Shown here: positions 1-64,000 of the stretch, piece after piece
How positions within the stretch are numbered: the first letter of the stretch is position 1
How the letters are laid out: each line of letters starts with the position of its first letter
DNA from: Acidaminococcales bacterium
Lineage (GTDB): Bacteria > Bacillota > Negativicutes > Acidaminococcales > JAISLQ01
Assembly: GCA_031551525.1 (NCBI GenBank)
Contig: JAVBNN010000003.1
Location: forward strand, 8,029 to 72,028
Direction of reading: 5' to 3'
Length of the DNA stretch: 64,000 nt
Notes under the pieces: model-generated
What the model was told of the DNA's origin: nothing
What the model saw: the letters and a program-made list of their open reading frames with translations, nothing else
Database searches by the model: none
Position numbers and translations under genes: made by a program

Positions 1-764
1 TTCAGGTGGGATACCTGGACTTTTGCACCGCTCTTGCGGCCAGTTTCTATGGTTTCGTCGACTGCCTGCAAGACGGTATTGCTTTCGCCGCGCACATGAG
101 AGGTGTACAGCGCATCATATTTGGCTATGACCTTACATAGCGCCGTAAATTCATCGAGGTCGGCAAAACTCCCCGGCGGATAGATAAGACCGCTGGACAT
201 GCCCCAAGCGCCTTGCTTGAGCTGTTCTTCCAGGAGTGCGCACATGGCATCCAGTTCTTCCGGCGTAGCTTTACGGTCATCATACCCTACAACGGCAATA
301 CGCACCGGTCCATGCCCGACTAGTGGCGCCATGTTCACTCCAAGCCGACGGGTGGAAAAATATTCGCAAAAATCGTCATAATCTTTATGACACACGACCT
401 CTCCGTCAGGAGGCGACATGAAATCATGCAAAGACATAAAACGCAACAGTTCTTCCCTGTCACCCGCCTTTTTGCCGGTCGGAAAATTGCTGAGGCCGCA
501 GCTGCCAGTTATTTCCGTTGTCACGCCTTGCATGACCCGGCTGCCTGACGAAGGATATTTATAAATAGTAGCGTCGCTGTGTGTGTGAATATCGATAAAG
601 CCTGGCGCAACTACCAGCCCTGTTGCATCAATGATCTCACCCTCACCCTTAAGGTCTGGCCCGATCTTTGTAATGTACCCGTCTTCTACCGCTACGTCAA
701 GAAAAACGGACGGTTTACCTGTGCCATCTACAAGTTTGCCGCCCTTGATAATCACTTTACTCAC
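1..764 (-). CDS. N-acyl-D-amino-acid deacylase (D-aminoacylase) family amidohydrolase; C-terminal part cut by window edge
   Basis: Absent from the ORF track because it has no stop in the window. Reverse translation from GTG (764-762) gives VSKVIIKGGKLVDGTGKP...GLVVAPGFIDIHTHSD...QGVTTEITGSCG...YTSHVRGE. GFIDxHxH is the amidohydrolase metal motif. AGGAGGTGA RBS lies at 771-779 (rc). Confidence 0.7.
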   Translation of the reverse strand, partial: MSKVIIKGGKLVDGTGKPSVFLDVAVEDGYITKIGPDLKGEGEIIDATGLVVAPGFIDIHTHSDATIYKYPSSGSRVMQGVTTEITGSCGLSNFPTGKKAGDREELLRFMSLHDFMSPPDGEVVCHKDYDDFCEYFSTRRLGVNMAPLVGHGPVRIAVVGYDDRKATPEELDAMCALLEEQLKQGAWGMSSGLIYPPGSFADLDEFTALCKVIAKYDALYTSHVRGESNTVLQAVDETIETGRKSGAKVQVSHL

Positions 765-916
765 AAGGGGTCACCTCCTATAGCTTATGTTAACTTTAAT
801 GAAATTATAGCATGCTTTTATTGGAAATTTATGTATTTTTTTGTCGTTATTCCATTTTTTTGATAATATTTATCTGTTTTATGAATAAATAGTGCCGTTA
901 GACTATTTTGGCGCAT

Positions 917-2140
917 CTAATTTTCCTTGGCCATAAATGGCGATAGAACACGTGGCAACAGGCCTTTCATGTAAGCCAGCGCTACATCCGTATTCACTAC
1001 TGGTACTTTGGCCGCGTTGGCTTCCATAAGGCGCGACAGCATTTCATTGCGGCTTATCATGCAAGCTCCGCAGTGCAACACGAGTTTATAGGAAGAAAGG
1101 TCTTCGGGAAACCCCCGCCGCCCCTGCCAATTAGTAAAGGTCAGTTGCCCCCCCGCATGCTCACTCAGCCAGGAGGATAACTGGGCAGCCCCCACATCGT
1201 CCTCGATAAATCTGTCCCGGCAGGCATTGCAAACAAGTACTTTATCGCCGCCCCGCAACTCGTCAATTACGCCCGTACCTTCTACCATGGCTTTCAGATC
1301 GCCTTTATACCTGGCGAACAATACCGAAAAAGTAGTAAGTGGTACATCTTCCGGCAAAACACCGTTTACTGCCATGAAAGCCTGAGAATCAGCCACTACC
1401 ATACACGGTGGTTGTTTTAAGCCAGCCAGCGCTCCGGCAAGCTGTTCTTCTTTTATCAGTATGCCCTGACAACCGCTGTCTATTATATCGCGCAAAACTT
1501 CTATATGCGCTGGAGCCAGCTGCCCCTTTGCCACTTGTCTGTCCGCCGCCACTGCTAATATTACCGCATCGCCCGCCTTTAAAAGGTCGCCAATGACCGG
1601 CGCGCTGTTCCATGTGCCTGGCGCATTGCGTACCAATACCATTTTCAGATCCCCCAGCCCCTCACCCGTTTTGGCGCTGACCGGCACGACTGGAATTTCG
1701 CCCAGGCGGTGGGAATATAAATCCAAAAGATCTTTGGAATAAAAATTGGCGTCGCTTTTACCGGCTACTACTATGACCGGCAGGTGGCGGGACCGTCCTT
1801 CGTCGATTACCCGTTGTTCGTAAGAGCCGATCTCCACGCAGTCGCCAACCACTAAAAGTATCATCTGGGCTTTTTTTATGACTTCCAGTGACCTTTTCAC
1901 CAGCAGAACTCCCATTTCACCATCATAGTCAAGGCCCACCGTATCTATTAGCGCTACCGGCCCGAGCGGCGGTATGTCTATATCTATTTCTACCGGCTCG
2001 GCAGCCGCCCTGGTACCGCCGGAGTCCGCCACCACATGCCCGGCCAGAACATTGATCAGGCTTGATTTTCCGGCGTTGCGCCGACCGAAAATAGCTATCT
2101 GCAACCTGTTGTTGCGCGGAGTATCATTCATACTGTTCAC
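917..2140 (-). CDS. hydF: [FeFe]-hydrogenase maturation GTPase HydF-like (divergent motifs)
   Basis: 407 aa. N-terminal P-loop IAIFGRRNAGKSSLINVLAG and G3 motif DTVG. C-terminal Cys cluster VCNAC...(about 50 aa)...HCGAC resembles the HydF FeS site. The G4 motif reads GKSD rather than NKxD, and the CxH motif reads C-R-D. Confidence 0.65.
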   Translation of the reverse strand: MNSMNDTPRNNRLQIAIFGRRNAGKSSLINVLAGHVVADSGGTRAAAEPVEIDIDIPPLGPVALIDTVGLDYDGEMGVLLVKRSLEVIKKAQMILLVVGDCVEIGSYEQRVIDEGRSRHLPVIVVAGKSDANFYSKDLLDLYSHRLGEIPVVPVSAKTGEGLGDLKMVLVRNAPGTWNSAPVIGDLLKAGDAVILAVAADRQVAKGQLAPAHIEVLRDIIDSGCQGILIKEEQLAGALAGLKQPPCMVVADSQAFMAVNGVLPEDVPLTTFSVLFARYKGDLKAMVEGTGVIDELRGGDKVLVCNACRDRFIEDDVGAAQLSSWLSEHAGGQLTFTNWQGRRGFPEDLSSYKLVLHCGACMISRNEMLSRLMEANAAKVPVVNTDVALAYMKGLLPRVLSPFMAKEN

Positions 2141-2184
2141 TCCTTAATAGTCATAGTAGGAAAAGATAGGCACTTCTATAATAT

Positions 2185-2213
2185 AATTATCATCCTTTAT
2201 CGCCTCATATACA
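2185..2213 (-). promoter_or_regulatory. possible sigma-70 promoter for hydF (TTGTAT-17-GATAAT)
   Basis: On the minus strand, TTGTAT (2213-2208), a 17-nt spacer, then GATAAT (2190-2185). It sits downstream of the 2235-2274 terminator and about 45 nt upstream of the hydF start. Confidence 0.35.
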
Positions 2214-2234
2214 AGAGGTTTGCACATATTTATA

Positions 2235-2274
2235 CAAAATAAACAAGTGGCCCGCATGTTTCCATGCGAGCCAC
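2235..2274 (-). terminator. intrinsic terminator
   Basis: 13-nt arms AGTGGCCCGCATG / CATGCGAGCCACT (2245-2257 and 2262-2274; 12 bp, 1 mismatch) with a 4-nt loop. On the minus strand it is followed by TTGTTTATTTT. Confidence 0.7.
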
Positions 2275-2457
2275 TCTTTAAGCACGCTTCTGTCCAACAG
2301 AGTCAGAAACAATCTCCGCATTGCCATCCCCTGCAATGCACCACTTCTTGTTTCCACAATCCGCTCTGATCCTAACCGCTCTGTTTTCCATTCCGCCCGT
2401 GCTTTAGCGGGTAACCCTCATGCATCTTCCGCAGTTAACATGAAGATTTTCTTTCTG
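2237..2457 (-). ncRNA. candidate structured RNA of about 220 nt (independent sRNA or cis-regulatory leader of hydF); class not recognised
   Basis: 380-nt non-coding gap. It is bounded by a TTGACA-17-TAACAT promoter (2462-2490) and the 2235-2274 terminator. The predicted 5' end (rc of 2441-2457, UCAGAAAGAAAAUCUUC) can pair with rc of 2302-2316 (GGAGAUUGUUUCUGA), enclosing about 125 nt. Internal hairpins include GCAUUGC-N8-GCAAUGC. CAGAGCGG occurs twice in tandem. Confidence 0.3.
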
Positions 2458-2461
2458 ATTT

Positions 2462-2490
2462 CATGTTATTACATTTATCTGTTTTTGTCA
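2462..2490 (-). promoter_or_regulatory. sigma-70-like promoter (TTGACA-17-TAACAT) directly after the M16 peptidase stop
   Basis: On the minus strand, TTGACA (2490-2485), a 17-nt spacer, then TAACAT (2467-2462). Confidence 0.4.
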
Positions 2491-2527
2491 AGATTTTTTA
2501 AGTTTAATTGTGAATTTTTCTGATTTA

Positions 2528-5446
2528 TTATTTGGATTCAGGTAAAGCCGTAATAAGTGTATCAAAGTTGGCGGCATCGGTTTTTATTTTTCCTTCCCCG
2601 CCCATGGCACAGCGATAGCCGCTCGACAGGAGATCTTTTACCGGCCCGGCCAGTTTTTGGATCTCGCCCACTGTAGCGTTCAGCACTTCTTCACGTTCTT
2701 TTTGCAGCATATCATAGGTGATACCGCGCAGGAAGAGTCCCACGGCTTTATCCAGTTGCAGAGAGGGCGTCAGCGGCCTGTCCAGTTGGCTTACTGTGCC
2801 GATAACATATTTGGCCATTTCCCGCTCGTCGGCGGAAAAGTCGCTGAGGTAGGCCGGGATACCGTCGAATACCGCTAGTGTGTCGGCCAGATTGGGATCG
2901 CGATAAGAGGTGAACACAGTGGCCCCGTTAACGTCAAAACGGGCATTGGCGCCATAGGCGCCACCTTTTACCCTGATCTTGTTCCATAGATAATCATAAC
3001 GCATGATATTTTCAGTCACACGCATAGCGCCAGTGTATTCGTGCCCAAACTTCCTGAAATTCCCTCCAGCGGCTACATGCTGCACCTGGGCGGATGTAAT
3101 GAGCGCTTCGTTGCGCTCTGTCCGGGCAAATTCGCAGACCAGCTCCGACCGGCCGGTAACCGGCAGCCCGGCAAAAGCCTTTGTGACTTCCCCGCGCACT
3201 ACCGCTTCGTCTTCCTGTTCGCAGCAATAGGCGACCATCAAGCCGTCTTTTGCAAATAAAAGGCTGGCGGTTTCCTGCAATTTACCGGCCAGTACGGTAA
3301 GGGGCTCTTGCAAAAGCGCATGTAGGAAACGGTAGTAGCTTAAGAGACCCTGCTCGGCATAGCGCCCGCCCCGTGAAAAATAAGAAAAAAGACGGTAGAT
3401 TATAACGTCCTGCCCGCGGGAAAATAGTTCTGAGTCCCAGCTGGCCTTACTTTCTTCCAGCAGCTCTTTCAGGCGTTTTTGATCTGAGAACAGGCTGGCG
3501 GTAGTTATCTCATTCATCAAGGCGCATAGTTGTTTTATGTTGCGCAAGAGCGCCTTGCCGCTTACTGTGAAGCGGGCGGCGTATTTATCTGCGTCATCCT
3601 TGTGCCAGGCAGTACTGAGGTTACAGCCTATGCCACCCGTATAAAAGTTTATCTGCTGGGACAGTTTGGCGTAGCTGTAGTTTTTCGTATCTATCCGTCC
3701 CAGCAGTTCTTTCAGCACATGGGCATAGGGAACCAGTTCTTCCGGCAGGACATTGGCATCAAAACAGAGTTTGATATAGGCTATCTTGTTGGTGAATTTA
3801 TCCAGATACAACCAATCTATATCGTCTGCACGGCTGGTTTTGTAATCGATCTTTTCCGCGGTTTTACCGATATCACCTCTAGCCAGAAGGGGGATTTTGG
3901 CCAGCATTTCCGGGCTATCTACCGCGCCCTGCAATTCGAGGAGTTTTTGGGTGTTTCCCAGGCAAACCGTTATTTCTTCTTTGCTCCAACCTTGTTTTAT
4001 GGCAGCCAGCTTTTCCCGCAGTAGCGCTTCTTTTTCTTCCTGCAAGCCTTCCTTGGGCAAAAGGGCTATGATCGCGCGGTGGGTATTATCAAGCAGATAA
4101 TTTTCGATCAGGCTTTCGTAATAACGGCCGTTCATTTTTTCGCGCAAGTTCTTTAATACGCTGTCGTAGCGAAGATACTGTAGCGGGTCACCATCATACA
4201 GCCAACTGTCCATGCAGGATATGGCGTAGACCAGCCCTTTGGGGTATGCGCCAAAATCCGCTTCCCGCAGTAAAAATTCCATCAGGTTGAGCGATGCCGC
4301 GAGCATTTCTTTGTCTATGCCCGCTATAGTGATGTCCTGCAGGGTCTTATAGATGACGCTGACGAACTGGTCTTTATTCTCCGGCTGGGCGCCGGAGGCC
4401 CGCACGGTGAATATCGGCTGCAAGAGGCTATGGGTAAAGGAGCCGGATATTTCTTTGGCTACCCCTGCGTCGATGAGCGCCTTTTTAAGCGGCGCGGCCG
4501 GAGTCTCCAAAAGGTAGTGCTGCAAAAGCTGGAAGGCAAAGTATTGTTCCGGCAAAAGGTTCTGTCCAACTACGGCGTTCCAGCTGAAAAAAGTTTTGTC
4601 AACAGGGTTTTCGCCGCTGGACAGAGGATAGTAGGCGGTCTTGTCCGCCGTACGTGCCGGCATAGTTTCCGCCGGCATGGCCGAATCTACCTGTATCCGG
4701 TCAAAAGCCGACAGGTATTCCCGGTCGATAAAAGCCAAATCGTCCTCTATGTCCATGTCGCCATACAGGAATATGTAGCTGTTGGCGGGATGGTAATACT
4801 GGCTGTGAAAAGCCTCGAACGCTTCCTGCGTCAGCGTGGGAATAGCGTCAGGATAGCCGCCTGACTCGAAGCCGTACGGAGTTCCGGGAAATAGCGACTG
4901 CATGGCGGACTGCTCTAACACAGCGTCCGGCGAGGAGTATACGCCCTTCATTTCATTATATACGACGCCTTTATATTCAAGCGGCGCGTCTTCACTCAAC
5001 AGTTCGTAGTGCCAACCCTCCTGGGCCAGAGTGTACTTGTTTTCGTATATATTGGGATAGAGGACGGCGTCGAGATAAACGTCCATAAGGTTACGAAAGT
5101 CTTTGGCATTCCTGCTGGCCACCGGATACATGGTCTTGTCGGGAAAGGTCATGGCGTTTACAAAAGTATTGAGCGAGCCTTTTACCAGTTCGACAAATGG
5201 CTCTTTGAGAGGATATTTTCTCGATCCACACAAGACAGAGTGTTCGAGGATATGCGGCAGTCCTGCGTCATCATGCGGCGGTGTGCGGAAACTGATGGAA
5301 AATACTTTATTGTCGTCTTCGCTCTTCATGTACAAGAGCCGGGCGCCGCTTTTCACATGTTCCAGCATATAAACTTCGGAATGAGCTTCCGGCAGTTCCT
5401 GTATATCTTTTACCCGAAAACCTGAATACATTTGATTTTTTTTCAT
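2528..5446 (-). CDS. M16 family zinc metallopeptidase (M16C, PreP/insulinase-like)
   Basis: 972 aa. Inverted zinc motif HxxEH (HILEHSVLCGS) near the N-terminus. The length and four-domain layout are typical of PreP-like peptidases. Confidence 0.85.
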   Translation of the reverse strand: MKKNQMYSGFRVKDIQELPEAHSEVYMLEHVKSGARLLYMKSEDDNKVFSISFRTPPHDDAGLPHILEHSVLCGSRKYPLKEPFVELVKGSLNTFVNAMTFPDKTMYPVASRNAKDFRNLMDVYLDAVLYPNIYENKYTLAQEGWHYELLSEDAPLEYKGVVYNEMKGVYSSPDAVLEQSAMQSLFPGTPYGFESGGYPDAIPTLTQEAFEAFHSQYYHPANSYIFLYGDMDIEDDLAFIDREYLSAFDRIQVDSAMPAETMPARTADKTAYYPLSSGENPVDKTFFSWNAVVGQNLLPEQYFAFQLLQHYLLETPAAPLKKALIDAGVAKEISGSFTHSLLQPIFTVRASGAQPENKDQFVSVIYKTLQDITIAGIDKEMLAASLNLMEFLLREADFGAYPKGLVYAISCMDSWLYDGDPLQYLRYDSVLKNLREKMNGRYYESLIENYLLDNTHRAIIALLPKEGLQEEKEALLREKLAAIKQGWSKEEITVCLGNTQKLLELQGAVDSPEMLAKIPLLARGDIGKTAEKIDYKTSRADDIDWLYLDKFTNKIAYIKLCFDANVLPEELVPYAHVLKELLGRIDTKNYSYAKLSQQINFYTGGIGCNLSTAWHKDDADKYAARFTVSGKALLRNIKQLCALMNEITTASLFSDQKRLKELLEESKASWDSELFSRGQDVIIYRLFSYFSRGGRYAEQGLLSYYRFLHALLQEPLTVLAGKLQETASLLFAKDGLMVAYCCEQEDEAVVRGEVTKAFAGLPVTGRSELVCEFARTERNEALITSAQVQHVAAGGNFRKFGHEYTGAMRVTENIMRYDYLWNKIRVKGGAYGANARFDVNGATVFTSYRDPNLADTLAVFDGIPAYLSDFSADEREMAKYVIGTVSQLDRPLTPSLQLDKAVGLFLRGITYDMLQKEREEVLNATVGEIQKLAGPVKDLLSSGYRCAMGGEGKIKTDAANFDTLITALPESK

Positions 5447-5455
5447 TGTTCCCTC

Positions 5456-6982
5456 CTATGCTTTTACACTGGTGCGCAGTTGTATGGCTTCGGCCAGATG
5501 CGGGCTTCTTATCACATCTTCGCCCGCCAGATCGGCGATGGTCTGCGCCACTTTTATTATGCGGTCATGGCTGCGCGCGCTTAGCCCGAGCGTAGAAAAG
5601 GCTTTCTCCAAGAGGTGCTCTGCTGCTGTGTCCAGTTTGCAATGTTTCTTTATTTCTTTGTGCCCCATCTCTGCATTGCAGCTGAGCCCCCGACTGTTCA
5701 GCCTGGCTAGTTGGCGCTCCCGCGCCGTCTGCACGCGCTGGCGGATGGTTTCAGATCTTTCTCCGTTCTTTTTCTCGTGCATCTCTTTGTATTCCATACG
5801 CGGCACGTAGACCTGCAAATCTATCCGATCAAGCAATGGCCCTGATATCTTCTTGCGGTAGCGTTCCACTTCCCCGGCACGGCAGGTACATTCATGTACA
5901 TTGTCGCCCTGATAGCCGCACGGGCAGGGATTCATCGCCGCTACCAAAATAAATCTGGCCGGGTAGCATAAAGATGCCTGCACCCTTGAAAGCGACACCT
6001 CCCCGTCCTCCAGCGGCTGGCGCAATACTTCGAGCGCCGCCCGGGAAAACTCCGGGAATTCGTCCAGAAAAAGCACTCCGTTGTGACTGAGTGTGACTTC
6101 ACCGGGCTTGGGGATGCGCCCGCCGCCGATCAGGCCGCCATAAGATATGGTGTGGTGAGGACTGCGAAAAGGCCTTTCCCGTACCGGTCCGGCCTCCCGG
6201 TTTAACAGTCCCGCGATACTGTATATCTTCGTCACTTCAAGCATTTCCTGTTCGGTCATACCGGGCAATATGGTGGCCATTCTTCTAGCCAGCATGGTTT
6301 TGCCGGAACCTGGGCTCCCTAGCATCAAAACATTGTGCCCGCCTGCGGCGGCTATTTCGAGTGCCCGTTTGGCCACGGGCTGGCCTTCTACGTCAGAAAA
6401 ATCTTCTGCCAACGCATTGCCGCCGGAGTGTCGTCCGCTATACTTTTCTGGCCGGGCCGGGGTGAGCGCGGCTTCGCCCTTGAGGTGCGCCACCAGTTGT
6501 TGCAGATTTGCCACACTATATACTTCTTCCACTCCGCCCAACAGCCCTTCGTTGACGTTACCAGGCGGCAGAAATATCTTTTTTCTGTTTTGTACGGCGG
6601 CATTGATCGCCATGGGCAATACTCCTGTCACCTGGCGTACTGTCCCTTCGAGCGACAGCTCACCGATAAAGACCGCGTCGCTACAGTCAAGAGCCTGTAT
6701 CTGTCCGCTGGCTGCCAGTATGCCTACGGCTATGGGCAGATCCATACCTGATCCGTCTTTTTTGATATCGGCCGGAGCCAGATTGACCGTAATGCGCGTA
6801 GACGGAAAAGAAAAGCCGCTGTTTTTTATGGCCGCCCGTACCCGCTCCCGCGCCTCGCGCACCGCTGTATCGGGCAATCCCACAATGTCAAACATCGGCA
6901 GTCCGTTAGCTATATCCGCTTCCACAGTTACCAATACTCCGTCCAGACCGTATGTGGCTTCGCCAAAAGTGCACGCGTACAA
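5456..6982 (-). CDS. comM: YifB/ComM family Mg-chelatase-like AAA+ ATPase
   Basis: 508 aa. N-terminal Lon-protease-like domain (GLPMFDIVGLPDTAVREARERV), Walker A GSPGSGKT, FLDEFPEF, and a C-terminal Mg-chelatase subunit ChlI-like tail. Confidence 0.9.
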   Translation of the reverse strand: MYACTFGEATYGLDGVLVTVEADIANGLPMFDIVGLPDTAVREARERVRAAIKNSGFSFPSTRITVNLAPADIKKDGSGMDLPIAVGILAASGQIQALDCSDAVFIGELSLEGTVRQVTGVLPMAINAAVQNRKKIFLPPGNVNEGLLGGVEEVYSVANLQQLVAHLKGEAALTPARPEKYSGRHSGGNALAEDFSDVEGQPVAKRALEIAAAGGHNVLMLGSPGSGKTMLARRMATILPGMTEQEMLEVTKIYSIAGLLNREAGPVRERPFRSPHHTISYGGLIGGGRIPKPGEVTLSHNGVLFLDEFPEFSRAALEVLRQPLEDGEVSLSRVQASLCYPARFILVAAMNPCPCGYQGDNVHECTCRAGEVERYRKKISGPLLDRIDLQVYVPRMEYKEMHEKKNGERSETIRQRVQTARERQLARLNSRGLSCNAEMGHKEIKKHCKLDTAAEHLLEKAFSTLGLSARSHDRIIKVAQTIADLAGEDVIRSPHLAEAIQLRTSVKA

Positions 6983-6997
6983 TATAGCTTCTCCTTT

Positions 6998-7366
6998 TCA
7001 ATTGCAGTCAAAAGCCTCTGCGATATGATTTATTTCTTTAAGTTTGCCGTCTTTTGTCATATATACTTCTATAACATCAAAGCGAAAGTTCTTGTAGGCG
7101 GTTTTTTCCTGCTGCAAAAAAACCAGCGCCGCAGAGATGATATGGCGGCGTTTGGTCCAGGTGACAGCCTCGGCGGCTCGGCCAAATTTTTCACTGGTTC
7201 TGGTCTTGACCTCGACGAAAACCAGACTGTCTTTTTTTCCGGCGATGATATCAAGCTCGCCCCGCGAAGTAAAATAATTGCGAAAAAGCACTTTATATCC
7301 GGCTTTTTGCATAAAATCTGCCGCCAGTTCTTCGCCCTGTTTGCCGGTAGTTTTCTTGTCCGCCAA
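6998..7366 (-). CDS. yraN: YraN family endonuclease-like protein (UPF0102)
   Basis: 122 aa. GEELAADFMQKAGYKVLFRNY...GELDIIA...LVFVEVKTR is the typical YraN signature. It lies next to comM, as in many Firmicutes. Confidence 0.85.
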   Translation of the reverse strand: MADKKTTGKQGEELAADFMQKAGYKVLFRNYFTSRGELDIIAGKKDSLVFVEVKTRTSEKFGRAAEAVTWTKRRHIISAALVFLQQEKTAYKNFRFDVIEVYMTKDGKLKEINHIAEAFDCN

Positions 7367-7471
7367 AATATCCGACCTTTACATGGTTTTTTAGAAAAAA
7401 TCCTCTATTAATTTTACCATATCCGCTTTAATTTATATATCTTGTTTTTCTATGTACCGCTTTATTTCTTC

Positions 7472-9373
7472 TTAGAAAAATTTGTACCGGTAGCCAATCA
7501 TAAAGTTAAAGCCCAGTTGATAGAAAGCCGAAGTAGTAGAAGTATTGCTGGTAATGCCTCGTTTATTGAGAAGGTTGTCCAGGTCGCAGTATATTTCATG
7601 CCGGGCGCCAGGCCGGTAAGTCATGCGCGCGCCGGTCAAAAATAGCGGGGCTGGATGCTCAGTAGCGTTGGCGTCGGCTATCGTCCTGTCACCCAGGTAG
7701 TTCCCGTACAAACTGGCCGACCATTTGCCTTGTTCGTATTCGAGACTAGCATTGAACTGATATCGCCCGTATTGCTCTTGCCAGGCTCCCTGACTGTTAC
7801 TAGTGCGGTAGCGTGGATTTGAATATACTGCCCCCAGTTTTATGCCCAGACTGCCAGACAATTTCGTTCCGTAGGATAGCTCCAGGCCGGTATTCTTGCG
7901 GTCTTCGTTTGTATAATAAAGGTCGCCCGGCCGCCCCGGTATATGGTTGGCCGCTATGTAATCTTTTATATCCATATTGAAAACAGACACGCGCCAGGAA
8001 TGAATACCTTTGTCATGTTTCAGACCTAGTTCATAAAGGTTGCCGCTTTCCGGGCGAAGTCCGCTGTTCCCCTGTGTAGAGCCAACGCCATAAGTCTGCG
8101 CCAGTGTGGGCATCACAAAAGTCCGCGCTGCGCTGGCGTAAAAACTGGTGTTTTCCTCCGCTTTATACAGAATATGCAGTTGTGGTGAAAAGCCATCATA
8201 ATCACGCCCACCCGCTGTCCAGTCTTCCCGTGCACCAACAGTCAACGACCACTTCCCGGCAAAAGACGTCTCCCACTGAGCGAACAGGGCATAATTCATG
8301 CGGTCATATGCAGCCAGCGGCATATTTTTCAAGGCCCGACTGGCTGTATATTCCTGTTGCACGTCAAAACCCACAGTCAGGTTGCCTTTTTTTACACGCG
8401 GACTGTGTTGCAGGCGAAGGCCGCTCAACCTGTCTTTATTGGTGCTTTGCAGACCCGGCAAACTCTCCGTTTGGTTATATATAAAGCGGTAACTGTTGTA
8501 GAGGCTCGCCGTGAGGCCGCCATTTTCATAGTGCGCATTCAGCATATTGTGATAGGCATTGTAGTTGTTGCGCGCAGTAATAAGGCCGCTTCTTTTATTC
8601 TCGGTAGAACGCGCATAGCGGTTGCGAGCGGATATCTGGCTGACCGACAGGTGTTCGTTAAAACGGTAACGCCAGCTATACATGTCTTTGTCGCTTTTTT
8701 CGAGATTGTAATACACGCTGGCCGGGCCAATAAAACTTTCCCCATACCTGTTTACCTGGCCAATGTGGCTGTTTTGGTAGGAAAAGCCAAGTTTTCCCTC
8801 CTGCCAGCCCATGCCCGCAGTGTATTGGCCGTAATTGCCACCACTTAGAAAAACTTCTTTTTCGTGGGCTTTCTTGCTGCTGATATTGATGACGCCACCG
8901 GCCGTGTCCCCGCCATATAAAACGGAACCGGCCCCTTTGACCACTTCTACCCTGCCTATGGTGCCCAGCGGTATGTTTTCCAGGCTGACAGAGCCGCCCA
9001 GATTGAGTGGCACACCATCAAGTAAAATCAAAGTACCTCTGTCTTGTCCACGCAATACCAGCTTGCTGGCCATCACGTCTATCGACTGTCCGGCCGGCCC
9101 TTGCGAATGATAAACTATGCCTTCCGAGTATTTTAATGCTTCTACCAGTGTAGTAGCTCCGGTACCTGCCAAATCTCCGGCAGTATATGTGTTTGTTTTT
9201 GCCGGTACATCAAGTTCTTTTTTGCCGGGGCGGGTAGCGGTCACCACCACCGGCTCCAGTTCGAATTCGTTTGTCGGGTTTTCCGCCCATACTGCTCCGC
9301 TTGGCAGTAAGGCCAAAGATATGCCTAAAATTATACTGTTTCTTTTAAGTCTGCTAAAACTGTTTTTTCCCAT
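7472..9373 (-). CDS. TonB-dependent outer-membrane receptor
   Basis: Start moved to the internal ATG at 9373: MGKNSFSRLKRNSIILGISLALLPSGAVWA is a signal peptide, preceded by GGAGGG. Plug region ELEPVVVTATR...VEALKYSEGI...LVLRGQ...ILLDGVPLN...IGRVEVVKGAGSVLYG. Long beta-barrel ending in the aromatic C-terminus YRYKFF. Confidence 0.85.
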   Translation of the reverse strand: MGKNSFSRLKRNSIILGISLALLPSGAVWAENPTNEFELEPVVVTATRPGKKELDVPAKTNTYTAGDLAGTGATTLVEALKYSEGIVYHSQGPAGQSIDVMASKLVLRGQDRGTLILLDGVPLNLGGSVSLENIPLGTIGRVEVVKGAGSVLYGGDTAGGVINISSKKAHEKEVFLSGGNYGQYTAGMGWQEGKLGFSYQNSHIGQVNRYGESFIGPASVYYNLEKSDKDMYSWRYRFNEHLSVSQISARNRYARSTENKRSGLITARNNYNAYHNMLNAHYENGGLTASLYNSYRFIYNQTESLPGLQSTNKDRLSGLRLQHSPRVKKGNLTVGFDVQQEYTASRALKNMPLAAYDRMNYALFAQWETSFAGKWSLTVGAREDWTAGGRDYDGFSPQLHILYKAEENTSFYASAARTFVMPTLAQTYGVGSTQGNSGLRPESGNLYELGLKHDKGIHSWRVSVFNMDIKDYIAANHIPGRPGDLYYTNEDRKNTGLELSYGTKLSGSLGIKLGAVYSNPRYRTSNSQGAWQEQYGRYQFNASLEYEQGKWSASLYGNYLGDRTIADANATEHPAPLFLTGARMTYRPGARHEIYCDLDNLLNKRGITSNTSTTSAFYQLGFNFMIGYRYKFF

Positions 9374-9443
9374 CTTGCCGCGCGCCCTCCACAATGAACA
9401 TACAATAATTATACTATATAAAATAATATGCGGGCGGTGGTAT

Positions 9444-9475
9444 TTTATATGCCAGCCATCTTTATGGCATATAAA
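9444..9475. repeat. 11-bp inverted repeat TTTATATGCCA-N10-TGGCATATAAA upstream of the TonB-dependent receptor
   Basis: Perfect arms at 9444-9454 and 9465-9475. It lies about 70 nt upstream of the receptor start, between the receptor and the preceding terminator. Confidence 0.5.
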
Positions 9476-9478
9476 GTG

Positions 9479-9507
9479 AAGAAGCAGCCGCATGGCGGCT
9501 GCTTCTT
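9479..9507 (-). terminator. intrinsic terminator hairpin after the flhB-C-like gene
   Basis: AAGAAGCAGCCGC / GCGGCUGCUUCUU 13-bp GC-rich stem with a short loop, 8 nt after the stop at 9515. The U-tract on the minus strand is weak (CACUUUAU). Confidence 0.55.
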
Positions 9508-9514
9508 GGTTTAC

Positions 9515-9835
9515 TTATGTACCCGCGCCAAGGCGCTTGCTCATCTCCATGATATTGTTGGTGCGGTAGATATATGACAATACTTCCGCTACCGCCTGAT
9601 AAAGCTCCGGCGGTATCTCGCTGTCGAGTTCAAGCGCCATCAGCATCTGGGTCAGGGCGCGGTTCTGGTATACGGGCACAGCATTACTGGCCGCCGTTTT
9701 CAGGATGTTTTCCGCTATAGTTCCCTTGCCTTTGGCGATTATCTTCGGGGCGCCGTCGTTGCCGACGTCGTATTTAAGAGCTATCGCCTGGGTTATTTCT
9801 TTTTCTTTCTCATCTGCCATGCCGCCGCTCCTCAC
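9515..9835 (-). CDS. ylqH: stand-alone FlhB C-terminal (post-cleavage FlhB_CC) domain protein, YlqH-like
   Basis: 106 aa. AIALKYDVGNDGAPKIIAKGKGTIAENIL...VPVYQNRALTQML...IPPELYQAVAEVLSYIY aligns by eye with the FlhB segment following NPTH (YAVALQYD...APKVLAKGAG...LYAAVAEVLAWVY). It has no TM region and no NPTH motif. Confidence 0.8.
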   Translation of the reverse strand: MRSGGMADEKEKEITQAIALKYDVGNDGAPKIIAKGKGTIAENILKTAASNAVPVYQNRALTQMLMALELDSEIPPELYQAVAEVLSYIYRTNNIMEMSKRLGAGT

Positions 9836-11910
9836 ACTACCATTATGCTGTTAAGTTTCATATTGCTGGCCACGAGCGCATCCTGAATATTGGGTACGAA
9901 CCGCGAAAACTCTTTCATGCCTTCGGGGTTTTCAAATACTACCCGGACATCCAGAAGATTTTCCTGGTACAGGTGGAATATTGCTGTCACAGCGCCGGTA
10001 AATTCAGGCGCGGCGTTTATACGCAGCCAGGTTTCCGGGTTTTTCGCGCCATTTGCGCCGCCCGAGCCTTCCTTGTCATGGTAGATGTTTACATAGACCG
10101 GCTGGTTTTTTTCCTGTCCGTCCGGCGCCAGATAAAACATGAAGGAACTTTGGATATGCTGGGCATTGCGCTCGCTTGGCATCTGCGTGGTGCGGGCCAT
10201 GCCGGCGGCGATGTCACGCAGGGAGTGGGCCCAGCTGTCTACCTGTTGTTTGGAGTATTGGAGGCTCTCACTGTTTTTTAAGAGTTTATTAAATGTTTCA
10301 AGGTCGGACCCTTCGCTGTCCAGTAAAGAGCCTTCTTTACCGGTCAGTTTGTGCAAGGCTTTTTCCAGCAGGGAAAATTCTTCAGGTTTTTTGAAGGTAT
10401 CTTTAATTACATTGGCGATCAAAGAGTGCAGCATGGCTTTTTCACTGCCCGAGAGGTCTTCCGGGCGGCTGCTCAGCGTTTGCAGCGCCCTGGCCACTTC
10501 CGGTCTTTGCGCGCTTTCTTTTTGCAGTTCGAGGCCCGCTCTTTGCATGGTATCCATAAAGCGGGCTATGTCTTTAGTGGTAGGCTGCGGCAGTTCCTTG
10601 CCGGAAGGCGGCATATGTGCGCGGGCCATATTCAAGAGGCTGTTATCCTGCTTGGGCTGGGTGGCCGGTTCGGCAGGGGCTTCTTTGCCTCCAGCCGTCT
10701 GCTGCGCGGGAGCGCCGTCTTTCGGCGCAGCGGTTTTGTCGGCAGAGTTTTTCAGTATATCTATAAGTTCGGTCAGCGAGTTTTTGCCTACTACTTCGGC
10801 CAATCCTTTGACAACTGTGGCATTGCGGAAAAATTCCAGATTGGGATTTTTCCCCTCCAGGTTTTTTGTTTCACCCTTGGCCGTCTGCTCTTTTCCGTCC
10901 TGTGACAAAACCGGCTGGCGGGCGTTATTGCTATTGATCGTAGTGCCATGTTCGCGCGGCGCCGTTTGCGCCTGTTGAGGCGGAGCGGACTCGCCGGCTG
11001 AGGGTTTTGGTTGCTGCTCTCCCGGAGGCGCTTTGGGTGCATGGTCTGCCGTAATGGTTTTGGGTGCTTGTTCCGCCGGAAGCGGTTTGGCCGTTTCCCC
11101 TTGCTGAGGGGCGCTTTCCTTGGCAGCAGGCTGTCCGGCGGTCTGGCTGGAAGCAGTTTTGCCTTCGCCGGGTAAGGGCTCGCCTTTGGCTGTGGTCTGA
11201 GCCTGCTGCGGCGCGGCGGCATCTTTCGGGGCTTGCGTAGCGGCCTCTTTCGGCATTTGTGCGCTAGCGTCCTTATCCGGCTGCGCCTGTTTGCCCTCCG
11301 GCAGTGGTTCTTCCGTTATTTCCTTGCCGAGGATCTGCAGTTCTTTTACGATAGCTGCTCCATCTTTGGCGGCGATGCTTTCCAGCAAGCTCTTTATAAG
11401 TTGGGCGTCCAGTTTTTCCGCCACCGCTTCTTTGGTGACTGGCATGGACGGCTGCTCCGGCATACGGAACTTGGGCAGAGTTTCTTTGGTGCCAGCCTCT
11501 TCCGGCTGGGCTGCGTCGTTGAGAAATTCGGCGACACTGGCTAAGGTATCCGCCAGTTTATTGAGATTTACGGCGACGTCTTTCTGGCCCTGCAACAAGT
11601 TGCTAAGACCGTCGCCCAAATCCATCATGGCGGTCTTGTTGGTAAACAGCTGCCTTATGGCGTCTTTCAGGCCCTGCGGCATGCTATCAAGGTTTTTTTG
11701 TGCCGTTCCGAGTTTATCCGACAACTCTTTTAAAAGTGAGTTTATCGCTTCTTGTCCGGCCATTTTAACGTCGGACGGGGTGCTGCTGGCAGTAGCGGCT
11801 TTCGCCTCCACCCCTTCGGACGAGGTTTGCGCTGACTGCTTGATGGTCTCACCATTCTGGATGTTGCTGACCAGATTGTTAAGTTGTTGTACCACGCCTT
11901 GGATATTCAA
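9832..11910 (-). CDS. FliK-like (flagellar hook-length control C-terminal domain) protein with long P/A/Q/K-rich disordered centre; YlqG position
   Basis: 692 aa. Central low-complexity tract PKEAATQAPKDAAAPQQAQTTAKGEPLP...APPQQAQTAP. The C-terminus WLRINAAPEFTGAVTAIFHLYQENLLDVRVVFENPEGMKEFSRFVPNIQDALVASNMKLNSIMV has the Flg_hook/FliK-C pattern. 4-nt overlap with the flhB-C-like gene. Confidence 0.55.
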   Translation of the reverse strand: MNIQGVVQQLNNLVSNIQNGETIKQSAQTSSEGVEAKAATASSTPSDVKMAGQEAINSLLKELSDKLGTAQKNLDSMPQGLKDAIRQLFTNKTAMMDLGDGLSNLLQGQKDVAVNLNKLADTLASVAEFLNDAAQPEEAGTKETLPKFRMPEQPSMPVTKEAVAEKLDAQLIKSLLESIAAKDGAAIVKELQILGKEITEEPLPEGKQAQPDKDASAQMPKEAATQAPKDAAAPQQAQTTAKGEPLPGEGKTASSQTAGQPAAKESAPQQGETAKPLPAEQAPKTITADHAPKAPPGEQQPKPSAGESAPPQQAQTAPREHGTTINSNNARQPVLSQDGKEQTAKGETKNLEGKNPNLEFFRNATVVKGLAEVVGKNSLTELIDILKNSADKTAAPKDGAPAQQTAGGKEAPAEPATQPKQDNSLLNMARAHMPPSGKELPQPTTKDIARFMDTMQRAGLELQKESAQRPEVARALQTLSSRPEDLSGSEKAMLHSLIANVIKDTFKKPEEFSLLEKALHKLTGKEGSLLDSEGSDLETFNKLLKNSESLQYSKQQVDSWAHSLRDIAAGMARTTQMPSERNAQHIQSSFMFYLAPDGQEKNQPVYVNIYHDKEGSGGANGAKNPETWLRINAAPEFTGAVTAIFHLYQENLLDVRVVFENPEGMKEFSRFVPNIQDALVASNMKLNSIMVV

Positions 11911-12679
11911 TCATTCCACCTCCACTTAACATGCTTTTAAGCGGTTCGAACGTCTTTCGGTGTACGGGGGTCGCCCCCTGTCGGGCTAGCGCCTCCATGT
12001 GAAGCTCAGCTCCATAGCCTTTATTCCGGGCAAAACCGTAACCAGGATAACTGGCGTCAAGCTCGGCCATTATCCTGTCCCTTGTCACTTTCGCTACAAT
12101 GGAAGCGGCCGCGATAGACGCGCTCAAACTATCTCCATGTATTAATGATATCGTAGGAAATGGCAGATTTGTTAAGGGCATGGCGTCGATCAAAGCGCAG
12201 TCCGGTTGTAGGGGTAACGTTAAGAGCGCGTTTCGCATCCCGTCCAGCGTGGCCTGGTAAATGTTCTTTGCGTCGATGGTTTCCACCGCGATGATGTCGA
12301 CAGAAACCGCCAGAGCGTGTGCATATATTTCGTCAAACAGCTCGGCACGGCGTTTTTCCGGCACTTGCTTGGAGTCGTCCAAGCCATGGAACAAATGGTT
12401 TTCCGGCAACGCTACCGCCGCCACCACCAGCGGTCCAGCCAGAGGACCCCGTCCGGCCTCGTCCACTCCGGCGATGATTTTATGACCTTCTTGGCGAAGT
12501 TTGTTTTCATATTCATATAAGGTGTTTAGTCTCTGTATTTCCTGCTGCTCACGCACAACTTTTTTCTCATAAGACGCCAGCAGTTTTTGTACGCCGACCC
12601 GTCCGTCCATGCGCAGCATGGCCAGCAGGTCTTCTGTCGGCTGGTTCTCCAGTTGCTTTTTGATTTCCTGTATCTGCAT
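11879..12679 (-). CDS. rnhB: ribonuclease HII
   Basis: Start set to ATG 12679 (AAAGAGG RBS 7 nt upstream); the track ORF begins at an upstream TTG. Motifs IAGVDEAGRGPLAGPLV and DDSKQV...IVAKVTRD are RNase HII catalytic motifs. The 3' end overlaps the fliK-like start by 32 nt. Confidence 0.9.
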   Translation of the reverse strand: MQIQEIKKQLENQPTEDLLAMLRMDGRVGVQKLLASYEKKVVREQQEIQRLNTLYEYENKLRQEGHKIIAGVDEAGRGPLAGPLVVAAVALPENHLFHGLDDSKQVPEKRRAELFDEIYAHALAVSVDIIAVETIDAKNIYQATLDGMRNALLTLPLQPDCALIDAMPLTNLPFPTISLIHGDSLSASIAAASIVAKVTRDRIMAELDASYPGYGFARNKGYGAELHMEALARQGATPVHRKTFEPLKSMLSGGGMIEYPRRGTTT

Positions 12680-12695
12680 ATTAGTACCTCTTTGC

Positions 12696-12722
12696 AAAAA
12701 AGGGCCCTTATAGGCCCTTTTT
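12696..12722 (-). terminator. intrinsic terminator overlapping the rbgA stop codon
   Basis: On the minus strand AAAAAGGGCC-UAUAAG-GGCCCUUUUU. Only about 17 nt separate it from the rnhB start region, so rnhB expression needs read-through or an internal promoter. Confidence 0.55.
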
Positions 12723-13593
12723 AAGAATTATTCGGTTTGTCGAGCGATATCCTGCCTAAAAGCCCGGCGCGGAATTCTTTCAACACAAGTTGGGCGGCTT
12801 TTGCCTCATCGGGCAAACCGCCCGGACGCAAACATCCCCGTTTGGCGGCGACTGCCTGCAACAAACTTTGCCCGTCTGGCAAGGGTAAGACAATATTATA
12901 GCGCTGCCTCAGACAATCGGGGTATTCTGCTTTCAGATAGTCTAAAAGTTGCCGCGACGCTTCTTCCATATCAAAGACCTCGTCCTTGATGGCTCCGGTC
13001 ACGGCAAGCGAAAAAGCTACGCTTTTGTCTTCGAACTTCGGCCACAGTACGCCGGGAGTATCCAGTATCTCCAAACCACCGGCCACGTTTATCCACTGTT
13101 TTCCTCTGGTAACGCCCGGTTTGTCGGCTATTTTCACTTTGGCCTGACCACCGGCAAAACGGTTGATCAAAGAAGATTTGCCTACATTGGGTATGCCGGC
13201 TATCATTACGCGCACCGGGCGGTTTTTCACGCCACGTGCCTGCCATTTTTGCAGAACCGGGGCCGCGGCTTTCTTAAGTTCCGCCAGAAGTTCTTTCAAT
13301 CCTTTGCCTTTAGCAGAGTCGATCTCGACTACAAAAAGCCCTTTGCCGGAAAAGAAGTCCTTCCAGGCGTAAGTAGTCTCCGGGTCGGCCAGGTCGCTCT
13401 TGTTAAGGGCGATGATTTTCGGCTTTTTTCCGAGGGTTTCCAGCAATAGCGGATTAGAACTGGAATAGGGTATCCGGGCATCCAGCATTTCTACAACTAC
13501 GTCCACCAGTTTGAGGCTTTCCTCGATCATGCGCTTGGCCTTAGTCATATGGCCGGGAAACCACTGAACGTTCAATTCGCGCATATCTTTCAC
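12721..13593 (-). CDS. rbgA: ribosome biogenesis GTPase A (YlqF/RbgA)
   Basis: 290 aa. WFPGHM, circularly permuted GTPase motifs (LNKSDL ... GIPNVGKSSLINR ... DTPG). Confidence 0.9.
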   Translation of the reverse strand: MKDMRELNVQWFPGHMTKAKRMIEESLKLVDVVVEMLDARIPYSSSNPLLLETLGKKPKIIALNKSDLADPETTYAWKDFFSGKGLFVVEIDSAKGKGLKELLAELKKAAAPVLQKWQARGVKNRPVRVMIAGIPNVGKSSLINRFAGGQAKVKIADKPGVTRGKQWINVAGGLEILDTPGVLWPKFEDKSVAFSLAVTGAIKDEVFDMEEASRQLLDYLKAEYPDCLRQRYNIVLPLPDGQSLLQAVAAKRGCLRPGGLPDEAKAAQLVLKEFRAGLLGRISLDKPNNS

Positions 13594-13608
13594 CTCGGTG
13601 TTTCGTTT

Positions 13609-14145
13609 TTACGGCAAGGTGCGCCAGGCGTCAATAGGCCAGAAAACCAGCGACGCTTTGCCTTTTACAAGTTTCAAAGGAACAAATCCAACATCGGGGA
13701 AACGGCTGTCATCCGAGTTGTTCCGGTTGTCGCCCATTACGAATATATGTCCTTGCGGTACGATGACCTTATTGTAGGAACCCTGGGTGGGTTCCAGTAT
13801 ATAGTCTTCTTTTTTGAGTTCGCCGTTCACATATACCCGGCCGCTCCTTATCTCGATAGTATCACCGCCGGTCGCGATCACGCGTTTGATGAAGTCGCGG
13901 CTGGGATCGCGCGGGTATTTGAAAACGATGATCTCGCCTTTTTTCGGGTCACTGAAATAGTACAAAAACCTGTTTACGATGAGCCGCTCATGGTTTTGCA
14001 GGGTAGGCCGCATGGATGGGCCTTCCACCATGTAAGGTTCCACGATAAAGGTCCTGATGATCAACGCCAGGACCAGGGCGATAAGTATTGAAATGGCCCA
14101 GTCTTTCAATTCGGCCTGCCAATTTATATTGGCCACTTCTCCCAC
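13609..14145 (-). CDS. lepB: signal peptidase I
   Basis: 178 aa. N-terminal TM, catalytic Ser box GPSMRPTL, Lys box KRVIATGGD, GDNRNNSDDSR. Confidence 0.9.
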   Translation of the reverse strand: MGEVANINWQAELKDWAISILIALVLALIIRTFIVEPYMVEGPSMRPTLQNHERLIVNRFLYYFSDPKKGEIIVFKYPRDPSRDFIKRVIATGGDTIEIRSGRVYVNGELKKEDYILEPTQGSYNKVIVPQGHIFVMGDNRNNSDDSRFPDVGFVPLKLVKGKASLVFWPIDAWRTLP

Positions 14146-14170
14146 TTCCTGTTCTCAACATAAATTAATA

Positions 14171-14193
14171 AAGGGACTGTTGTACAGTCCCTT
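14171..14193 (-). terminator. palindromic hairpin terminator after rplS
   Basis: AAGGGACUGU-UGU-ACAGUCCCUU (10 bp) 5 nt after the rplS stop. U/A-rich flanks on both strands. Confidence 0.55.
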
Positions 14194-14198
14194 TTTAC

Positions 14199-14540
14199 TT
14201 AGCGTCTTTCGCGGATACGCGCCGCTTTGCCGGTGAGACTGCGCAGATAGTACAGTTTGGCTCTTCTTACTATACCGCGGCGAACGACTTCCAGCCGTTC
14301 CACTCTCGGTGAGTGCAGAGGAAATGTCCGCTCTACGCCGATGCCATAAGAAATGCGCCTTACTGTGAAGGTTTCCCTTACTACACCGCCGGAACGGGAG
14401 ATGACTACCCCTTCGAAAACCTGGATACGTTCACGGGTGCCTTCAACGACTTTCACATGCACTTTCACCGTGTCGCCAGGACGAAAATTCGGGATATCGC
14501 TCTTTAACTGTTCCTGCTCCAAAACCTCGATGATGTTCAT
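14199..14540 (-). CDS. rplS: 50S ribosomal protein L19
   Basis: Start moved to ATG 14540 (GAGGAGGA RBS). [34 protein letters not shown]...RRAKLYYLR. Confidence 0.95.
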
Positions 14541-14641
14541 AAATATCCTCCTCAATTCATAGACGTTCTTGGACCGGATCTAGGTACAGAGGACCGCCCG
14601 TTTACAATACTAGTAAATTTTATCACACAAAATAAATATCT

Positions 14642-15217
14642 TCAAGCCTTTTTATACCATTCTTCTCCGGCCAGCCTGTCCATGATTATTGCGGCTGCCG
14701 ACCTGACGCACAAATGGTTATAGTCGGACGGCCCGCACACCGGTTCAAGGATATAGTCAAACTCCGCCATAGTCGCCTCTTCTATACCCCAGCCAGTGCC
14801 AAACAGTAACAAGAGCGGACGCTTTTCTGCCTGCATGATTTCCCGTAAAGCAGTATAAGAAACGGTATTGGGGTACCGTCTGGCATCAGTCGTGACCACC
14901 AGAGGCTGGTGGCCAGTTTCAGCGGCTATAGCGCGCACAGCATTCCCGATATCATCTGTCCAGGAAACACATTTAAGCGCTTCGTTACGGTCAGGGTTGT
15001 ATATCTGCCCATAACCTTCCTGCCAGTAGTGGAGTATTTTATTTATAATCTCCCGCTGAGTATCGAGCGGGTGAATGACGTAATAGCGGCGCACCCCATA
15101 AGTTCGGCAAGTGCGGGCTATATCGTGTATGTCAAAGTTAGTGACGGCGGTCGCGACCACCTGCATATTTTTGTTATAGACAGGATAGTGAACCAACCCT
15201 ACATATATATCAGCCAT
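14642..15217 (-). CDS. putative SPOUT-type RNA methyltransferase (COG4752 / Methyltrn_RNA_4-like)
   Basis: 191 aa. MADIYVGLVHYPVYNKNMQVVATAVTNFDIHDIARTCRTYGV... Recalled family resemblance only. The start overlaps the trmD stop by 8 nt. Confidence 0.45.
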   Translation of the reverse strand: MADIYVGLVHYPVYNKNMQVVATAVTNFDIHDIARTCRTYGVRRYYVIHPLDTQREIINKILHYWQEGYGQIYNPDRNEALKCVSWTDDIGNAVRAIAAETGHQPLVVTTDARRYPNTVSYTALREIMQAEKRPLLLLFGTGWGIEEATMAEFDYILEPVCGPSDYNHLCVRSAAAIIMDRLAGEEWYKKA

Positions 15218-15953
15218 GTGCCTTCATCTGTTCTTTTATTATTTCCAACAGCAGTTTGCCGTCATCTTGCTGAAGTTTTACTTCGCGCAACAGTTCCGGC
15301 CTGTTTTCGAGTGTTTTTCTCAGCGACTCTTTACGCCGCCAGCGGCTTATCCTGGCGTGGTCCCCCGAGAGGAGCACTGCCGGCACTTCTCCTTCTTCCA
15401 TAGCTGCCGGCCTTGTATACTGTGGGTATTCCAAAAGACCGTCGGAAAAAGATTCCGCTTCCGTGCTTTCAAATGCACCCAGCACACCGGGCAATAACCG
15501 ACATACAGCATCGCTTATCACCAAAGCGGGCAATTCGCCGCCGGTAAGCACGTAGTCGCCAATAGAAAGGCTCATATCAGCAAATGCCTTTATCCGTTCG
15601 TCAAAGCCTTCATAATGGCCGCAGACAAAAATAATCCCCTTATTCTTCGCCAGTTCAACTGCCTTACCCTGAGAAAAAGTCTGTCCGTCCGGGGAAAGCA
15701 TTACTACCGGCGCATCGGGCAAAGTTTCCCTGGCTTTTTTGATCGCGGCGATAAACGGCTCCGGTTTGAGTACCATGCCCGCCCCGCCGCCAAACGGCGT
15801 GTCGTCCACGGTACGGTGCCGGTCTTTTGTAAAACTGCGCGGGTCAATGGAGAAAACCTCAATAAGCCCGGCCTCCCGGCCGCGCTTTAATATGCTGTGG
15901 GAAAAATTATCTTCTATAAGGCCGGGAAAAAGCGTTATAAAGAGGATTTTCAC
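15210..15953 (-). CDS. trmD: tRNA (guanine37-N1)-methyltransferase
   Basis: 247 aa. MKILFITLFPG...DDTPFGGGAGMVLKPEP...GHYEGFDERI...SIGDYVLTGGELPA. Confidence 0.95.
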   Translation of the reverse strand: MKILFITLFPGLIEDNFSHSILKRGREAGLIEVFSIDPRSFTKDRHRTVDDTPFGGGAGMVLKPEPFIAAIKKARETLPDAPVVMLSPDGQTFSQGKAVELAKNKGIIFVCGHYEGFDERIKAFADMSLSIGDYVLTGGELPALVISDAVCRLLPGVLGAFESTEAESFSDGLLEYPQYTRPAAMEEGEVPAVLLSGDHARISRWRRKESLRKTLENRPELLREVKLQQDDGKLLLEIIKEQMKAHG

Positions 15954-16468
15954 TTGTCATCCTCCCATACGGGCGGATCGACCAGCATTTTTTTGTTTTT
16001 GATGTCGATATCTTTTACGACCTGTTTTATGGCCGGCAAGAGGATGTCTTTGGCTCCGGTTTTTTTTACTACGTAAACATCATTGCTGCCGGTCGGCAAC
16101 ACTTCAAAAAGATGGCCCAGTTCCTCTCCTGCGGTATCTACTACCAGCATGCCCAGCATGTCTTCTATGTAGTAACGTCCTTCCGGCAATGGCCCCAGCT
16201 CTTCCCTCGAGACAAAAAGGCTTTTGTTTTTCAACTGTTCCGCCTGTTCAATGCTGTCGACTCCGGCAAACTTCATCAGTATGAACTGTTTGTGAAAACG
16301 GGCGGCAGTCACCTCGAGACGGCCCTGTCCCGCTACTTCGACTTCTTTTAAAGCTGCTACCTTGTCGGGAAATTCCGAAAGCTGCACTACACGCACTTCA
16401 CCCCGCACACCGTGCGGGGCGACTATCTTACCTACTTCGACCGGTTTTTCTCCGCGCATAGCCGTCAC
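15950..16468 (-). CDS. rimM: 16S rRNA processing protein RimM
   Basis: 172 aa. GKIVAPHGVRGEVRV..., PRC-barrel C-terminus, 4-nt overlap with trmD. Confidence 0.9.
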   Translation of the reverse strand: MTAMRGEKPVEVGKIVAPHGVRGEVRVVQLSEFPDKVAALKEVEVAGQGRLEVTAARFHKQFILMKFAGVDSIEQAEQLKNKSLFVSREELGPLPEGRYYIEDMLGMLVVDTAGEELGHLFEVLPTGSNDVYVVKKTGAKDILLPAIKQVVKDIDIKNKKMLVDPPVWEDDK

Positions 16469-16881
16469 ATCCGGAAGGCGACTATTTTGCCGTCTTCGAG
16501 TAATATCTCCGCACCCATCAGTTTGTGCAGGTCATCGCCTATCTTTAAAGTGACGGTGCGGTCAAGTGTGCCCTGCCCTATTTCCGCACCGGTTTCGAGC
16601 CGCCCCAGGTGCTCCAGCCGGTCCTGGGCCTCACGCCGAAAATCCAGTCGTTTTATGCGTTCATTATCCAAATAGGACCGCAATTGCGGCAGAGCTTGTG
16701 GGTCGGCTTTTTCCTGTTCGTGCAGCATGCGTTTGGCGTGAAATTCCAATTGTTGCAGTTCCAGTTCGACATTTTTCAGAGCCTCATTGATGTCCGCCGC
16801 CAGTTTTTCTTTCAGGGCGGCGGTCACCCGGGCTTTAATATTAACAGGCACTCTAAGCGTCATTTCTTCCATGGTAGACAC
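16465..16881 (-). CDS. ylqD: YlqD family protein
   Basis: 138 aa coiled-coil-rich protein at the conserved position between khpA/ylqC and rimM, as in Bacillus rpsP-ylqC-ylqD-rimM-trmD-rplS. Confidence 0.6.
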   Translation of the reverse strand: MSTMEEMTLRVPVNIKARVTAALKEKLAADINEALKNVELELQQLEFHAKRMLHEQEKADPQALPQLRSYLDNERIKRLDFRREAQDRLEHLGRLETGAEIGQGTLDRTVTLKIGDDLHKLMGAEILLEDGKIVAFRM

Positions 16882-16888
16882 CAGCCTT

Positions 16889-17119
16889 TTAGACTATTTC
16901 TACGGTCACTTTCACGTTTTCACGGGTAGCGGCCGCTTTTACCACCAGGCGTATGGCTTTGGCGATACGTCCCTGTTTACCGATGACTTTCCCCATATCC
17001 TCCTGCGCTACGTTAAGTCGAAGAGTGGTGGCCGAACCTACTGTTTCCTCTTCGACTTGTACCGCGTCAGGATTATTTACGAGGGATTTTGCCACGATCT
17101 CCACCAATTCTTTGAGCAT
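16889..17119 (-). CDS. khpA: KH-domain RNA-binding protein (YlqC/KhpA)
   Basis: 76 aa. MLKELVEIVAKSLVNNPDAV...DMGKVIGKQGRIAKAIRLVV (GxxG KH motif). Confidence 0.85.
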   Translation of the reverse strand: MLKELVEIVAKSLVNNPDAVQVEEETVGSATTLRLNVAQEDMGKVIGKQGRIAKAIRLVVKAAATRENVKVTVEIV

Positions 17120-17125
17120 AGCGGG

Positions 17126-17407
17126 TCAATCCTCCTTTTTGGCGCGCTTGAGAGCGTCCCAACGGGCTAATATGCCTTCCTTGCTCAACAAGGACCTGAC
17201 GGTTTCGGTCGGTTGGGCGCCTTTGCCCAGCCATTCGACTGCTTTGTCGCCATCGATTTTTACACTAGCCGGCTGTTTAGTGGAATCATAGTAGCCGATG
17301 CTTTCGATAAAACGGCCGTCACGCGGGGAACGCGCGTCTGCAACTACGATACGATAAAACGGAGTTTTTTTCGCACCCATCCTTTTTAGTCTGATTTTTA
17401 CTGCCAT
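17126..17407 (-). CDS. rpsP: 30S ribosomal protein S16
   Basis: 93 aa. [35 protein letters not shown]. Confidence 0.95.
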
Positions 17408-17437
17408 ACTTTTTCACCCCCTTAAAATTTTTCTCAT

Positions 17438-18775
17438 TTATTTCATAAAAGGCATCTTGAAGTTGCCCTTTGGTGAAAACTTATTCATACCCTGCAGTTT
17501 TTTCATCATTTTTTTGCTTTCTTCAAACTGTTTGAGAAGTTTGTTCACATCCTGCACCCGCATACCGCAGCCAGCCGCTATGCGTTTTCGACGGCTGCCG
17601 TTTATGATGGCCGGTTTTCTGCGTTCCGCCTTGGTCATGGACTGGATGATCGCCTCTACGCGCACCAGCTCTTTGTCGTCTATATCGACGTCCTTGAGTT
17701 TACTCCCGAGGCCGGGTATCATACCGAGGATGGACTTTAAGGAGCCCATCTTTTTTACCTGCTGCATCTGTTCAAGAAAGTCTTCGAGCGTAAAATCTTC
17801 TTTACGCAGGCGTTTTTCCATTTCCTGGGCTTTTTCCATATCGACGTTGGCTTGTATCTTGTCGATAAGGCCGAGCATGTCGCCCATTCCTAGGATACGC
17901 GACGCCATGCGGTCTGGATAAAATGGTTCGAGGGCATCGAGTTTTTCGCCCATGCCGACAAATTTTATCGGCTGGCCGGTCACCGCTTTGACGGAAAGGG
18001 CTGCGCCGCCCCTGGCGTCGCCATCGAGTTTGGTCAGGATGATGCCGTCTATACCGAGCTGCCCGTTAAAAGCCTCCGCCACGGTCACAGCGTCCTGGCC
18101 GGTCATCGCGTCCACCACCAGAAGGATTTCGTGCGGTTTGGCGACCGATTTGACGTCTTTGAGTTCCTGCATGAGTTCTTCGTTGATATGCAACCGCCCG
18201 GCCGTATCCAGTATGACGATGTCACGCCCGGTAAGAAGGGCCTGCTTGACAGCATTTTCCGCGATCGTTACCGGCGATGCGCCGCTTTCCATAGAAAAAA
18301 CCGGTATACCAAGCTGTTCACCCAATACCTGCAGTTGTTTTATAGCTGCCGGACGGTAGATATCCGCCGCAACCAGCATGGGTTTTTTATTGCCGTCAGA
18401 CAGAAGGTTAGCCAGTTTTCCGGCAGTAGTCGTCTTGCCGGAGCCCTGGAGGCCGACCAGCATGATGACTGTGGGCGGACGGGACGACATGAGTATCTTG
18501 CTCTGGGAGCCGCCCATGAGATTGGTCAGTTCGTCGTCCACGATTTTTATGATATGCTGGGCCGCGGTAAGGCTTTCCAAAACTTCCTGCCCCACGGCGC
18601 GCTCTTTTATCCTGCCGACAAAGTCTTTTACGACTTTGAAGTTTACGTCTGCCTCGAGAAGCGCCATGCGCACTTCGCGCAATACTTCGTTTACTTCGAC
18701 TTCGGTTATCTTGCCTTTGCCGCGCAGTTTTTTGAACGCGCCCTGCAAACGCTCGGACAATCCTTCAAAAGCCAT
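17438..18775 (-). CDS. ffh: signal recognition particle protein Ffh
   Basis: 445 aa. MAFEGLSERLQ, GLQGSGKTTT, DTAGRL, TKLDGDARGG, Met-rich M domain. Confidence 0.95.
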   Translation of the reverse strand: MAFEGLSERLQGAFKKLRGKGKITEVEVNEVLREVRMALLEADVNFKVVKDFVGRIKERAVGQEVLESLTAAQHIIKIVDDELTNLMGGSQSKILMSSRPPTVIMLVGLQGSGKTTTAGKLANLLSDGNKKPMLVAADIYRPAAIKQLQVLGEQLGIPVFSMESGASPVTIAENAVKQALLTGRDIVILDTAGRLHINEELMQELKDVKSVAKPHEILLVVDAMTGQDAVTVAEAFNGQLGIDGIILTKLDGDARGGAALSVKAVTGQPIKFVGMGEKLDALEPFYPDRMASRILGMGDMLGLIDKIQANVDMEKAQEMEKRLRKEDFTLEDFLEQMQQVKKMGSLKSILGMIPGLGSKLKDVDIDDKELVRVEAIIQSMTKAERRKPAIINGSRRKRIAAGCGMRVQDVNKLLKQFEESKKMMKKLQGMNKFSPKGNFKMPFMK

Positions 18776-19133
18776 CCGTACCGCCTCCTTTCAAAAACTG
18801 CCCCAGCTTTTTTTCCGCGTCCACTACCTGTGCCAAGCGTCCGCCCGGCCCTTGTACTGCTTTTTTCAAGAGGGCGGCTATTTCGGCAAGCTCAACGGCC
18901 TGCTTTTCATATCTGGCCACCAGGGCAAGCTTATCTTCAAATTCCTGCATTATCTGTACGGTGCGTTTGAGCATGTCGTGCACCGCCTGACGGGAAACTG
19001 CAAATTCTTCGGCTATTTCGGCCAGGGAGAGGTCGTTTAAATAGTGAAGCTCTATGCACTGTTTTTGGCGTTCGGTCAAAAGCGCGCCATAAAAGTCATA
19101 GAGCATGGTTATTTTCAAGGTCTGAGAAATCAT
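18765..19133 (-). CDS. ylxM: YlxM family putative DNA-binding protein (UPF0122)
   Basis: 122 aa. LYDFYGALLTERQKQCIELHYLNDLSLAEIAEEFAVSRQAVHD (sigma-70 region-4-like HTH). It overlaps the ffh start. Confidence 0.85.
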   Translation of the reverse strand: MISQTLKITMLYDFYGALLTERQKQCIELHYLNDLSLAEIAEEFAVSRQAVHDMLKRTVQIMQEFEDKLALVARYEKQAVELAEIAALLKKAVQGPGGRLAQVVDAEKKLGQFLKGGGTDGF

Positions 19134-19174
19134 TTCACCCTCACTACTGACAAGCTCTTTTACTTTACAGAGTG

Positions 19175-19203
19175 ATTATAATATGTCTTGTAAAGACTGT
19201 CAA
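19175..19203 (-). promoter_or_regulatory. consensus sigma-70 promoter (TTGACA-17-TATAAT) for ylxM-ffh operon
   Basis: On the minus strand, TTGACA (19203-19198), a 17-nt spacer, then TATAAT (19180-19175), about 40 nt upstream of the ylxM start. Confidence 0.65.
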
Positions 19204-19216
19204 GTTTTTTTACTTG

Positions 19217-20062
19217 TCACTTGCTGCCAAGACGGTTGGTCAATATCATACCAACAACGACTACTATACCACCCAGTAAAGCCAAGGGCGGCATAAGCTC
19301 GCCCAACCAGAAATAAGCTATCACCATGGCGACAAAGGGTGTGAGATATAAAAACATCACGACATTAGCCGTGTTGTACGCCGCGTGCAGGGCGTAGCTC
19401 CAGGAAAGATAGGCTAGCCCGGCAGGAAATATACCCATGTAGATTATTATGAGGTCGGCTTTTAAGGGCGCCGCCGGAAATTCACGCATCAGGTCGGGGA
19501 AAAAGAACAACCCGAAAGCAGTACCGATAAGCACAGCATACATCGTGGACTCCATGGGCGTGTATTTGCGCAGTATTTTCCTTTGTATGATATTATAGAG
19601 AGCCGTACAGACGGCCGCCCCGATAAGGATAAACACGCCTTTATTTATTTCAAAGCCGTGTACCTGGCTGCTGGCGATCATAATGAGCCCGCCCCCGCTG
19701 GTCAGCATACCCAGCCAGCTGAAAAAATTGGCTTTTTCTTTTAGAAAAAATATCGAAAACAACAGCGCAAATACCGGCGCCGAGGCTATGATGAAGCTGC
19801 TTACGCCCGACTGCATCATGGCGGTGCCGCTATTGAAGAGCCACATATAGGCAAATATTCCGATAAAACCGCCGGCAATAAAATACGGCCAATCCTCTCT
19901 GTCCGGCCAGCGCACCGTTTGCCGCCGTCCCAGCAAAACAAGGACTATAGAGGCCACGATAAACCGCAACAACATAATAGCCGCCGGTGAATACCAGGTC
20001 AGGCAGTATTTTACGGCCGGGAAGGCCGATGCCCACAGGATTATGGTGATTGTCGCCGCCAA
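19217..20062 (-). CDS. EamA/DMT family transporter
   Basis: 281 aa, about 10 hydrophobic helices, two EamA-like halves. The track start is a TTG. The in-frame upstream stop coincides with the ftsY stop, so the exact start is uncertain. Confidence 0.75.
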   Translation of the reverse strand: MAATITIILWASAFPAVKYCLTWYSPAAIMLLRFIVASIVLVLLGRRQTVRWPDREDWPYFIAGGFIGIFAYMWLFNSGTAMMQSGVSSFIIASAPVFALLFSIFFLKEKANFFSWLGMLTSGGGLIMIASSQVHGFEINKGVFILIGAAVCTALYNIIQRKILRKYTPMESTMYAVLIGTAFGLFFFPDLMREFPAAPLKADLIIIYMGIFPAGLAYLSWSYALHAAYNTANVVMFLYLTPFVAMVIAYFWLGELMPPLALLGGIVVVVGMILTNRLGSK

Positions 20063-20119
20063 ATAGGAAAATGACGGACTGTTTTTTGCCGGTAATATGA
20101 TGATCAGCGCCTTACAAAG

Positions 20120-21031
20120 TTATTTCTCAAACAACGCTTTGCTGAACTCCGCCGGGTCGAAAGGCCTAAAGTCCATCTGCCCTTCGCCGACTCCTATCCA
20201 CTTGACCGGGATGCCTAGTGCGTCCTTGACTGCGACTACCACGCCGCCTTTGGCCGTGCCGTCGAGTTTGGTCAGTACGGCGCCGGTGACTTTGGCCACT
20301 TCGGTAAATACTTTGGCCTGGCTGATGGCGTTCTGTCCGGTGGTAGCGTCCAGCACCAGAAAGGTCTCATGCGGCGCGTCGGGTATTTCTCTTTGTATGA
20401 CTCGGTAAATCTTTTCCAGTTCTTTCATGAGGTTGGTTTTGTTGTGCAGCCGCCCTGCCGTATCTATAAAGAGTATGTCCGCCCCACGCGACTTTGCGGC
20501 CTGCACGGCATCAAATACTACCGCCGCCGGGTCAGACCCCTCGGCCTGTCTTATGACCTCTGCATTGCCGCGTTCGCCCCATATTTCAAGTTGTTCGGCG
20601 GCGGCGGCGCGGAAAGTATCGGCCGCGGCAAACATGACTTTGTAACCCATCAGGTTGTAGTAGTTGCCCAGTTTGCCAATAGTAGTGGTCTTACCGACGC
20701 CGTTTACGCCTACTACCAAAACAACGGTCGGTTTGCCGACGATCCGGGTGCCTTCCATACCTTCCGATAATATAGCGGTGACGCGTTTTTCGAGAAATCC
20801 CCCTACCATGGAAGCGTCTGCTATTTCACCGTTTTTGACGCCTTTTCTGACGTCGTTTATCAGTTTTTCCGTGGTAGTCATGCCGACATCGGCGGTCAAG
20901 AGGATAGCCTCGAGTTCTTCGAGAAAATCTTCGTCTATTTTTGTTGAGCCGCCGACCAGGCGGCCGATCTGTTCGGTAAAGCCTTTTCTGGTCTTACCCA
21001 GCCCATCTTTTAAGCGTTCAAAAAAACTCAT
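20120..21031 (-). CDS. ftsY: signal recognition particle receptor FtsY
   Basis: 303 aa. GVNGVGKTTTIGKL, DTAGRLH, TKLDGTAKGG. Confidence 0.95.
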   Translation of the reverse strand: MSFFERLKDGLGKTRKGFTEQIGRLVGGSTKIDEDFLEELEAILLTADVGMTTTEKLINDVRKGVKNGEIADASMVGGFLEKRVTAILSEGMEGTRIVGKPTVVLVVGVNGVGKTTTIGKLGNYYNLMGYKVMFAAADTFRAAAAEQLEIWGERGNAEVIRQAEGSDPAAVVFDAVQAAKSRGADILFIDTAGRLHNKTNLMKELEKIYRVIQREIPDAPHETFLVLDATTGQNAISQAKVFTEVAKVTGAVLTKLDGTAKGGVVVAVKDALGIPVKWIGVGEGQMDFRPFDPAEFSKALFEK

Positions 21032-24000
21032 GCTAAAGCTCCTTTTTTCTCCTGCATTTTTACTGACAATAATTTAGACACACCGGACTCTTCCATGGTT
21101 ATGCCGTGCATCAGGTGGGAGGCCTGCATGGTACCCTTGCGGTGCGTTATAACGACAAACTGGGTATTTTGCGCAAAGTCGGTCAAAAATCTGGCGAAAC
21201 GTTCTACATTGACTTCGTCTAGCGCTGCGTCCACTTCATCGAGCACACAAAAAGGCGCCGGACGGTAGGACAGCATGGCAAACAAGAGGGCAATAACGGT
21301 CAGCGCCCGCTCGCCGCCGGACAAAAGCGCCAGCGTTTGTAGTTTTTTCCCGGGCGGTTGCACTATAATATCGACGCCGGTAGAAAGTATGTCCGAGGGG
21401 TCGATAAGTTTGAGCGAGGCCGAGCCTCCATCAAACAACCGCGAAAAACACTCGGCAAAAAAGACGTTTATCGCGTTGAACGCTTCCCTGAAGCGTTTGC
21501 TCATAGTTTTGTTTATATCATTTATCAATGTTTCCAGTTGCTCTTTGCTGCTCACCAGGTCCTGGTACTGGGCATACATAAAGTCATGCCGTTCCTTCAG
21601 TTGGGCGTACTCTTCGATAGCCGCCGGATTGACCGGTCCCAGTTCGAGAAGCCCGGCCTCCAGTTTTTCCGCCTCGCGCAGCAATTCAACATCGGTGATA
21701 TTATCGAGGCACAACTCCTCTGCTTCTTCCATGGATAGTGCATATTGTTCGGCCAGCTGCTCTTTAGCCAGGTTCAGTTCTGTTTCATAACGTACAAAGA
21801 TGGATTCCGCGTTGCGCAGCCGGTTTTGTATGCCGGAGAGGCGGTTTTTCAGTTCCCGTCCGGCTTGCTCCAAAATTTTTTGCTCTGACAGTAGTTCCAA
21901 CTGTTCGCCCGTAGTCGCGTCGCGCTCCTGGCGCAGTGCATCAAGTTGCACGGCATTTTTTTCTATTTCTTCGCCTATATTTTCCTGTTCGGCCAGTGCC
22001 GTGGCGACACTTTTTTCAAAGTCGGCCAGTTCTTTAGCCAGCCGCTTTTTATCAAGGTCATATTGTTTGCCTTCTTCTTCGAGGGCCGCCGCCTGCTCAC
22101 GCAGCATGCCGGCTGCATTATGGGCGGTTTCATAGCGCACCCTGGCGTTGTTGAAGTTGTCGTTCGCCGTGTCCCTATCGTCTTTTGCCTTTTGCAACTC
22201 CCGGGACAGTTCGCCAGCCAACCCGACCAGTTTTCCATCATCATCTTCCGCCTGTTGTCTGGCTTTTCGCAGTTTCGCCAGAGCGGTCTGTAACGTTTTC
22301 CCCTCTTCCAAAGCGGTTGCGTGTTCATATTTCACGGTTTCCAGCCCTAACAGATACTGATTTTCCTGTTTTTCCGCTTCCCGGCAATAAGCGTTTGCGC
22401 CAGCCATTTCCACTTCTACTGCGCTCAAGTGCCTACTGTGAATTTTGGCTTCTTCTTCCAGCACATTGATCTCATCGGTCAAGGCGTTTTGCCTGGCCGC
22501 GCTCTCTTCCTGCCCTTTTACCAACGCAGCCAGTTTTTCCCTGATTTCGGCGATTTCCTGGCCGCGCGACAAAAAACCGCTCTCTTTCACCGGGCGGCTA
22601 CCGCCGCTCATCGCCCCGCCGGCGTTTATAACGTCACCCTCGAGAGTTACTATCCTCAGGCGCAAGTTGCGCTGGCGGCTGACTTTTATAGCGGCTTCAA
22701 GGTTTTTTGCAATGACCGTCCGCCCCAAGAGAAACTCTATCGCCGGAAGAGCTTCAGCGGCACAACCCACTAATCTGCCGGCAAAACCCAGTATGTCCGG
22801 CATAACTGCCGCTTCTTCTTCTTCTTTGTTCGGTCGGGTAATTTTTAGGTTAGGTAAAGGCAAAAAAGTCGCCCGGCCTGCCTTTTCACGTTTGAGATAT
22901 TCTATCGCGCCTTTAGCCGCCGCGTCATCCGCTGTGACAATATTTTGCAGCGCAGGTCCCAGCGCAGTCTCTACAGCAGTGACAAGGTGCGCCGGCACGT
23001 CGAGGAGTTCCCCGACCACCCCGTTTATGCCCACTCGCCAGTTTTCCTTGGCGGACATGACTTTTTTTACGCTATGGCTAAACCCTTCATATTCTTTTTG
23101 TAGCCTGTCCAGTACGTTTCTCCGGGCGTCGAGAGATACCGCGGCTTCTTCGAGTTGCTTGCCTTCAGCCAGTGCGCTTTGCAACGCGGTCCGCTTTTGC
23201 GCGATTGCTTGTTGTGTGTTGCCGCTATCTGTTTCATGCGCCTGTTTCTTTTGCAATAGGGTTTTTATATTTTCTTTGTGGCCGGACAGGTCGTTTTGCA
23301 CAACAGACAGTTTTTGCGCCACAGTATCCATTTCCGTAGCCAGCTGTCCCATTTGGCGGGCAGACGCAGCAATAGCCGTCTCCTGTGCTCGCAGGTCGTT
23401 GCCCAGTTGCAGGATATTGCGCTTGCGCTCAAATATATTGATCTGCTCTTCTTCCTGTGCTTTCCCGATAGCGGTTATACGTTCCTCTTTACCGGCCAGT
23501 TCGCTTGCCCATTTGTCTTTATCTTCGGCTGCCGCCTGTTCGATTGTCTCCTCATCTTTAAGCCGCCCGGCCAGTTCACCCGTCTTTTCTTTAAATTGCG
23601 CAGCCTGGTTTTCCACGCGTTGGATATTTTCAGCGATGCTCCGGCAGCGTTCTTTATGTTGCGCCGCCCGCTCCGCCAGTACCGCCTTTTGCCCGGACAG
23701 GCGTTCCGCCAAAGCCTGCGTTTCGGCGATATTCTGTTGCTGGTGCCCGACCAGTTCGGCGATAGAGTTTAGTTTTTCCGTAAACAAAAACGCCTTGTTT
23801 TCGTGTAAGGCGGTTTCCGTGCTGACGTCTGTTTCCTCGGCGCGCAGCCCTTCTATCTGCCCTTCGGCGTCTTCGGTCATTTTTTGCGCTTTGCCGATCT
23901 TCCTGATTGCCAAAGTCACCCGCCGTTCCTTGAGACCGGCGGCAAGTTCATTATGTTTTTTGGTTTTTTCCGCGCTTTCGCGTAACGGTTCGAGGTTGGC

Positions 24001-24597
24001 CGCGATTTCGGCGCGTATATCGTCAAGCCGGGTCAGGTTGTTGTCCGTTTCTTCCAGCCGCCGCATAGCGTCCTTTTTGCGCAATTTATAGCGGGTTATA
24101 CCGGCCGCTTCTTCAAAAAGAGTTCGCCGGTCTTCCGGACGTCCGGTTAATATCTCATCTACTTTATTTTGCCCTACTATGGACAAAGAACCCTTCCCGA
24201 GGCCGGTATCAGCAAACAGATCCTGTATGTCTTTTAGGCGGCAGGGGGCTTTATTGATAAAATACGAGCTTTCACCTGAGCGGAACAGGCGGCGGCAGAT
24301 AGTCACTTCCTGGAAATCTACCGGCAATATGCCGTCCTGGTTGGAAAAAAACAAAGAAACCTCAGCTATATTGAGGGCCCTTCTCGTGCCGCTGCCGGAA
24401 AAGATGACGTCCTCCATGGAGTTGCCGCGCAGGGTGCGAATACTCTGCTCACCCAACACCCAGCGTATGGCATCGGCTATATTGCTTTTTCCACTGCCGT
24501 TCGGCCCGACGATCGACGTTATCCCGTCGCCGAAAGATACCTCTATCTTGTCGGCAAAAGACTTGAAGCCTACGGTCTCTATTGCTTTGAGTTTCAA
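21028..24597 (-). CDS. smc: chromosome segregation protein SMC
   Basis: 1189 aa. N-terminal FKSFADK...GPNGSGKSNI, long coiled coils, hinge, LSGGERALT signature, Walker B FCVLDEVDAALD. Confidence 0.95.
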   Translation of the reverse strand: MKLKAIETVGFKSFADKIEVSFGDGITSIVGPNGSGKSNIADAIRWVLGEQSIRTLRGNSMEDVIFSGSGTRRALNIAEVSLFFSNQDGILPVDFQEVTICRRLFRSGESSYFINKAPCRLKDIQDLFADTGLGKGSLSIVGQNKVDEILTGRPEDRRTLFEEAAGITRYKLRKKDAMRRLEETDNNLTRLDDIRAEIAANLEPLRESAEKTKKHNELAAGLKERRVTLAIRKIGKAQKMTEDAEGQIEGLRAEETDVSTETALHENKAFLFTEKLNSIAELVGHQQQNIAETQALAERLSGQKAVLAERAAQHKERCRSIAENIQRVENQAAQFKEKTGELAGRLKDEETIEQAAAEDKDKWASELAGKEERITAIGKAQEEEQINIFERKRNILQLGNDLRAQETAIAASARQMGQLATEMDTVAQKLSVVQNDLSGHKENIKTLLQKKQAHETDSGNTQQAIAQKRTALQSALAEGKQLEEAAVSLDARRNVLDRLQKEYEGFSHSVKKVMSAKENWRVGINGVVGELLDVPAHLVTAVETALGPALQNIVTADDAAAKGAIEYLKREKAGRATFLPLPNLKITRPNKEEEEAAVMPDILGFAGRLVGCAAEALPAIEFLLGRTVIAKNLEAAIKVSRQRNLRLRIVTLEGDVINAGGAMSGGSRPVKESGFLSRGQEIAEIREKLAALVKGQEESAARQNALTDEINVLEEEAKIHSRHLSAVEVEMAGANAYCREAEKQENQYLLGLETVKYEHATALEEGKTLQTALAKLRKARQQAEDDDGKLVGLAGELSRELQKAKDDRDTANDNFNNARVRYETAHNAAGMLREQAAALEEEGKQYDLDKKRLAKELADFEKSVATALAEQENIGEEIEKNAVQLDALRQERDATTGEQLELLSEQKILEQAGRELKNRLSGIQNRLRNAESIFVRYETELNLAKEQLAEQYALSMEEAEELCLDNITDVELLREAEKLEAGLLELGPVNPAAIEEYAQLKERHDFMYAQYQDLVSSKEQLETLINDINKTMSKRFREAFNAINVFFAECFSRLFDGGSASLKLIDPSDILSTGVDIIVQPPGKKLQTLALLSGGERALTVIALLFAMLSYRPAPFCVLDEVDAALDEVNVERFARFLTDFAQNTQFVVITHRKGTMQASHLMHGITMEESGVSKLLSVKMQEKKGALA

Positions 24598-24731
24598 AAA
24601 TTATCACCCGTTATACACAGACTTGATGAAATAATACATTAAATTATACCATGCCGGTTTGGGCAAAACAAACGCTATATGTTTGAGCAAATATACAACA
24701 GACCTCCCCGGTAAACTAGCAAAAGTCCGCT

Positions 24732-25922
24732 TCATAGCCTGATCTTTATCCATAGTCCGCCCAGTAGCATCACTCCCCCGGCCAGGATAAACGTGTTGCT
24801 GGCGCCTAAAGTGGAGACTAACAATCCCCCGGCCAAAAGACCGCTCAAGGACGCGCCGCTGAGCATGCTACCCAGGCTGCCGAAGGCCCGCCCGGAATAG
24901 TCTACCGGGATATTGGCCTGCACGTAGGTGTTGAATTTCACGAATATGAGCGCACCGCAGACGCCCCACAAAAGAAAAAACGGCAAAAACCCGACCGGAT
25001 GGCCACCGTACCTGCCCCATAGGCCTATCCCCAAAATAGACGCGCTGTAAAAGATAACGCCTAAAAGAAGGCTTCTCTGTACAGGAAAATCCCGGTGGTT
25101 TTTTAGGTAAAAATAGGTAGTCAGTATGCTTCCGAGACCTGAGGCCATCAGGCAGTAGCCCAGCCATGACTGCCCGGCATGCGGCATATCCCGTAACAAT
25201 ACTACAAATTGTGAGTCGACCACTTGAACCGTGAATACCACAAATACCTGAATAAAAGCGCCGTACATAATAAAAGGCACTGTGCGCATTATCCTGAGCC
25301 CTTCGTGAAGCTCCCCGCAGAGACTATGGCTGGACGTTGCGCCAGTGGGCAACCCGTGCTTTATGTGCGACATGAAGTAAAGTATGCCTGTCCCAGCAAT
25401 ATAAGCGACAGCGTTGATATATATAGCGGTCTCTATGCTAAATACGGCCAGAAGTGTTCCGCCGAGCGCAGGCCCTGCCACCTTGGCGCCCTGGTCGATG
25501 AAACTGCTGTATATCACAGCGTCGTTTATACTTTCTGTCGGTACTATCTCTTTCAGTTTGCCGTTTTTTGCCGGAATGAAGGAGGCGTCCAAACCGCCCA
25601 GCAAGATTAGCAATAAACATAGGGCCGGAAAACTTTGCGCCGTAGCGACAAAAACCAGTGTGATAGCGCGCAGGGTATTTATAACGATCATCATGCGCCC
25701 GCGTTCCACCCGGTCGGCCAGCACTCCTGCCATAGGCCCAAGAAAAACCATGGGGGCAGCCAGAGCCAGTATGACCATGCTCATCTCAACCGGCGTAGCC
25801 TGCCAGCGAAAACCGGCCAAGGCGATGATGGCGACAATGCCAAACCAGTCGCCCAGCACTGATACCACCTGCGCCGACAAGAGCAGGCGGAAATCTTTTA
25901 TTTTAAAAAGTTTATTGTCCAT
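24732..25922 (-). CDS. MFS transporter
   Basis: 396 aa, 12 hydrophobic segments. N-terminal FRLLLSAQVVSVLGDWFG and LADRVERGRMM are typical of the MFS_3/EntS-like group. Confidence 0.75.
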   Translation of the reverse strand: MDNKLFKIKDFRLLLSAQVVSVLGDWFGIVAIIALAGFRWQATPVEMSMVILALAAPMVFLGPMAGVLADRVERGRMMIVINTLRAITLVFVATAQSFPALCLLLILLGGLDASFIPAKNGKLKEIVPTESINDAVIYSSFIDQGAKVAGPALGGTLLAVFSIETAIYINAVAYIAGTGILYFMSHIKHGLPTGATSSHSLCGELHEGLRIMRTVPFIMYGAFIQVFVVFTVQVVDSQFVVLLRDMPHAGQSWLGYCLMASGLGSILTTYFYLKNHRDFPVQRSLLLGVIFYSASILGIGLWGRYGGHPVGFLPFFLLWGVCGALIFVKFNTYVQANIPVDYSGRAFGSLGSMLSGASLSGLLAGGLLVSTLGASNTFILAGGVMLLGGLWIKIRL

Positions 25923-25941
25923 AACGGCACCCGTATTTGAT

Positions 25942-26943
25942 TTACCTTATCACTTCAAAAAGTGGCTTTTCTACGTCAGCCACGCAAAAGTCCAGTTCAT
26001 ACTGTGGGTAATGCTGCTTAAAATACTCTAAATTGGTTTTTTTATGGCCATAAACTTTGGACAGTTCCCTCGCCGGCAGTAAAATCCTTACCCGGCGCAC
26101 CGTTGCCGGCAATACAGCAAGCTTTGTGCTGAGCCATTTTCTATATCTCTGCCCGGCCACCAGTTCTCCAAATGCCGGATGATACGGTCCTCCCAAGATA
26201 GCTCCTTGTTCGCGAAGACCTTCGTCATCCTGCAACCCCAGGCGTATTACCTTTATTCCTGCGTTTTCAAACGCCTCCGCCAAGTAGGCGGCTTGTTCTG
26301 CCGCTGTATCGATATCTAGCGGCTGAAAGCGCCCGGCGTGAAATTCGTCGGCCAGTTTGGTATCGGCAAATATAAGCACTGGATATATGCGCACTACAGC
26401 AGGTTTCATCTTTACAGTCAGATCTGCGGTCTCCCGCACGCTCTCCCAGTCCTGGCCCGGCAAACCGAGCATCAATTGTATGCCAAAAGCTACACTGTTT
26501 TGTGTCAGTTTTGCCGCCGCACGCGCTACGTCAGCACTGGTATGCCCCCGGTCAGCCAGCGCCAGCACCTGATCGTCCAGCGACTGCACACCCAGTTCCA
26601 CCATTTTAACGCCATGGTTTTTAAGACGGGTTATGGTTGTTTCGTCGATATAATCTGGCCTGGTGGATATACGAAGAGAAGTCACCTCTCCTTTTTGTTG
26701 GTATTCCTCTGCCAGTTCAAGCAAACTTTCCTGCGCGGTTTCCGGCAGGGCGGTAAAGGAGCCACCGTAAAAAGCCAGCTCTTTTGCTGTTTGGGCAGGC
26801 AAAAACGCCAGATAGCGGTCTATCTGCCCTCTGGCATCTTCTATGGAAAATTCTCTATGGCCGCTTATGCGGTGCTGGTTGCAGAATGCGCAACGGTGCG
26901 GGCAACCGGCATAACTTATAAAAACCGGAATAATATGCGGCAT
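25942..26943 (-). CDS. radical SAM protein (Elp3/HemN-like domain family)
   Basis: 333 aa. CxxxCxxC cluster motif at the N-terminus (YAGCPHRCAFCNQ). This is the usual position next to rnc in Clostridia-type genomes. Confidence 0.75.
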   Translation of the reverse strand: MPHIIPVFISYAGCPHRCAFCNQHRISGHREFSIEDARGQIDRYLAFLPAQTAKELAFYGGSFTALPETAQESLLELAEEYQQKGEVTSLRISTRPDYIDETTITRLKNHGVKMVELGVQSLDDQVLALADRGHTSADVARAAAKLTQNSVAFGIQLMLGLPGQDWESVRETADLTVKMKPAVVRIYPVLIFADTKLADEFHAGRFQPLDIDTAAEQAAYLAEAFENAGIKVIRLGLQDDEGLREQGAILGGPYHPAFGELVAGQRYRKWLSTKLAVLPATVRRVRILLPARELSKVYGHKKTNLEYFKQHYPQYELDFCVADVEKPLFEVIR

Positions 26944-27015
26944 AAAACGCTCCTAAAATATCCATCCTATTTGTAATAGTATATAATTTAAAAATTTTGG
27001 TCAACATATAAAAGC

Positions 27016-27049
27016 AAAAACCGGAACGCTGATGCGCCCGGCCTGTTTT
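27016..27049 (-). terminator. possible intrinsic terminator after rnc
   Basis: Interrupted GC hairpin (CCGG..CGC-UGAU-GCG.CCGG) flanked by A5 and U6 runs, immediately after the rnc stop. Confidence 0.45.
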
Positions 27050-27769
27050 TTACAATTCGCCCATTGCCTCGAGAGCCCGTTTGGCTGCTATCTGTTCGGC
27101 CTCTTTCTTGGAACGCCCTTCACCGTGCCCGACTGTTTTGTCGTTTATCAGAGCGGCCATCTTAAATATCTTATGATGATCCGGCCCATCTTCCGCAATC
27201 AGTGTGTAACTGACCGCCGACTCGCTGTCGCGCTGGACGATTTCTTGCAGTTTGGTTTTATAATCGAACACCCCGTCTGAAACGGCGCAAGCGTCCATTT
27301 CAGCCTGTAAAATAGCCAAGGCCATTTGGTTGGTCTTCTCCCAGCCCTGGTCGATATAACAGGCTCCAATGACCGCTTCAAACGCGTCCGCCAGTATGGA
27401 ATTACGGTTGCGGCCGCCGGAAGCCTCTTCGCCCTTACCGAGCAGTATGTACTTCCCGAGGTTAATGCCGCGCGCATACTGTGAAAGCGCGGCTTCGCAT
27501 ACTACCCGCGCCCGCAGTTTGGTCATGGCGCCTTCGGCCATTTCAGGAAAATTGCTGTAAATATAGGTACAGACAACCAGGCTAAGTACAGAGTCGCCTA
27601 AAAACTCCAGCCGTTCATTGTGTACCGGCCGGGGCATGGTTTTGGCCTCATGTGCATACGAAGTATGGGTCAGTGCATTTTCCAAAAGAGCTGCATTATT
27701 TATTTCGATGTTCAACGCTGTGCATAATTCAGCAAGCTGTCCTTTACGCACTGCACTATTATTTTGCAT
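27050..27769 (-). CDS. rnc: ribonuclease III
   Basis: 239 aa. RNase III signature NERLEFLGDSVL, C-terminal dsRBD (GEGRSKKEAEQIAAKRALE). Confidence 0.95.
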   Translation of the reverse strand: MQNNSAVRKGQLAELCTALNIEINNAALLENALTHTSYAHEAKTMPRPVHNERLEFLGDSVLSLVVCTYIYSNFPEMAEGAMTKLRARVVCEAALSQYARGINLGKYILLGKGEEASGGRNRNSILADAFEAVIGACYIDQGWEKTNQMALAILQAEMDACAVSDGVFDYKTKLQEIVQRDSESAVSYTLIAEDGPDHHKIFKMAALINDKTVGHGEGRSKKEAEQIAAKRALEAMGEL

Positions 27770-27781
27770 GTTATCGCACTC

Positions 27782-29020
27782 TTATTGATATTTTTTGAAT
27801 AAAAGCGTGGCGTTATGGCCGCCAAAACCAAACGAATTGGAAAGAGCGTAGTTAACTTCCTTTTCGCGGGCTTTATTGGGTACATAGTCAAGATCCATGC
27901 CTTCATCTACATTTTCCATATTAATGGTCGGCGGGATGAGAGAGTTTTCAATGGTCAAAGCCGTCGCTATGGCCTCAATGCCTCCGGCCGCTCCCAAAAG
28001 ATGGCCGGTCATGGATTTTATGGAACTGATAGAGAGTTTTTGTGCGTGTTCGCCAAATACGCGTTTGATCGCCAGCGTTTCGTTTAGGTCATTCATCGGG
28101 GTAGATGTGCCGTGGGCGTTGATGTAGTCCACCTTCTCAGGTGTTATGCCAGCATCGTCGAGCGCCAGTTGCATGCATTTTGATGCCTGCAAACCCTCGG
28201 GCGCCGGAGCGGTGACGTGGTAGGCGTCGGCATTTGAGCCGTATCCTACTACTTCTGCGTAGATATGGGCGCCGCGTTTCACTGCGTGTTCCAGTTCTTC
28301 CAAAATAACAATGCCCGCGCCTTCGCCCATGACAAAACCGTCGCGGTCTTTATCAAACGGCCGGGAAGCTCTTTCCGGTTCGTCATTTCGGGTGGAAAGG
28401 GCTTTCATGGAGGCAAAACCGCCTACGGCGATAGGGGATACTGCTGCCTCGGTGCCGCCGGCTACCATGACGTCCGCCCCGCCGTGCGCAATTATACGAA
28501 AAGAGTCGCCTATGCAGTTAGTACCTGTGGCGCAGGCTGTGACAACACAAGTGTTTATGCCTTTAAGGCCAAACATGATGGATATCTGCCCGGCCGCCAT
28601 ATTGGCAATCATCATGGGTACAAAAAACGGGCTTACCCGGTCAGGGCCACGGTCAAACAGTACTTTATACTGGTTGTGCAACGTTTCTACACCGCCGATG
28701 CCTGTGCCGACGCAAGTCCCCATACGGTCTTTGTTTTCTTTCTCAAGGTCTATCCCTGAGTCTTCAAAAGCCAGTTTGGCCGCGGCTACCGCAAATTGGG
28801 CAAAGCGGTCCATGCGTTTGGCTTCTTTTTTATCAAGGAAATCACCCGGTTCAAAGTCTTTTACTTCGCCCGCAATATGGCAGTTGATACTGCTGGCGTC
28901 AAAGGCAGTTATCTGGCCGATACCGCTTTTTCCCGCTATCAGGGATTCCCAGAATTTATTTTTCCCTATACCAATCGGGGTTATTGCCCCCAAACCCGTT
29001 ATGACTACTCGTCTTTTCAA
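27782..29020 (-). CDS. fabF: beta-ketoacyl-ACP synthase II
   Basis: Start set to TTG 29020 (GAGGTG RBS 8 nt upstream), giving [11 protein letters not shown]. Active-site motifs [22 protein letters not shown]. The track ORF starts at an upstream TTG (29041). Confidence 0.93.
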
Positions 29021-29030
29021 AGAAAACACC

Positions 29031-29990
29031 TCACGCTTCAATAGTTTCTATTTCTTGGAGAAGTCGGGCAAAAATCTCTTTTACAGGTAAAATTTCCTTG
29101 ATTTCAGGCATCCTCTCACCGGTAAATACCAGTCCTGTATCTACATCGCCTTGCTGGGCGCGGGTAAGAGCCCTTATGATGCAAAACGCTTTGGAACATT
29201 GTTTGAGGCAGGCATCGCACTGCGTCGGCCGCGGCGCCTCTCCCGCCAGATGCTTTTGGGAAAAAGGATTCTTTATCGCCCGTCCAGGGTAACCGACCGG
29301 GCTATCTATCAATACAATATCTTCAGGTTTTACCCTTAGATAAAATTCTTTCAAAGCCGGGGCGCCGTTGGATTCGACGCTGGCAGCAAATCTGCTGCCC
29401 ATTTGTACGCCGTCCGCGCCAAGTTTCAAGGTCTCGACTATATCCTTGCCGGTAATAATGCCGCCTGCCGCAATAACAGGTATGCTGACAGCCTTTTTTA
29501 TCTCCGGGAGCAATTCACGCATGGGCACATCTGTGCCAAGATGCCCGCCAGCTTCCTTGCCTTCCACTATAACAGCAGAAGCGCCAAGGTTTTGCGATAT
29601 CCTGGCCAGTTTCGCGGTTGCGACTATCGGCACTATGGCCGTGCCCGACTCTTTGCCTAAAGAGAACATGTCACGGGAAAAACCAGCGCCGGCAACGACA
29701 AGATCTATCCCTTCGTCTATTGCGGTGTTAAGCAAGCCCAAAAATTCCCGGGCGGCAACCATTGCGTTTATGCCTATTATACCTTTACCGCCGGTAAGTT
29801 CTCTTGCCAGACGGATCTCTTTTCTCAATTCATCAAAGGCCATGCCGGACGCGGCTATCAAACCTATGCCGCCTTCATTGGCAACAGCCGCCGCTAAACG
29901 CGCCGTAGACAAACGTATAGCCATCCCGCCCTGTATGATTGGAATGTCTGCTGTCAATTTGCCAATTTTAAGCGCCGGTAGTTTCAACAA
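29031..29990 (-). CDS. nitronate monooxygenase / FabK-family FMN oxidoreductase paralog with C-terminal Cys cluster
   Basis: 319 aa. IPIIQGGMA...[10 protein letters not shown]...[12 protein letters not shown]...PVIAAGGI...[11 protein letters not shown] (NMO/FabK TIM-barrel motifs). It also carries [13 protein letters not shown], which is absent from the canonical FabK copy at 32068-33006. Confidence 0.7.
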
Positions 29991-30071
29991 TTATTCCTCC
30001 ATTCGGAATTTACCTTCAGGAAAGTCCTGCACAGCAGGACTTTCCTGGCATAAAATGCAATGCGGTAAAAG

Positions 30072-30308
30072 TCAGGCTTGCTTTTCTTTGTCGATAAGTT
30101 CTACTGCATCACGCACAGTGCGGATTTTTTCAGCTGTTTCGTCGGGGATCTCGATATTGAATTCTTCCTCAAAGGCCATGATAAGTTCTACGATATCCAA
30201 AGAATCGGCGCCGAGGTCGTCAATAAATGTAGAATCCATACTTACTTCGGCTTCATCAACGCTAAGCTGTTCGACAGTGATTTCTCTTACTTTTTCAAAA
30301 GTGCTCAC
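30072..30308 (-). CDS. acpP: acyl carrier protein
   Basis: Start set to GTG 30308 (GGAGGTG RBS). [10 protein letters not shown]...[20 protein letters not shown], with DSL as the phosphopantetheine attachment site. Confidence 0.93.
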
Positions 30309-30350
30309 AACAATCACCTCCTTCCAAAAATGGATGATTTTGTACAATAA

Positions 30351-31094
30351 CTACATTACCATGCCGCCATCTACATGTAAAGTTTGACCAGTAATATATT
30401 TTGCGGCATCACAAGCAAGGAACAGTACTGCCTCGGCGACATCTTCAGCTTGCCCGAGGCACCCCAAGGGTATTGCTTTTAGCATATCTTCTTTTACATT
30501 TTCTGGCAAGATAGAAGTCATATCTGTTTCTATAAAACCGGGGGCGATGGCATTGGCTGTAATGTTGCGCGAGGCCAGTTCTTTGGCCACCGCTTTGGTA
30601 AAACCGATGACACCGGCTTTGGCGGCGGCGTAGTTGGCCTGTCCTGCGTTGCCGTTCACTCCGACGACCGAGCTCATATTTATGATGCGCCCGTATCTTT
30701 GCTTCATCATAGGTTTTGTGGCCGCTTTGGTGCAGTTATATGCGCCTTTAAGATTTGTGTTGATGACAGCGTCCCAGTCTTCGTCTTTCATCCTCATCAA
30801 AAGACCGTCACGGGTAATGCCGGCGTTGTTAACAAGGATGTCGAGCCGGCCGAATTCTTTTACCACTTTGTCTACCATTTCGGCAGCTTCTTTGCCGTCA
30901 GATACGTCGGCTTTTATTAAAATGACGCGCCTGCCCATATCTTTGATGACTTTTTCCACTTCTTCAGCGGCAGCCTGATTGCCGGCATAATTGACCGCAA
31001 TATCGGCGCCCGCTTTAGCTAAAGCGATAGCACAAGCCCGCCCTATGCCACGAGAGCCTCCCGTAACTAAGGCTGTCTTTCCTTCTAAGCTCAT
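30351..31094 (-). CDS. fabG: 3-oxoacyl-ACP reductase
   Basis: 247 aa. [20 protein letters not shown]...YAAAKAG (SDR catalytic YxxxK). Confidence 0.95.
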
Positions 31095-32035
31095 TTTCCA
31101 GCCTCCTTTAAAGCAGTGATGGTTCTTTCCAGGCTATCGAGGTCGCCCACGTTGAACGCGGACACGCCCGGTTCTATTTTTTTCGCAAAACCGCACAGGG
31201 TTTTGCCTGGGCCTATCTCTACAAATATCCCGGCGCCGTCTTTAATCATTTCTTTGGTTAAATTTGTCCAGAGTACCGGACTGGCCGCTTGTTTTACCAG
31301 GAGTTCTTTTATTTCTTCTTTTTTCACCACCGGTTGGGCTGTAACGTTAGAATACACCGGCCGGATGGCGTCTTTAAATTCTATCGTGTCAAGAAATTTT
31401 TCCAGTTTAGCCGCCGCCGGTTTTAAAAGCGTACTGTGAAAAGGTGCGCTGACCGGCAACAACAGGGCACGCTTGGCACCCGCCGCCTTCAGTCTTTCAG
31501 CCGCCACTTCAACGCCTTTAGCGCTGCCCGCTATGACCACCTGTCCTGGACAGTTGAAGTTGACTGCCTGCACTACCAGGTTTTCTTTTTCGACTTCCTC
31601 ACAGATGGCGATTATTTTCTCGTCTTCCATGCCCATGACAGCTGCCATGGCGCCTTCGCCTACCGGTACGGCTTCTTGCATATATTGTCCGCGCATGTGC
31701 ACAGTCTTGACTGCGTCTTTAAAGGACATGGCCTCAGCTGCGACCAGCGCCGAATATTCACCCAGGCTGTGCCCGGCCGCCATCGCGAAAGTCATGCCTT
31801 TTTCTTTCAACACTTCGTAAACGGCTATACTGACTGTCAAAATAGCCGGCTGAGTGTATTTGGTCAGGCGCAGTTCTTCTTCCGGCCCTTCAAAACACAG
31901 TTTGCTGATAGAAAAACCCAGCGCCTCGTCAGCTTCAGCGAAAATATGTTTCGCCGCCGGATAGGTGTCGTAAAAATCCCTGCCCATTTCCACGTATTGA
32001 GCGCCCTGTCCAGGGAAAATAAAGGATGTTTTCAT
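31091..32035 (-). CDS. fabD: malonyl CoA-ACP transacylase
   Basis: 314 aa. [17 protein letters not shown] active site. Confidence 0.95.
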
Positions 32036-32067
32036 GGCAAAAATTCTCCTTCAGTTCGCTGTTTTGT

Positions 32068-33006
32068 TTAAAACTTTTTCACCGAATCAAATACTTTTGG
32101 CAGATTACCAACGATGTCCTGGATGATTTCTCCAACACTCCTGATTTCTTTTATCATGCCGGCAGACTGTCCGGCCATTACCGAGCCAAAGCGTACATCA
32201 CCGTCGCAAACGGCGGCTTTTAGTTTGCCCGCTCCCATTTGGTCTAGTTCTTCCACACTGGCGCCGGCCCGTTCCATTTCTTCAAACTGCTTGGTCAACA
32301 TATTTTCAAGAACCCTGACCGGGTGTCCGGTACTGTTGCCGGTAGTGACCGAGCTGCGGTCACGCGCCTTTAATATGGCGTTTTTATAGTTTTCATGCGC
32401 TATGCATTCGTGTGAAGCGACAAAACGCGTCCCTATTTGCACGCCTTCGGCTCCGAGACACATAACGGCAGCTAAACCGCGAGCATCGACGACGCCTCCG
32501 GCGGCGATGACCGGCACCGATACCGCATCCACGACTTGCGGTATCAGGCACATGGTGTTTACCGCGCCTATATGTCCACCGCTTTCATTGCCTTCGGCGA
32601 TCAAAGCATCTACACCTGAACGCACCAGGCGGGTAGCGAGAGCAACCGATGCCACCACCGGAATGACCTTGGTGCCTATCTCTTTTAACACAGGCAGGTA
32701 TTCAGCCGGGTTGCCGGCGCCGGTAGTGATGACTTTAACACGTTCATCTATGACTACTTGCATAACGTCTTTGACAAACGGTGATCTGAGCATGATATTT
32801 ACGCCAAACGGTTTATCCGTCCAGCCTTTTATTTTTCTGATCTCTTCGCGCAGTACTTCCGGCGGCATATGCCCCGCCCCGATAATACCAAGCCCTCCGG
32901 CATTAGATACGGCAGTAGCCAGTTCACTGGTGGCTACCCAGGCCATACCACCCTGCAATATAGGGTATTTTATTCCTAACAGTTCACAAATACGATTATT
33001 CCCCAC
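32068..33006 (-). CDS. fabK: enoyl-ACP reductase II (FMN-dependent)
   Basis: 312 aa. It aligns closely by eye with remembered streptococcal FabK (ICELLGIKYPILQGGMAWVA...GGLGIIGAG...KPFGVNIML...VITTGAGNP...AEGNESGGHIG...IPVIAAGG...GAEGVQIGTRF). Confidence 0.85.
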   Translation of the reverse strand: MGNNRICELLGIKYPILQGGMAWVATSELATAVSNAGGLGIIGAGHMPPEVLREEIRKIKGWTDKPFGVNIMLRSPFVKDVMQVVIDERVKVITTGAGNPAEYLPVLKEIGTKVIPVVASVALATRLVRSGVDALIAEGNESGGHIGAVNTMCLIPQVVDAVSVPVIAAGGVVDARGLAAVMCLGAEGVQIGTRFVASHECIAHENYKNAILKARDRSSVTTGNSTGHPVRVLENMLTKQFEEMERAGASVEELDQMGAGKLKAAVCDGDVRFGSVMAGQSAGMIKEIRSVGEIIQDIVGNLPKVFDSVKKF

Positions 33007-33023
33007 TTAACGTTACTTCCTCC

Positions 33024-34019
33024 CTATTTGTTCCACTTTAACGCGCAGGCCGCCCAGGTCAAGCCAGTCCCGAAGCCGACCAAAAGTACGTTGTCGCCTT
33101 TTTTTATACGCCCTTCGTCCCATGCCTCGCTAAGTGCGATAGGTACGGACCCGGCAGAGGTATTGCCGTATTTTTGCACATTGATAAAAAATTTCTCCAA
33201 TGGCTGTTTCAGGCGTTTCGCGCCGGACTGTATGATGCGTACATTGGCCTGGTGCGGTATGTAAATATCTATATCGTCAGCCTGTAGGCCAGATTTGGCA
33301 AGTACAGTATTTATAGCTTCCGGCATGATGCGCGAGGCGAATTTAAATACTTCAGTACCGTCCATCTGCGCCAGGTGAAGCTTTTCTTTGAGTATTTCTT
33401 CGGTAACGGGCGTACGCGTTCCCCCGGCCCTGGCAATGATAGCTTCGCCGCCGGAACCGTCCGAGCCCAACGTGTATGAATAAAAGCCGTATCCTTCTTC
33501 GACTGGACCGATTACCGCAGCGCCCGCGCCGTCGGCAAACAGGACGCAAGTATTGCGGTCTTCCCAGTTGATGACTCGTGAAAGTATTTCCGCACCGATA
33601 ACGAGAACTTTGTTCATGGAACCGGTGGCTACCATTTGCGATGCCACCGAGAGGCCGTAAATAAATCCTGAACAGCCGGCAGCCAGGTCAAACGCACCCG
33701 CGTTGACCGCGCCAAGTTTATCCTGCACCAGGCAGCCGGTCGCCGGGAAGGGATAATCACCCGATAGTGTACACATAACGATGAGGTCTATTTCTTCCGG
33801 TTTGACACCGGCATGTTCCAATGCGCGACGCGCGGCTGCAACTGCCATATCCGAGGTGTTTTCTCCGGGCGCGGCTATGTGCCGCTCTTTTATGCCGGTG
33901 CGCTCGGTTATCCATTCATCGGTGGTGTTCACCATTTTTTCCAGGTCTTTATTGGTAAGTATTTTCTCCGGAGCGTAATGCCCTACGCCAAGGATACCCA
34001 CAGGTCGTAAATTTTTCAT
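33024..34019 (-). CDS. fabH: beta-ketoacyl-ACP synthase III
   Basis: 331 aa. AAGCSGF active-site Cys, HQANVRI, GNTSAGS. Confidence 0.95.
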   Translation of the reverse strand: MKNLRPVGILGVGHYAPEKILTNKDLEKMVNTTDEWITERTGIKERHIAAPGENTSDMAVAAARRALEHAGVKPEEIDLIVMCTLSGDYPFPATGCLVQDKLGAVNAGAFDLAAGCSGFIYGLSVASQMVATGSMNKVLVIGAEILSRVINWEDRNTCVLFADGAGAAVIGPVEEGYGFYSYTLGSDGSGGEAIIARAGGTRTPVTEEILKEKLHLAQMDGTEVFKFASRIMPEAINTVLAKSGLQADDIDIYIPHQANVRIIQSGAKRLKQPLEKFFINVQKYGNTSAGSVPIALSEAWDEGRIKKGDNVLLVGFGTGLTWAACALKWNK

Positions 34020-35029
34020 CGCTCAGCTTCTCCTTCATTATTTATAGTAGCCTCGATATGTTCCAATAGATTATTTTTGTCAAAGGTTACCGCCACGCCT
34101 ATGGCGTTTTTGATCGCTTTGGCTTTGGAACTGCCGTGACAGATAATAAAAGTGCCATTCACTCCCAAAAGTGGCGCGCCGCCGTATTCTGATGACTCCA
34201 TCTTTTTTTTCATGCCGCGCAGGGCGGGCATGAGTACCATAGCTGCCGCCTTGGAGAAAAATCCGCCTTGTTTGATGGCGTCTTTTAGCATCTCAAGGAT
34301 CACCATGGCAAGACCCTCGGCGCTTTTGAGCACTACATTGCCAACAAAGCCGTCACATACTATCACGTCTACTTTTCCGTTGGTAATGTCACGTCCTTCA
34401 GCATTGCCGGTAAAGTTTAAGCTTTTTTCGTCTTGCAGCAAAGGATAAGTGGCTAAAACCTGTTCATTGCCTTTGCTTTCTTCTTCACCGATATTTAAAA
34501 GCCCGACACGTGGCTTATGTATTTCAAGTATGTGTTGGGCATACAGTGAACCCATTATAGCTGCCTGTACCATATGCTGCGGTTTGCTGTCAACGTTGGC
34601 TCCCGAGTCTAAAAGCACGGTCACACCGCTCTTGTTTGGTATATGGGTAGCTATGGCGGGGCGTTCTATACCTCGGATACGGCCAAGGCCGAAAAGTGCC
34701 GCCGCAACTGCGGCGCCGGTACTACCAGCCGATATTACCGCCTGGCAATCGCCCGTTTTCAATAGTTTGGTAGCTATAACTATTGAAGAGTCTTTTTTCT
34801 TGCGCACAGCCACACTAGGTTGCTCGCACATCTCTATCACTTCACTGGCGTGGCAAACAGATATTTTGTCATTTTTAAAAGATTTTTCTTCTTTTAGGAC
34901 TTTTTCTATTTCGTTTTTATCCCCTACCAAAGCCACTTCACAGCCATAAGTATGCACTGCCTGTATCGCCCCACGCACTATTTCGCCGGGGCCATAGTCA
35001 GTACCCATAACGTCAACAGCTACTCTCAT
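34016..35029 (-). CDS. plsX: phosphate acyltransferase PlsX
   Basis: 337 aa. MRVAVDVMGTDYGP..., GNAEGRD, CDGFVGNV. Confidence 0.95.
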   Translation of the reverse strand: MRVAVDVMGTDYGPGEIVRGAIQAVHTYGCEVALVGDKNEIEKVLKEEKSFKNDKISVCHASEVIEMCEQPSVAVRKKKDSSIVIATKLLKTGDCQAVISAGSTGAAVAAALFGLGRIRGIERPAIATHIPNKSGVTVLLDSGANVDSKPQHMVQAAIMGSLYAQHILEIHKPRVGLLNIGEEESKGNEQVLATYPLLQDEKSLNFTGNAEGRDITNGKVDVIVCDGFVGNVVLKSAEGLAMVILEMLKDAIKQGGFFSKAAAMVLMPALRGMKKKMESSEYGGAPLLGVNGTFIICHGSSKAKAIKNAIGVAVTFDKNNLLEHIEATINNEGEAER

Positions 35030-35036
35030 TTACGTC

Positions 35037-35600
35037 TCACTCTCCGCCAATCAAGGATACAACGATAAATTTTGCCCGAAAAACTTCTTCTTGTTCATTG
35101 CGTATTTTTACCCAAATAAAATACTTATTGCCGCGTTGGCGGATTACCTGCGCTTTGGCAATAAGACGTTCCCCTTTATGGATAGGTTTGATGTATTTTA
35201 CGTTGGCCACGCCGGTCAAGGCGGCCGGAGCGTCTATGATAGCCAGCGCCAGTGTATTGGCCTGGGCAAACATATAATAGCCGCGCGCTATCCCTGTCCG
35301 GTCGATCACCATATCGGGCGTCACAGTCATAGTCGATATACCGCGCAAACCAAGTTCTATATCCAAAAGTTCGCCTACTACGTCAGCGCTGTCGATCGCC
35401 CGGAGCTTTCTTTGCGCTGTGTGAGCCATGCTTTTGACACGCTCGCGCAGTTCCGGGATCCCGAGACGCACTCTATCGAGCCTTATCGTCTGAACGCTGA
35501 CCGACAATTCCCGGGCGAGTTGCTCGTCCGTGCAAAAAGGGTTGTCAGTCAGACGCTCGCGCAAGGCCTCGTGCCTTTTTATTTTTAGCATAGGTTTCAT
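35037..35600 (-). CDS. fapR: fatty acid/phospholipid synthesis transcription factor FapR
   Basis: 187 aa. N-terminal HTH (RHEALRERLTDNPFCTDEQLARELSVSVQTIRLDR) plus a hot-dog fold domain. It sits directly upstream of plsX, as in Bacillus. Confidence 0.85.
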   Translation of the reverse strand: MKPMLKIKRHEALRERLTDNPFCTDEQLARELSVSVQTIRLDRVRLGIPELRERVKSMAHTAQRKLRAIDSADVVGELLDIELGLRGISTMTVTPDMVIDRTGIARGYYMFAQANTLALAIIDAPAALTGVANVKYIKPIHKGERLIAKAQVIRQRGNKYFIWVKIRNEQEEVFRAKFIVVSLIGGE

Positions 35601-35615
35601 ACGACATCACCCTAT

Positions 35616-35632
35616 TTATGACTTGGTACTAA
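35616..35632 (-). promoter_or_regulatory. candidate FapR operator
   Basis: On the minus strand TTAGTACCAAGTCATAA. The left half matches the remembered FapR palindrome half-site TTAGTACC; the right half is degenerate. It lies just downstream of the fapR -10 element. Confidence 0.45.
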
Positions 35633-35642
35633 GACCTAAGTA

Positions 35643-35672
35643 ATTATAGCTCGCTATTAAAAAATCTGTCAA
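35643..35672 (-). promoter_or_regulatory. sigma-70 promoter (TTGACA-18-TATAAT) for fapR-plsX-fab operon
   Basis: On the minus strand, TTGACA (35672-35667), an 18-nt spacer, then TATAAT (35648-35643). Confidence 0.6.
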
Positions 35673-35707
35673 GAAAAAAAAAGAGACTCCGATATAGATC
35701 AGAGTCT
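35673..35707 (-). terminator. intrinsic terminator after rpmF
   Basis: AGACUC-N12-GAGUCU hairpin followed by C-U9 on the minus strand. Confidence 0.55.
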
Positions 35708-35721
35708 TTTTGCATATAGGC

Positions 35722-35901
35722 TTATTTTTCCATATTTACGATCTGCTGTCCCTTATACGAACCGCATTTTGGGCAAACACGGTGTGGCATCTTAAATTCG
35801 TGGCACTGTGGGCACTCGATCAAGCCTGGAACTGTCAGCTTCCAGTTGGCGCGGCGCTTGTCGCGGCGGGCTTTGGACATTTTACGCTTCGGTACTGCCA
35901 T
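35722..35901 (-). CDS. rpmF: 50S ribosomal protein L32
   Basis: Below the ORF-track size cutoff. Hand translation: [59 protein letters not shown], with a CxxC...CxxC zinc ribbon. GAGGAGGTG RBS. Confidence 0.93.
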
Positions 35902-35933
35902 TTATATACACCTCCTCAAGCTTTTCGAATTGA

Positions 35934-36434
35934 CTATTTTTTTCTGAATTTTTCCAGTGCTGCCAAACGGGGATCTATGGTTTCCCTGAGGCAGGCACAG
36001 TTTTTTATGTTCAAATTTTGGCCGCATATAGGGCAAATCCCCTGACAGCCATCTTTGCACAGCATCTTGACCGGTTCTCCCATAAGGAGATTCTCGCCGA
36101 CGATTTGTTTGATATCAATAAAATCGCCGTCAAAGGTATAGGCGTCTTCTTCAATATCGACGGCAGTCACAGGAAATATTTTTTCGCAAAACTCAACTTC
36201 AAGTTCTTGTTCCAGTGGCTCCAGGCAGCGGGCACATTCGCCTTTATAGTGTGCTGAAGACACGCCGCTTAATAAAAGTACGTCGCCTACATTGGCTATG
36301 TCGCCACCAGCCGAAACATCACCTGTAAAACAACCGGCAAATCCATCTGGCAATACTTCCGTGACCGGCGAGGTGAAAGAAAAATTTTCCCGACGACCGC
36401 GCTCTTTTTTTACTGAAGATATGTTTACTTTCAT
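35934..36434 (-). CDS. yceD: YceD/DUF177 family protein (large-subunit rRNA accumulation protein)
   Basis: Start moved to ATG 36434 (MKVNISSVKKERG...); the longer track ORF would overlap ackA. C-terminal CKDGCQGICPICGQNLN Cys motif. Conserved yceD-rpmF pairing. Confidence 0.8.
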   Translation of the reverse strand: MKVNISSVKKERGRRENFSFTSPVTEVLPDGFAGCFTGDVSAGGDIANVGDVLLLSGVSSAHYKGECARCLEPLEQELEVEFCEKIFPVTAVDIEEDAYTFDGDFIDIKQIVGENLLMGEPVKMLCKDGCQGICPICGQNLNIKNCACLRETIDPRLAALEKFRKK

Positions 36435-36489
36435 TTGTTCACCAACCTGATTAATTATATACACCAGGTTACCCTTTGTCAAGAAGCTT

Positions 36490-37701
36490 TCAAGCCCTGA
36501 ACAGGGGGCGGCAAATGATGGAAGTGTCGCGTGCAATGACCAGTTCTTCGTTTGTCGGTATGACAAATATTTTTACCGAGCTGCGCGGAACGCTTATTTC
36601 CTGCGCTTTGCCTCTTGTCTGGTTACGGTCTGGATCTATACGGGTACCCAGATACTCAAGGCCGCTGCATATTTTGTCACGCATGCTAGGCGAATTTTCG
36701 CCCAACCCTGCGGTAAAGACTATAGCGTCTACTCCGCCCAGAGCTGAAGCGTAACCGCCGATATATTTTTTGACCCGGTAGGCGAATATGTCTATCGCCA
36801 ACTGTGAACGTTCGTCTCCTTCGGCCGCGGCAGCCTCCAGGTCGCGAAAATCGCTGGAACGGCCTGATATACCGAGTATACCTGATCTGCGGTTGAGGTA
36901 TTCTTCTACTTCATGGATATCCATATGTTCTTTTTCCATAATGAAAGGAACTATGGCCGGATCCACCTCACCGCTGCGGGTCCCCATAACCAGCCCTTCG
37001 AGCGGAGTGAAGCCCATGCTGGTGTCGACTGATTTGCCGTATTTTATAGCGGTCAGGCTGGCGCCGTTCCCAAGATGGCAGGTGATGATGCGCAGGTCTG
37101 TCATGTGTTCGCCCATCATGCTGGCTGCCACTTGCGCTACATATTTGTGTGATGTACCATGAAAACCATAGCGGCGCACGCCGTATTTCTGGTAAAGTTC
37201 ATAAGGAAGGCCGTAAATATAGGCCATTTTGGGTATGGTTTGGTGGAAAGCCGTGTCAAATACCGCCACCTGTGGTACAGACGGCATAAGTTTGATGCAG
37301 GCCTTTATACCGCATATGTTGGGTGGGTTATGAAGAGGAGCCAGTTCCGAACATCTTTCGATGCCAGCTAGCACTTCACCGGTGATAAGCGTAGAGTCGG
37401 TAAAACGCTCGCCGCCATGCACTACGCGATGCCCTACCGCATCTATCTCGTCGACGGTTTTTATGACGCCGTGCTCATTGTCGAGCAATGCGTCCAATAC
37501 CATCTTGATCGCTGTTGTATGATCCGGGATATTTTCATTGATCTCAACAGTTTCGCCGTTCGCGGGAGTATGTTTCAGAAGAGAACCATCAAGCCCTATT
37601 CGTTCCACCAGACCCTTGGCAAATACGCTTTCGCCCTCCATGTCAATAAATTGATACTTTAAAGAAGAGCTTCCACAATTGACAACAAAAATTTTCATCA
37701 A
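36490..37701 (-). CDS. ackA: acetate kinase
   Basis: 403 aa. [43 protein letters not shown]. Confidence 0.95.
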
Positions 37702-37827
37702 TATCCTCCTTGCAATGTTCCTCTGTTATAATGTATACAACAATATTTATATTTTACTCTATTATACGAATTTTTTCGAGTATTTTTACAAAATTTTTCC
37801 ATCAGGAAAGACCCGGGGTAGTTTATT

Positions 37828-39033
37828 ATGCAAAAAATAACCGGTATAATCGCTGAATACAACCCTTTTCACAACGGTCATGCCTGGCAGATAGCTGAAA
37901 TAAAAAGACGACTGGGAGAAACACTGGTGGTAGCCGTTATGAGCGGACACTTTACTCAGCGCGGAGAGCCTGCTATAGGTGGCAAGTGGTTGCGCGCGGA
38001 GGCCGCCGTCCGCGGCGGGGCCGACCTGGTGCTGGAGTTGCCCTTTATTTTCGCTTGCCGCAGCGCGGAGTATTTTGCCCGCGGCGGAGTTGGCATACTC
38101 AACGCGACCGGCATAGTCAGCCATTTGTGCTTTGGTGCCGAAACCGCCGACCTTTCTCTTTTACAAAAAATTGCTGTACAAAGTTTGCAGCCGGATTTTA
38201 TCGTTAGGGCAAAAGAAAAAATGCGCACCGGCTGTACCTATGCCAGGGCGTTGTCTGAACTCTTTTCATCCGAGCTGGGTGTCCCCGAAGAAGTAATCCG
38301 TGGAGCCAACAACATTCTGGCAGTGGAGTACCTCAAAGCGCTTACGGTCTTGCAATCTCCCATCCAGCCGCTGGCTATCGAAAGGCAAGCCGCAGGACAT
38401 CTCGACGGGGAAATATCCAGCAGTATAGCCAGCGCCACTGCCATCAGACGGGAAATGCAAAAATACGGTTTGAGCGAAAAATCCTGCCGGGCAATGCCGA
38501 AAGACAGCGCTAAGTTGCTGGCGTCCGCCCAAGAAGCCGGACAGCTTTTACTTGACGGCAAACTTTTGCAAAGCCTGCTGCTTTACCGTATACGCCAGCT
38601 CAGCCCGGAACAGATAAAGGGATTTTCCGATTGCAGCGAAGGGCTGGAATACCGCCTGAAAAAAACCGCCGCCACTTCGGCTACGTTGGAAGAACTTGTC
38701 TTAGCGGCAAAGAGCCGCCGTTATCCGGCAACCCGGATACAAAGGATACTCTCACAGCTCCTGGTGCTGAACGCGCCTTCTTTTAGCGCGCCGCTGCCAC
38801 CTTACTTGCGCGTGTTGGCATTTAACGCACAGGGACGTGAATTGATAAAAAAAATACGGTCTGTGACCGTATTTCCAGTGATAGGCAATTTGCCCGATTA
38901 TGCAAGTGATGGATGCCCACACAGCCAGTTATGCCTGGCTGCCGACATAAACGCTACAGATATATACCAGCTGCTGCTGGGAAAAAACCTGACCGGCCTC
39001 GATTATCTAAAACCACCAGTCTATGTGGGTTAA
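37828..39033 (+). CDS. tmcAL: nucleotidyltransferase family protein, tRNA(Met) cytidine acetate ligase-like (YlbM/TmcAL)
   Basis: 401 aa. GIIAEYNPFHNGHAWQI (HxGH-type nucleotidyltransferase motif), SGHFTQRGEPA. One of only two protein-coding genes on the + strand, the other being 40754-42412. Confidence 0.8.
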   Translation: MQKITGIIAEYNPFHNGHAWQIAEIKRRLGETLVVAVMSGHFTQRGEPAIGGKWLRAEAAVRGGADLVLELPFIFACRSAEYFARGGVGILNATGIVSHLCFGAETADLSLLQKIAVQSLQPDFIVRAKEKMRTGCTYARALSELFSSELGVPEEVIRGANNILAVEYLKALTVLQSPIQPLAIERQAAGHLDGEISSSIASATAIRREMQKYGLSEKSCRAMPKDSAKLLASAQEAGQLLLDGKLLQSLLLYRIRQLSPEQIKGFSDCSEGLEYRLKKTAATSATLEELVLAAKSRRYPATRIQRILSQLLVLNAPSFSAPLPPYLRVLAFNAQGRELIKKIRSVTVFPVIGNLPDYASDGCPHSQLCLAADINATDIYQLLLGKNLTGLDYLKPPVYVG

Positions 39034-39593
39034 TATTCTCCCCGGGACTTTTTGGCAAGCACTTCCTTGCTTTGCCCCAAAGACTCGCCTACTTTGTCCA
39101 TGGTTCCCTCAAGGTATTCAAAAACCTCTTTTACATAGGTCATGGTTTCTTCGTGCATGTTGTTGGCAAAATCGACCGCTTTGGTATGCATTTCTTGTAT
39201 TTCCTTGTCGGCAACCTCACGCAGTTCGTATACTTCCCGTTCGGTAGCCGTCCGCAGTTCATAAGCTTCCTGGTTAGCGGCATCCATTATTTCCTTGGCG
39301 CGTTCCTGGGCCTGTTTTACTATTTCTTCTTCCATGACGAGTTTTTCCGCCACGACTTCGGCCTGCCTTATGATGCGCTGTTTTTCTTCCATCGCTTCAT
39401 TTATGCGGCGCTCGCGGTCGTTCAAAAGTTGCCTGGCCTGTTTTATCTCGAGCGGTATGGAAGTCCTGATGGCGTCCATGATCTGCCCCAGTTTCTCTTC
39501 ATCCACTATACGTTTATTTGTAAACGGAACACCTGAAGCGTCCATCATCATATTTTCCAATTCGTCAAGTATCCGTTCAAGTTCCATAATCAA
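39030..39593 (-). CDS. coiled-coil protein of unknown function (ATP-synthase-b/DivIVA-like heptads)
   Basis: 187 aa, charged and helical (EEKQRIIRQAEVVAEKLVMEEEIVKQAQERAKEIMDAANQEAYELR...). No catalytic motif. Its stop shares the TTAA tetranucleotide with the convergent tmcAL stop. Confidence 0.4.
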   Translation of the reverse strand: MIMELERILDELENMMMDASGVPFTNKRIVDEEKLGQIMDAIRTSIPLEIKQARQLLNDRERRINEAMEEKQRIIRQAEVVAEKLVMEEEIVKQAQERAKEIMDAANQEAYELRTATEREVYELREVADKEIQEMHTKAVDFANNMHEETMTYVKEVFEYLEGTMDKVGESLGQSKEVLAKKSRGEY

Positions 39594-39646
39594 TAATCCC
39601 CCCGTCGCTTATTTGTTCGCCACGACTTATATTTGCGGTACAAATC

Positions 39647-40132
39647 TCACGGCTGTACCTGTTTTTCTTTTATCTTTTTTTCCACACACTCCGGCACCAA
39701 CTCACTGACGCAACCGCCAAAAGCCAGTATTTCCCTGACGCCGGTCGAACTCAAAAAGGAATAGTCCGTGCCGGTCATCATAAAGATAGTCTCTATGTCA
39801 GGATCCAGCTTTTTTATCATCAAAGCCCGCTGGAATTCGTATTCGAAATCAGTCAGGGCGCGCAGGCCGCGCAAAACCACATTGGCGTTTTGCCCACGCA
39901 CATATTCATGCAACAGTCCTGTAAATGCGTCAACCTTTATATTCGCTATGTCCCGGGTACATTCCTGCAACATGTCCACTCTTTCTTGCATGGAAAACAT
40001 TGCTTTTTCCTTGTTTGGGTTATGAAAGACAGCAACAACGATCTCGTCGAACATTTCCGACGCCCGCTGAAAAATATCCAGATGCCCATTGGTTACCGGG
40101 TCAAAACTGCCTGGACATATTACTTTTCGCAC
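39647..40132 (-). CDS. coaD: phosphopantetheine adenylyltransferase
   Basis: Start set to GTG 40132 (MRKVICPGSFDPVTNGHLDI, T/HxGH motif); the track start is an upstream TTG at 40147. Confidence 0.93.
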   Translation of the reverse strand: MRKVICPGSFDPVTNGHLDIFQRASEMFDEIVVAVFHNPNKEKAMFSMQERVDMLQECTRDIANIKVDAFTGLLHEYVRGQNANVVLRGLRALTDFEYEFQRALMIKKLDPDIETIFMMTGTDYSFLSSTGVREILAFGGCVSELVPECVEKKIKEKQVQP

Positions 40133-40150
40133 TATTTGTCCCCCCAAGAT

Positions 40151-40702
40151 TTATTCTGCTGCTACAAAAAAAGACAAGCTTGTTTCACCGTATTTTTCCA
40201 TGCGCCATAAAGATATTCCTTCCGGCGGAGAAAATTTTTCGTGTTTGGAGTGTTCAAGAACAAGTATACCATTTTTTTCCAGGATGTTGTATTTTTTTAA
40301 CTGGCTGAGTATAACCTCACACCAGCCCCGCCCATACGGCGGATCGCAAAATATCAGTTCAAAACGCCTGGCTTGCCTGAAAAAAGCGGCAATTGACTTA
40401 GCCGCGTCGCTGCGATATATTTTTATTTGACTGGCCGCTTTTGCCTTTTCAATATTCTTTTGGATAAACTTTAAGCTGGTGTCGTCATCATCCACGCAGA
40501 TCACTTCAAAAGCGCCCCGGCTCCAGGCCTCCAAGCCAAGGTTGCCGCTGCCGGAAAACAGGTCGAGCACTTTAGCTCCGTCCAGTCGGTCAGCCAAAAT
40601 ATTGAACAGCGACTCTTTGACCCGGTCGCCAGTCGGCCTCACATAGAGCCCTTCCGGCGCGACCAGTTTAAGCCCTCTGGCCCGGCCTGCTATTATCCTC
40701 AT
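40151..40702 (-). CDS. rsmD: 16S rRNA (guanine966-N2)-methyltransferase
   Basis: 183 aa. MRIIAG...RPTGDRVKESLFNIL, LDLFSGSGNLGLEA, the DPPY catalytic motif. Confidence 0.9.
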   Translation of the reverse strand: MRIIAGRARGLKLVAPEGLYVRPTGDRVKESLFNILADRLDGAKVLDLFSGSGNLGLEAWSRGAFEVICVDDDDTSLKFIQKNIEKAKAASQIKIYRSDAAKSIAAFFRQARRFELIFCDPPYGRGWCEVILSQLKKYNILEKNGILVLEHSKHEKFSPPEGISLWRMEKYGETSLSFFVAAE

Positions 40703-40753
40703 AAAAATCCCCCGGATTTATGTTAGCCCCATCATTGACGCGAGGCGGGTATT

Positions 40754-42412
40754 ATGAAATATTCAGTAAAAATTTTTGCCGCCATTTTAATACTAGCTTT
40801 ACTATTATACAATAATTTTTTTCTAAATTGTGTATTTTTCTATACGAAAGAAAATAAACCTGTACCGGTAACCTTGTCTAAAGGAAAACCGCTGGGCAGT
40901 GTCTTGTTTTTGCCTCTCGACAGTCGCCCGCCCTGTCTTTTCTTTGTCACCGCACTGGGTAGTATGAGCGGGTGGAATATACTATCTCCGCCACCAGCGC
41001 TGCTCGATAACTACTACCAGCCGGCCGATTATTACGCGCTCCGGCAGTGGGCCTTTACGCGAGCGCCTTCGGCTGACGCCGCCATAGTATCGCTTGACAT
41101 GTTCACCTATGGCGGCCTTATCGCGTCACGGCGCGGACAAATAAACGCCCTCGAAATGCAAAGCGCGCTCAAGGGGATCGAGTTTTTAGCGGGGCGGCAG
41201 AAAGAGCTTTATGCTTTTGCCATCATTCCCCGTCTTTTGATCGCCGAAGACGACGCTACCAAGCTTTGGCAATACCATATGATGGTCTATTCGACGAAAA
41301 AAGATATGGAAGATACTTTTGGCAATCCGGCCGACTTTGCCCGCATGCAGGCAATGCTTTCCCGCCTGCCGCCCGAATTGATAGAACGATTTAACGCTCT
41401 ATATGAAAAGAACGATGCTTTCAACCATAAGTTGGCCCAAACCGCAACGCGTGGCATTTTCCGCCAACTGTCCGTCGGCCAGGACGATGGGCAGCCTTTT
41501 GGCAGACCCAATGCCAATATGCACAAGCTGGCGGAATACTGCCGTGGTCTCAAAAATACGCATTTGACACAAGGCGCCGACGAAATAGCCATGTTGCAGC
41601 TAGCCTGCCTGTCTAGCCAAAAAACCGGCTTTTCGCCCAAAATAAAAGTAGTCTACTCTCACCCCAGCGTGCCTGACCTCGTAATGCACTTCATGCCGAT
41701 AACGGTAGAGGAGACTGTACGGGAAAAGATAGCTCTGTTAAACGGCCAAAAAACAGAAAAGACTGAAGATGCCGACTTTGTCCTCTTTGTGCATTGCGGC
41801 AGTAGTGAAACAGGCTTCCTGCTGGGAGAAATAGCGGAAAAAGCCATTGCCCTGGCCGGGCAAAAACCACTGGCGCTCATCGATTTGAGCGCGAATTTCA
41901 ATCGGCACGAGACTATACTAGGCAACCTACTCGATAAGAGTTTCCCCCTCGCCTCGCTAGCCGCCTATGCCGGCTGGAACACCAGCAGCAACTCTATAGG
42001 TACAGCGCTCTCGCAAGCCGCGTTATTCATCAATCGAAAAAACTCCTTGGATAAACAATATTGGCCGCAACTGTACCGGGAAAATTTCGAATTTACTATT
42101 GCCCGCGTTCTTGACGACTGGCTGTATCAAAAAAACGTACAGGACTCGGTAAACGATTACCTGCGCTGGAAGGGCATAGACCCCTACCGACTGGGCGTTG
42201 AAAAAAATTACGCCCTCGAAAAGATACGTTGGCGCATGTACCTGCCGCAGCGCAAGATGTTTTACGGCAATATCGGCAAATATCCTTTTTACCAGGACAG
42301 CAGCGGTGACTACTATGTGACCGCCCTTGATGCAGAGGTGACACTGCCCTGGGAGCGCACTTTTGAAATAGCGCTCAGTGTAAAAACACAAGTCGGAAGA
42401 GTAGAGAACTAA
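40754..42412 (+). CDS. hypothetical membrane-anchored protein, possibly DUF4127 family
   Basis: 552 aa. N-terminal TM (IFAAILILALLLYNNFFL), then LFLPLDSRPPC, resembling the remembered DUF4127 N-terminal LPLDxRP motif. No catalytic motif recognised. Confidence 0.4.
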   Translation: MKYSVKIFAAILILALLLYNNFFLNCVFFYTKENKPVPVTLSKGKPLGSVLFLPLDSRPPCLFFVTALGSMSGWNILSPPPALLDNYYQPADYYALRQWAFTRAPSADAAIVSLDMFTYGGLIASRRGQINALEMQSALKGIEFLAGRQKELYAFAIIPRLLIAEDDATKLWQYHMMVYSTKKDMEDTFGNPADFARMQAMLSRLPPELIERFNALYEKNDAFNHKLAQTATRGIFRQLSVGQDDGQPFGRPNANMHKLAEYCRGLKNTHLTQGADEIAMLQLACLSSQKTGFSPKIKVVYSHPSVPDLVMHFMPITVEETVREKIALLNGQKTEKTEDADFVLFVHCGSSETGFLLGEIAEKAIALAGQKPLALIDLSANFNRHETILGNLLDKSFPLASLAAYAGWNTSSNSIGTALSQAALFINRKNSLDKQYWPQLYRENFEFTIARVLDDWLYQKNVQDSVNDYLRWKGIDPYRLGVEKNYALEKIRWRMYLPQRKMFYGNIGKYPFYQDSSGDYYVTALDAEVTLPWERTFEIALSVKTQVGRVEN

Positions 42413-42440
42413 CAGCCTGCGGTAAAAAACCGCAGGCTGT
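42412..42440. terminator. hairpin between convergent genes (bidirectional terminator candidate)
   Basis: ACAGCCUGCGG-UAAAAAA-CCGCAGGCUGU, a perfect 11-bp stem starting at the stop codon of the 40754-42412 gene. Confidence 0.6.
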
Positions 42441-42515
42441 CGTATTACCCTTGAAGGGAAAGCTATAAAATGGCGTCAACTTTTTCAGACCACGTAAAAC
42501 TGGCCATTGTCGTGT

Positions 42516-42887
42516 TCATATTGTCTGTTTGACTTGTTCTACCGAAACAACGAGGACTTTCCTTAGCCAGGGGAATTTTTCTTTCATCAGGTCATATTCC
42601 CGCCCCTCCTGTAAAAAGGCGGCTTTCCCTTCAAGGTAAAAACCCGCGCCCATGCCTTGAGTGCCTTCGACTTCTTTGCTGCCGAAAGTTATTTTTACTT
42701 TGTTCTGTATCGCTGTATCTTTTTCTGTTGAATTCATGCCGGCCGCCGGTATCAGTAACTGATTCGAGCCGAGGATATTTACATACGAGTTCCAGGTGTT
42801 TGTTACGTGCGCTTCTTTACCGTCACAGGTCACTATCGCCACAGCTCCTTCGTGAGCGAGGGTTTCTCTTAATTTTTCATTAAACAT
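42516..42887 (-). CDS. pyridoxamine 5'-phosphate oxidase-like FMN-binding split-barrel protein
   Basis: 123 aa. LAHEGAVAIVTCDGKEAHVTNTWNSYV... resembles small PNPOx-family proteins. Resemblance only. Confidence 0.5.
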   Translation of the reverse strand: MFNEKLRETLAHEGAVAIVTCDGKEAHVTNTWNSYVNILGSNQLLIPAAGMNSTEKDTAIQNKVKITFGSKEVEGTQGMGAGFYLEGKAAFLQEGREYDLMKEKFPWLRKVLVVSVEQVKQTI

Positions 42888-42968
42888 TTTTTTGCTCCTT
42901 TATTTGTATTTATCTGGTAAAAATTTTTACTAAATCGATTTTATAGATTGGATAAATATTATATTGTG

Positions 42969-43001
42969 AAAAACACCGGAAAAGGTTAAATCCTCTTCCG
43001 G
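42969..43001 (-). terminator. intrinsic terminator after the NlpC/P60 gene
   Basis: On the minus strand CCGGAAGAGG-AUUUAA-CCUUUUCCGG (10 bp including one G-U) followed by UGUUUUU. Confidence 0.65.
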
Positions 43002-43055
43002 CGAAAATACCGTTTAACCATATTTTTTGTTGTTAATACAAGGTGTTTCTTGACG

Positions 43056-43886
43056 TTAGAACACCAAGCGCTTGGCGCCGAGGTATCTTTCGACATAATA
43101 GGCCTTGGACAAAGATGTTATGGTGACTTGCGCAGCCGCCGAGCTGGCGTGAATGAAGTTGCCGTCGCCCATGTATATGCCGACGTGCGAGGGGCCCGGC
43201 TCGTATGTTTCAAAGAAAACCAGGTCGCCGGCTTGGAGGTTTTGCCGCTGTACAGGTATGCCGACAGTAAACTGCCCATCCGCCATGCGCGGTATCTGCA
43301 TGCCCCGCATAGCGAATATATAGTAAATATAGCCCGAGCAGTCAAAGCCGCCCGGCGCCGCACCGCCCCAAACGTATGGAGTGCCAAGGAAACTCTTTGC
43401 CGCCGCCAGCACTTCCAGCCCGCCGCGCGAGAATCCGCGCGACGCGTCAACTGCCGGCGGTTTGGCTATCTTTTCTTTAGGCAGGTTAAGCGCGGCGATG
43501 GTCGCCTCGCCCACGATGCCGTCGGTATTCAAATTGTTGGCCGACTGAAAAGTATATACCGCACTAAAAGTTGCGCTGCCAAAATCTCCGTCCAACAGGC
43601 CACGGTAGTAACCGAAATCTTTGAGTTTGTTCTGTACTTTTTCTACTTCCAGCCCTTGCATGCCAAATTTAAGAGCTTTACCGGAATATTTTAAAGGAAG
43701 GGTAGCCGGGTCAGGTTCCGCGGGCTTCTCATCCGCTGCCTTGGGAACTATTTTGACGACAGTTATCGCCGCTGCGTTTTTCGGCTCTTCCTTTTGCTTT
43801 TTGGGGGATGGCGTTTCGGCAAATACGGCCGAACTCATTACAGACAACAACAGGGCCAAAGATAAAACAAACAGCCTATTTTTCAT
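43056..43886 (-). CDS. secreted peptidoglycan endopeptidase: PG-binding domain + NlpC/P60
   Basis: Start moved to ATG 43886 (signal peptide MKNRLFVLSLALLLSVMSSAVFA). PG_binding_1-like LKFGMQGLEVEKVQNKLKDFGYYRGLLDGDFGSATFSAVYTFQ. NlpC/P60 core GTPYVWGGAAPGGFDCSGYI...GDLVFF...HVGIYMG. Confidence 0.85.
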   Translation of the reverse strand: MKNRLFVLSLALLLSVMSSAVFAETPSPKKQKEEPKNAAAITVVKIVPKAADEKPAEPDPATLPLKYSGKALKFGMQGLEVEKVQNKLKDFGYYRGLLDGDFGSATFSAVYTFQSANNLNTDGIVGEATIAALNLPKEKIAKPPAVDASRGFSRGGLEVLAAAKSFLGTPYVWGGAAPGGFDCSGYIYYIFAMRGMQIPRMADGQFTVGIPVQRQNLQAGDLVFFETYEPGPSHVGIYMGDGNFIHASSAAAQVTITSLSKAYYVERYLGAKRLVF

Positions 43887-44037
43887 CGCATCACAGCCTT
43901 CTCTATTATTTTCGCCAAAGGAACACAGATATATCATTATTTTATCACATTTTGCCAAATATTACCAAATAATAAAAAAATTCAGAAAATTACCCTTGTG
44001 CTATTATAAAAAACATATTAAATTCTCGTCAAGTAAA

Positions 44038-44066
44038 TTGACAAAGCCAAAGGCCTGATATATAAT
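44038..44066 (+). promoter_or_regulatory. consensus sigma-70 promoter (TTGACA-17-TATAAT) for tRNA-Pro
   Basis: TTGACA 44038-44043, a 17-nt spacer, TATAAT 44061-44066. The tRNA starts 14 nt downstream. Confidence 0.7.
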
Positions 44067-44079
44067 CATATTTGTTATT

Positions 44080-44156
44080 CGGGGCGTGGCGCAGTTTGGT
44101 AGCGCGCTTGGTTCGGGACTAAGAGGCCGCAGGTTCAAGTCCTGTCGCCCCGACCA
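44080..44156 (+). tRNA. tRNA-Pro (anticodon CGG)
   Basis: Manual cloverleaf. Acceptor CGGGGCG/CGCCCCG, D-arm GCGC-AGTTTGGTA-GCGC, anticodon stem CTTGG/CTAAG with loop TT-CGG-GA (G37), T-arm GCAGG-TTCAAGT-CCTGT, discriminator A, encoded CCA. 77 nt. Confidence 0.9.
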
Positions 44157-44166
44157 CATCAAACGC

Positions 44167-44206
44167 AAAAAGCATTGCAACTACAGTTGCGGTGCTTTTT
44201 ATTTTT
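44167..44206. terminator. bidirectional intrinsic terminator (tRNA-Pro on + strand, mutS2 on - strand)
   Basis: A5-GCAUUGCAAC-UACA-GUUGCGGUGC-U5AU6. 10-bp stem with A-run and U-run flanks. Confidence 0.75.
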
Positions 44207-46576
44207 TCATTTGAGAAATACGACCGTGGCCCCGCTGCCGCCTTCGTTGAGCGCGGCCAGGGTATGGCTTTTTATCGCGGAGTGTTTGTTGAAATACTGG
44301 ATGAGCCCACTTCTCAAAGCGCCGGTCCCCTTGCCGTGTATTACCCGTACCTGCCCTATCCCGGCGATGAGCGCGTCGTCAATATATTTATCGAGGTCAA
44401 GTATCGCTTCGTCGACCGTCTTGCCCCGCACGTCTATTTCGCTGCTAAAGTCCACCGTCTTGGCCAGTTCCCGGCTGGCTCGCTTGCGTCCGGTTTTAGC
44501 GGTTTCTTTTACACCGGTAGCGTCGGCCAGCACACATTTTGTCATAGGCAGGGTGGTTTTTAAGAGACCTAGTTGGATTATAACGTCTTTCCCGCTGACG
44601 CTTACCACAGTGCCTTTTTGCCTGAGCGACGGGATATATACCCACACACCCGGGCGGGCGGCCTGTTCTGTCAGGGCCTCCCCTGCTATTTCTTCTTCTT
44701 CATCGAAAACCACCGGGGCCAGTTTTTTGCGTGTTTCGTCGATCACTTGCTGGCGCTTTTTACTGCTTTCTTCCTGGTTGAGCGCCTTTATCTCCCTGAT
44801 CGCCGCTTCGGCGTTGAGGCGGGCTTGCCGGGTTATTTCCGCGGTCTCCGTCCGGCATTTGTCGATTATTTCCTGTTTTTTCGCTGCTATTTCCTTTTCT
44901 CTGTTGGCGATCCGGCCTCTAAGTGTTTCCGCTTCCTGCCGCAAACTCGAGAGGGTGGCGTTCTCCTCTGCCAGACGTCGGCGCTCTTCTTCGAGGTCAC
45001 GCAAAAATTCTTCCATCTTTTTGTAGCCGCTGTCGAGGTATCCCCGCGCTTTTTCCACTATGTCCGGCAAGAGGCCCAGCCGCTGGCTGATATGAAATGC
45101 GTTGCTGCTGCCCGGCATACCCATAAGCAGCCGATAAGTCGGCTGGAGCGATACCGTGTCGAACTCCACACTGGCGTTTTGCATGCCGGGAGTCTGGAAG
45201 GCAAAAGTCTTTAGTTCACTGTAATGACTGGTCAAAACTGTAGTAACGCCTTTGTCCTGCAAATGTTCAAGGATAGCCATAGCCAGCGCCGCGCCTTCTC
45301 TCGGATCAGTGCCGGCGCATATTTCGTCGAGGAGGACCAGCGAGTCTTTGCCCGCTTTGTTCAATATGCCGACCAGATTGTTTATCTGGCCGGAAAAGGT
45401 GCTCAGGCTCTGTTCTATGCTTTGTTCGTCGCCAATATCGGCATAAATGTTTTTAAAAACCGGCATGATGCTATCCGTCCGGGTAGGCAAAAACAGGCCG
45501 GACTGGCACATTAGGGCAAACAGGCCGATGATCTTGAGCGTGACCGTCTTGCCGCCGGCGTTAGAGCCGGTGATGAGAAGTGTGCGCACCTCCCCGCCTG
45601 CTTTCACGTCTACCGGCACTACCACCGCCGGGTCGATGAGCGGGTGGCGGCCTTCGATAATATCTAAATGCCCGTCTTTTGAGAGTATGGGCAGCGTGGC
45701 TTTGGTGTCCCGCGCCAGTTTGGCCTTGGCAAAAATCAAGTCGAGCGCGGTCAATACAGTCAGATTTATAGCTATTTCCCCTTGTGACCGTCCGATTTGT
45801 CCCGACAGGAGACGGAGTATGCGCTCCACTTCTTCTTTTTCTTCCGATAGCATGCGTTTTACGTCATTATTGAGTTCCACGACGGACAGCGGTTCAATAA
45901 AAACCGTCGCGCCACTGCCCGACTGGTCGTGCACTATACCGGGGAAAAACTGGCGATATTCCTGTTTTACCGGTATAACATAACGCCCGTTTCTCATTGT
46001 TACCAGCTGTTCCTGAAAATATCTCTGGTATTCGCTGGAACGCAGTATGTTTTCCAGTTTTTCCTTCACCCTGTTTTGCGACACCCTGATGTCACGGCGC
46101 AAACGGGCCAGTTCCGGCGAAGCGTTGTCCTGTACTACGAGGTTATCTGAAATGGTATTTTCTATCGTTTGTTCCAAATGGCGCAATACGGTTATCTCGG
46201 CGGTTTTTTCCGCCAGGAGCGGTGCTTTTTCCAGCAACGGCAAGAAAAATTCCCGCACTCTGCGCGAGGCATAGAGAAAATTGCCTACCGCTCTTATACG
46301 GTCAGGCTCCAATACCGCCCCGACTTTGGCCCGCCCGATATCCGGGCCGACATCTGTCGCTCCGCCAAAGGGCGGCGGCGTGCCTTCATTGGCCAGCAAA
46401 AACGCTTGAGCCGTTTCATCCAGAAGTTGCTGGACGGCTACATGGTCGCTCAACGGCGAAAGTTCCAGCGCGGCTTGTTTACCAAGCGACGTGGCCGCGG
46501 AAAAAGAGAGCATTTCGAGGATTTTCGGGTACTCCAATGTACGCAGTACAGTTTTGTCCATACCGCCGTTTATCAT
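44207..46576 (-). CDS. mutS2: endonuclease MutS2
   Basis: About 789 aa. Walker A ITGSNAGGKTV, DEICAGTDPREG, C-terminal Smr domain (VRVIHGKGTGALR). ATG 46576 sits just inside the GTG track start and overlaps the U32 stop. Confidence 0.95.
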   Translation of the reverse strand: MINGGMDKTVLRTLEYPKILEMLSFSAATSLGKQAALELSPLSDHVAVQQLLDETAQAFLLANEGTPPPFGGATDVGPDIGRAKVGAVLEPDRIRAVGNFLYASRRVREFFLPLLEKAPLLAEKTAEITVLRHLEQTIENTISDNLVVQDNASPELARLRRDIRVSQNRVKEKLENILRSSEYQRYFQEQLVTMRNGRYVIPVKQEYRQFFPGIVHDQSGSGATVFIEPLSVVELNNDVKRMLSEEKEEVERILRLLSGQIGRSQGEIAINLTVLTALDLIFAKAKLARDTKATLPILSKDGHLDIIEGRHPLIDPAVVVPVDVKAGGEVRTLLITGSNAGGKTVTLKIIGLFALMCQSGLFLPTRTDSIMPVFKNIYADIGDEQSIEQSLSTFSGQINNLVGILNKAGKDSLVLLDEICAGTDPREGAALAMAILEHLQDKGVTTVLTSHYSELKTFAFQTPGMQNASVEFDTVSLQPTYRLLMGMPGSSNAFHISQRLGLLPDIVEKARGYLDSGYKKMEEFLRDLEEERRRLAEENATLSSLRQEAETLRGRIANREKEIAAKKQEIIDKCRTETAEITRQARLNAEAAIREIKALNQEESSKKRQQVIDETRKKLAPVVFDEEEEIAGEALTEQAARPGVWVYIPSLRQKGTVVSVSGKDVIIQLGLLKTTLPMTKCVLADATGVKETAKTGRKRASRELAKTVDFSSEIDVRGKTVDEAILDLDKYIDDALIAGIGQVRVIHGKGTGALRSGLIQYFNKHSAIKSHTLAALNEGGSGATVVFLK

Positions 46577-49026
46577 CACACTACCCCCCTGAAATAATGT
46601 CCGCGCGTTATGCCGCTATATTTTGAGGAAGATACAGCTCGCCCGTCGAGGGCAGCCCGGTAGTCGTCCGTAGCTGTCCTTAGACCGGCTACATCCATAT
46701 AGCGCCCGTCGATCCTTATCCGTTCGACGCCGGCTTTTTGAAAACGCTCCACGCTGTCGAGGAGGCAAAGCTCCTTGGCATTGAGGATATGCATGCGGCA
46801 AAACTGGTCGGTAACTATGGGAAAATGCTCCCCCTTACGGTCCTCCAGAAAATATTTCCCGCTCTGGCAGGCCGCTTCACCCAATAAACTCCCGGGAGCG
46901 CAGTATTCGGATACCATCATTTCCATGCGGCCGTGTACCACACACTCTACCGGCAAAAGATTTTGCGCGGCCAGTTCTTCCACCTGCTGCATGGTCAGTT
47001 CGAGTGATAAAGCGACGCCGTTCGCGCCTTTTTTGCGCCAAAAATCCAGCGACCAGCTGTTAAACGCATTGAGCGGCCAGTCAGCCCGCAAAGGCACATT
47101 CAAACGCCCGGCCAGCTGCCAAACAGACAGGCTGCCCACCAAAAAACCGTCCGGTTTAAGCCCGGCCAGCAAAGAAAGCCGTTCTTGCAGTTCCCTGCTG
47201 CCCGCTTCGCTGACGATGCGCGGCGTGGCGAAATATATTTGTTTACCGAAGTGGCGGGCAATATCAGCCGCTTTGCGGCATTCGTCAATGCTCAGCTCTT
47301 TATGGGAGTAGGTTTCCCCCCCGAAAATAAGTATATCGGCTCCGGCAAGAGCGGCTGCTTCGGCTTTATCCAAGCTGTCCGCATGCACACTCAACAGCGT
47401 ACGCGAAGAGAGCGCGCCGGGTCGTCTACCTATCAACGAAAATGCCTTCCCGCCTTTACTTCGCAGCGGAAAATACTTTACCAGCCGCCGTTCTTTAAGT
47501 TGCTCTATTGCCGCGCGGCGCGCCTCGTTTATCTCGCTAACCGGCGCCATGATATTTTCTGGAAAATCGCAGGAAATATTCACCAGGTAAAAGTCTGTAC
47601 TGCCCAGCCGTTCCACCTGTTTCTGGACACCGCCCACCGTAAGCGGGTGCTTGCGCGCGGCTTCGCAGATAAAAGCCGTTTCCGCTTCGCCTTGATTGCC
47701 TTCGTCATCAGTAAAAACTATTTTCAGCGGCTGGCCGACTTGTGCGCTCACTGTAGCGCTCACCGGTATCAGCCGTTTGTTGCCCGGCCCGAAAAAGCTT
47801 TGCGCTTTCTCCAAAAGGGCAATGTCCGCTATTCTAAATACCCGGTCCCCCGCGCTGGCTCCGGCAGGCAGTTTTATACCCACTACCTGTCCGGCGGCAG
47901 CGCCCGCCACCGGCTGGCCAGCTAAGAATATGCTCTCTGCGGTGACGCCTGCGCGTCCGCCCACACTTACCCATACTTCGAGTCCGTCGCCGGTTGTTAT
48001 ATCTTCTTCCAGTTTAATATAGGCCAGCCCGCGTTCGCAAAAACTTATCCGGCCAATGTAGACGCCGCGGTTGTTCGGGCGGCGGTCGCTCAATATAGTC
48101 CGGCCAGGACGTTCTTTTAGGTAGGCCGTGGTAAAATCACGGTTGAATATCTGGCGCAAATCGCGCAGGGCGTTTTCCGGCAGTTTGAAGTCACCGCCCA
48201 GACAGCTGTCTATGGCCTGTCGGTAGATGGAAGTGACCACCGCTACATATTCCGGGCGTTTCATGCGTCCTTCGATTTTGAAGGAGGTTACTCCCGCTTC
48301 TATAAGTTCCGGTAACATTTCGAGCGTATTAAGATCTTTAGGACTTAAAATATATTTACCGGCACTGCCCTGATCAAGCAGCCCAGCTCCATTTTCGTCA
48401 ACCAGGCTATAAGGCAGCCGACAGGGTTGAGCGCACTGCCCGCGGTTGCCGCTGCGTCCGCCGATCAGGCTGCTCATCAGACACTGCCCGGAGTAGCACA
48501 TACATAGTGCGCCGTGCACAAAAACCTCTATCTCGCTTTTGGCCTGGCGGCAAATATCCTTTATTTCGTCGAGGCTGGCCTCTCGCGCCAAAACGCTCCG
48601 GCTAAAGCCCATTTTCTCCGCAAACGTGACTCCGGCGGCATTGGCCACGGTCATCTGCGTACTGGCAAATAGCGGCAGTTCCGGCACCAGTTCCCGTGCC
48701 AGAGCAGCTATGCCCATATCCTGAACGATGGCGGCGTCCACACCTATGCAAGACAAAAATTGCAGATAGTCAGCCACATCGGGCATTTCACTATCCGCCA
48801 CTAAGGTATTTACTGTCACATATATTTTTACACGGCGCAGGTGGGCAAAGTCGACAGCGCGAGCCAGTTCTTCACGGTCAAAATTATCCGCGTACTGACG
48901 CGCGCCAAACCTGCTTCCACCGAGGTATACTGCGTCAGCACCCGCGTTCACCGCAGCTTCCAGCGCTTGCCACGTACCGGCCGGAGACATGAGTTCTACT
49001 TTATTGTTCATTATTCCCTTTCCCAA
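46576..49026 (-). CDS. U32 family peptidase-like protein, long two-module form
   Basis: 816 aa. ELMSPAGTWQALEAAVNAGADAVYLG... and a second module (DILIFGGE...VALSLELT), with the U32 core E-x-F-x-H-G-A-L-C (EVFVHGALCMCYSGQC). Confidence 0.8.
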   Translation of the reverse strand: MGKGIMNNKVELMSPAGTWQALEAAVNAGADAVYLGGSRFGARQYADNFDREELARAVDFAHLRRVKIYVTVNTLVADSEMPDVADYLQFLSCIGVDAAIVQDMGIAALARELVPELPLFASTQMTVANAAGVTFAEKMGFSRSVLAREASLDEIKDICRQAKSEIEVFVHGALCMCYSGQCLMSSLIGGRSGNRGQCAQPCRLPYSLVDENGAGLLDQGSAGKYILSPKDLNTLEMLPELIEAGVTSFKIEGRMKRPEYVAVVTSIYRQAIDSCLGGDFKLPENALRDLRQIFNRDFTTAYLKERPGRTILSDRRPNNRGVYIGRISFCERGLAYIKLEEDITTGDGLEVWVSVGGRAGVTAESIFLAGQPVAGAAAGQVVGIKLPAGASAGDRVFRIADIALLEKAQSFFGPGNKRLIPVSATVSAQVGQPLKIVFTDDEGNQGEAETAFICEAARKHPLTVGGVQKQVERLGSTDFYLVNISCDFPENIMAPVSEINEARRAAIEQLKERRLVKYFPLRSKGGKAFSLIGRRPGALSSRTLLSVHADSLDKAEAAALAGADILIFGGETYSHKELSIDECRKAADIARHFGKQIYFATPRIVSEAGSRELQERLSLLAGLKPDGFLVGSLSVWQLAGRLNVPLRADWPLNAFNSWSLDFWRKKGANGVALSLELTMQQVEELAAQNLLPVECVVHGRMEMMVSEYCAPGSLLGEAACQSGKYFLEDRKGEHFPIVTDQFCRMHILNAKELCLLDSVERFQKAGVERIRIDGRYMDVAGLRTATDDYRAALDGRAVSSSKYSGITRGHYFRGVV

Positions 49027-49032
49027 AACTTC

Positions 49033-49293
49033 CTAAGCTTTGCTACCCTGCTGCTCTTTTACCGCCGCCAGCAGGTTTTCGTAAGCCGCCTTGCTGGTAT
49101 TAGCTTCGTCCGCCAGTTCCAGCGCCACCAGAACGGCTATCCGCGTACCAGTGAGCGCCGGTTGCATACGGGCTATTTTTTGCATGCGCGCGTCCACCTG
49201 CCCGGCCAGTTTTTCTATACGCTCCTGGGACAGGTCTGATTTTAAGGTGTACTGTTCATTGTAAATATTAACTACTATACGTTGCTTGCTCAT
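49033..49293 (-). CDS. zapA: cell division protein ZapA
   Basis: 86 aa. VVNIYNEQYTLKSDLSQERIEKLAGQVDARMQKIA...IAVLVALELADE. Conserved position downstream of pheT. Confidence 0.85.
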   Translation of the reverse strand: MSKQRIVVNIYNEQYTLKSDLSQERIEKLAGQVDARMQKIARMQPALTGTRIAVLVALELADEANTSKAAYENLLAAVKEQQGSKA

Positions 49294-49383
49294 GGGTCAC
49301 CCTCCCCAAGTATGTCATGTAAATATTTTAACAGTAATTCCTCGTAAAAACAACGAGCCCGGTATTTCTACCGGACCGTTTCT

Positions 49384-51810
49384 TTAACCGCGCAATTTTA
49401 TTTGCAACTTACCTTCCAGGGCGGCGGTTATCCTCGTTACCGCCTGGCCGATTTCCTCATCAGTCAGTGTGCGGTCAGCCGCCTGGAACGAAAGGGCGTA
49501 CGCCATGCTCTTATGACCGGCCTCCACCTGTTTTCCGGTGTAAAGGTCAAAGAGGCGCACCTCACGCAAATGTTTGCCGCCGCTTTCTCTTATCGTTTCT
49601 TCTATCAAACGCTGGCTTATCTCTAGCGGCGCCAGCATTGACAGGTCACGGTATATTTCCGGGTATTTGGGCAGTGCTGTATACTGCGCCAGTTTGCCGT
49701 AGTCGCCGACCAGTGGGGATAGTTTTATTTCCACCAGACAGGCGGCTTTAGAAATATCAAAAGAGGCCGCCACCACTGGGTGTACCTCCCCCACCACACC
49801 CACGGTTTCGCCATTAAATATTATCTGCATGGATTTCCCCTGATGCAGATAGGGGCGCCCGCCTTCGGCGAACTGGTAACCGGTTATATTTATCTTGTCA
49901 AACAGCTCCTCGACCAAACCTTTGGCATCGTAAAAATCCACATCCGCTTTATCCTGGTTCCAGTCATTCGGCCAACGGCGCCCGGTAAGCGCAGCCACCA
50001 GGCAAACTTCTTCCGTCGGAAAAGATGATAGCGGCAGGCTGTCTGCCCGATAGGTGCGCCCGATTTCGAAAATGGCAGTATCTTCGTTGCGGTGCGCCAG
50101 GTTATACTGCATGGCACCTAAAACGCTCGGCACAAGTGTAGTACGCATCACGCCAAATTCATCGGTTATCGGGTTGAGTACGGGAATAGGGGCTAAAAGC
50201 GCATCTTCTTCCGGTAGGTTGAGTTTTTTCAGTTGCGACTGATGGGTAAAGCTATAGCCGATTATCTCATTGAGACCGGCCGCACATAGAAAATCTCCGG
50301 TTTTATCAATAAGGGTAGCCAGTTTGCTTTGGCTGCCCTGCATGACCGCACCGTCCGGCAAAGTGCTGGGGAGAAAGTCGTAACCGTTTATGCGAGCTAT
50401 CTCTTCGCTGATATCAGCCGCGATAAGCACGTCGTTGCGCCAGGAGGGCACTTTTGCCTGTAGGGCACCTTCTTTTTCAGCTACGCTAAAGCCAAGCCCT
50501 TCCAATATTGCTACCATGCGCCCGGCAGACAGTGCTGTACCGAGTCTATGGTTTATGCCGTCCACTGTAGCAGAGATGGTTTGGGGAGCCCGTAAAAGCG
50601 GATAATTATCGGTGTGCACCGGACAGGCTCTGGCCGCGCCCAGTTCTTCCAGAAGGGCAGCCGCCCGGTCGAGCGCCCAGGGTATATTTTCCCGGTCTAT
50701 GCCGTGTTCGAAGCGGTTGGAGGCTTCACTGCGCAGGCCGACAGCGCGGCTGGCCTTGCGGATGGCAACCGGTTCAAAACAGGCGGCTTCTAAAAGAACC
50801 GCTTGCGTCTGGCCTGATATTTCCGTCTGAAGGCCGCCCATAACGCCGCCCAGGCCGATGGCCTTTTCTCCGTCGGCGATGACTATCATACCGCCCGAAA
50901 GTTTTCGTTCATTGCCGTCGAGGGTAACCAATGTTTCGCCGATTATCGCCGGACGGGCCTCGATAACGCCGCCGACCAGCGTGTCTTTGTCGTAGGCGTG
51001 CATTGGTTGTCCTGCTTCGAGCATCACATAGTTGGTTACGTCGACCACATTGTTCAGGGGGCGCATGTCAGAAAGACGCAGCCTGTTTTGCAGCCAGAGC
51101 GGCGAAGGCTGTATTTTTATATCGGTAAGTACCCGTCCGACAAAACGCTGACACAAGCTGCTGTCCGCAATTTTTATATCGAATGGTTTTGTGTCTGAAC
51201 CTTCCGCCTTGAGTTTCACTTCCGGCAGTTTCAGTTTTCCGCCAGTCACGGCCGCTACTTCGCGCGCGAGGCCAATAACGTTCAAGCAATCGCCCCGGTT
51301 TGCAGTGAGTTCAAATTCGAACACCACGTCGTCGAGGCCAAGTATCTTCCTGATATCTACGCCAAGCGGCGTATCAGGTGGTAGTATCATAATGCCGTCG
51401 CGTTCTCCCGGCTGCAAAAGCTTGTCCGGGATCGCCAGTTCACTGGCGGAACAAAGCATGCCGGCCGAGTCGATGCCACGCAATTTTGCTTTTTTCATCT
51501 TGCGTCCGTCCGGCAGTATCGAACCCACCTGCGCCACCGGTACTACCGCGCCCTCTGTTACGTTGTCAGCGCCGGTCACGATCTGCAGTTTTTCACCATT
51601 ATTTATATCCAACTGGCAGACCCACAGTTTGTCTGCCTCCGGGTGGCGACGGATCTCCGCTACCCGCCCTGTTACCACATTTTCTATCCCTTTGCCCGGA
51701 TACTCGAGGTACTCCACCGGTATGCCCGCGCGGGTGAGTTTTTCCGCCAACACTTCCGGGGCCTCGGTTATTTCAACATATTCTTTCAACCAATTAAACG
51801 ATACCTTCAT
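49384..51810 (-). CDS. pheT: phenylalanine--tRNA ligase beta subunit
   Basis: 808 aa. MKVSFNWLKEYV, tRNA-binding, B3/4, B5 and FDX-ACB domain order. Confidence 0.95.
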   Translation of the reverse strand: MKVSFNWLKEYVEITEAPEVLAEKLTRAGIPVEYLEYPGKGIENVVTGRVAEIRRHPEADKLWVCQLDINNGEKLQIVTGADNVTEGAVVPVAQVGSILPDGRKMKKAKLRGIDSAGMLCSASELAIPDKLLQPGERDGIMILPPDTPLGVDIRKILGLDDVVFEFELTANRGDCLNVIGLAREVAAVTGGKLKLPEVKLKAEGSDTKPFDIKIADSSLCQRFVGRVLTDIKIQPSPLWLQNRLRLSDMRPLNNVVDVTNYVMLEAGQPMHAYDKDTLVGGVIEARPAIIGETLVTLDGNERKLSGGMIVIADGEKAIGLGGVMGGLQTEISGQTQAVLLEAACFEPVAIRKASRAVGLRSEASNRFEHGIDRENIPWALDRAAALLEELGAARACPVHTDNYPLLRAPQTISATVDGINHRLGTALSAGRMVAILEGLGFSVAEKEGALQAKVPSWRNDVLIAADISEEIARINGYDFLPSTLPDGAVMQGSQSKLATLIDKTGDFLCAAGLNEIIGYSFTHQSQLKKLNLPEEDALLAPIPVLNPITDEFGVMRTTLVPSVLGAMQYNLAHRNEDTAIFEIGRTYRADSLPLSSFPTEEVCLVAALTGRRWPNDWNQDKADVDFYDAKGLVEELFDKINITGYQFAEGGRPYLHQGKSMQIIFNGETVGVVGEVHPVVAASFDISKAACLVEIKLSPLVGDYGKLAQYTALPKYPEIYRDLSMLAPLEISQRLIEETIRESGGKHLREVRLFDLYTGKQVEAGHKSMAYALSFQAADRTLTDEEIGQAVTRITAALEGKLQIKLRG

Positions 51811-51822
51811 AGCCTGCTCCTC

Positions 51823-52848
51823 CTAGTTAAACTGGCGGACAAACCGCAGATTGTTTTCAAAAAATAATCGCAGGTCGTCTATGCCGTAAGACAGCATAGC
51901 GATACGCTCTACGCCCATGCCAAAAGCAAACCCACTGACTTTTTCCGGGTCGTACCCGCTCATGGAAAGTACATTGGGATGTACCATGCCGGAGCCGAGT
52001 ATCTCCAGCCAGCCGGAGTTCTTACATACCCGGCAGCCCTTTTGCCCGCACATGACGCAGGAAATATCCACTTCCGCGCTAGGTTCGGTGAAGGGAAAGA
52101 AGCTGGGGCGCAAACGCACTTTTACAGATGAACCGAACATTTCTTTGGTGAACAGCTCGAGCGTGCCTTTAAGGTCGGACAGGCCTATGCTTTTGTCGAC
52201 AACCAGTCCCTCCACCTGATGAAACATCGGCGAATGGGTGGCGTCGTAGTCCCGGCGGTAAACTTTGCCCGGCGCGATCATGCGGATAGGGGTATTGGGC
52301 GGGTTTGAGCGCATAACGCGAGCCTGCACCGGCGAGGTGTGGGTACGCAACAGGTAATCTTCCGTTATATAAAAAGTGTCCTGCATATCCCGCGCCGGAT
52401 GGTTTTTCGGCAGGTTCAGCAGTTCAAAATTGTAATAGTCCTTTTCTATCTCCGGCCCGTCGCATATTTCAAAACCCATACGCATAAAAATATCCTTCAT
52501 GCGGCGCATAGTGAGGGTGACCGGATGCAGGCGGCCCTGCGGACGGCGGCGCCCGGGCAGAGTAATGTCTATTTTTTCCGAGGCCAGCCGGCTTTGCATT
52601 TCTTTTTCCGCCAGTTCGGCTTCTTTGGCGGAAAATACCACTTCGAGTTGTTGGCGTACGTCATTGACGATCTGTCCCATGCGCGGGCGTTCTTCAGGCG
52701 ATAATGCGCCCATACCGCGCAAAGCTGCAGAAAGGGTGCCTTTCTTTCCCAAATATTTTACTTTCAGTTCATTGAGTTCCGCCAAACCGGCGCAGGCGGA
52801 AAAGGCAGCAACCGCCTCTTCGTGCAATAATGCCAGTTGTTTTTCCAT
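51823..52848 (-). CDS. pheS: phenylalanine--tRNA ligase alpha subunit
   Basis: 341 aa. HPVT, class II aaRS motifs ([25 protein letters not shown]). Confidence 0.95.
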
Positions 52849-52904
52849 CTGTAACAGCTCCTTTTACCTTGGTAGTTTATAGTGTCCGTCATTCTGCCAG
52901 GGCA

Positions 52905-53150
52905 TAAACAAAATAAAAAACCCTCCGCCCTCAAGGGGCGAAAGGATATGCTTCCGCGGTACCACCCTACTTTGTACTCCAGTTCCTTAACGCGGAAAAA
53001 CGTTTCCGCCTACTAAAAGGTTCAGCGGAAAAACTCAAAAGTGAACTTCACCGACAACTGCCGAAACCCCTCTCAGTCTGGGAGGCTCTTCCTGTACAGC
53101 TTCATGCCGGGTACTCTCTTTGTCATAGCCTTTTAAGATATGTGGTTAGT
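52905..53150 (-). promoter_or_regulatory. T-box riboswitch leader, Phe-specific (UUC specifier)
   Basis: On the minus strand: stem I with AGAGAG (rc of 53114-53119). Specifier loop GGUGAAG-UUC-AC (UUC = rc of 53043-53045, followed by a purine). T-box sequence AGUAGGGUGGUACCGCGG (rc of 52954-52971). Terminator CCUUUCGCCCC-UUGA-GGGCGGAGGG + U6AU4 (52911-52945). It lies directly upstream of pheS. Confidence 0.88.
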
Positions 53151-53291
53151 TACAGGTAATTTTTCTGTACAAAACATAGATTACTACCGAACCGGTGGCT
53201 TCAAACAGCCGCCAGAGAAAATCGGGGGTCAACAACATGGGGACCACACCTTTCCTTGCGGGGATGCTATGTTTTATTACTATATAAATTG

Positions 53292-53320
53292 ATTATACAC
53301 AAATATTCTGCTTCTGGCAA
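53292..53320 (-). promoter_or_regulatory. sigma-70 promoter (TTGCCA-17-TATAAT) upstream of the pheST leader
   Basis: On the minus strand, TTGCCA (53320-53315), a 17-nt spacer, then TATAAT (53297-53292). It starts 3 nt after the upstream methyltransferase stop. Confidence 0.6.
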
Positions 53321-53322
53321 TA

Positions 53323-54117
53323 TCAGTCAACCAATGAAGCCTGGTACATTATTATAGCGGCCGCTATAGCGACATTTAGTGATTCAGCCCGGCCCGCCAT
53401 GTGTATACTTCTCTCTGCATCCGCTGTTTTGTGGAAAAAGGCTGAAGGGCCATGTGCCTCACTGCCCATAACCACAGCCGTCCGGCCAAAAAAATCCGAC
53501 CGGGAAAAATTTTTCCCGGACATATTACTTACATAGAGGCAAAAACCTCTTTCTTTCAACCATACGGCTATTTCCCGTTCGCCACAGCCTAAAACGACCG
53601 GCAAATGAAACAGTGAACCCATTGTGGAACGCAGAGTTTTCGGCGAATACAGGTCGGCGCAGCCTTCGCTGAGCAGCACGGCTCCCACGCCTAAAGCGTC
53701 TGCCGTGCGTATGATCGTGCCAAGGTTGCCCGGGTCGGCTACGCGGTCAAGCACTAAAAATAACGTTTTTTCCGGCACATTTATACTGTCTAGTTGAAAA
53801 TCAACTTTACGCGCCACCGCCACTATCGGTTGCGGGGTGTGAGCGTCTGATATTTTGCAAATGACAGCATCATTGGCAGACCAAAAGGCTATACCTTGAT
53901 CTTGCGCCAGCCTCTGAAAAAATAAAAACTCTTCTTCGCCGAGCGCCTCACGTGACGCAAATATTTTGACAAGCGGCCAGTTGCTAACCGAAGCTTCTTT
54001 GATCATTTTGGCGCCTTCCAGCAAAAATGAAGCGCTGCGTTCGCGAAATTTTTTTTCTTTTAATTCCGCCGCCGCTTTTACTGCCGGGTTTTGCAGGCTG
54101 GTGAGCAGTTCATTCAT
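53323..54117 (-). CDS. TrmH/SpoU family RNA 2'-O-methyltransferase (YsgA-like)
   Basis: 264 aa. N-terminal L30e-like substrate-binding part, SPOUT motifs LDRVADPGNLGTIIRTA, VMGSEAHG, SLNVAIAAAI. Position upstream of pheS, as for Bacillus ysgA. Confidence 0.85.
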   Translation of the reverse strand: MNELLTSLQNPAVKAAAELKEKKFRERSASFLLEGAKMIKEASVSNWPLVKIFASREALGEEEFLFFQRLAQDQGIAFWSANDAVICKISDAHTPQPIVAVARKVDFQLDSINVPEKTLFLVLDRVADPGNLGTIIRTADALGVGAVLLSEGCADLYSPKTLRSTMGSLFHLPVVLGCGEREIAVWLKERGFCLYVSNMSGKNFSRSDFFGRTAVVMGSEAHGPSAFFHKTADAERSIHMAGRAESLNVAIAAAIIMYQASLVD

Positions 54118-54773
54118 GTTGCCTTCTCCAGTTCCCTTATGCCGCTACTTTTGCCCGCCACTACCAGTACGTCATCTTTTTCGAATACCCTGGTAGGCGG
54201 AGGTGTGACCATGATATCCATCTTGTTTCTTATGGCCACTACTGTCAGTTCATAATTTTCCCGGATGCCGCTGTCCATAAGTTTTTTACCTATCATGTTG
54301 TCCGGCACCGATAGCTCTACTATGCCAAAATTGGGCGACAGTTCGATAAAATCCAGTATATTGCTCGATACCAGGCTGTGCGCCATCCTTTTTCCCATAT
54401 CATGTTCAGGATACACTACCTTGTCCGCGCCGATCTTCTCAAGCATCCTGCCGTGGCGCATATCGAGCGCTTTGGCTACTATGTGTTTGACGCCCAGTTC
54501 TTTCAGGATAAGTACGGTCAAAAGATTGGCCTGGAGATCATCTCTGCCGATGGCTACTACTACTACATCAAAGTTTCTGATGCCGATGGCCTTGAGATTT
54601 TCCTCATCGGTAGTATCAGCCGCCACCACGTGGGTAAGCTCATGGCTGTGCGTCTGTATAAGTTCTTCGTCTATATCTACGCCCAGTACTTCCTGCCCCA
54701 AAGCACAAAGAGTATTGGCCAGGCTTAAACCAAACCGGCCCAGTCCCAGTACAGCATATTGTTTTTTGGCCAT
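54114..54773 (-). CDS. trkA: Trk/Ktr potassium uptake system, RCK (NAD-binding) subunit
   Basis: 219 aa. AVLGLGRFGLSLA Rossmann GxGxxG, RCK_C domain. 4-nt overlap with the downstream gene. Confidence 0.9.
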   Translation of the reverse strand: MAKKQYAVLGLGRFGLSLANTLCALGQEVLGVDIDEELIQTHSHELTHVVAADTTDEENLKAIGIRNFDVVVVAIGRDDLQANLLTVLILKELGVKHIVAKALDMRHGRMLEKIGADKVVYPEHDMGKRMAHSLVSSNILDFIELSPNFGIVELSVPDNMIGKKLMDSGIRENYELTVVAIRNKMDIMVTPPPTRVFEKDDVLVVAGKSSGIRELEKAT

Positions 54774-54784
54774 TCTCCACCCTC

Positions 54785-56128
54785 CTAGCCTATATTGATG
54801 TTTTCATCCGGATAACGTACCTGCCCGCCGTGCGTTTCTTTTAGTGCCAAAGCCAGTGCCAGGGTGAGCGGCCCTACCCGCCCGGCAAACATGATGGCTA
54901 CCAGGATAGCCTTCCCCGCGCCGGTCAAGTGGCTTGTGATGCCGCAAGACAGGCCGACTGTACCAAAGGCGGAAGTCACTTCAAACAGTAGCGGTAAAAA
55001 TAGCTGTGTTTCCGTCACGGTAAGCGCCAGCAGGCCAAAAACGACCAGAGCGCCGGAAATGACTATGATGGCAAACGCCTTGGTATATATCTTTTCTCCG
55101 ATCCGCCGACCAAACATCACTGGTTCGGCTTTGCCGCGGATTATCGACCAGGTGGCCAGAGCCGCGACGGCAAAAGTTGTGGTTTTTATGCCGCCGCCTG
55201 TAGACGTAGGCGATGCGCCGATGAACATCAGGATAACCGTAAGAAACAGTGTTTCATCTGTAAGGCTTGCCATATCGATAGAGTTGAACCCGGCCGTCCT
55301 CGCCGTTACCGAGTGAAAGTAGCCGGCCAAAAGTTTGCCGGTAAAATCCAGTTTGCCCAAAGTTGCAGGATTTCCGTTTTCAAAAGCGTAAACGCCCGAC
55401 ATTCCCGCGCTAATAAGCAAAAACGTAGTGACAAGCACTATCTTGCTGTGCAGGGAAAGCTTAGCAAAACGGCGGGCCTGCCATACATCAACCATCACGG
55501 TAAACCCCAGTCCGCCCATTATAATCAGGCTGGTAATGACAATGTTTACCGTCCAGTCGCTTACATAGCCGGTGATGCTCTGATAGTTACCCAGCAAATC
55601 AAAGCCGGCGTTGCAAAACGCGGAAACCGCGTGCCAGTAGCCAAAGTAAACACCCTGCCAGCCGTAGTCGGCAAAAAAGCGTACCGCCAGGATACTGCCG
55701 CCGATAAATTCTATAAGCAAGGTGATTTTTACCACCGCCAAAGTCAGGCGCGCCACACCGGAAATACCATCCTGGTTGAAGGCATCCCGCATCACCATGC
55801 GGTCGCGGAGGTTGATCCTTCTGCCAAGTATGATGACCATCAGGGCCGCCAGCGTCATAAGACCAACACCGCCGCACTGAATGAGAAAAATAATGACCAA
55901 TTGCCCGAACAGGGAAAAGTATGTGCCGGTATCTACAACAACCAAACCGGTCACACAAACCGCCGAGGTGGCGGTGAAAAGAGCGTCGATAAAGGACAGG
56001 CTTTCCCCTTTGGCGCTGGCTGCCGGCAGCATGAGTAAAAATGTGCCCAATAAAATAAGACCGGCAAAACCTATAGCAACTGTTTGATAGGTGGAAAAAA
56101 GCTGCCTGTTTTTCAGGGTATCCGCCAT
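54785..56128 (-). CDS. trkH: Trk/Ktr potassium uptake system, membrane subunit
   Basis: Start set to ATG 56128 (MADTLKNRQLF); the track start is an upstream TTG at 56149. Repeated selectivity-filter-like segments (TATSAVCVTGL, CNAGFD, TARTAGFN, SPTSTGGGIKTTT). Confidence 0.9.
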   Translation of the reverse strand: MADTLKNRQLFSTYQTVAIGFAGLILLGTFLLMLPAASAKGESLSFIDALFTATSAVCVTGLVVVDTGTYFSLFGQLVIIFLIQCGGVGLMTLAALMVIILGRRINLRDRMVMRDAFNQDGISGVARLTLAVVKITLLIEFIGGSILAVRFFADYGWQGVYFGYWHAVSAFCNAGFDLLGNYQSITGYVSDWTVNIVITSLIIMGGLGFTVMVDVWQARRFAKLSLHSKIVLVTTFLLISAGMSGVYAFENGNPATLGKLDFTGKLLAGYFHSVTARTAGFNSIDMASLTDETLFLTVILMFIGASPTSTGGGIKTTTFAVAALATWSIIRGKAEPVMFGRRIGEKIYTKAFAIIVISGALVVFGLLALTVTETQLFLPLLFEVTSAFGTVGLSCGITSHLTGAGKAILVAIMFAGRVGPLTLALALALKETHGGQVRYPDENINIG

Positions 56129-56147
56129 AAATGCACCGCCCCGCAAC

Positions 56148-56179
56148 AAAAAAATAGAGCCGCCCTGAGACAGCTCTAT
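56148..56179 (-). terminator. weak hairpin + U-tract after the beta-barrel gene
   Basis: On the minus strand AUAGAGC-N12-GCUCUAU followed by U7. Its 5' arm overlaps an extended -10 element TGCTATAAT (56186-56178) that could serve trkH. Confidence 0.4.
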
Positions 56180-56230
56180 TATAGCATTTTATTGTTTTCT
56201 TGCGCATATTTTTTATCTAAAATACTATTG

Positions 56231-57727
56231 TCAAATATAGAAAAAGCAGGTCCCGTAGAAATTATAGCCGTGGTAACCGCTGCTGCCGGCCTGGTTGTCT
56301 TTCATGTAAAACTGTTCGGCTCGCAGAGTCAGCTTAGTTTTAGTGTTTATGCGGTGTTCGTAATCCAGTCCGACAGTATATTTAGTGCGTCCGTTACTTC
56401 TAAGGTCGGTCAATGGATCATAAACACTGCCAAATTTACGCATGAAATCAAAACCTATTCCCACGGTTCCCTTGGCGGATACATCGTTTTTCCACCGTGT
56501 CCCCGCATAATGGTTACGACCGGTGGCGACTTTAGGCAGAGTAGGATCAAAGGAATCGTATGGTTGCTCATTGTTGTACCAATAGTAGAACATGAGGTTT
56601 TGCCTGTTCGCCAGCTTTCTGTTGTACACAAGGTGTACTTCGAACTGGTCGCCCTGCCGGTACTCGGACGCCGCTTCGATGGTTTTGCTGTAAGTGCTGT
56701 ATTGGACTTCGCCTACAAACTGCCAGTTTTCTTTTATTTTTTTAAAGCGCCCCAGAAATGTCCAATTATTTGCCGGGTCTATCCAGCCATCCGGCCTTGA
56801 GCTGTCATAGTCATAACTGCCGGTGCGCGTGTAGCTGGCCCCTAGCGCCCAGGTTTCGCCCGGTCTGGCTTCCCAATTGAACAATATCGCCGGTATATAG
56901 TTCCATCCTTCACCAAAGCGGCTCATTTCTACCAGGTCGTCGGTCATTATCGCGTTGTTGCCGTATAAATTGGATTTACCGGTGGGCAGGTTGACATTAA
57001 GGCTGTAAATCGTCTGGTATTTTCCGTGCTTGCTGTTGTATGCAACACCGAGGTTGCTGTCCGTCCAGCCGGTATACTTTCCGTTATCAATGCCTGTTTT
57101 GTTGTTGGAATACATATAGGCCGTCTTGAAGCTGTATTCCATATGGCCGTCGATAAATGTATATACAGCCGGCATGTACAGCTGGTAACCACGGTCTCCT
57201 TCATCGCTGTGCCAGCGATAATATTTAATGTCGGCGCCAGCGCCTTGCCAGCTTCTGTCAGAGAGGCTGGCTTTATCCATGCTCTCAAGAGATTTACCTG
57301 TCTTGTCCCGTGTTTTTTCCGCTCCCGCCAGATCACTTTCTGCGTCCAGCAGGTATTTTTCCAGCAACGCCACTTGTTCGCGCGCTTTATCGCGGCTGCT
57401 TATAAAATCATCCAGATTGGCCTGTCCACTGGCAGTCACCATGGTCAAGTCCTGGTCGGTCTTTTCGTAAAACGCTCTGGCGTCGGCCAGCCTTTTTTGT
57501 GTTAGGGCAATGAATTCTTTGACATCGGAAACTTTTTTCTCGTCGTTCGCGAGATACTGTTGCCAGAGTTCTTTGGCTTTCGCCTGCTCTACCGCCAGCT
57601 TCGCGTCGTAAATAGCCCCGTCGGCGATCTGCCGCGCGGTCGGAGGAACATTGATAGCCGTAGCCTCAACCATCTGCGGAATCAAAACAAGCAACATGGA
57701 TATAAGTAGATACCGTTTGTCCAACAC
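56231..57727 (-). CDS. outer-membrane beta-barrel protein with N-terminal periplasmic coiled-coil extension (last gene of the glycan-synthase operon)
   Basis: 498 aa with a GTG start. Signal peptide MLDKRYLLISMLLVLIPQMVEA. About 130 aa of helical, charged sequence follow (AKLAVEQAKAKELWQQYLANDEKK...LLEKYLLDAESDLAGAEKTRDK). Then about 340 aa with alternating aromatic/hydrophilic beta-strand patterns (YQLYMPAVYTF, YSFKTAYMYS, LGVAYNS, TWALGASYTRT, FEVHLVYNRK, TVGIGFDFMRKF, YTVGLDYEHRI, LTLRAEQFYM), ending in the aromatic C-terminus FFYI. Confidence 0.65.
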   Translation of the reverse strand: MLDKRYLLISMLLVLIPQMVEATAINVPPTARQIADGAIYDAKLAVEQAKAKELWQQYLANDEKKVSDVKEFIALTQKRLADARAFYEKTDQDLTMVTASGQANLDDFISSRDKAREQVALLEKYLLDAESDLAGAEKTRDKTGKSLESMDKASLSDRSWQGAGADIKYYRWHSDEGDRGYQLYMPAVYTFIDGHMEYSFKTAYMYSNNKTGIDNGKYTGWTDSNLGVAYNSKHGKYQTIYSLNVNLPTGKSNLYGNNAIMTDDLVEMSRFGEGWNYIPAILFNWEARPGETWALGASYTRTGSYDYDSSRPDGWIDPANNWTFLGRFKKIKENWQFVGEVQYSTYSKTIEAASEYRQGDQFEVHLVYNRKLANRQNLMFYYWYNNEQPYDSFDPTLPKVATGRNHYAGTRWKNDVSAKGTVGIGFDFMRKFGSVYDPLTDLRSNGRTKYTVGLDYEHRINTKTKLTLRAEQFYMKDNQAGSSGYHGYNFYGTCFFYI

Positions 57728-57784
57728 TTTTCAACACGCCCTTTTCTGCTCTATATATAAACAAATATAATATGTTAATGTTTT

Positions 57785-58612
57785 TTAGTCTGTTTTCACG
57801 TTTAATATTTTTACCAGGAAGGTGTGGAATAAAGAATGGGCGAGGAAATTATCTCCGGCAGCGGTAAATTGCCCGAGCGGCATATTCACGTACAACACCT
57901 GCCCCTTCCCATAGGTGGTCAATACTATAGCCGGCTGCTTTTCCGTTTCGCCTTCTTGTATAACATAGGCGTAAATGGCCGACAATGGTATCTCTTTTAA
58001 CACCTCGTTGCGGTGTACAGCCATATCCTGAGGTTTATCGTTGCCAGCGCTGAAGGTTTTGCCACCTATCAGCTTTTCCGGAGGGAAATCAAATACCGCC
58101 TGGTGTTTGGGAGATAAAAATTCTATTTGCCCATAGGTAAGGGCTTTTTCGCCTTCTTTTTTATGTGTTATGTTATTTATACCTATGATATCGGCAAATA
58201 TCCCTTCCGTGAGAAACGTACCTTGGGGATGCTTAGTCCCTGCGTCGTGTATTATCGCAATATTTCCGCCGTTATCAAGGTAAGAGCGTGTCCATTCACC
58301 TAAATGATCCGGCGCCTTTTGCAGTATCAGGTCGGGCAGTATGATGACAGGTACCCTGGTGGCAATTGCCGCCGGGTCTATATTGAGCAGCTTATACACT
58401 TCCACTGCGTCATTGGCAAATTTTTCTTTTCCCAAAACGCTCTGGTATGCTTTGAGCACTTCCGGCGCCCGGCGCAGTTCGTCGGCGTTATAAACTATTA
58501 GTATTTCACGGGTGCTTTTGCCCGCCAGTTTTTGTATATCGTACAGTTTGGGCATAGCAAAGGCCACTAGCGCGGCTATCAGCGCCAACGCTATAATAAG
58601 GTTCCTTCTCAT
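57785..58612 (-). CDS. signal-anchored/exported protein of unknown family
   Basis: 275 aa. N-terminal hydrophobic segment MRRNLIIALALIAALVAFA and a strong GGAAGGAGGGG RBS. The alpha/beta-looking body (ILIVYNADE...VPVIILPD...GGNIAIIHDAG...VLYVNMPLG) has no motif I can assign. Confidence 0.35.
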   Translation of the reverse strand: MRRNLIIALALIAALVAFAMPKLYDIQKLAGKSTREILIVYNADELRRAPEVLKAYQSVLGKEKFANDAVEVYKLLNIDPAAIATRVPVIILPDLILQKAPDHLGEWTRSYLDNGGNIAIIHDAGTKHPQGTFLTEGIFADIIGINNITHKKEGEKALTYGQIEFLSPKHQAVFDFPPEKLIGGKTFSAGNDKPQDMAVHRNEVLKEIPLSAIYAYVIQEGETEKQPAIVLTTYGKGQVLYVNMPLGQFTAAGDNFLAHSLFHTFLVKILNVKTD

Positions 58613-58653
58613 GCTTTTAACCCCTCCTTCCCCGGTTCATTGCAACGCAAGCT

Positions 58654-59670
58654 CTAGGCCGTACGCCCATCGCCTTCTGTGGTTATATACCCATATATCC
58701 TTACGCCCTGGTTAAGCGTTATATTTTTCATGGCTACCACCGAGCGTATTTTATCCGGTTCTCCGACTACCACGTTCTCGCCTATGACGACAGCCCCCTG
58801 GGAAAAAATCGTACCCCTGACAAAACAGTGGTCTCCTATATACACATCGCCCTCTACAAACATACTCCCGAGGATAGTGACGCGCTCTTCGAGCGTGACT
58901 GTGCCGTGGGATTTTATATTGCCGGCAACCAAGCTGTTACTGCCCACAAAAAGCTGGTCTTTGCCGATGAGGCTGCCTTTTACGTAGCTGCCGGTCGGGA
59001 TGCCGTTTATATTGCGCCCTACTACTTTTTCTACCACTACGTCTTCGACCTTGGCCGGGGCGGCCAGTTCAGCAAAGCTGGTGGTGATAGGAAAACCGTA
59101 TAACCGTTTGAAGTGGCAGTCTTTGCCTAACGAAAGGCGTTTGAGGCAAGTGGCGCTCACGGCTATGTTGCAGCCGTCTTCTATGGTTATTTCGCCATTG
59201 GCGTCCAGCCAGCGGGAAATGCGCGTATCTTTGCCCACATATATACTGTTGTCGGCAAGTACCGCGCGCAATGCATTTTTTTCACCAATGTCGGCGTTGC
59301 CTTTGGCATACACTTCTTTGTCGCCTTCTACCCCGGCTCCTGAAAAAAAGTTGTTTTTTATGTAGTAAATGTTTTCCAGCGTTTGCCCGCTGGGGATTTT
59401 GACATTATCACAAACTTCTACGGTTTCGTCCTTTGACAGGTGCATGGTATAAAGTCCGTCCGGCAATTTTCCGTCGTTCGTCCTGTAGAATGCGTCATTG
59501 AAGAGATCACGCAGAGACAGCGCGAAGTAGCGCGGGTCTTTCTTGTATTCCATATTGATATATAGCGGCAAAGGGTCTTCCCCCAGCCTAAGCTCGCGGA
59601 ATCCCAGGAAAAATACCCAGGCAAAAGATGCTATTAATAATATCGCGCATAAAAGTACCAGCATGGTCAA
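58654..59670 (-). CDS. membrane-anchored beta-helix repeat protein (bactofilin/polymer-forming cytoskeletal-like)
   Basis: 338 aa. N-terminal TM MTMLVLLCAILLIASFAWVFFLGF. The C-terminal half contains short repeats with the hydrophobic-x-hydrophobic-G rhythm typical of bactofilin/left-handed beta-helices (LFVGSNSLVAGNIKSHGTVTLEERVTILGSMFVEGDVYIGDHCFVRGTIFSQGAVVIGENVVVGE). ATGA overlap with the GT2 stop. Confidence 0.45.
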   Translation of the reverse strand: MTMLVLLCAILLIASFAWVFFLGFRELRLGEDPLPLYINMEYKKDPRYFALSLRDLFNDAFYRTNDGKLPDGLYTMHLSKDETVEVCDNVKIPSGQTLENIYYIKNNFFSGAGVEGDKEVYAKGNADIGEKNALRAVLADNSIYVGKDTRISRWLDANGEITIEDGCNIAVSATCLKRLSLGKDCHFKRLYGFPITTSFAELAAPAKVEDVVVEKVVGRNINGIPTGSYVKGSLIGKDQLFVGSNSLVAGNIKSHGTVTLEERVTILGSMFVEGDVYIGDHCFVRGTIFSQGAVVIGENVVVGEPDKIRSVVAMKNITLNQGVRIYGYITTEGDGRTA

Positions 59671-61025
59671 AAACTTCCTTTGGCTACTTGTGGATCGTCT
59701 CCTACAAGAATAACTTCGTTGTCTTTCCTGAAACGGTCGGTTTTATGCCATTTAGCCTCGCGCGACGTGAGTTTGTCTATTATGGCGTCTATCAAACCAC
59801 GCGAAATATACCACATATAAAAGAAGAAGTTAAAGATCAAAAGCGGCAGGAGGAATATCCGCTGGCTCATACCATCGAGGAGACAACCTACGCCGATCTG
59901 GTAAAATGGGGCGAAGTTGCCGAAAGTATTGTAAACGCCCATGAAAATAAGGAAATATACTCCGGTAAACAACTGCATATCGCCCATGGCGAACAGTATT
60001 ACCGATATGATCATCGCCAGAATAAGGAAAAATGGTACTGCATAGACCAGCATCAAGAGGATGCCGTCTACTTTTTCTCTGGTTGTCAGGTAAGGGGTTT
60101 TGATGACCGGCCAAAAATACCTGAACATGACGTCATTGTGTCCGCGCGACCATCGTCTGATTTGGCGGGCCCTGACCGCCCAGGTTTCCGGTACTTCTTC
60201 ATAGCATTCCACCCGGTTGGCATATAATATTTTCCAGCCGTTTATCGACAGACGGTAGGTAAGTTCGGTGTCTTCCGCCAGTATTCTTTCATTGAAAGAG
60301 CCCAGGTTCATGACCGTTTCACGGCGAAATCCGCCGACCGTGCCGCCGTACTGCGGCATGAGCTTCATGTTGTAGCGGGCCTGCTGGTCTACCTGATAGC
60401 CGCCCGAACGTTCGAGGTCGAGCAGTTGAGTCAAAAGGTTGGTGCGGGTGTTTATAGGCACTACCCGCCCCATAACGGCTCCTACCTCGGGATCGTTGAA
60501 ACAAATGGCGATATTTTTTATGATACTTACCGGCGGAAGATAATCTGCGTCAAAAACTATTATCACCTCTCCGCTGGCTTTTTGCATGGCTTCATTGAGC
60601 GCCGCCGGTTTGCCGCGGGTGCCGCTGTACCGGTGCAGGGGTTTTATGATGTCCGGATGACGCGTGGCATAGTCGTCCAGTATGTTTTTCGTATCGTCAT
60701 CAGAGTGGTCATTGATCGGTATGACCTCGAATTTGGTCATATCATAGTCGACTTTGAGCAGTCTTTCCAAAACATTGCGGACAACTGCTTGCTCATTGTG
60801 CATGGGTACTAAAACTGTAACCGACTTGAGTTCAGAGTCCACTATGTCCTGGTAATAGATCCGTTGCTCGCCGAATAGCCTGTTAATGGTGAAAATGAAA
60901 TGCCGCACGGTATATATGACCATGAAAAAAATAGTGAAAATCAGGTAGCCTTTCATGATGCTTACCATGTTGTTCGATATGATGCTTATTATCTTGTCTG
61001 CTGATGCGCTTATTGCCATTTCCAT
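59667..61025 (-). CDS. processive family-2 glycosyltransferase (membrane-embedded beta-glycan synthase, COG1215 BcsA/PgaC/IcaA/NodC/HasA type)
   Basis: 452 aa. N-terminal TM (GYLIFTIFFMVIYTV). GT-A core with VLVPMHNE, INDHSDDDT, FDADY (DxD), AEDTELTYRL (ED) and QIRRWSRG (QxxRW). 3-4 C-terminal TM helices. Confidence 0.8.
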   Translation of the reverse strand: MEMAISASADKIISIISNNMVSIMKGYLIFTIFFMVIYTVRHFIFTINRLFGEQRIYYQDIVDSELKSVTVLVPMHNEQAVVRNVLERLLKVDYDMTKFEVIPINDHSDDDTKNILDDYATRHPDIIKPLHRYSGTRGKPAALNEAMQKASGEVIIVFDADYLPPVSIIKNIAICFNDPEVGAVMGRVVPINTRTNLLTQLLDLERSGGYQVDQQARYNMKLMPQYGGTVGGFRRETVMNLGSFNERILAEDTELTYRLSINGWKILYANRVECYEEVPETWAVRARQIRRWSRGHNDVMFRYFWPVIKTPYLTTREKVDGILLMLVYAVPFFLILAMIISVILFAMGDMQLFTGVYFLIFMGVYNTFGNFAPFYQIGVGCLLDGMSQRIFLLPLLIFNFFFYMWYISRGLIDAIIDKLTSREAKWHKTDRFRKDNEVILVGDDPQVAKGSF

Positions 61026-61792
61026 GTAGTAAACTGTCCTCTCAGATCAATGGAAAGCCTATTGAGATAAATACTGTATATGCCCACTACATAAACAAAG
61101 TCGACTAGTGGCCCCAGGCCGAAAAAGAATATCGGCATATAGATCATGGATACCTTGGAAAGAATGAACAAAAACACAACATAACGGACCAGGCCGAAAA
61201 GAATGGCATACAGGTAGGTAACGCACATAACGAGTACCTTAGAGGCAATGGTCGTCGGCAAAGGCAAGACGGCCAGGCCCATGATGAGCGGTATGAAAAA
61301 CCATATGCTGATCTCCTGCATCATGTAAAGATGCGCATAGTCAGAGAGTCTGTACGGGAACTTTTCCGGAAAATACAGAAAACAAAGCGATGCCAACAAG
61401 TAAAGGAAAAACATATATATCAAAAATATCATCAGGGGCTTTGCCCGTTTGATGAAGGGAGATACCGCGACCAAGAGCGCGGCAATGACAGTATTAACAA
61501 GGGCGTTGATGTGGCTGGGGAATACGCCCGGAAGATCGAGAAAATATATCAGTCCTATGCCCGGGATGTATTCGATATCGGTCATTTTGATAGCGCCGGA
61601 TGAAAAATACGGCGCCAATATGTCTCTTGTAATTATGCTGACATGACTGGTGATGAGGGGATAAAAAAATATGCTCAGCAAAGACAGCGGCACCGCAATA
61701 AGTATGAACTGCCACAAAAACTTGCCGAAAGAACCCGGCAGCCTGCGGTAAGCCCTATGATATAGAATTATCTCTTTGGATTCTTTTGCCAT
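61010..61792 (-). CDS. polytopic integral membrane protein of unknown function (first gene of the glycan-synthase operon)
   Basis: 260 aa with about 7 hydrophobic helices (FLWQFILIAVPLSLLSIFFYPLI; VNTVIAALLVAVSPF; LMIFLIYMFFLYLLASLCFLYF; ISIWFFIPLIMGLAVLPLP; VLVMCVTYLYAILFGLV; VVFLFILSKVSMIYMPIFFFGLGPLV). No recognisable motif. Its stop overlaps the GT2 start by 16 nt. Confidence 0.5.
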   Translation of the reverse strand: MAKESKEIILYHRAYRRLPGSFGKFLWQFILIAVPLSLLSIFFYPLITSHVSIITRDILAPYFSSGAIKMTDIEYIPGIGLIYFLDLPGVFPSHINALVNTVIAALLVAVSPFIKRAKPLMIFLIYMFFLYLLASLCFLYFPEKFPYRLSDYAHLYMMQEISIWFFIPLIMGLAVLPLPTTIASKVLVMCVTYLYAILFGLVRYVVFLFILSKVSMIYMPIFFFGLGPLVDFVYVVGIYSIYLNRLSIDLRGQFTTWKWQ

Positions 61793-61844
61793 CGTAATCT
61801 TTGCCAGCCTTCAAAAATTCATACAATAATATACATACTTTTTT

Positions 61845-61873
61845 ATTGTATAAAAACATTGCCTTTTTGTCAA
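61845..61873 (-). promoter_or_regulatory. sigma-70 promoter (TTGACA-17-TACAAT) of the five-gene glycan-synthase operon
   Basis: On the minus strand, TTGACA (61873-61868), a 17-nt spacer, then TACAAT (61850-61845), about 50 nt upstream of the start at 61792. Confidence 0.6.
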
Positions 61874-61908
61874 AAAAAACCTTCCCAATTATTGAAAAAG
61901 GGAAGGTT
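61872..61908 (-). terminator. intrinsic terminator after the aldolase gene
   Basis: On the minus strand AACCUUCCC-N13-GGGAAGGUU followed by U8. It abuts the operon promoter. Confidence 0.75.
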
Positions 61909-61926
61909 CTTTAGTGTTTGTCTTTG

Positions 61927-62718
61927 CTATATTTTCGATATGCAATCAAAAGCGAGCATATATTTGGTCACAGATTCTTTTACCGCTTTTTTTACATCAT
62001 TCATCAAAGTAATATAGTTGGCGTTTTCATTTTGCGGCAATTGCACCTTCAATGTCCGGCTGGCGACATTGGACATATCGGTAGCAACATTCACTTTATT
62101 AACGCCGGCATCAATATACGGGCGATAGTATTGCGGATTATGACGGTCACGTTTACCGCCGTGCATTACCATCGGTATGCCGAGCGCCTCTTCTATCTTG
62201 CGCAAAAACTCGAGATTCACTCCCGGCAGATCGATATCCATGCTTATCGAGTCCACTTTGGTCCGCTCGACAAACTCTATTATCTTCTCCAGCGTATATT
62301 CATTCCCGTGGCCCATCTGTCCTTCTACGGCTATACCTATGGCATGCGCCATTTTCACAATGTTTTTGGTTTGCGCAAGATTTTCGCCGTAAGGAAGTTT
62401 GGATCCGTCATACATGATCGAAGTGAAACCCCAGCGCACAGCCTTCATGACCCCTTCGTAGGTCTGCCCGTGATCTAGATGCACGGCAACCGGCACACAG
62501 GCTTTTTCCGCTGCTTTGACCATTGAATGGGCTAAAAGCTCTACATCAACAAATTTGAACAGGCGTTCCGGCAAACCGATGATCACCGGTGTTTTAAGTT
62601 CTTCCGCAACTTCGATGATGGCGCTTATAGTCTCAAAGTTGAAAACGTTGAAACCGCCTATGGCGTACTTTTTGTTATGGGCTTCTTTCAGTAGTTTGTT
62701 CGTTGCTGCTAAAGGCAT
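61927..62718 (-). CDS. fba: class II fructose/ketose-bisphosphate aldolase family protein (short form)
   Basis: Start set to ATG 62718 (AAGGAGG 8 nt upstream; MPLAATNKLLKEAHNKKYAIGGFNVFN). The track ORF begins at 62745. VAVHLDHG and MVMHGG metal/phosphate motifs. Confidence 0.8.
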   Translation of the reverse strand: MPLAATNKLLKEAHNKKYAIGGFNVFNFETISAIIEVAEELKTPVIIGLPERLFKFVDVELLAHSMVKAAEKACVPVAVHLDHGQTYEGVMKAVRWGFTSIMYDGSKLPYGENLAQTKNIVKMAHAIGIAVEGQMGHGNEYTLEKIIEFVERTKVDSISMDIDLPGVNLEFLRKIEEALGIPMVMHGGKRDRHNPQYYRPYIDAGVNKVNVATDMSNVASRTLKVQLPQNENANYITLMNDVKKAVKESVTKYMLAFDCISKI

Positions 62719-62859
62719 TGGCATCTCCTCCTTAGGGTTGGTCATTCGCTGTCCCGTACGGTACCGGGACGCGTTCGAAATACTTTTATGTCATGTTATA
62801 TTCGGCTTTGATATTTAAAATCCCTGCCTCGGTGTTATCCTTCTTTAATTAAAAATAAC

Positions 62860-62892
62860 AAGCAAAACAAAAACCCTGCCGCAGCAGAGTTT
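62860..62892 (-). terminator. intrinsic terminator after rplT
   Basis: On the minus strand AAACUCUGC-UGCG-GCAGGGUUU followed by UUGUUUUGCUUGUU, 8 nt after the rplT stop. Confidence 0.7.
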
Positions 62893-62899
62893 TTGGTTG

Positions 62900-63253
62900 T
62901 TATTTCGCTGATTTTGCCAGATCGGCCAGTTTGCTGAAGGCCGGAAAATCATTTACCGCCAGATCTGCCAATATTTTTCTGTTCACTTCAACGCCGGATT
63001 TCGCCAGCCCATTGATAAGTTTGCTGTAACTGATGCCGTTCATACGGGCAGCGGCATTTATGCGCGCTATCCACAGTCTCCTGAATACGCCTTTTTTGGC
63101 GCGGCGGTCGCGCCTTGCATAATACAAGGCTTTCATGACTGTTTCATTGGCTTTTCTGAACAGTTTGCTCTTTGTGCCACGGTAACCCTTGGCCAGTTTT
63201 AAAATTTTCTTGTGGCGTTTATGTGCTGTCACGCCTGCAGTTGCTCTCGGCAT
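62900..63253 (-). CDS. rplT: 50S ribosomal protein L20
   Basis: 117 aa. [26 protein letters not shown]...[13 protein letters not shown]. Confidence 0.95.
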
Positions 63254-63277
63254 GGTATGACCTCCTAAAAATTGATT

Positions 63278-63475
63278 TTACGCGTAGGGCAGCATTTTTA
63301 CCACGCGATCGTGATCCGATTTGCTGACAAGGGCTGCTTTTCTCAAATTACGTTTGCGGGCGGGAGATTTTTTCTCCAGTATATGCTGTTTGAATGACTT
63401 GGAACGTTTGAATTCGCCAGTACCTGTAACTTTAAAGCGCTTGGCCGCGCTCCTTCTTGTTTTCAGTTTGGGCAT
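63278..63475 (-). CDS. rpmI: 50S ribosomal protein L35
   Basis: 65 aa. [24 protein letters not shown]. Confidence 0.95.
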
Positions 63476-63556
63476 GATTACCCTCCTTGCTTAGTATTTT
63501 GTAGATTTAAAATAGTTTATGTCTTCTTTATGCAGCATGCAAAAGACGGCATACAA

Positions 63557-64000
63557 TTATTTAGCGGCTTTGGGCGCAACGATCATGATCATATTTTTGC
63601 CTTCCAGTTTGGGTTCGCGTTCAATAGCGGCCAACTCTTTAAGCTCATCCGCCATGCGATCGAGCAGTTTTCTACCCATTTCCGCGTGCGAGAGTTCGCG
63701 TCCACGGAATTTGATGATCATTTTCACTTTGTCGCCGTCTTCCAAAAAGCGAATGGAGTTTTTCAGCTTGACGTTGAAATCGTGTTCTTCTATCTTAGGC
63801 CGCAGTTGCACTTCCTTGAGGCTGACCACTTTTTGTTTCTTGCGAACGTCTTTATCGCGTTTTTGTTGTTCATACCTGTACTTGCCGTAATCCATAATCC
63901 GGCATACCGGCGGTTTGGCCTGCGGAGCTATCTCCACCAGATCCATTTGACGGTTGATTGCTTCGTTTAGCGCGTCACGCAGCGTCATTATTCCTAGCTG
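63557..64000 (-). CDS. infC: translation initiation factor IF-3 (N-terminus beyond window edge)
   Basis: DLVEIAPQAKPPVCRIMDYGKYRYEQQKR...KEVQLRPKIEEHDF...FLEDGDKVKMIIKFRGRE. The frame stays open to position 64000, so the track's start codon is internal. Confidence 0.9.
   Translation of the reverse strand, partial: QLGIMTLRDALNEAINRQMDLVEIAPQAKPPVCRIMDYGKYRYEQQKRDKDVRKKQKVVSLKEVQLRPKIEEHDFNVKLKNSIRFLEDGDKVKMIIKFRGRELSHAEMGRKLLDRMADELKELAAIEREPKLEGKNMIMIVAPKAAK

Follow-up and report, generated by a model that had tools for sequence, protein, structure and literature searches.

A probable operon for exopolysaccharide synthesis and export

Within the window, the 64-kb stretch of DNA that was analyzed, five minus-strand genes probably encode a synthase-dependent system, spanning both membranes, for an exopolysaccharide. 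We read the operon as a trimmed copy of a conserved one, in which P5, a barrel with a coiled coil, serves as the exit. If this is right, the host, a Firmicute-like anaerobe with two membranes, builds a surface sugar polymer and exports it across both. What sets this copy apart is the trimmed form with its non-homologous P5 barrel; the P1-GT2-P3-P4 core is widespread though unstudied, and the logic, like that of the PNAG and Nfr systems, is familiar.

An ORF check recovered five intact, co-directional reading frames between 61792 and 56231, exactly where a preliminary description had placed them and with the spacing it gave: P1 and GT2 overlap by 16 nt and GT2 and P3 by 4 nt, while gaps of 41 and 57 nt separate P3 from P4 and P4 from P5. 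Ribosome-binding-type sequences lie upstream of P4 (GGAGG) and of the GT2 ATG (GAGGA).

61872..61908, minus strand: terminator-like hairpin (CCTTCCC...GGGAAGG) and T-run of the upstream fba gene, read from the sequence
61845..61873, minus strand: sigma-70-type promoter TTGACA-17-TACAAT, 11/12 matches, ~50 nt upstream of the P1 start codon
61010..61792, minus strand: P1, 260 aa, polytopic inner-membrane protein (hydropathy)
59667..61025, minus strand: GT2 synthase, 452 aa, cellulose-synthase-like catalytic core (Pfam, motifs)
58654..59670, minus strand: P3, 338 aa, TM helix and hexapeptide-type beta-helix (sub-threshold Pfam, profile search)
57785..58612, minus strand: P4, 275 aa, predicted signal-anchored or secreted periplasmic protein (AF2, Foldseek)
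56231..57727, minus strand: P5, 498 aa, predicted outer-membrane protein with signal peptide and barrel (AF2, Foldseek)
56153..56180, minus strand: intrinsic terminator closing the operon, between P5 and trkH, with a 12-bp stem, a 4-nt loop and a T-run

Both flanking signals had been described before and both are present. The promoter, the top promoter-like match within the 6.2-kb region scanned, lies directly downstream of the fba hairpin and its T-run, which are predicted to insulate the operon from read-through; as the 13-nt loop of this hairpin exceeds the scanner limit, it was found by reading and not by the scan. The operon had also been thought to form an A+T-rich island, an idea that we rejected on computing base composition: its GC of 0.474 (window, 0.502) is no lower than the 0.46-0.48 of the fba/rplT flank, and the GC3 of the five genes (0.50-0.58) falls inside the flanking range of 0.49-0.63.

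A TonB-dependent receptor is encoded in the same window, and thus the host has an outer membrane, in line with the diderm envelope that was proposed. The absences listed at first were borne out by Pfam: in none of the five proteins did it match a domain of the PilZ, TPR, deacetylase, glycoside hydrolase, BcsB or Wzx/Wzy type. By Pfam, NCBIfam and comparison with E. coli proteins, the accessory proteins all fall outside the Bcs, Pga/Ica, Pel, Alg and Nfr families at the sequence level.

GT2 and its membrane partners

The motif set and flanking membrane segments reported for GT2 are all there: FDAD at residue 158, AEDTE at 250 and QIRRW at 288 align with the DxD, TED and QxxRW of BcsA (5ej1), and hydropathy places one hydrophobic segment N-terminally and three C-terminally. 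Pfam matches the protein to Glyco_tranf_2_3 (1e-31), and its top NCBIfam match, PgaC_IcaA, reaches 138.6 bits against a cut-off of 422.3, with the next family at 80 bits. Among E. coli proteins, PgaC scores 82 bits, YaiP 38 and NfrB 23. These motifs mark GT2 as a predicted synthase of the type with the D,D,D,QxxRW set, and we infer both its processivity and the sugar it uses. What weakens the processive reading is that the top-scoring sequence in the PDB is PcManGT (6yv7, 2e-23), an archaeal mannosyltransferase. GT2 orthologues are 60-71% identical across phyla, and JGI labels them 'cellulose synthase/poly-beta-1,6-N-acetylglucosamine synthase-like'; PcManGT, for its part, is a minimal cellulose-synthase-like GT2 tied to N-glycan synthesis.

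P1, with about six hydrophobic segments and a basic N-terminus by hydropathy, matches nothing in Pfam, NCBIfam or the PDB. In every related locus, the orthologous GT2 is immediately preceded by a gene whose product is 47-53% identical to P1 and which overlaps the GT2 start by 13-19 nt; 47 positions are invariant across 10 orthologues. We consider P1 a candidate co-subunit of the synthase.

P3 has a single N-terminal TM helix, a conserved juxtamembrane segment, PLxINMxY-KDPRYF, and hexapeptide-type beta-helix in two stretches. The ATGA overlap couples its translation to that of GT2, and its orthologues directly follow GT2 in all related loci. The Pfam matches, Bactofilin and Hexapep, are both sub-threshold, and the family profile matches LpxD and the bactofilin 6ria at about 2e-4; beyond matches of this level, the profile search gave no informative homologue. 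A weak charge bias suggests that the beta-helix most likely faces the cytoplasm. The P3 homologue in an Escherichia fergusonii plasmid cluster, at 165 aa, is TM-less.

Relationship to a conserved operon

The five genes had been regarded as self-contained. Instead, four of them make up the core of an operon that is widely conserved: P1-GT2-P3-P4 is present in Negativicutes, Nitrospirota and several metagenome contigs. The expected co-conservation thus holds for these four genes and fails for P5; outside the Negativicutes, most relatives have a YaiO-family barrel in its place. The full order, (UDP-GlcNAc 2-epimerase)-P1-GT2-P3-P4long(CE4)-P6-YaiO-family barrel, is found in Sporomusa malonica, a Nitrospirota MAG, a JGI contig and metagenome loci L012, L013, L014 and L016. 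Reduced or rearranged versions occur in L018 and L020, a distant version on a Cupriavidus megaplasmid, and a related cluster on the E. fergusonii IncI1 plasmid. The P1/GT2 and GT2/P3 overlaps are present in every locus, and identity to the relatives' orthologues is 64-71% for GT2, 29-44% for P3 and 34-42% for the P4 N-domain.

Nearly all relatives keep P4long and P6, and in most a UDP-GlcNAc 2-epimerase (Epimerase_2) is linked to the operon. The P6 profile gives weak (alpha/alpha)6 matches, and P6 may be a hydrolase-like protein of this fold. Because relatives carry a deacetylase, this possible hydrolase-like protein and an epimerase, the logic of the system is PNAG/Nfr-like, contrary to the different trans-envelope architecture suggested at first. 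The window holds no CE4 half of P4long, P6, linked epimerase or YaiO barrel. Judged by these comparisons, the operon most likely arose by trimming of a conserved operon with six or seven genes, the missing enzymes having been lost here. Our literature search returned no publication describing the five-gene system or the relatives' operon, and no characterized homologous operon.

P4, initially set apart as a family of its own, corresponds to just the N-terminal, non-catalytic domain of the CE4 deacetylase protein that relatives encode. An exhaustive search gave 111 representative homologues, mostly of ~610 aa; in this long form the CE4 domain occupies the C-terminal half and the P4 domain the N-terminal part, and the C-terminus of P4 coincides exactly with the domain boundary. 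Polysacc_deac_1 matches P4long at 34 bits in L002, 41 bits in P0235 and 30 bits in P0249, and is sub-threshold elsewhere. P4 has one N-terminal hydrophobic segment. The top Foldseek matches of its AF2 model (pLDDT 95.4, pTM 0.90) are to the central domain of GH42 and GH164 enzymes (1.5e-10), and the modeled fold is GH42-type, class-I-glutamine-amidotransferase-like. As P4 contains no cysteine, it lacks the amidotransferase nucleophile.

It is unlikely, in our estimate, that the operon is a decaying remnant which no longer makes or exports polymer and survives only because the loss was recent. Such decay would fit the absence from the window of the CE4 half and P6, of which not even remnants are seen, when nearly all relatives keep both. 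In the PNAG system, export requires deacetylation by PgaB, and with the deacetylase, P6 and epimerase missing from the window the trimmed operon might be impaired. However, the five reading frames are full-length, the 11/12 promoter and translational coupling are preserved, the terminator is clean, and the proteins are 35-70% identical to those of relatives, with no frameshifts. Nor does P4 look broken off: its end falls precisely on the domain boundary, there are further representatives of about 270-300 aa, and the short form appears to be a natural variant because another lineage (L026) has a stand-alone P4 of 275 aa, adjoining P6 and YaiO.

A barrel with a coiled-coil hairpin as the predicted exit

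P5 has a signal-peptide-like N-terminus by hydropathy, and its AF2 model (pLDDT 86.3, pTM 0.79) agrees with the barrel and coiled-coil extension read from the sequence earlier: a helical hairpin at residues 27-151 (helices 27-100 and 105-151) precedes a beta-barrel of about 16-18 strands at 159-497. The top two Foldseek matches are to the BcsC barrel (2e-10; TM-score about 0.35-0.40, identity 8-9%), with PelBC and AlgE also in the list, though BcsC scores just ~tenfold better than general porins. The P5 family comprises 25 members, from Negativicutes-type bacteria and one Synergistaceae-labelled MAG, and exopolysaccharide genes adjoin it in every context recovered. One relative sits before a GH114 gene, and others close GGDEF-DUF2334-GT2-BcsB-like operons. 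By domain order, the latter look like diderm versions of ydaK-N from the Bacillus subtilis ydaJKLMN exopolysaccharide operon (PMC5422440, PMC7064775, PMC13274460); their GT2 belongs to a different subfamily, just 27-29% identical to the one here. Since P5-family barrels also end these operons, the family may be a modular exporter. P5 takes the slot of the non-homologous YaiO-family barrel, as locus L030, ordered P1-GT2-P3-P4long-P6-P5, ends in P5 after P6. The model and these contexts suggest that P5 is a polysaccharide export channel, most likely a rare outer-membrane channel with a coiled-coil stalk.

Could GT2 instead work like PcManGT, NodC or HpnI and yield a glycolipid, a short oligosaccharide or a sugar linked to a lipid, with P5 as a porin or uptake channel? 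The match to PcManGT would fit, as would the four hydrophobic segments of GT2 against eight in BcsA, the weak Phenol_MetA_deg matches in 4 of the 25 P5 family members, and Foldseek scores that make the barrel nearly as similar to CymA, maltoporin and chitoporin as to BcsC. We nevertheless hold this to be quite unlikely. The TED and QxxRW motifs are complete and line up with those of BcsA. Across phyla, GT2 is strictly linked to an outer-membrane barrel, a CE4 deacetylase of the periplasm and what may be a hydrolase-like protein, and the P5 family also ends GT2-BcsB-like operons and adjoins GH114. If no polymer were exported, this pattern of linkage would be difficult to account for.

Under the favored reading of an exopolysaccharide system, GT2 would sit in the inner membrane, polymerize a nucleotide sugar there and thread the chain across; the sugar would most likely be UDP-GlcNAc or UDP-ManNAc, giving an N-acetylhexosamine polymer. 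With only four hydrophobic segments, GT2 probably needs P1, and the coupled six-TM P1 probably completes or gates its channel. P3, anchored by its single helix, is probably a scaffold or regulator of the synthase. P4 probably oligomerizes, takes the chain in the periplasm and connects the synthase to P5, whose barrel would be the exit through the outer membrane. The coiled-coil hairpin would reach into the periplasm and replace the TPR role of PgaA, BcsC, PelB and AlgK. As the CE4 half, P6 and epimerase are lost, the polymer would be exported with all its acetyl groups, unless enzymes from other loci modify it.

Comparison with known systems

The roles of PgaB and PgaA in the PNAG system have been described (PMC5933820, PMC9384988). 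PgaABCD/IcaADBC share with our operon a D,D,D,QxxRW membrane GT2 needing a small membrane partner, and an outer-membrane barrel; with its relatives they also share a periplasmic CE4 deacetylase. The partner here is the six-TM P1 plus the TM beta-helix P3 rather than the 2-TM PgaD, the relatives' deacetylase has a GH42-type N-domain where PgaB has a GH153 C-domain, P5 carries a coiled-coil hairpin in place of the TPR domain of PgaA, and no c-di-GMP element was found in our operon. Thus, although PgaC/IcaA is the nearest curated GT2 family, the JGI label names a poly-beta-1,6-N-acetylglucosamine synthase and relatives have a CE4 deacetylase, a divergent pga/ica operon for PNAG biosynthesis is very improbable: the score lies far under the equivalog cut-off, there is no PgaD, PgaB or PgaA homology, Pga/Ica has nothing that corresponds to P1, P3, the P4 N-domain, P6 or the barrel (YaiO or P5), and the epimerase of most relatives points to ManNAc instead of, or besides, GlcNAc.

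The E. coli NfrB-NfrA-YbcH system with WecB/NfrC, a c-di-GMP-activated exopolysaccharide system needed for phage N4 (bioRxiv 10.1101/2021.10.01.462733), likewise pairs a GT2 synthase with an exporter in the outer membrane and has an auxiliary protein in the periplasm. It depends on a UDP-GlcNAc 2-epimerase, which most relatives of our operon have inside the operon and this window lacks. NfrB has a C-terminal c-di-GMP-binding extension that GT2 does not, and NfrA and YbcH show no similarity to P5, P4 or P6.

OmpM of diderm Firmicutes (PMC10628300) resembles P5 in having an outer-membrane barrel after a periplasmic extension, and in the same bacterial group. The likeness is architectural only: OmpM tethers peptidoglycan through an SLH domain, which Pfam does not find in P5, and is absent from the top 50 structural matches of P5.

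From the BcsA-BcsB-BcsC-BcsZ system, which differs in its PilZ domain, BcsB and TPR, GT2 shares the catalytic motifs of BcsA, and the BcsC barrel is the top structural match of P5. The P6 of relatives, if it is a periplasmic protein of the (alpha/alpha)6 type, would parallel BcsZ.

A five-gene operon between fba and trkH

The preliminary description had proposed five minus-strand genes with tight coupling, and all five are present as open reading frames. We call them P1, GT2, P3, P4 and P5.

Genes of the operon in order of transcription (from the ORF listing)
61792-61010, minus strand: P1, putative membrane protein, 260 aa
61025-59667, minus strand: GT2, putative synthase, 452 aa
59670-58654, minus strand: P3, beta-helix protein, 338 aa
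58612-57785, minus strand: P4, predicted periplasmic protein, 275 aa
57727-56231, minus strand: P5, predicted outer-membrane barrel, 498 aa

The first two junctions are overlaps of 16 and 4 nt and the next two are gaps of 41 and 57 nt, as proposed, with ribosome-binding-type sequences ahead of P4 (GGAGG) and 11 nt 5' of the GT2 ATG (GAGGA). The promoter, TTGACA-17-TACAAT at 61873-61845, matches 11/12 and is the top promoter-like site of the region; read from the sequence, it adjoins the hairpin and T-run that terminate fba. At the other end, a 12-bp stem followed by a T-run (56180-56153) lies between P5 and trkH, again as proposed. An Rfam search of 55.5-64 kb found no riboswitch or leader, only two sub-threshold chance matches. 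Inside P4, upstream of P5, there is a further promoter-like sequence, TTGATA-16-GATAAT with an extended TG (10/12; 58251-58278, minus strand), which may be a chance event, as the region has 18 such sites where 10 are expected.

By eye, the operon had also looked more A+T-rich than its flanks. Its GC is 0.474 compared with 0.502 for the window, but the fba/rplT side is equally low (0.46-0.48). The GC3 of the five genes (0.50-0.58) falls within the range of the flanking genes (0.49-0.63) and lends no support to such an island as a hint of horizontal transfer.

A trimmed version of a conserved operon

The cluster was at first described as self-contained. Comparison of gene neighbourhoods shows instead that it belongs to a conserved family with the full order [UDP-GlcNAc 2-epimerase]-P1-GT2-P3-P4long-P6-YaiO barrel, where the bracketed gene is linked in most relatives and P4long and P6 are proteins of ~610 and ~295 aa found in the relatives. 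We find this order in Sporomusa malonica, a Nitrospirota MAG, a JGI contig and four metagenome loci (L012, L013, L014 and L016), with reduced or rearranged versions in two more (L018 and L020) and a distant version on a Cupriavidus megaplasmid. In all these loci the P1/GT2 and GT2/P3 frames overlap, by 13-19 nt and 1-4 nt in the relatives and by 16 and 4 nt in the window. GT2 orthologues with 60-71% identity come from Sporomusa, Nitrospirota, Thermodesulfovibrionales, Acidobacteria and Proteobacteria. The window thus shares P1, GT2 and P3 with the family in orthology, order and overlap. It lacks P4long with its CE4 half and P6, and holds only P1-GT2-P3-P4 (N-domain)-P5. Searches of the 64-kb window by phmmer and tblastn recovered neither an epimerase nor the CE4 half nor P6, nor any remnant of the last two. 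The missing genes might mark the operon as a decaying remnant; we consider this unlikely, and the five reading frames, both overlaps and the signals at either end are all in place.

P4 had been described as a protein of unknown family. A word-indexed homologue search recovered P4 alone, and it took an exhaustive HMMER search to find 111 cluster representatives, mostly of ~610 aa, with several stand-alone proteins of about 270-300 aa. P4 matches only residues 1-270 of P4long, in which a polysaccharide deacetylase of divergent CE4 type comes after a P4-like domain; the Polysacc_deac_1 score is 34 bits for the protein from the related locus L002, 41 and 30 for two other P4long-type relatives (P0235 and P0249), and just below threshold for the others. 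A stand-alone short P4 is also found in locus L026, ordered GT2-P3-P4short-P6-YaiO, with a P4long on the opposite strand. The AlphaFold model of P4, built from a 67-sequence alignment, is confident (pLDDT 95.4, pTM 0.90), and its Foldseek matches are to the domain that lies centrally in GH42 beta-galactosidases and GH164 mannosidases and serves trimerisation rather than catalysis (1.5e-10, TMq 0.54), in agreement with weak sequence matches to Glyco_hydro_42M. The domain is expected to be periplasmic, since the protein opens with a signal peptide or signal anchor (MRRNLIIALALIAALVAFA). We rejected a class I glutamine amidotransferase identity, as P4 contains no cysteine and so lacks the nucleophile of the catalytic triad.

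The P6 profile gives weak matches, all to (alpha/alpha)6-barrel proteins (cellobiose 2-epimerase, 3e-3, and rhamnosidase six-hairpin proteins), and P6 is plausibly glycoside-hydrolase-like. An epimerase, a synthase, a deacetylase, a possible hydrolase and a barrel make the relatives a system of familiar PNAG- or Nfr-like ingredients, and not the different trans-envelope architecture that had been suggested. In two Acidaminococcales MAGs (L002, 6923-14504, and L005, 4742-12437) the order is P4long(a)-P6(a)-P5-P4long(b)-P6(b), followed by the epimerase, and the two copies of the P4long-P6 pair are now no more than about 40% identical.

A related cluster lies on an E. fergusonii IncI1 conjugative plasmid (NZ_CP057682.1; L029, 7080-13705), where all genes carry generic annotations. 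Its order is ‘polymer-forming cytoskeletal protein’ (165 aa, bactofilin-like)-wecB-YaiO barrel-hypothetical 242 aa (polytopic)-acyltransferase-hypothetical 355 aa-GT2. The plasmid GT2 is 42% identical to that of the window, and the P3 family profile scores 76 bits against the small beta-helix protein. In E. coli K-12 (L025, 380069-384616), yaiO adjoins yaiX (an acyltransferase pseudogene split by IS2), yaiP (GT2) and yaiS (putative deacetylase), an arrangement suggestive of a cryptic polysaccharide locus that includes a YaiO barrel.

GT2 and its coupled partners P1 and P3

GT2 matches Pfam Glyco_tranf_2_3 (1e-31), and the motifs that had been read from its sequence hold: FDAD (residue 158), AEDTE (250) and QIRRW (288) correspond column for column to VFDADH, ITEDAET and QRGRW of BcsA (5ej1). 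The protein has the D, DxD, TED and QxxRW residues of cellulose-synthase-like GT2s and a GT-A domain between TM helices, with one N-terminal hydrophobic segment (20-47) and three C-terminal ones (322-340, 342-360 and 390-408). The top curated family is PgaC/IcaA (NCBIfam TIGR03937), at 138.6 bits compared with an equivalog cut-off of 422.3. As the best solved sequence relative is the archaeal PcManGT (6yv7, 2e-23), which we take to be no exopolysaccharide synthase, we infer rather than observe that GT2 is processive.

The N-terminus of P1 is basic, and hydrophobic segments number about six. P1 has no relatives in Pfam, NCBIfam or the PDB, the last searched also with the family profile. Across ten orthologues 47 positions are invariant, including H12, R13, R16, N100, Q159 and D231. 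Membership of the ‘Lipocone’ family was considered and set aside, as the description of that family contains no matching context (PMC12419801).

P3 consists of a single N-terminal TM helix, an invariant juxtamembrane segment and a beta-helix of hexapeptide period. Of its earlier description as bactofilin-like, the TM anchor and the beta-helix stand; membership of Bactofilin (PF04519) does not, at 24.3 bits against a cut-off of 27.9. The Hexapep score is likewise below threshold (20.9; Pfam cut-off, 27). Profile matches to LpxD, GlmU and bactofilin (E about 2e-4) are confined to the repeat turns, with no recognisable catalytic region of a hexapeptide acyltransferase. The 165-aa homologue in the E. 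fergusonii plasmid cluster has neither a TM helix nor a signal peptide, which favours a cytoplasmic location for the P3 beta-helix.

P5 is a candidate polysaccharide exporter

P5 had been described as a barrel with a coiled-coil extension. An AlphaFold model built from a 25-sequence alignment (pLDDT 86.3, pTM 0.79) agrees. In it, a signal peptide is followed by a helical hairpin (27-100, 105-151), and residues 159-497 form a barrel of ~16-18 strands. Among PDB structures the BcsC barrel takes the first two places (9b8a and 6tzk, 2e-10), and PelBC and AlgE are also among the matches; general and sugar porins score within about tenfold of BcsC, and the TM-scores lie near 0.4. P5 has no Pfam match and, in particular, no match to the YaiO profile (PF19413). 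We also rejected a distant relationship to YaiO, for which hhalign of the two family alignments gave a probability of 0.7% and aligned only the last strand. Four of the 25 P5-family members match the outer-membrane family Phenol_MetA_deg weakly.

These 25 homologues are the only ones in 5.8 billion clusters; they are 22-43% identical, with Q182, D223, P248-T249-G250 and G272 invariant. P5 shares with them the barrel homology, the Ala/Glu-rich N-terminal helices and an exopolysaccharide-gene neighbourhood. The other members are 585-680 aa long with longer Ala/Glu-rich helical regions, leaving the window protein with the shortest stalk. With a 10-sequence subset of the alignment as query, only four P5 loci were found in 185,579 GTDB species representatives: in Acidaminococcales, Sporomusa rhizae, a Sporomusaceae MAG and a MAG labelled Synergistaceae.

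In the closest context recovered (L030, 41% identity), the order is P1-GT2-P3-P4long-P6-P5, with P5 in the position of YaiO. A second arrangement (L027/L028, 176-3084) has a P5 homologue (41% identical), immediately followed by a gene for GH114, the endo-alpha-1,4-polygalactosaminidase family, and then by GGDEF and chemosensory genes; upstream, the contig soon ends. In a third, P5 relatives end GGDEF-(DUF2334)-GT2-BcsB-like operons, in the MAG labelled Synergistaceae (L003/L008), in L004 and in Sporomusa rhizae (L006, CP156925). Their domain order resembles that of B. subtilis ydaKLMN, an exopolysaccharide operon dependent on c-di-GMP (PMC5422440), of which they may be diderm counterparts. What speaks most strongly for P5 as a modular outer-membrane polysaccharide exporter is that all contexts recovered are exopolysaccharide loci, with three different synthase or enzyme sets. 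P5 appears to be a replacement exporter in the YaiO slot, reused by at least three synthase types. PcManGT as nearest solved relative and the scores of the porins would suit a non-processive GT2 beside an unrelated porin; the BcsA-like motifs of GT2 and the neighbourhoods of P5 point the other way, and we judge that pairing quite improbable.

Comparison with known systems

Searches by phmmer with E. coli PgaA-D, NfrA, NfrB, YbcH, YaiO, YaiP and YaiS gave matches at the level of GT2 only (PgaC, 82 bits; YaiP, 38; NfrB, 22.9, to its N-terminal part only), so the operon does not belong to the Pga, Bcs or Nfr families, though it would work in a similar way. No operon protein resembles PgaA, PgaB or PgaD, and nothing matches NfrA or YbcH. 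The five proteins have no PilZ, BcsB, TPR or Polysacc_deac_1 matches, bearing out the earlier list of missing accessory parts, and the likeness of P5 to BcsC is one of barrel fold only, with a TM-score of about 0.4. That this is a plain PNAG operon, as the PgaC affinity of GT2 might suggest, is therefore very unlikely. The Rubrivivax psc1 cluster is an unrelated Wzx/Wzy, PEP-CTERM-type locus (PMC3684757). In a systematic survey of operons of the synthase-dependent kind there is no mention of Negativicutes or of loci with a linked epimerase (PMC7112194). Our literature search, which left most subscription journals outside its reach, found no description of the operon and no exopolysaccharide role for YaiO- or P5-type barrels; provisionally, we regard the operon as undescribed. 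Of the preliminary description, the observations stand apart from the A+T-rich island, and the interpretation is partly supported: the synthase-type GT2 and the barrel hold, and the view of the cluster as self-contained falls.

A model for synthesis and export

In our view the operon is a pared-down version, specific to its lineage, of a widespread but so far uncharacterised machinery of the synthase-dependent type, probably for an N-acetylhexosamine polymer, and it carries a rare coiled-coil barrel as exporter. From what the analysis establishes (the order and coupling of the genes, their homologies, the folds of P4 and P5, and the synteny), we propose that GT2 would polymerise and translocate N-acetylhexosamine; this choice of polymer follows from the PgaC-like affinity of GT2 and the CE4 and 2-epimerase linkage in relatives. 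The translationally coupled P1 may complete or gate the channel of GT2, which has only four TM segments, by analogy with PgaC-PgaD. P3 could act as a scaffold or regulator on the cytoplasmic face, and P4, of a domain type that trimerises GH42 enzymes, might form a periplasmic platform joining the synthase to the P5 hairpin. The hairpin would stand in for the TPR scaffolds of PgaA, BcsC and PelB, and the polymer would be exported unmodified by CE4 and P6 unless unlinked enzymes act. We consider this mechanism as a whole, from GT2/P1 synthase to P5 exit, reasonably probable.

Synthase-dependent exopolysaccharide systems (cellulose, PNAG, alginate and Pel) are central to biofilm biology. A TPR scaffold bridges the periplasm in the PgaA, BcsC, PelB and AlgK systems, and to our knowledge the well-studied synthase-dependent systems all cross it with a TPR-porin. 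We suggest, tentatively, that P5 represents a new class of outer-membrane polysaccharide export channel and that the six-TM P1 and the TM-anchored beta-helix protein P3 are indispensable subunits, overlooked until now, of a widespread synthase of N-acetylhexosamine polymer. If so, the P5 class, seen to date in Negativicutes-type bacteria and one MAG labelled Synergistaceae, would bridge the periplasm by a coiled-coil hairpin in place of TPR and would be joined to at least three different synthase systems, while the P1/P3-type synthase would span Nitrospirota to Escherichia plasmids. The widespread, unstudied operon has an accessory set of its own, comprising a six-TM partner, a beta-helix protein anchored in the membrane, a deacetylase whose N-domain is of GH42 type and a YaiO barrel. 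The rare coiled-coil-stalk barrel appears to be the route of Negativicutes-type diderms for polymers through the outer membrane, and the five-gene version, as a natural minimal system of synthase, scaffold and porin, could show what export strictly requires.

Host lineage and other genes of the window

A TonB-dependent receptor with a plug domain and a barrel (7472-9493, minus strand), together with HydF, MutS2 and acetate kinase, indicates an anaerobic-Firmicute-like host with an outer membrane, and a ‘diderm Firmicute’ host is thus supported. For the operon proteins, the closest relatives are found in Acidaminococcales MAGs, Sporomusa and Methylomusa. Ribosomal protein L20 (62900-63253) has no relative above 90% identity in a collection of 15 billion proteins, where it, L35 (63278-63475), TrkA (54114-54773) and an RNA methyltransferase (53323-54117) each stand alone in their own 90%-identity cluster, which marks the lineage as very sparsely sampled. 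Adjoining the TonB-dependent receptor is a 692-aa open reading frame (9832-11910, minus strand) with no real Pfam match and one coiled-coil-type match; by phmmer it is not a P5 paralogue. On the plus strand, opposite to most genes of the window, 40754-42412 encodes a 552-aa DUF4127 protein (E = 6e-102).
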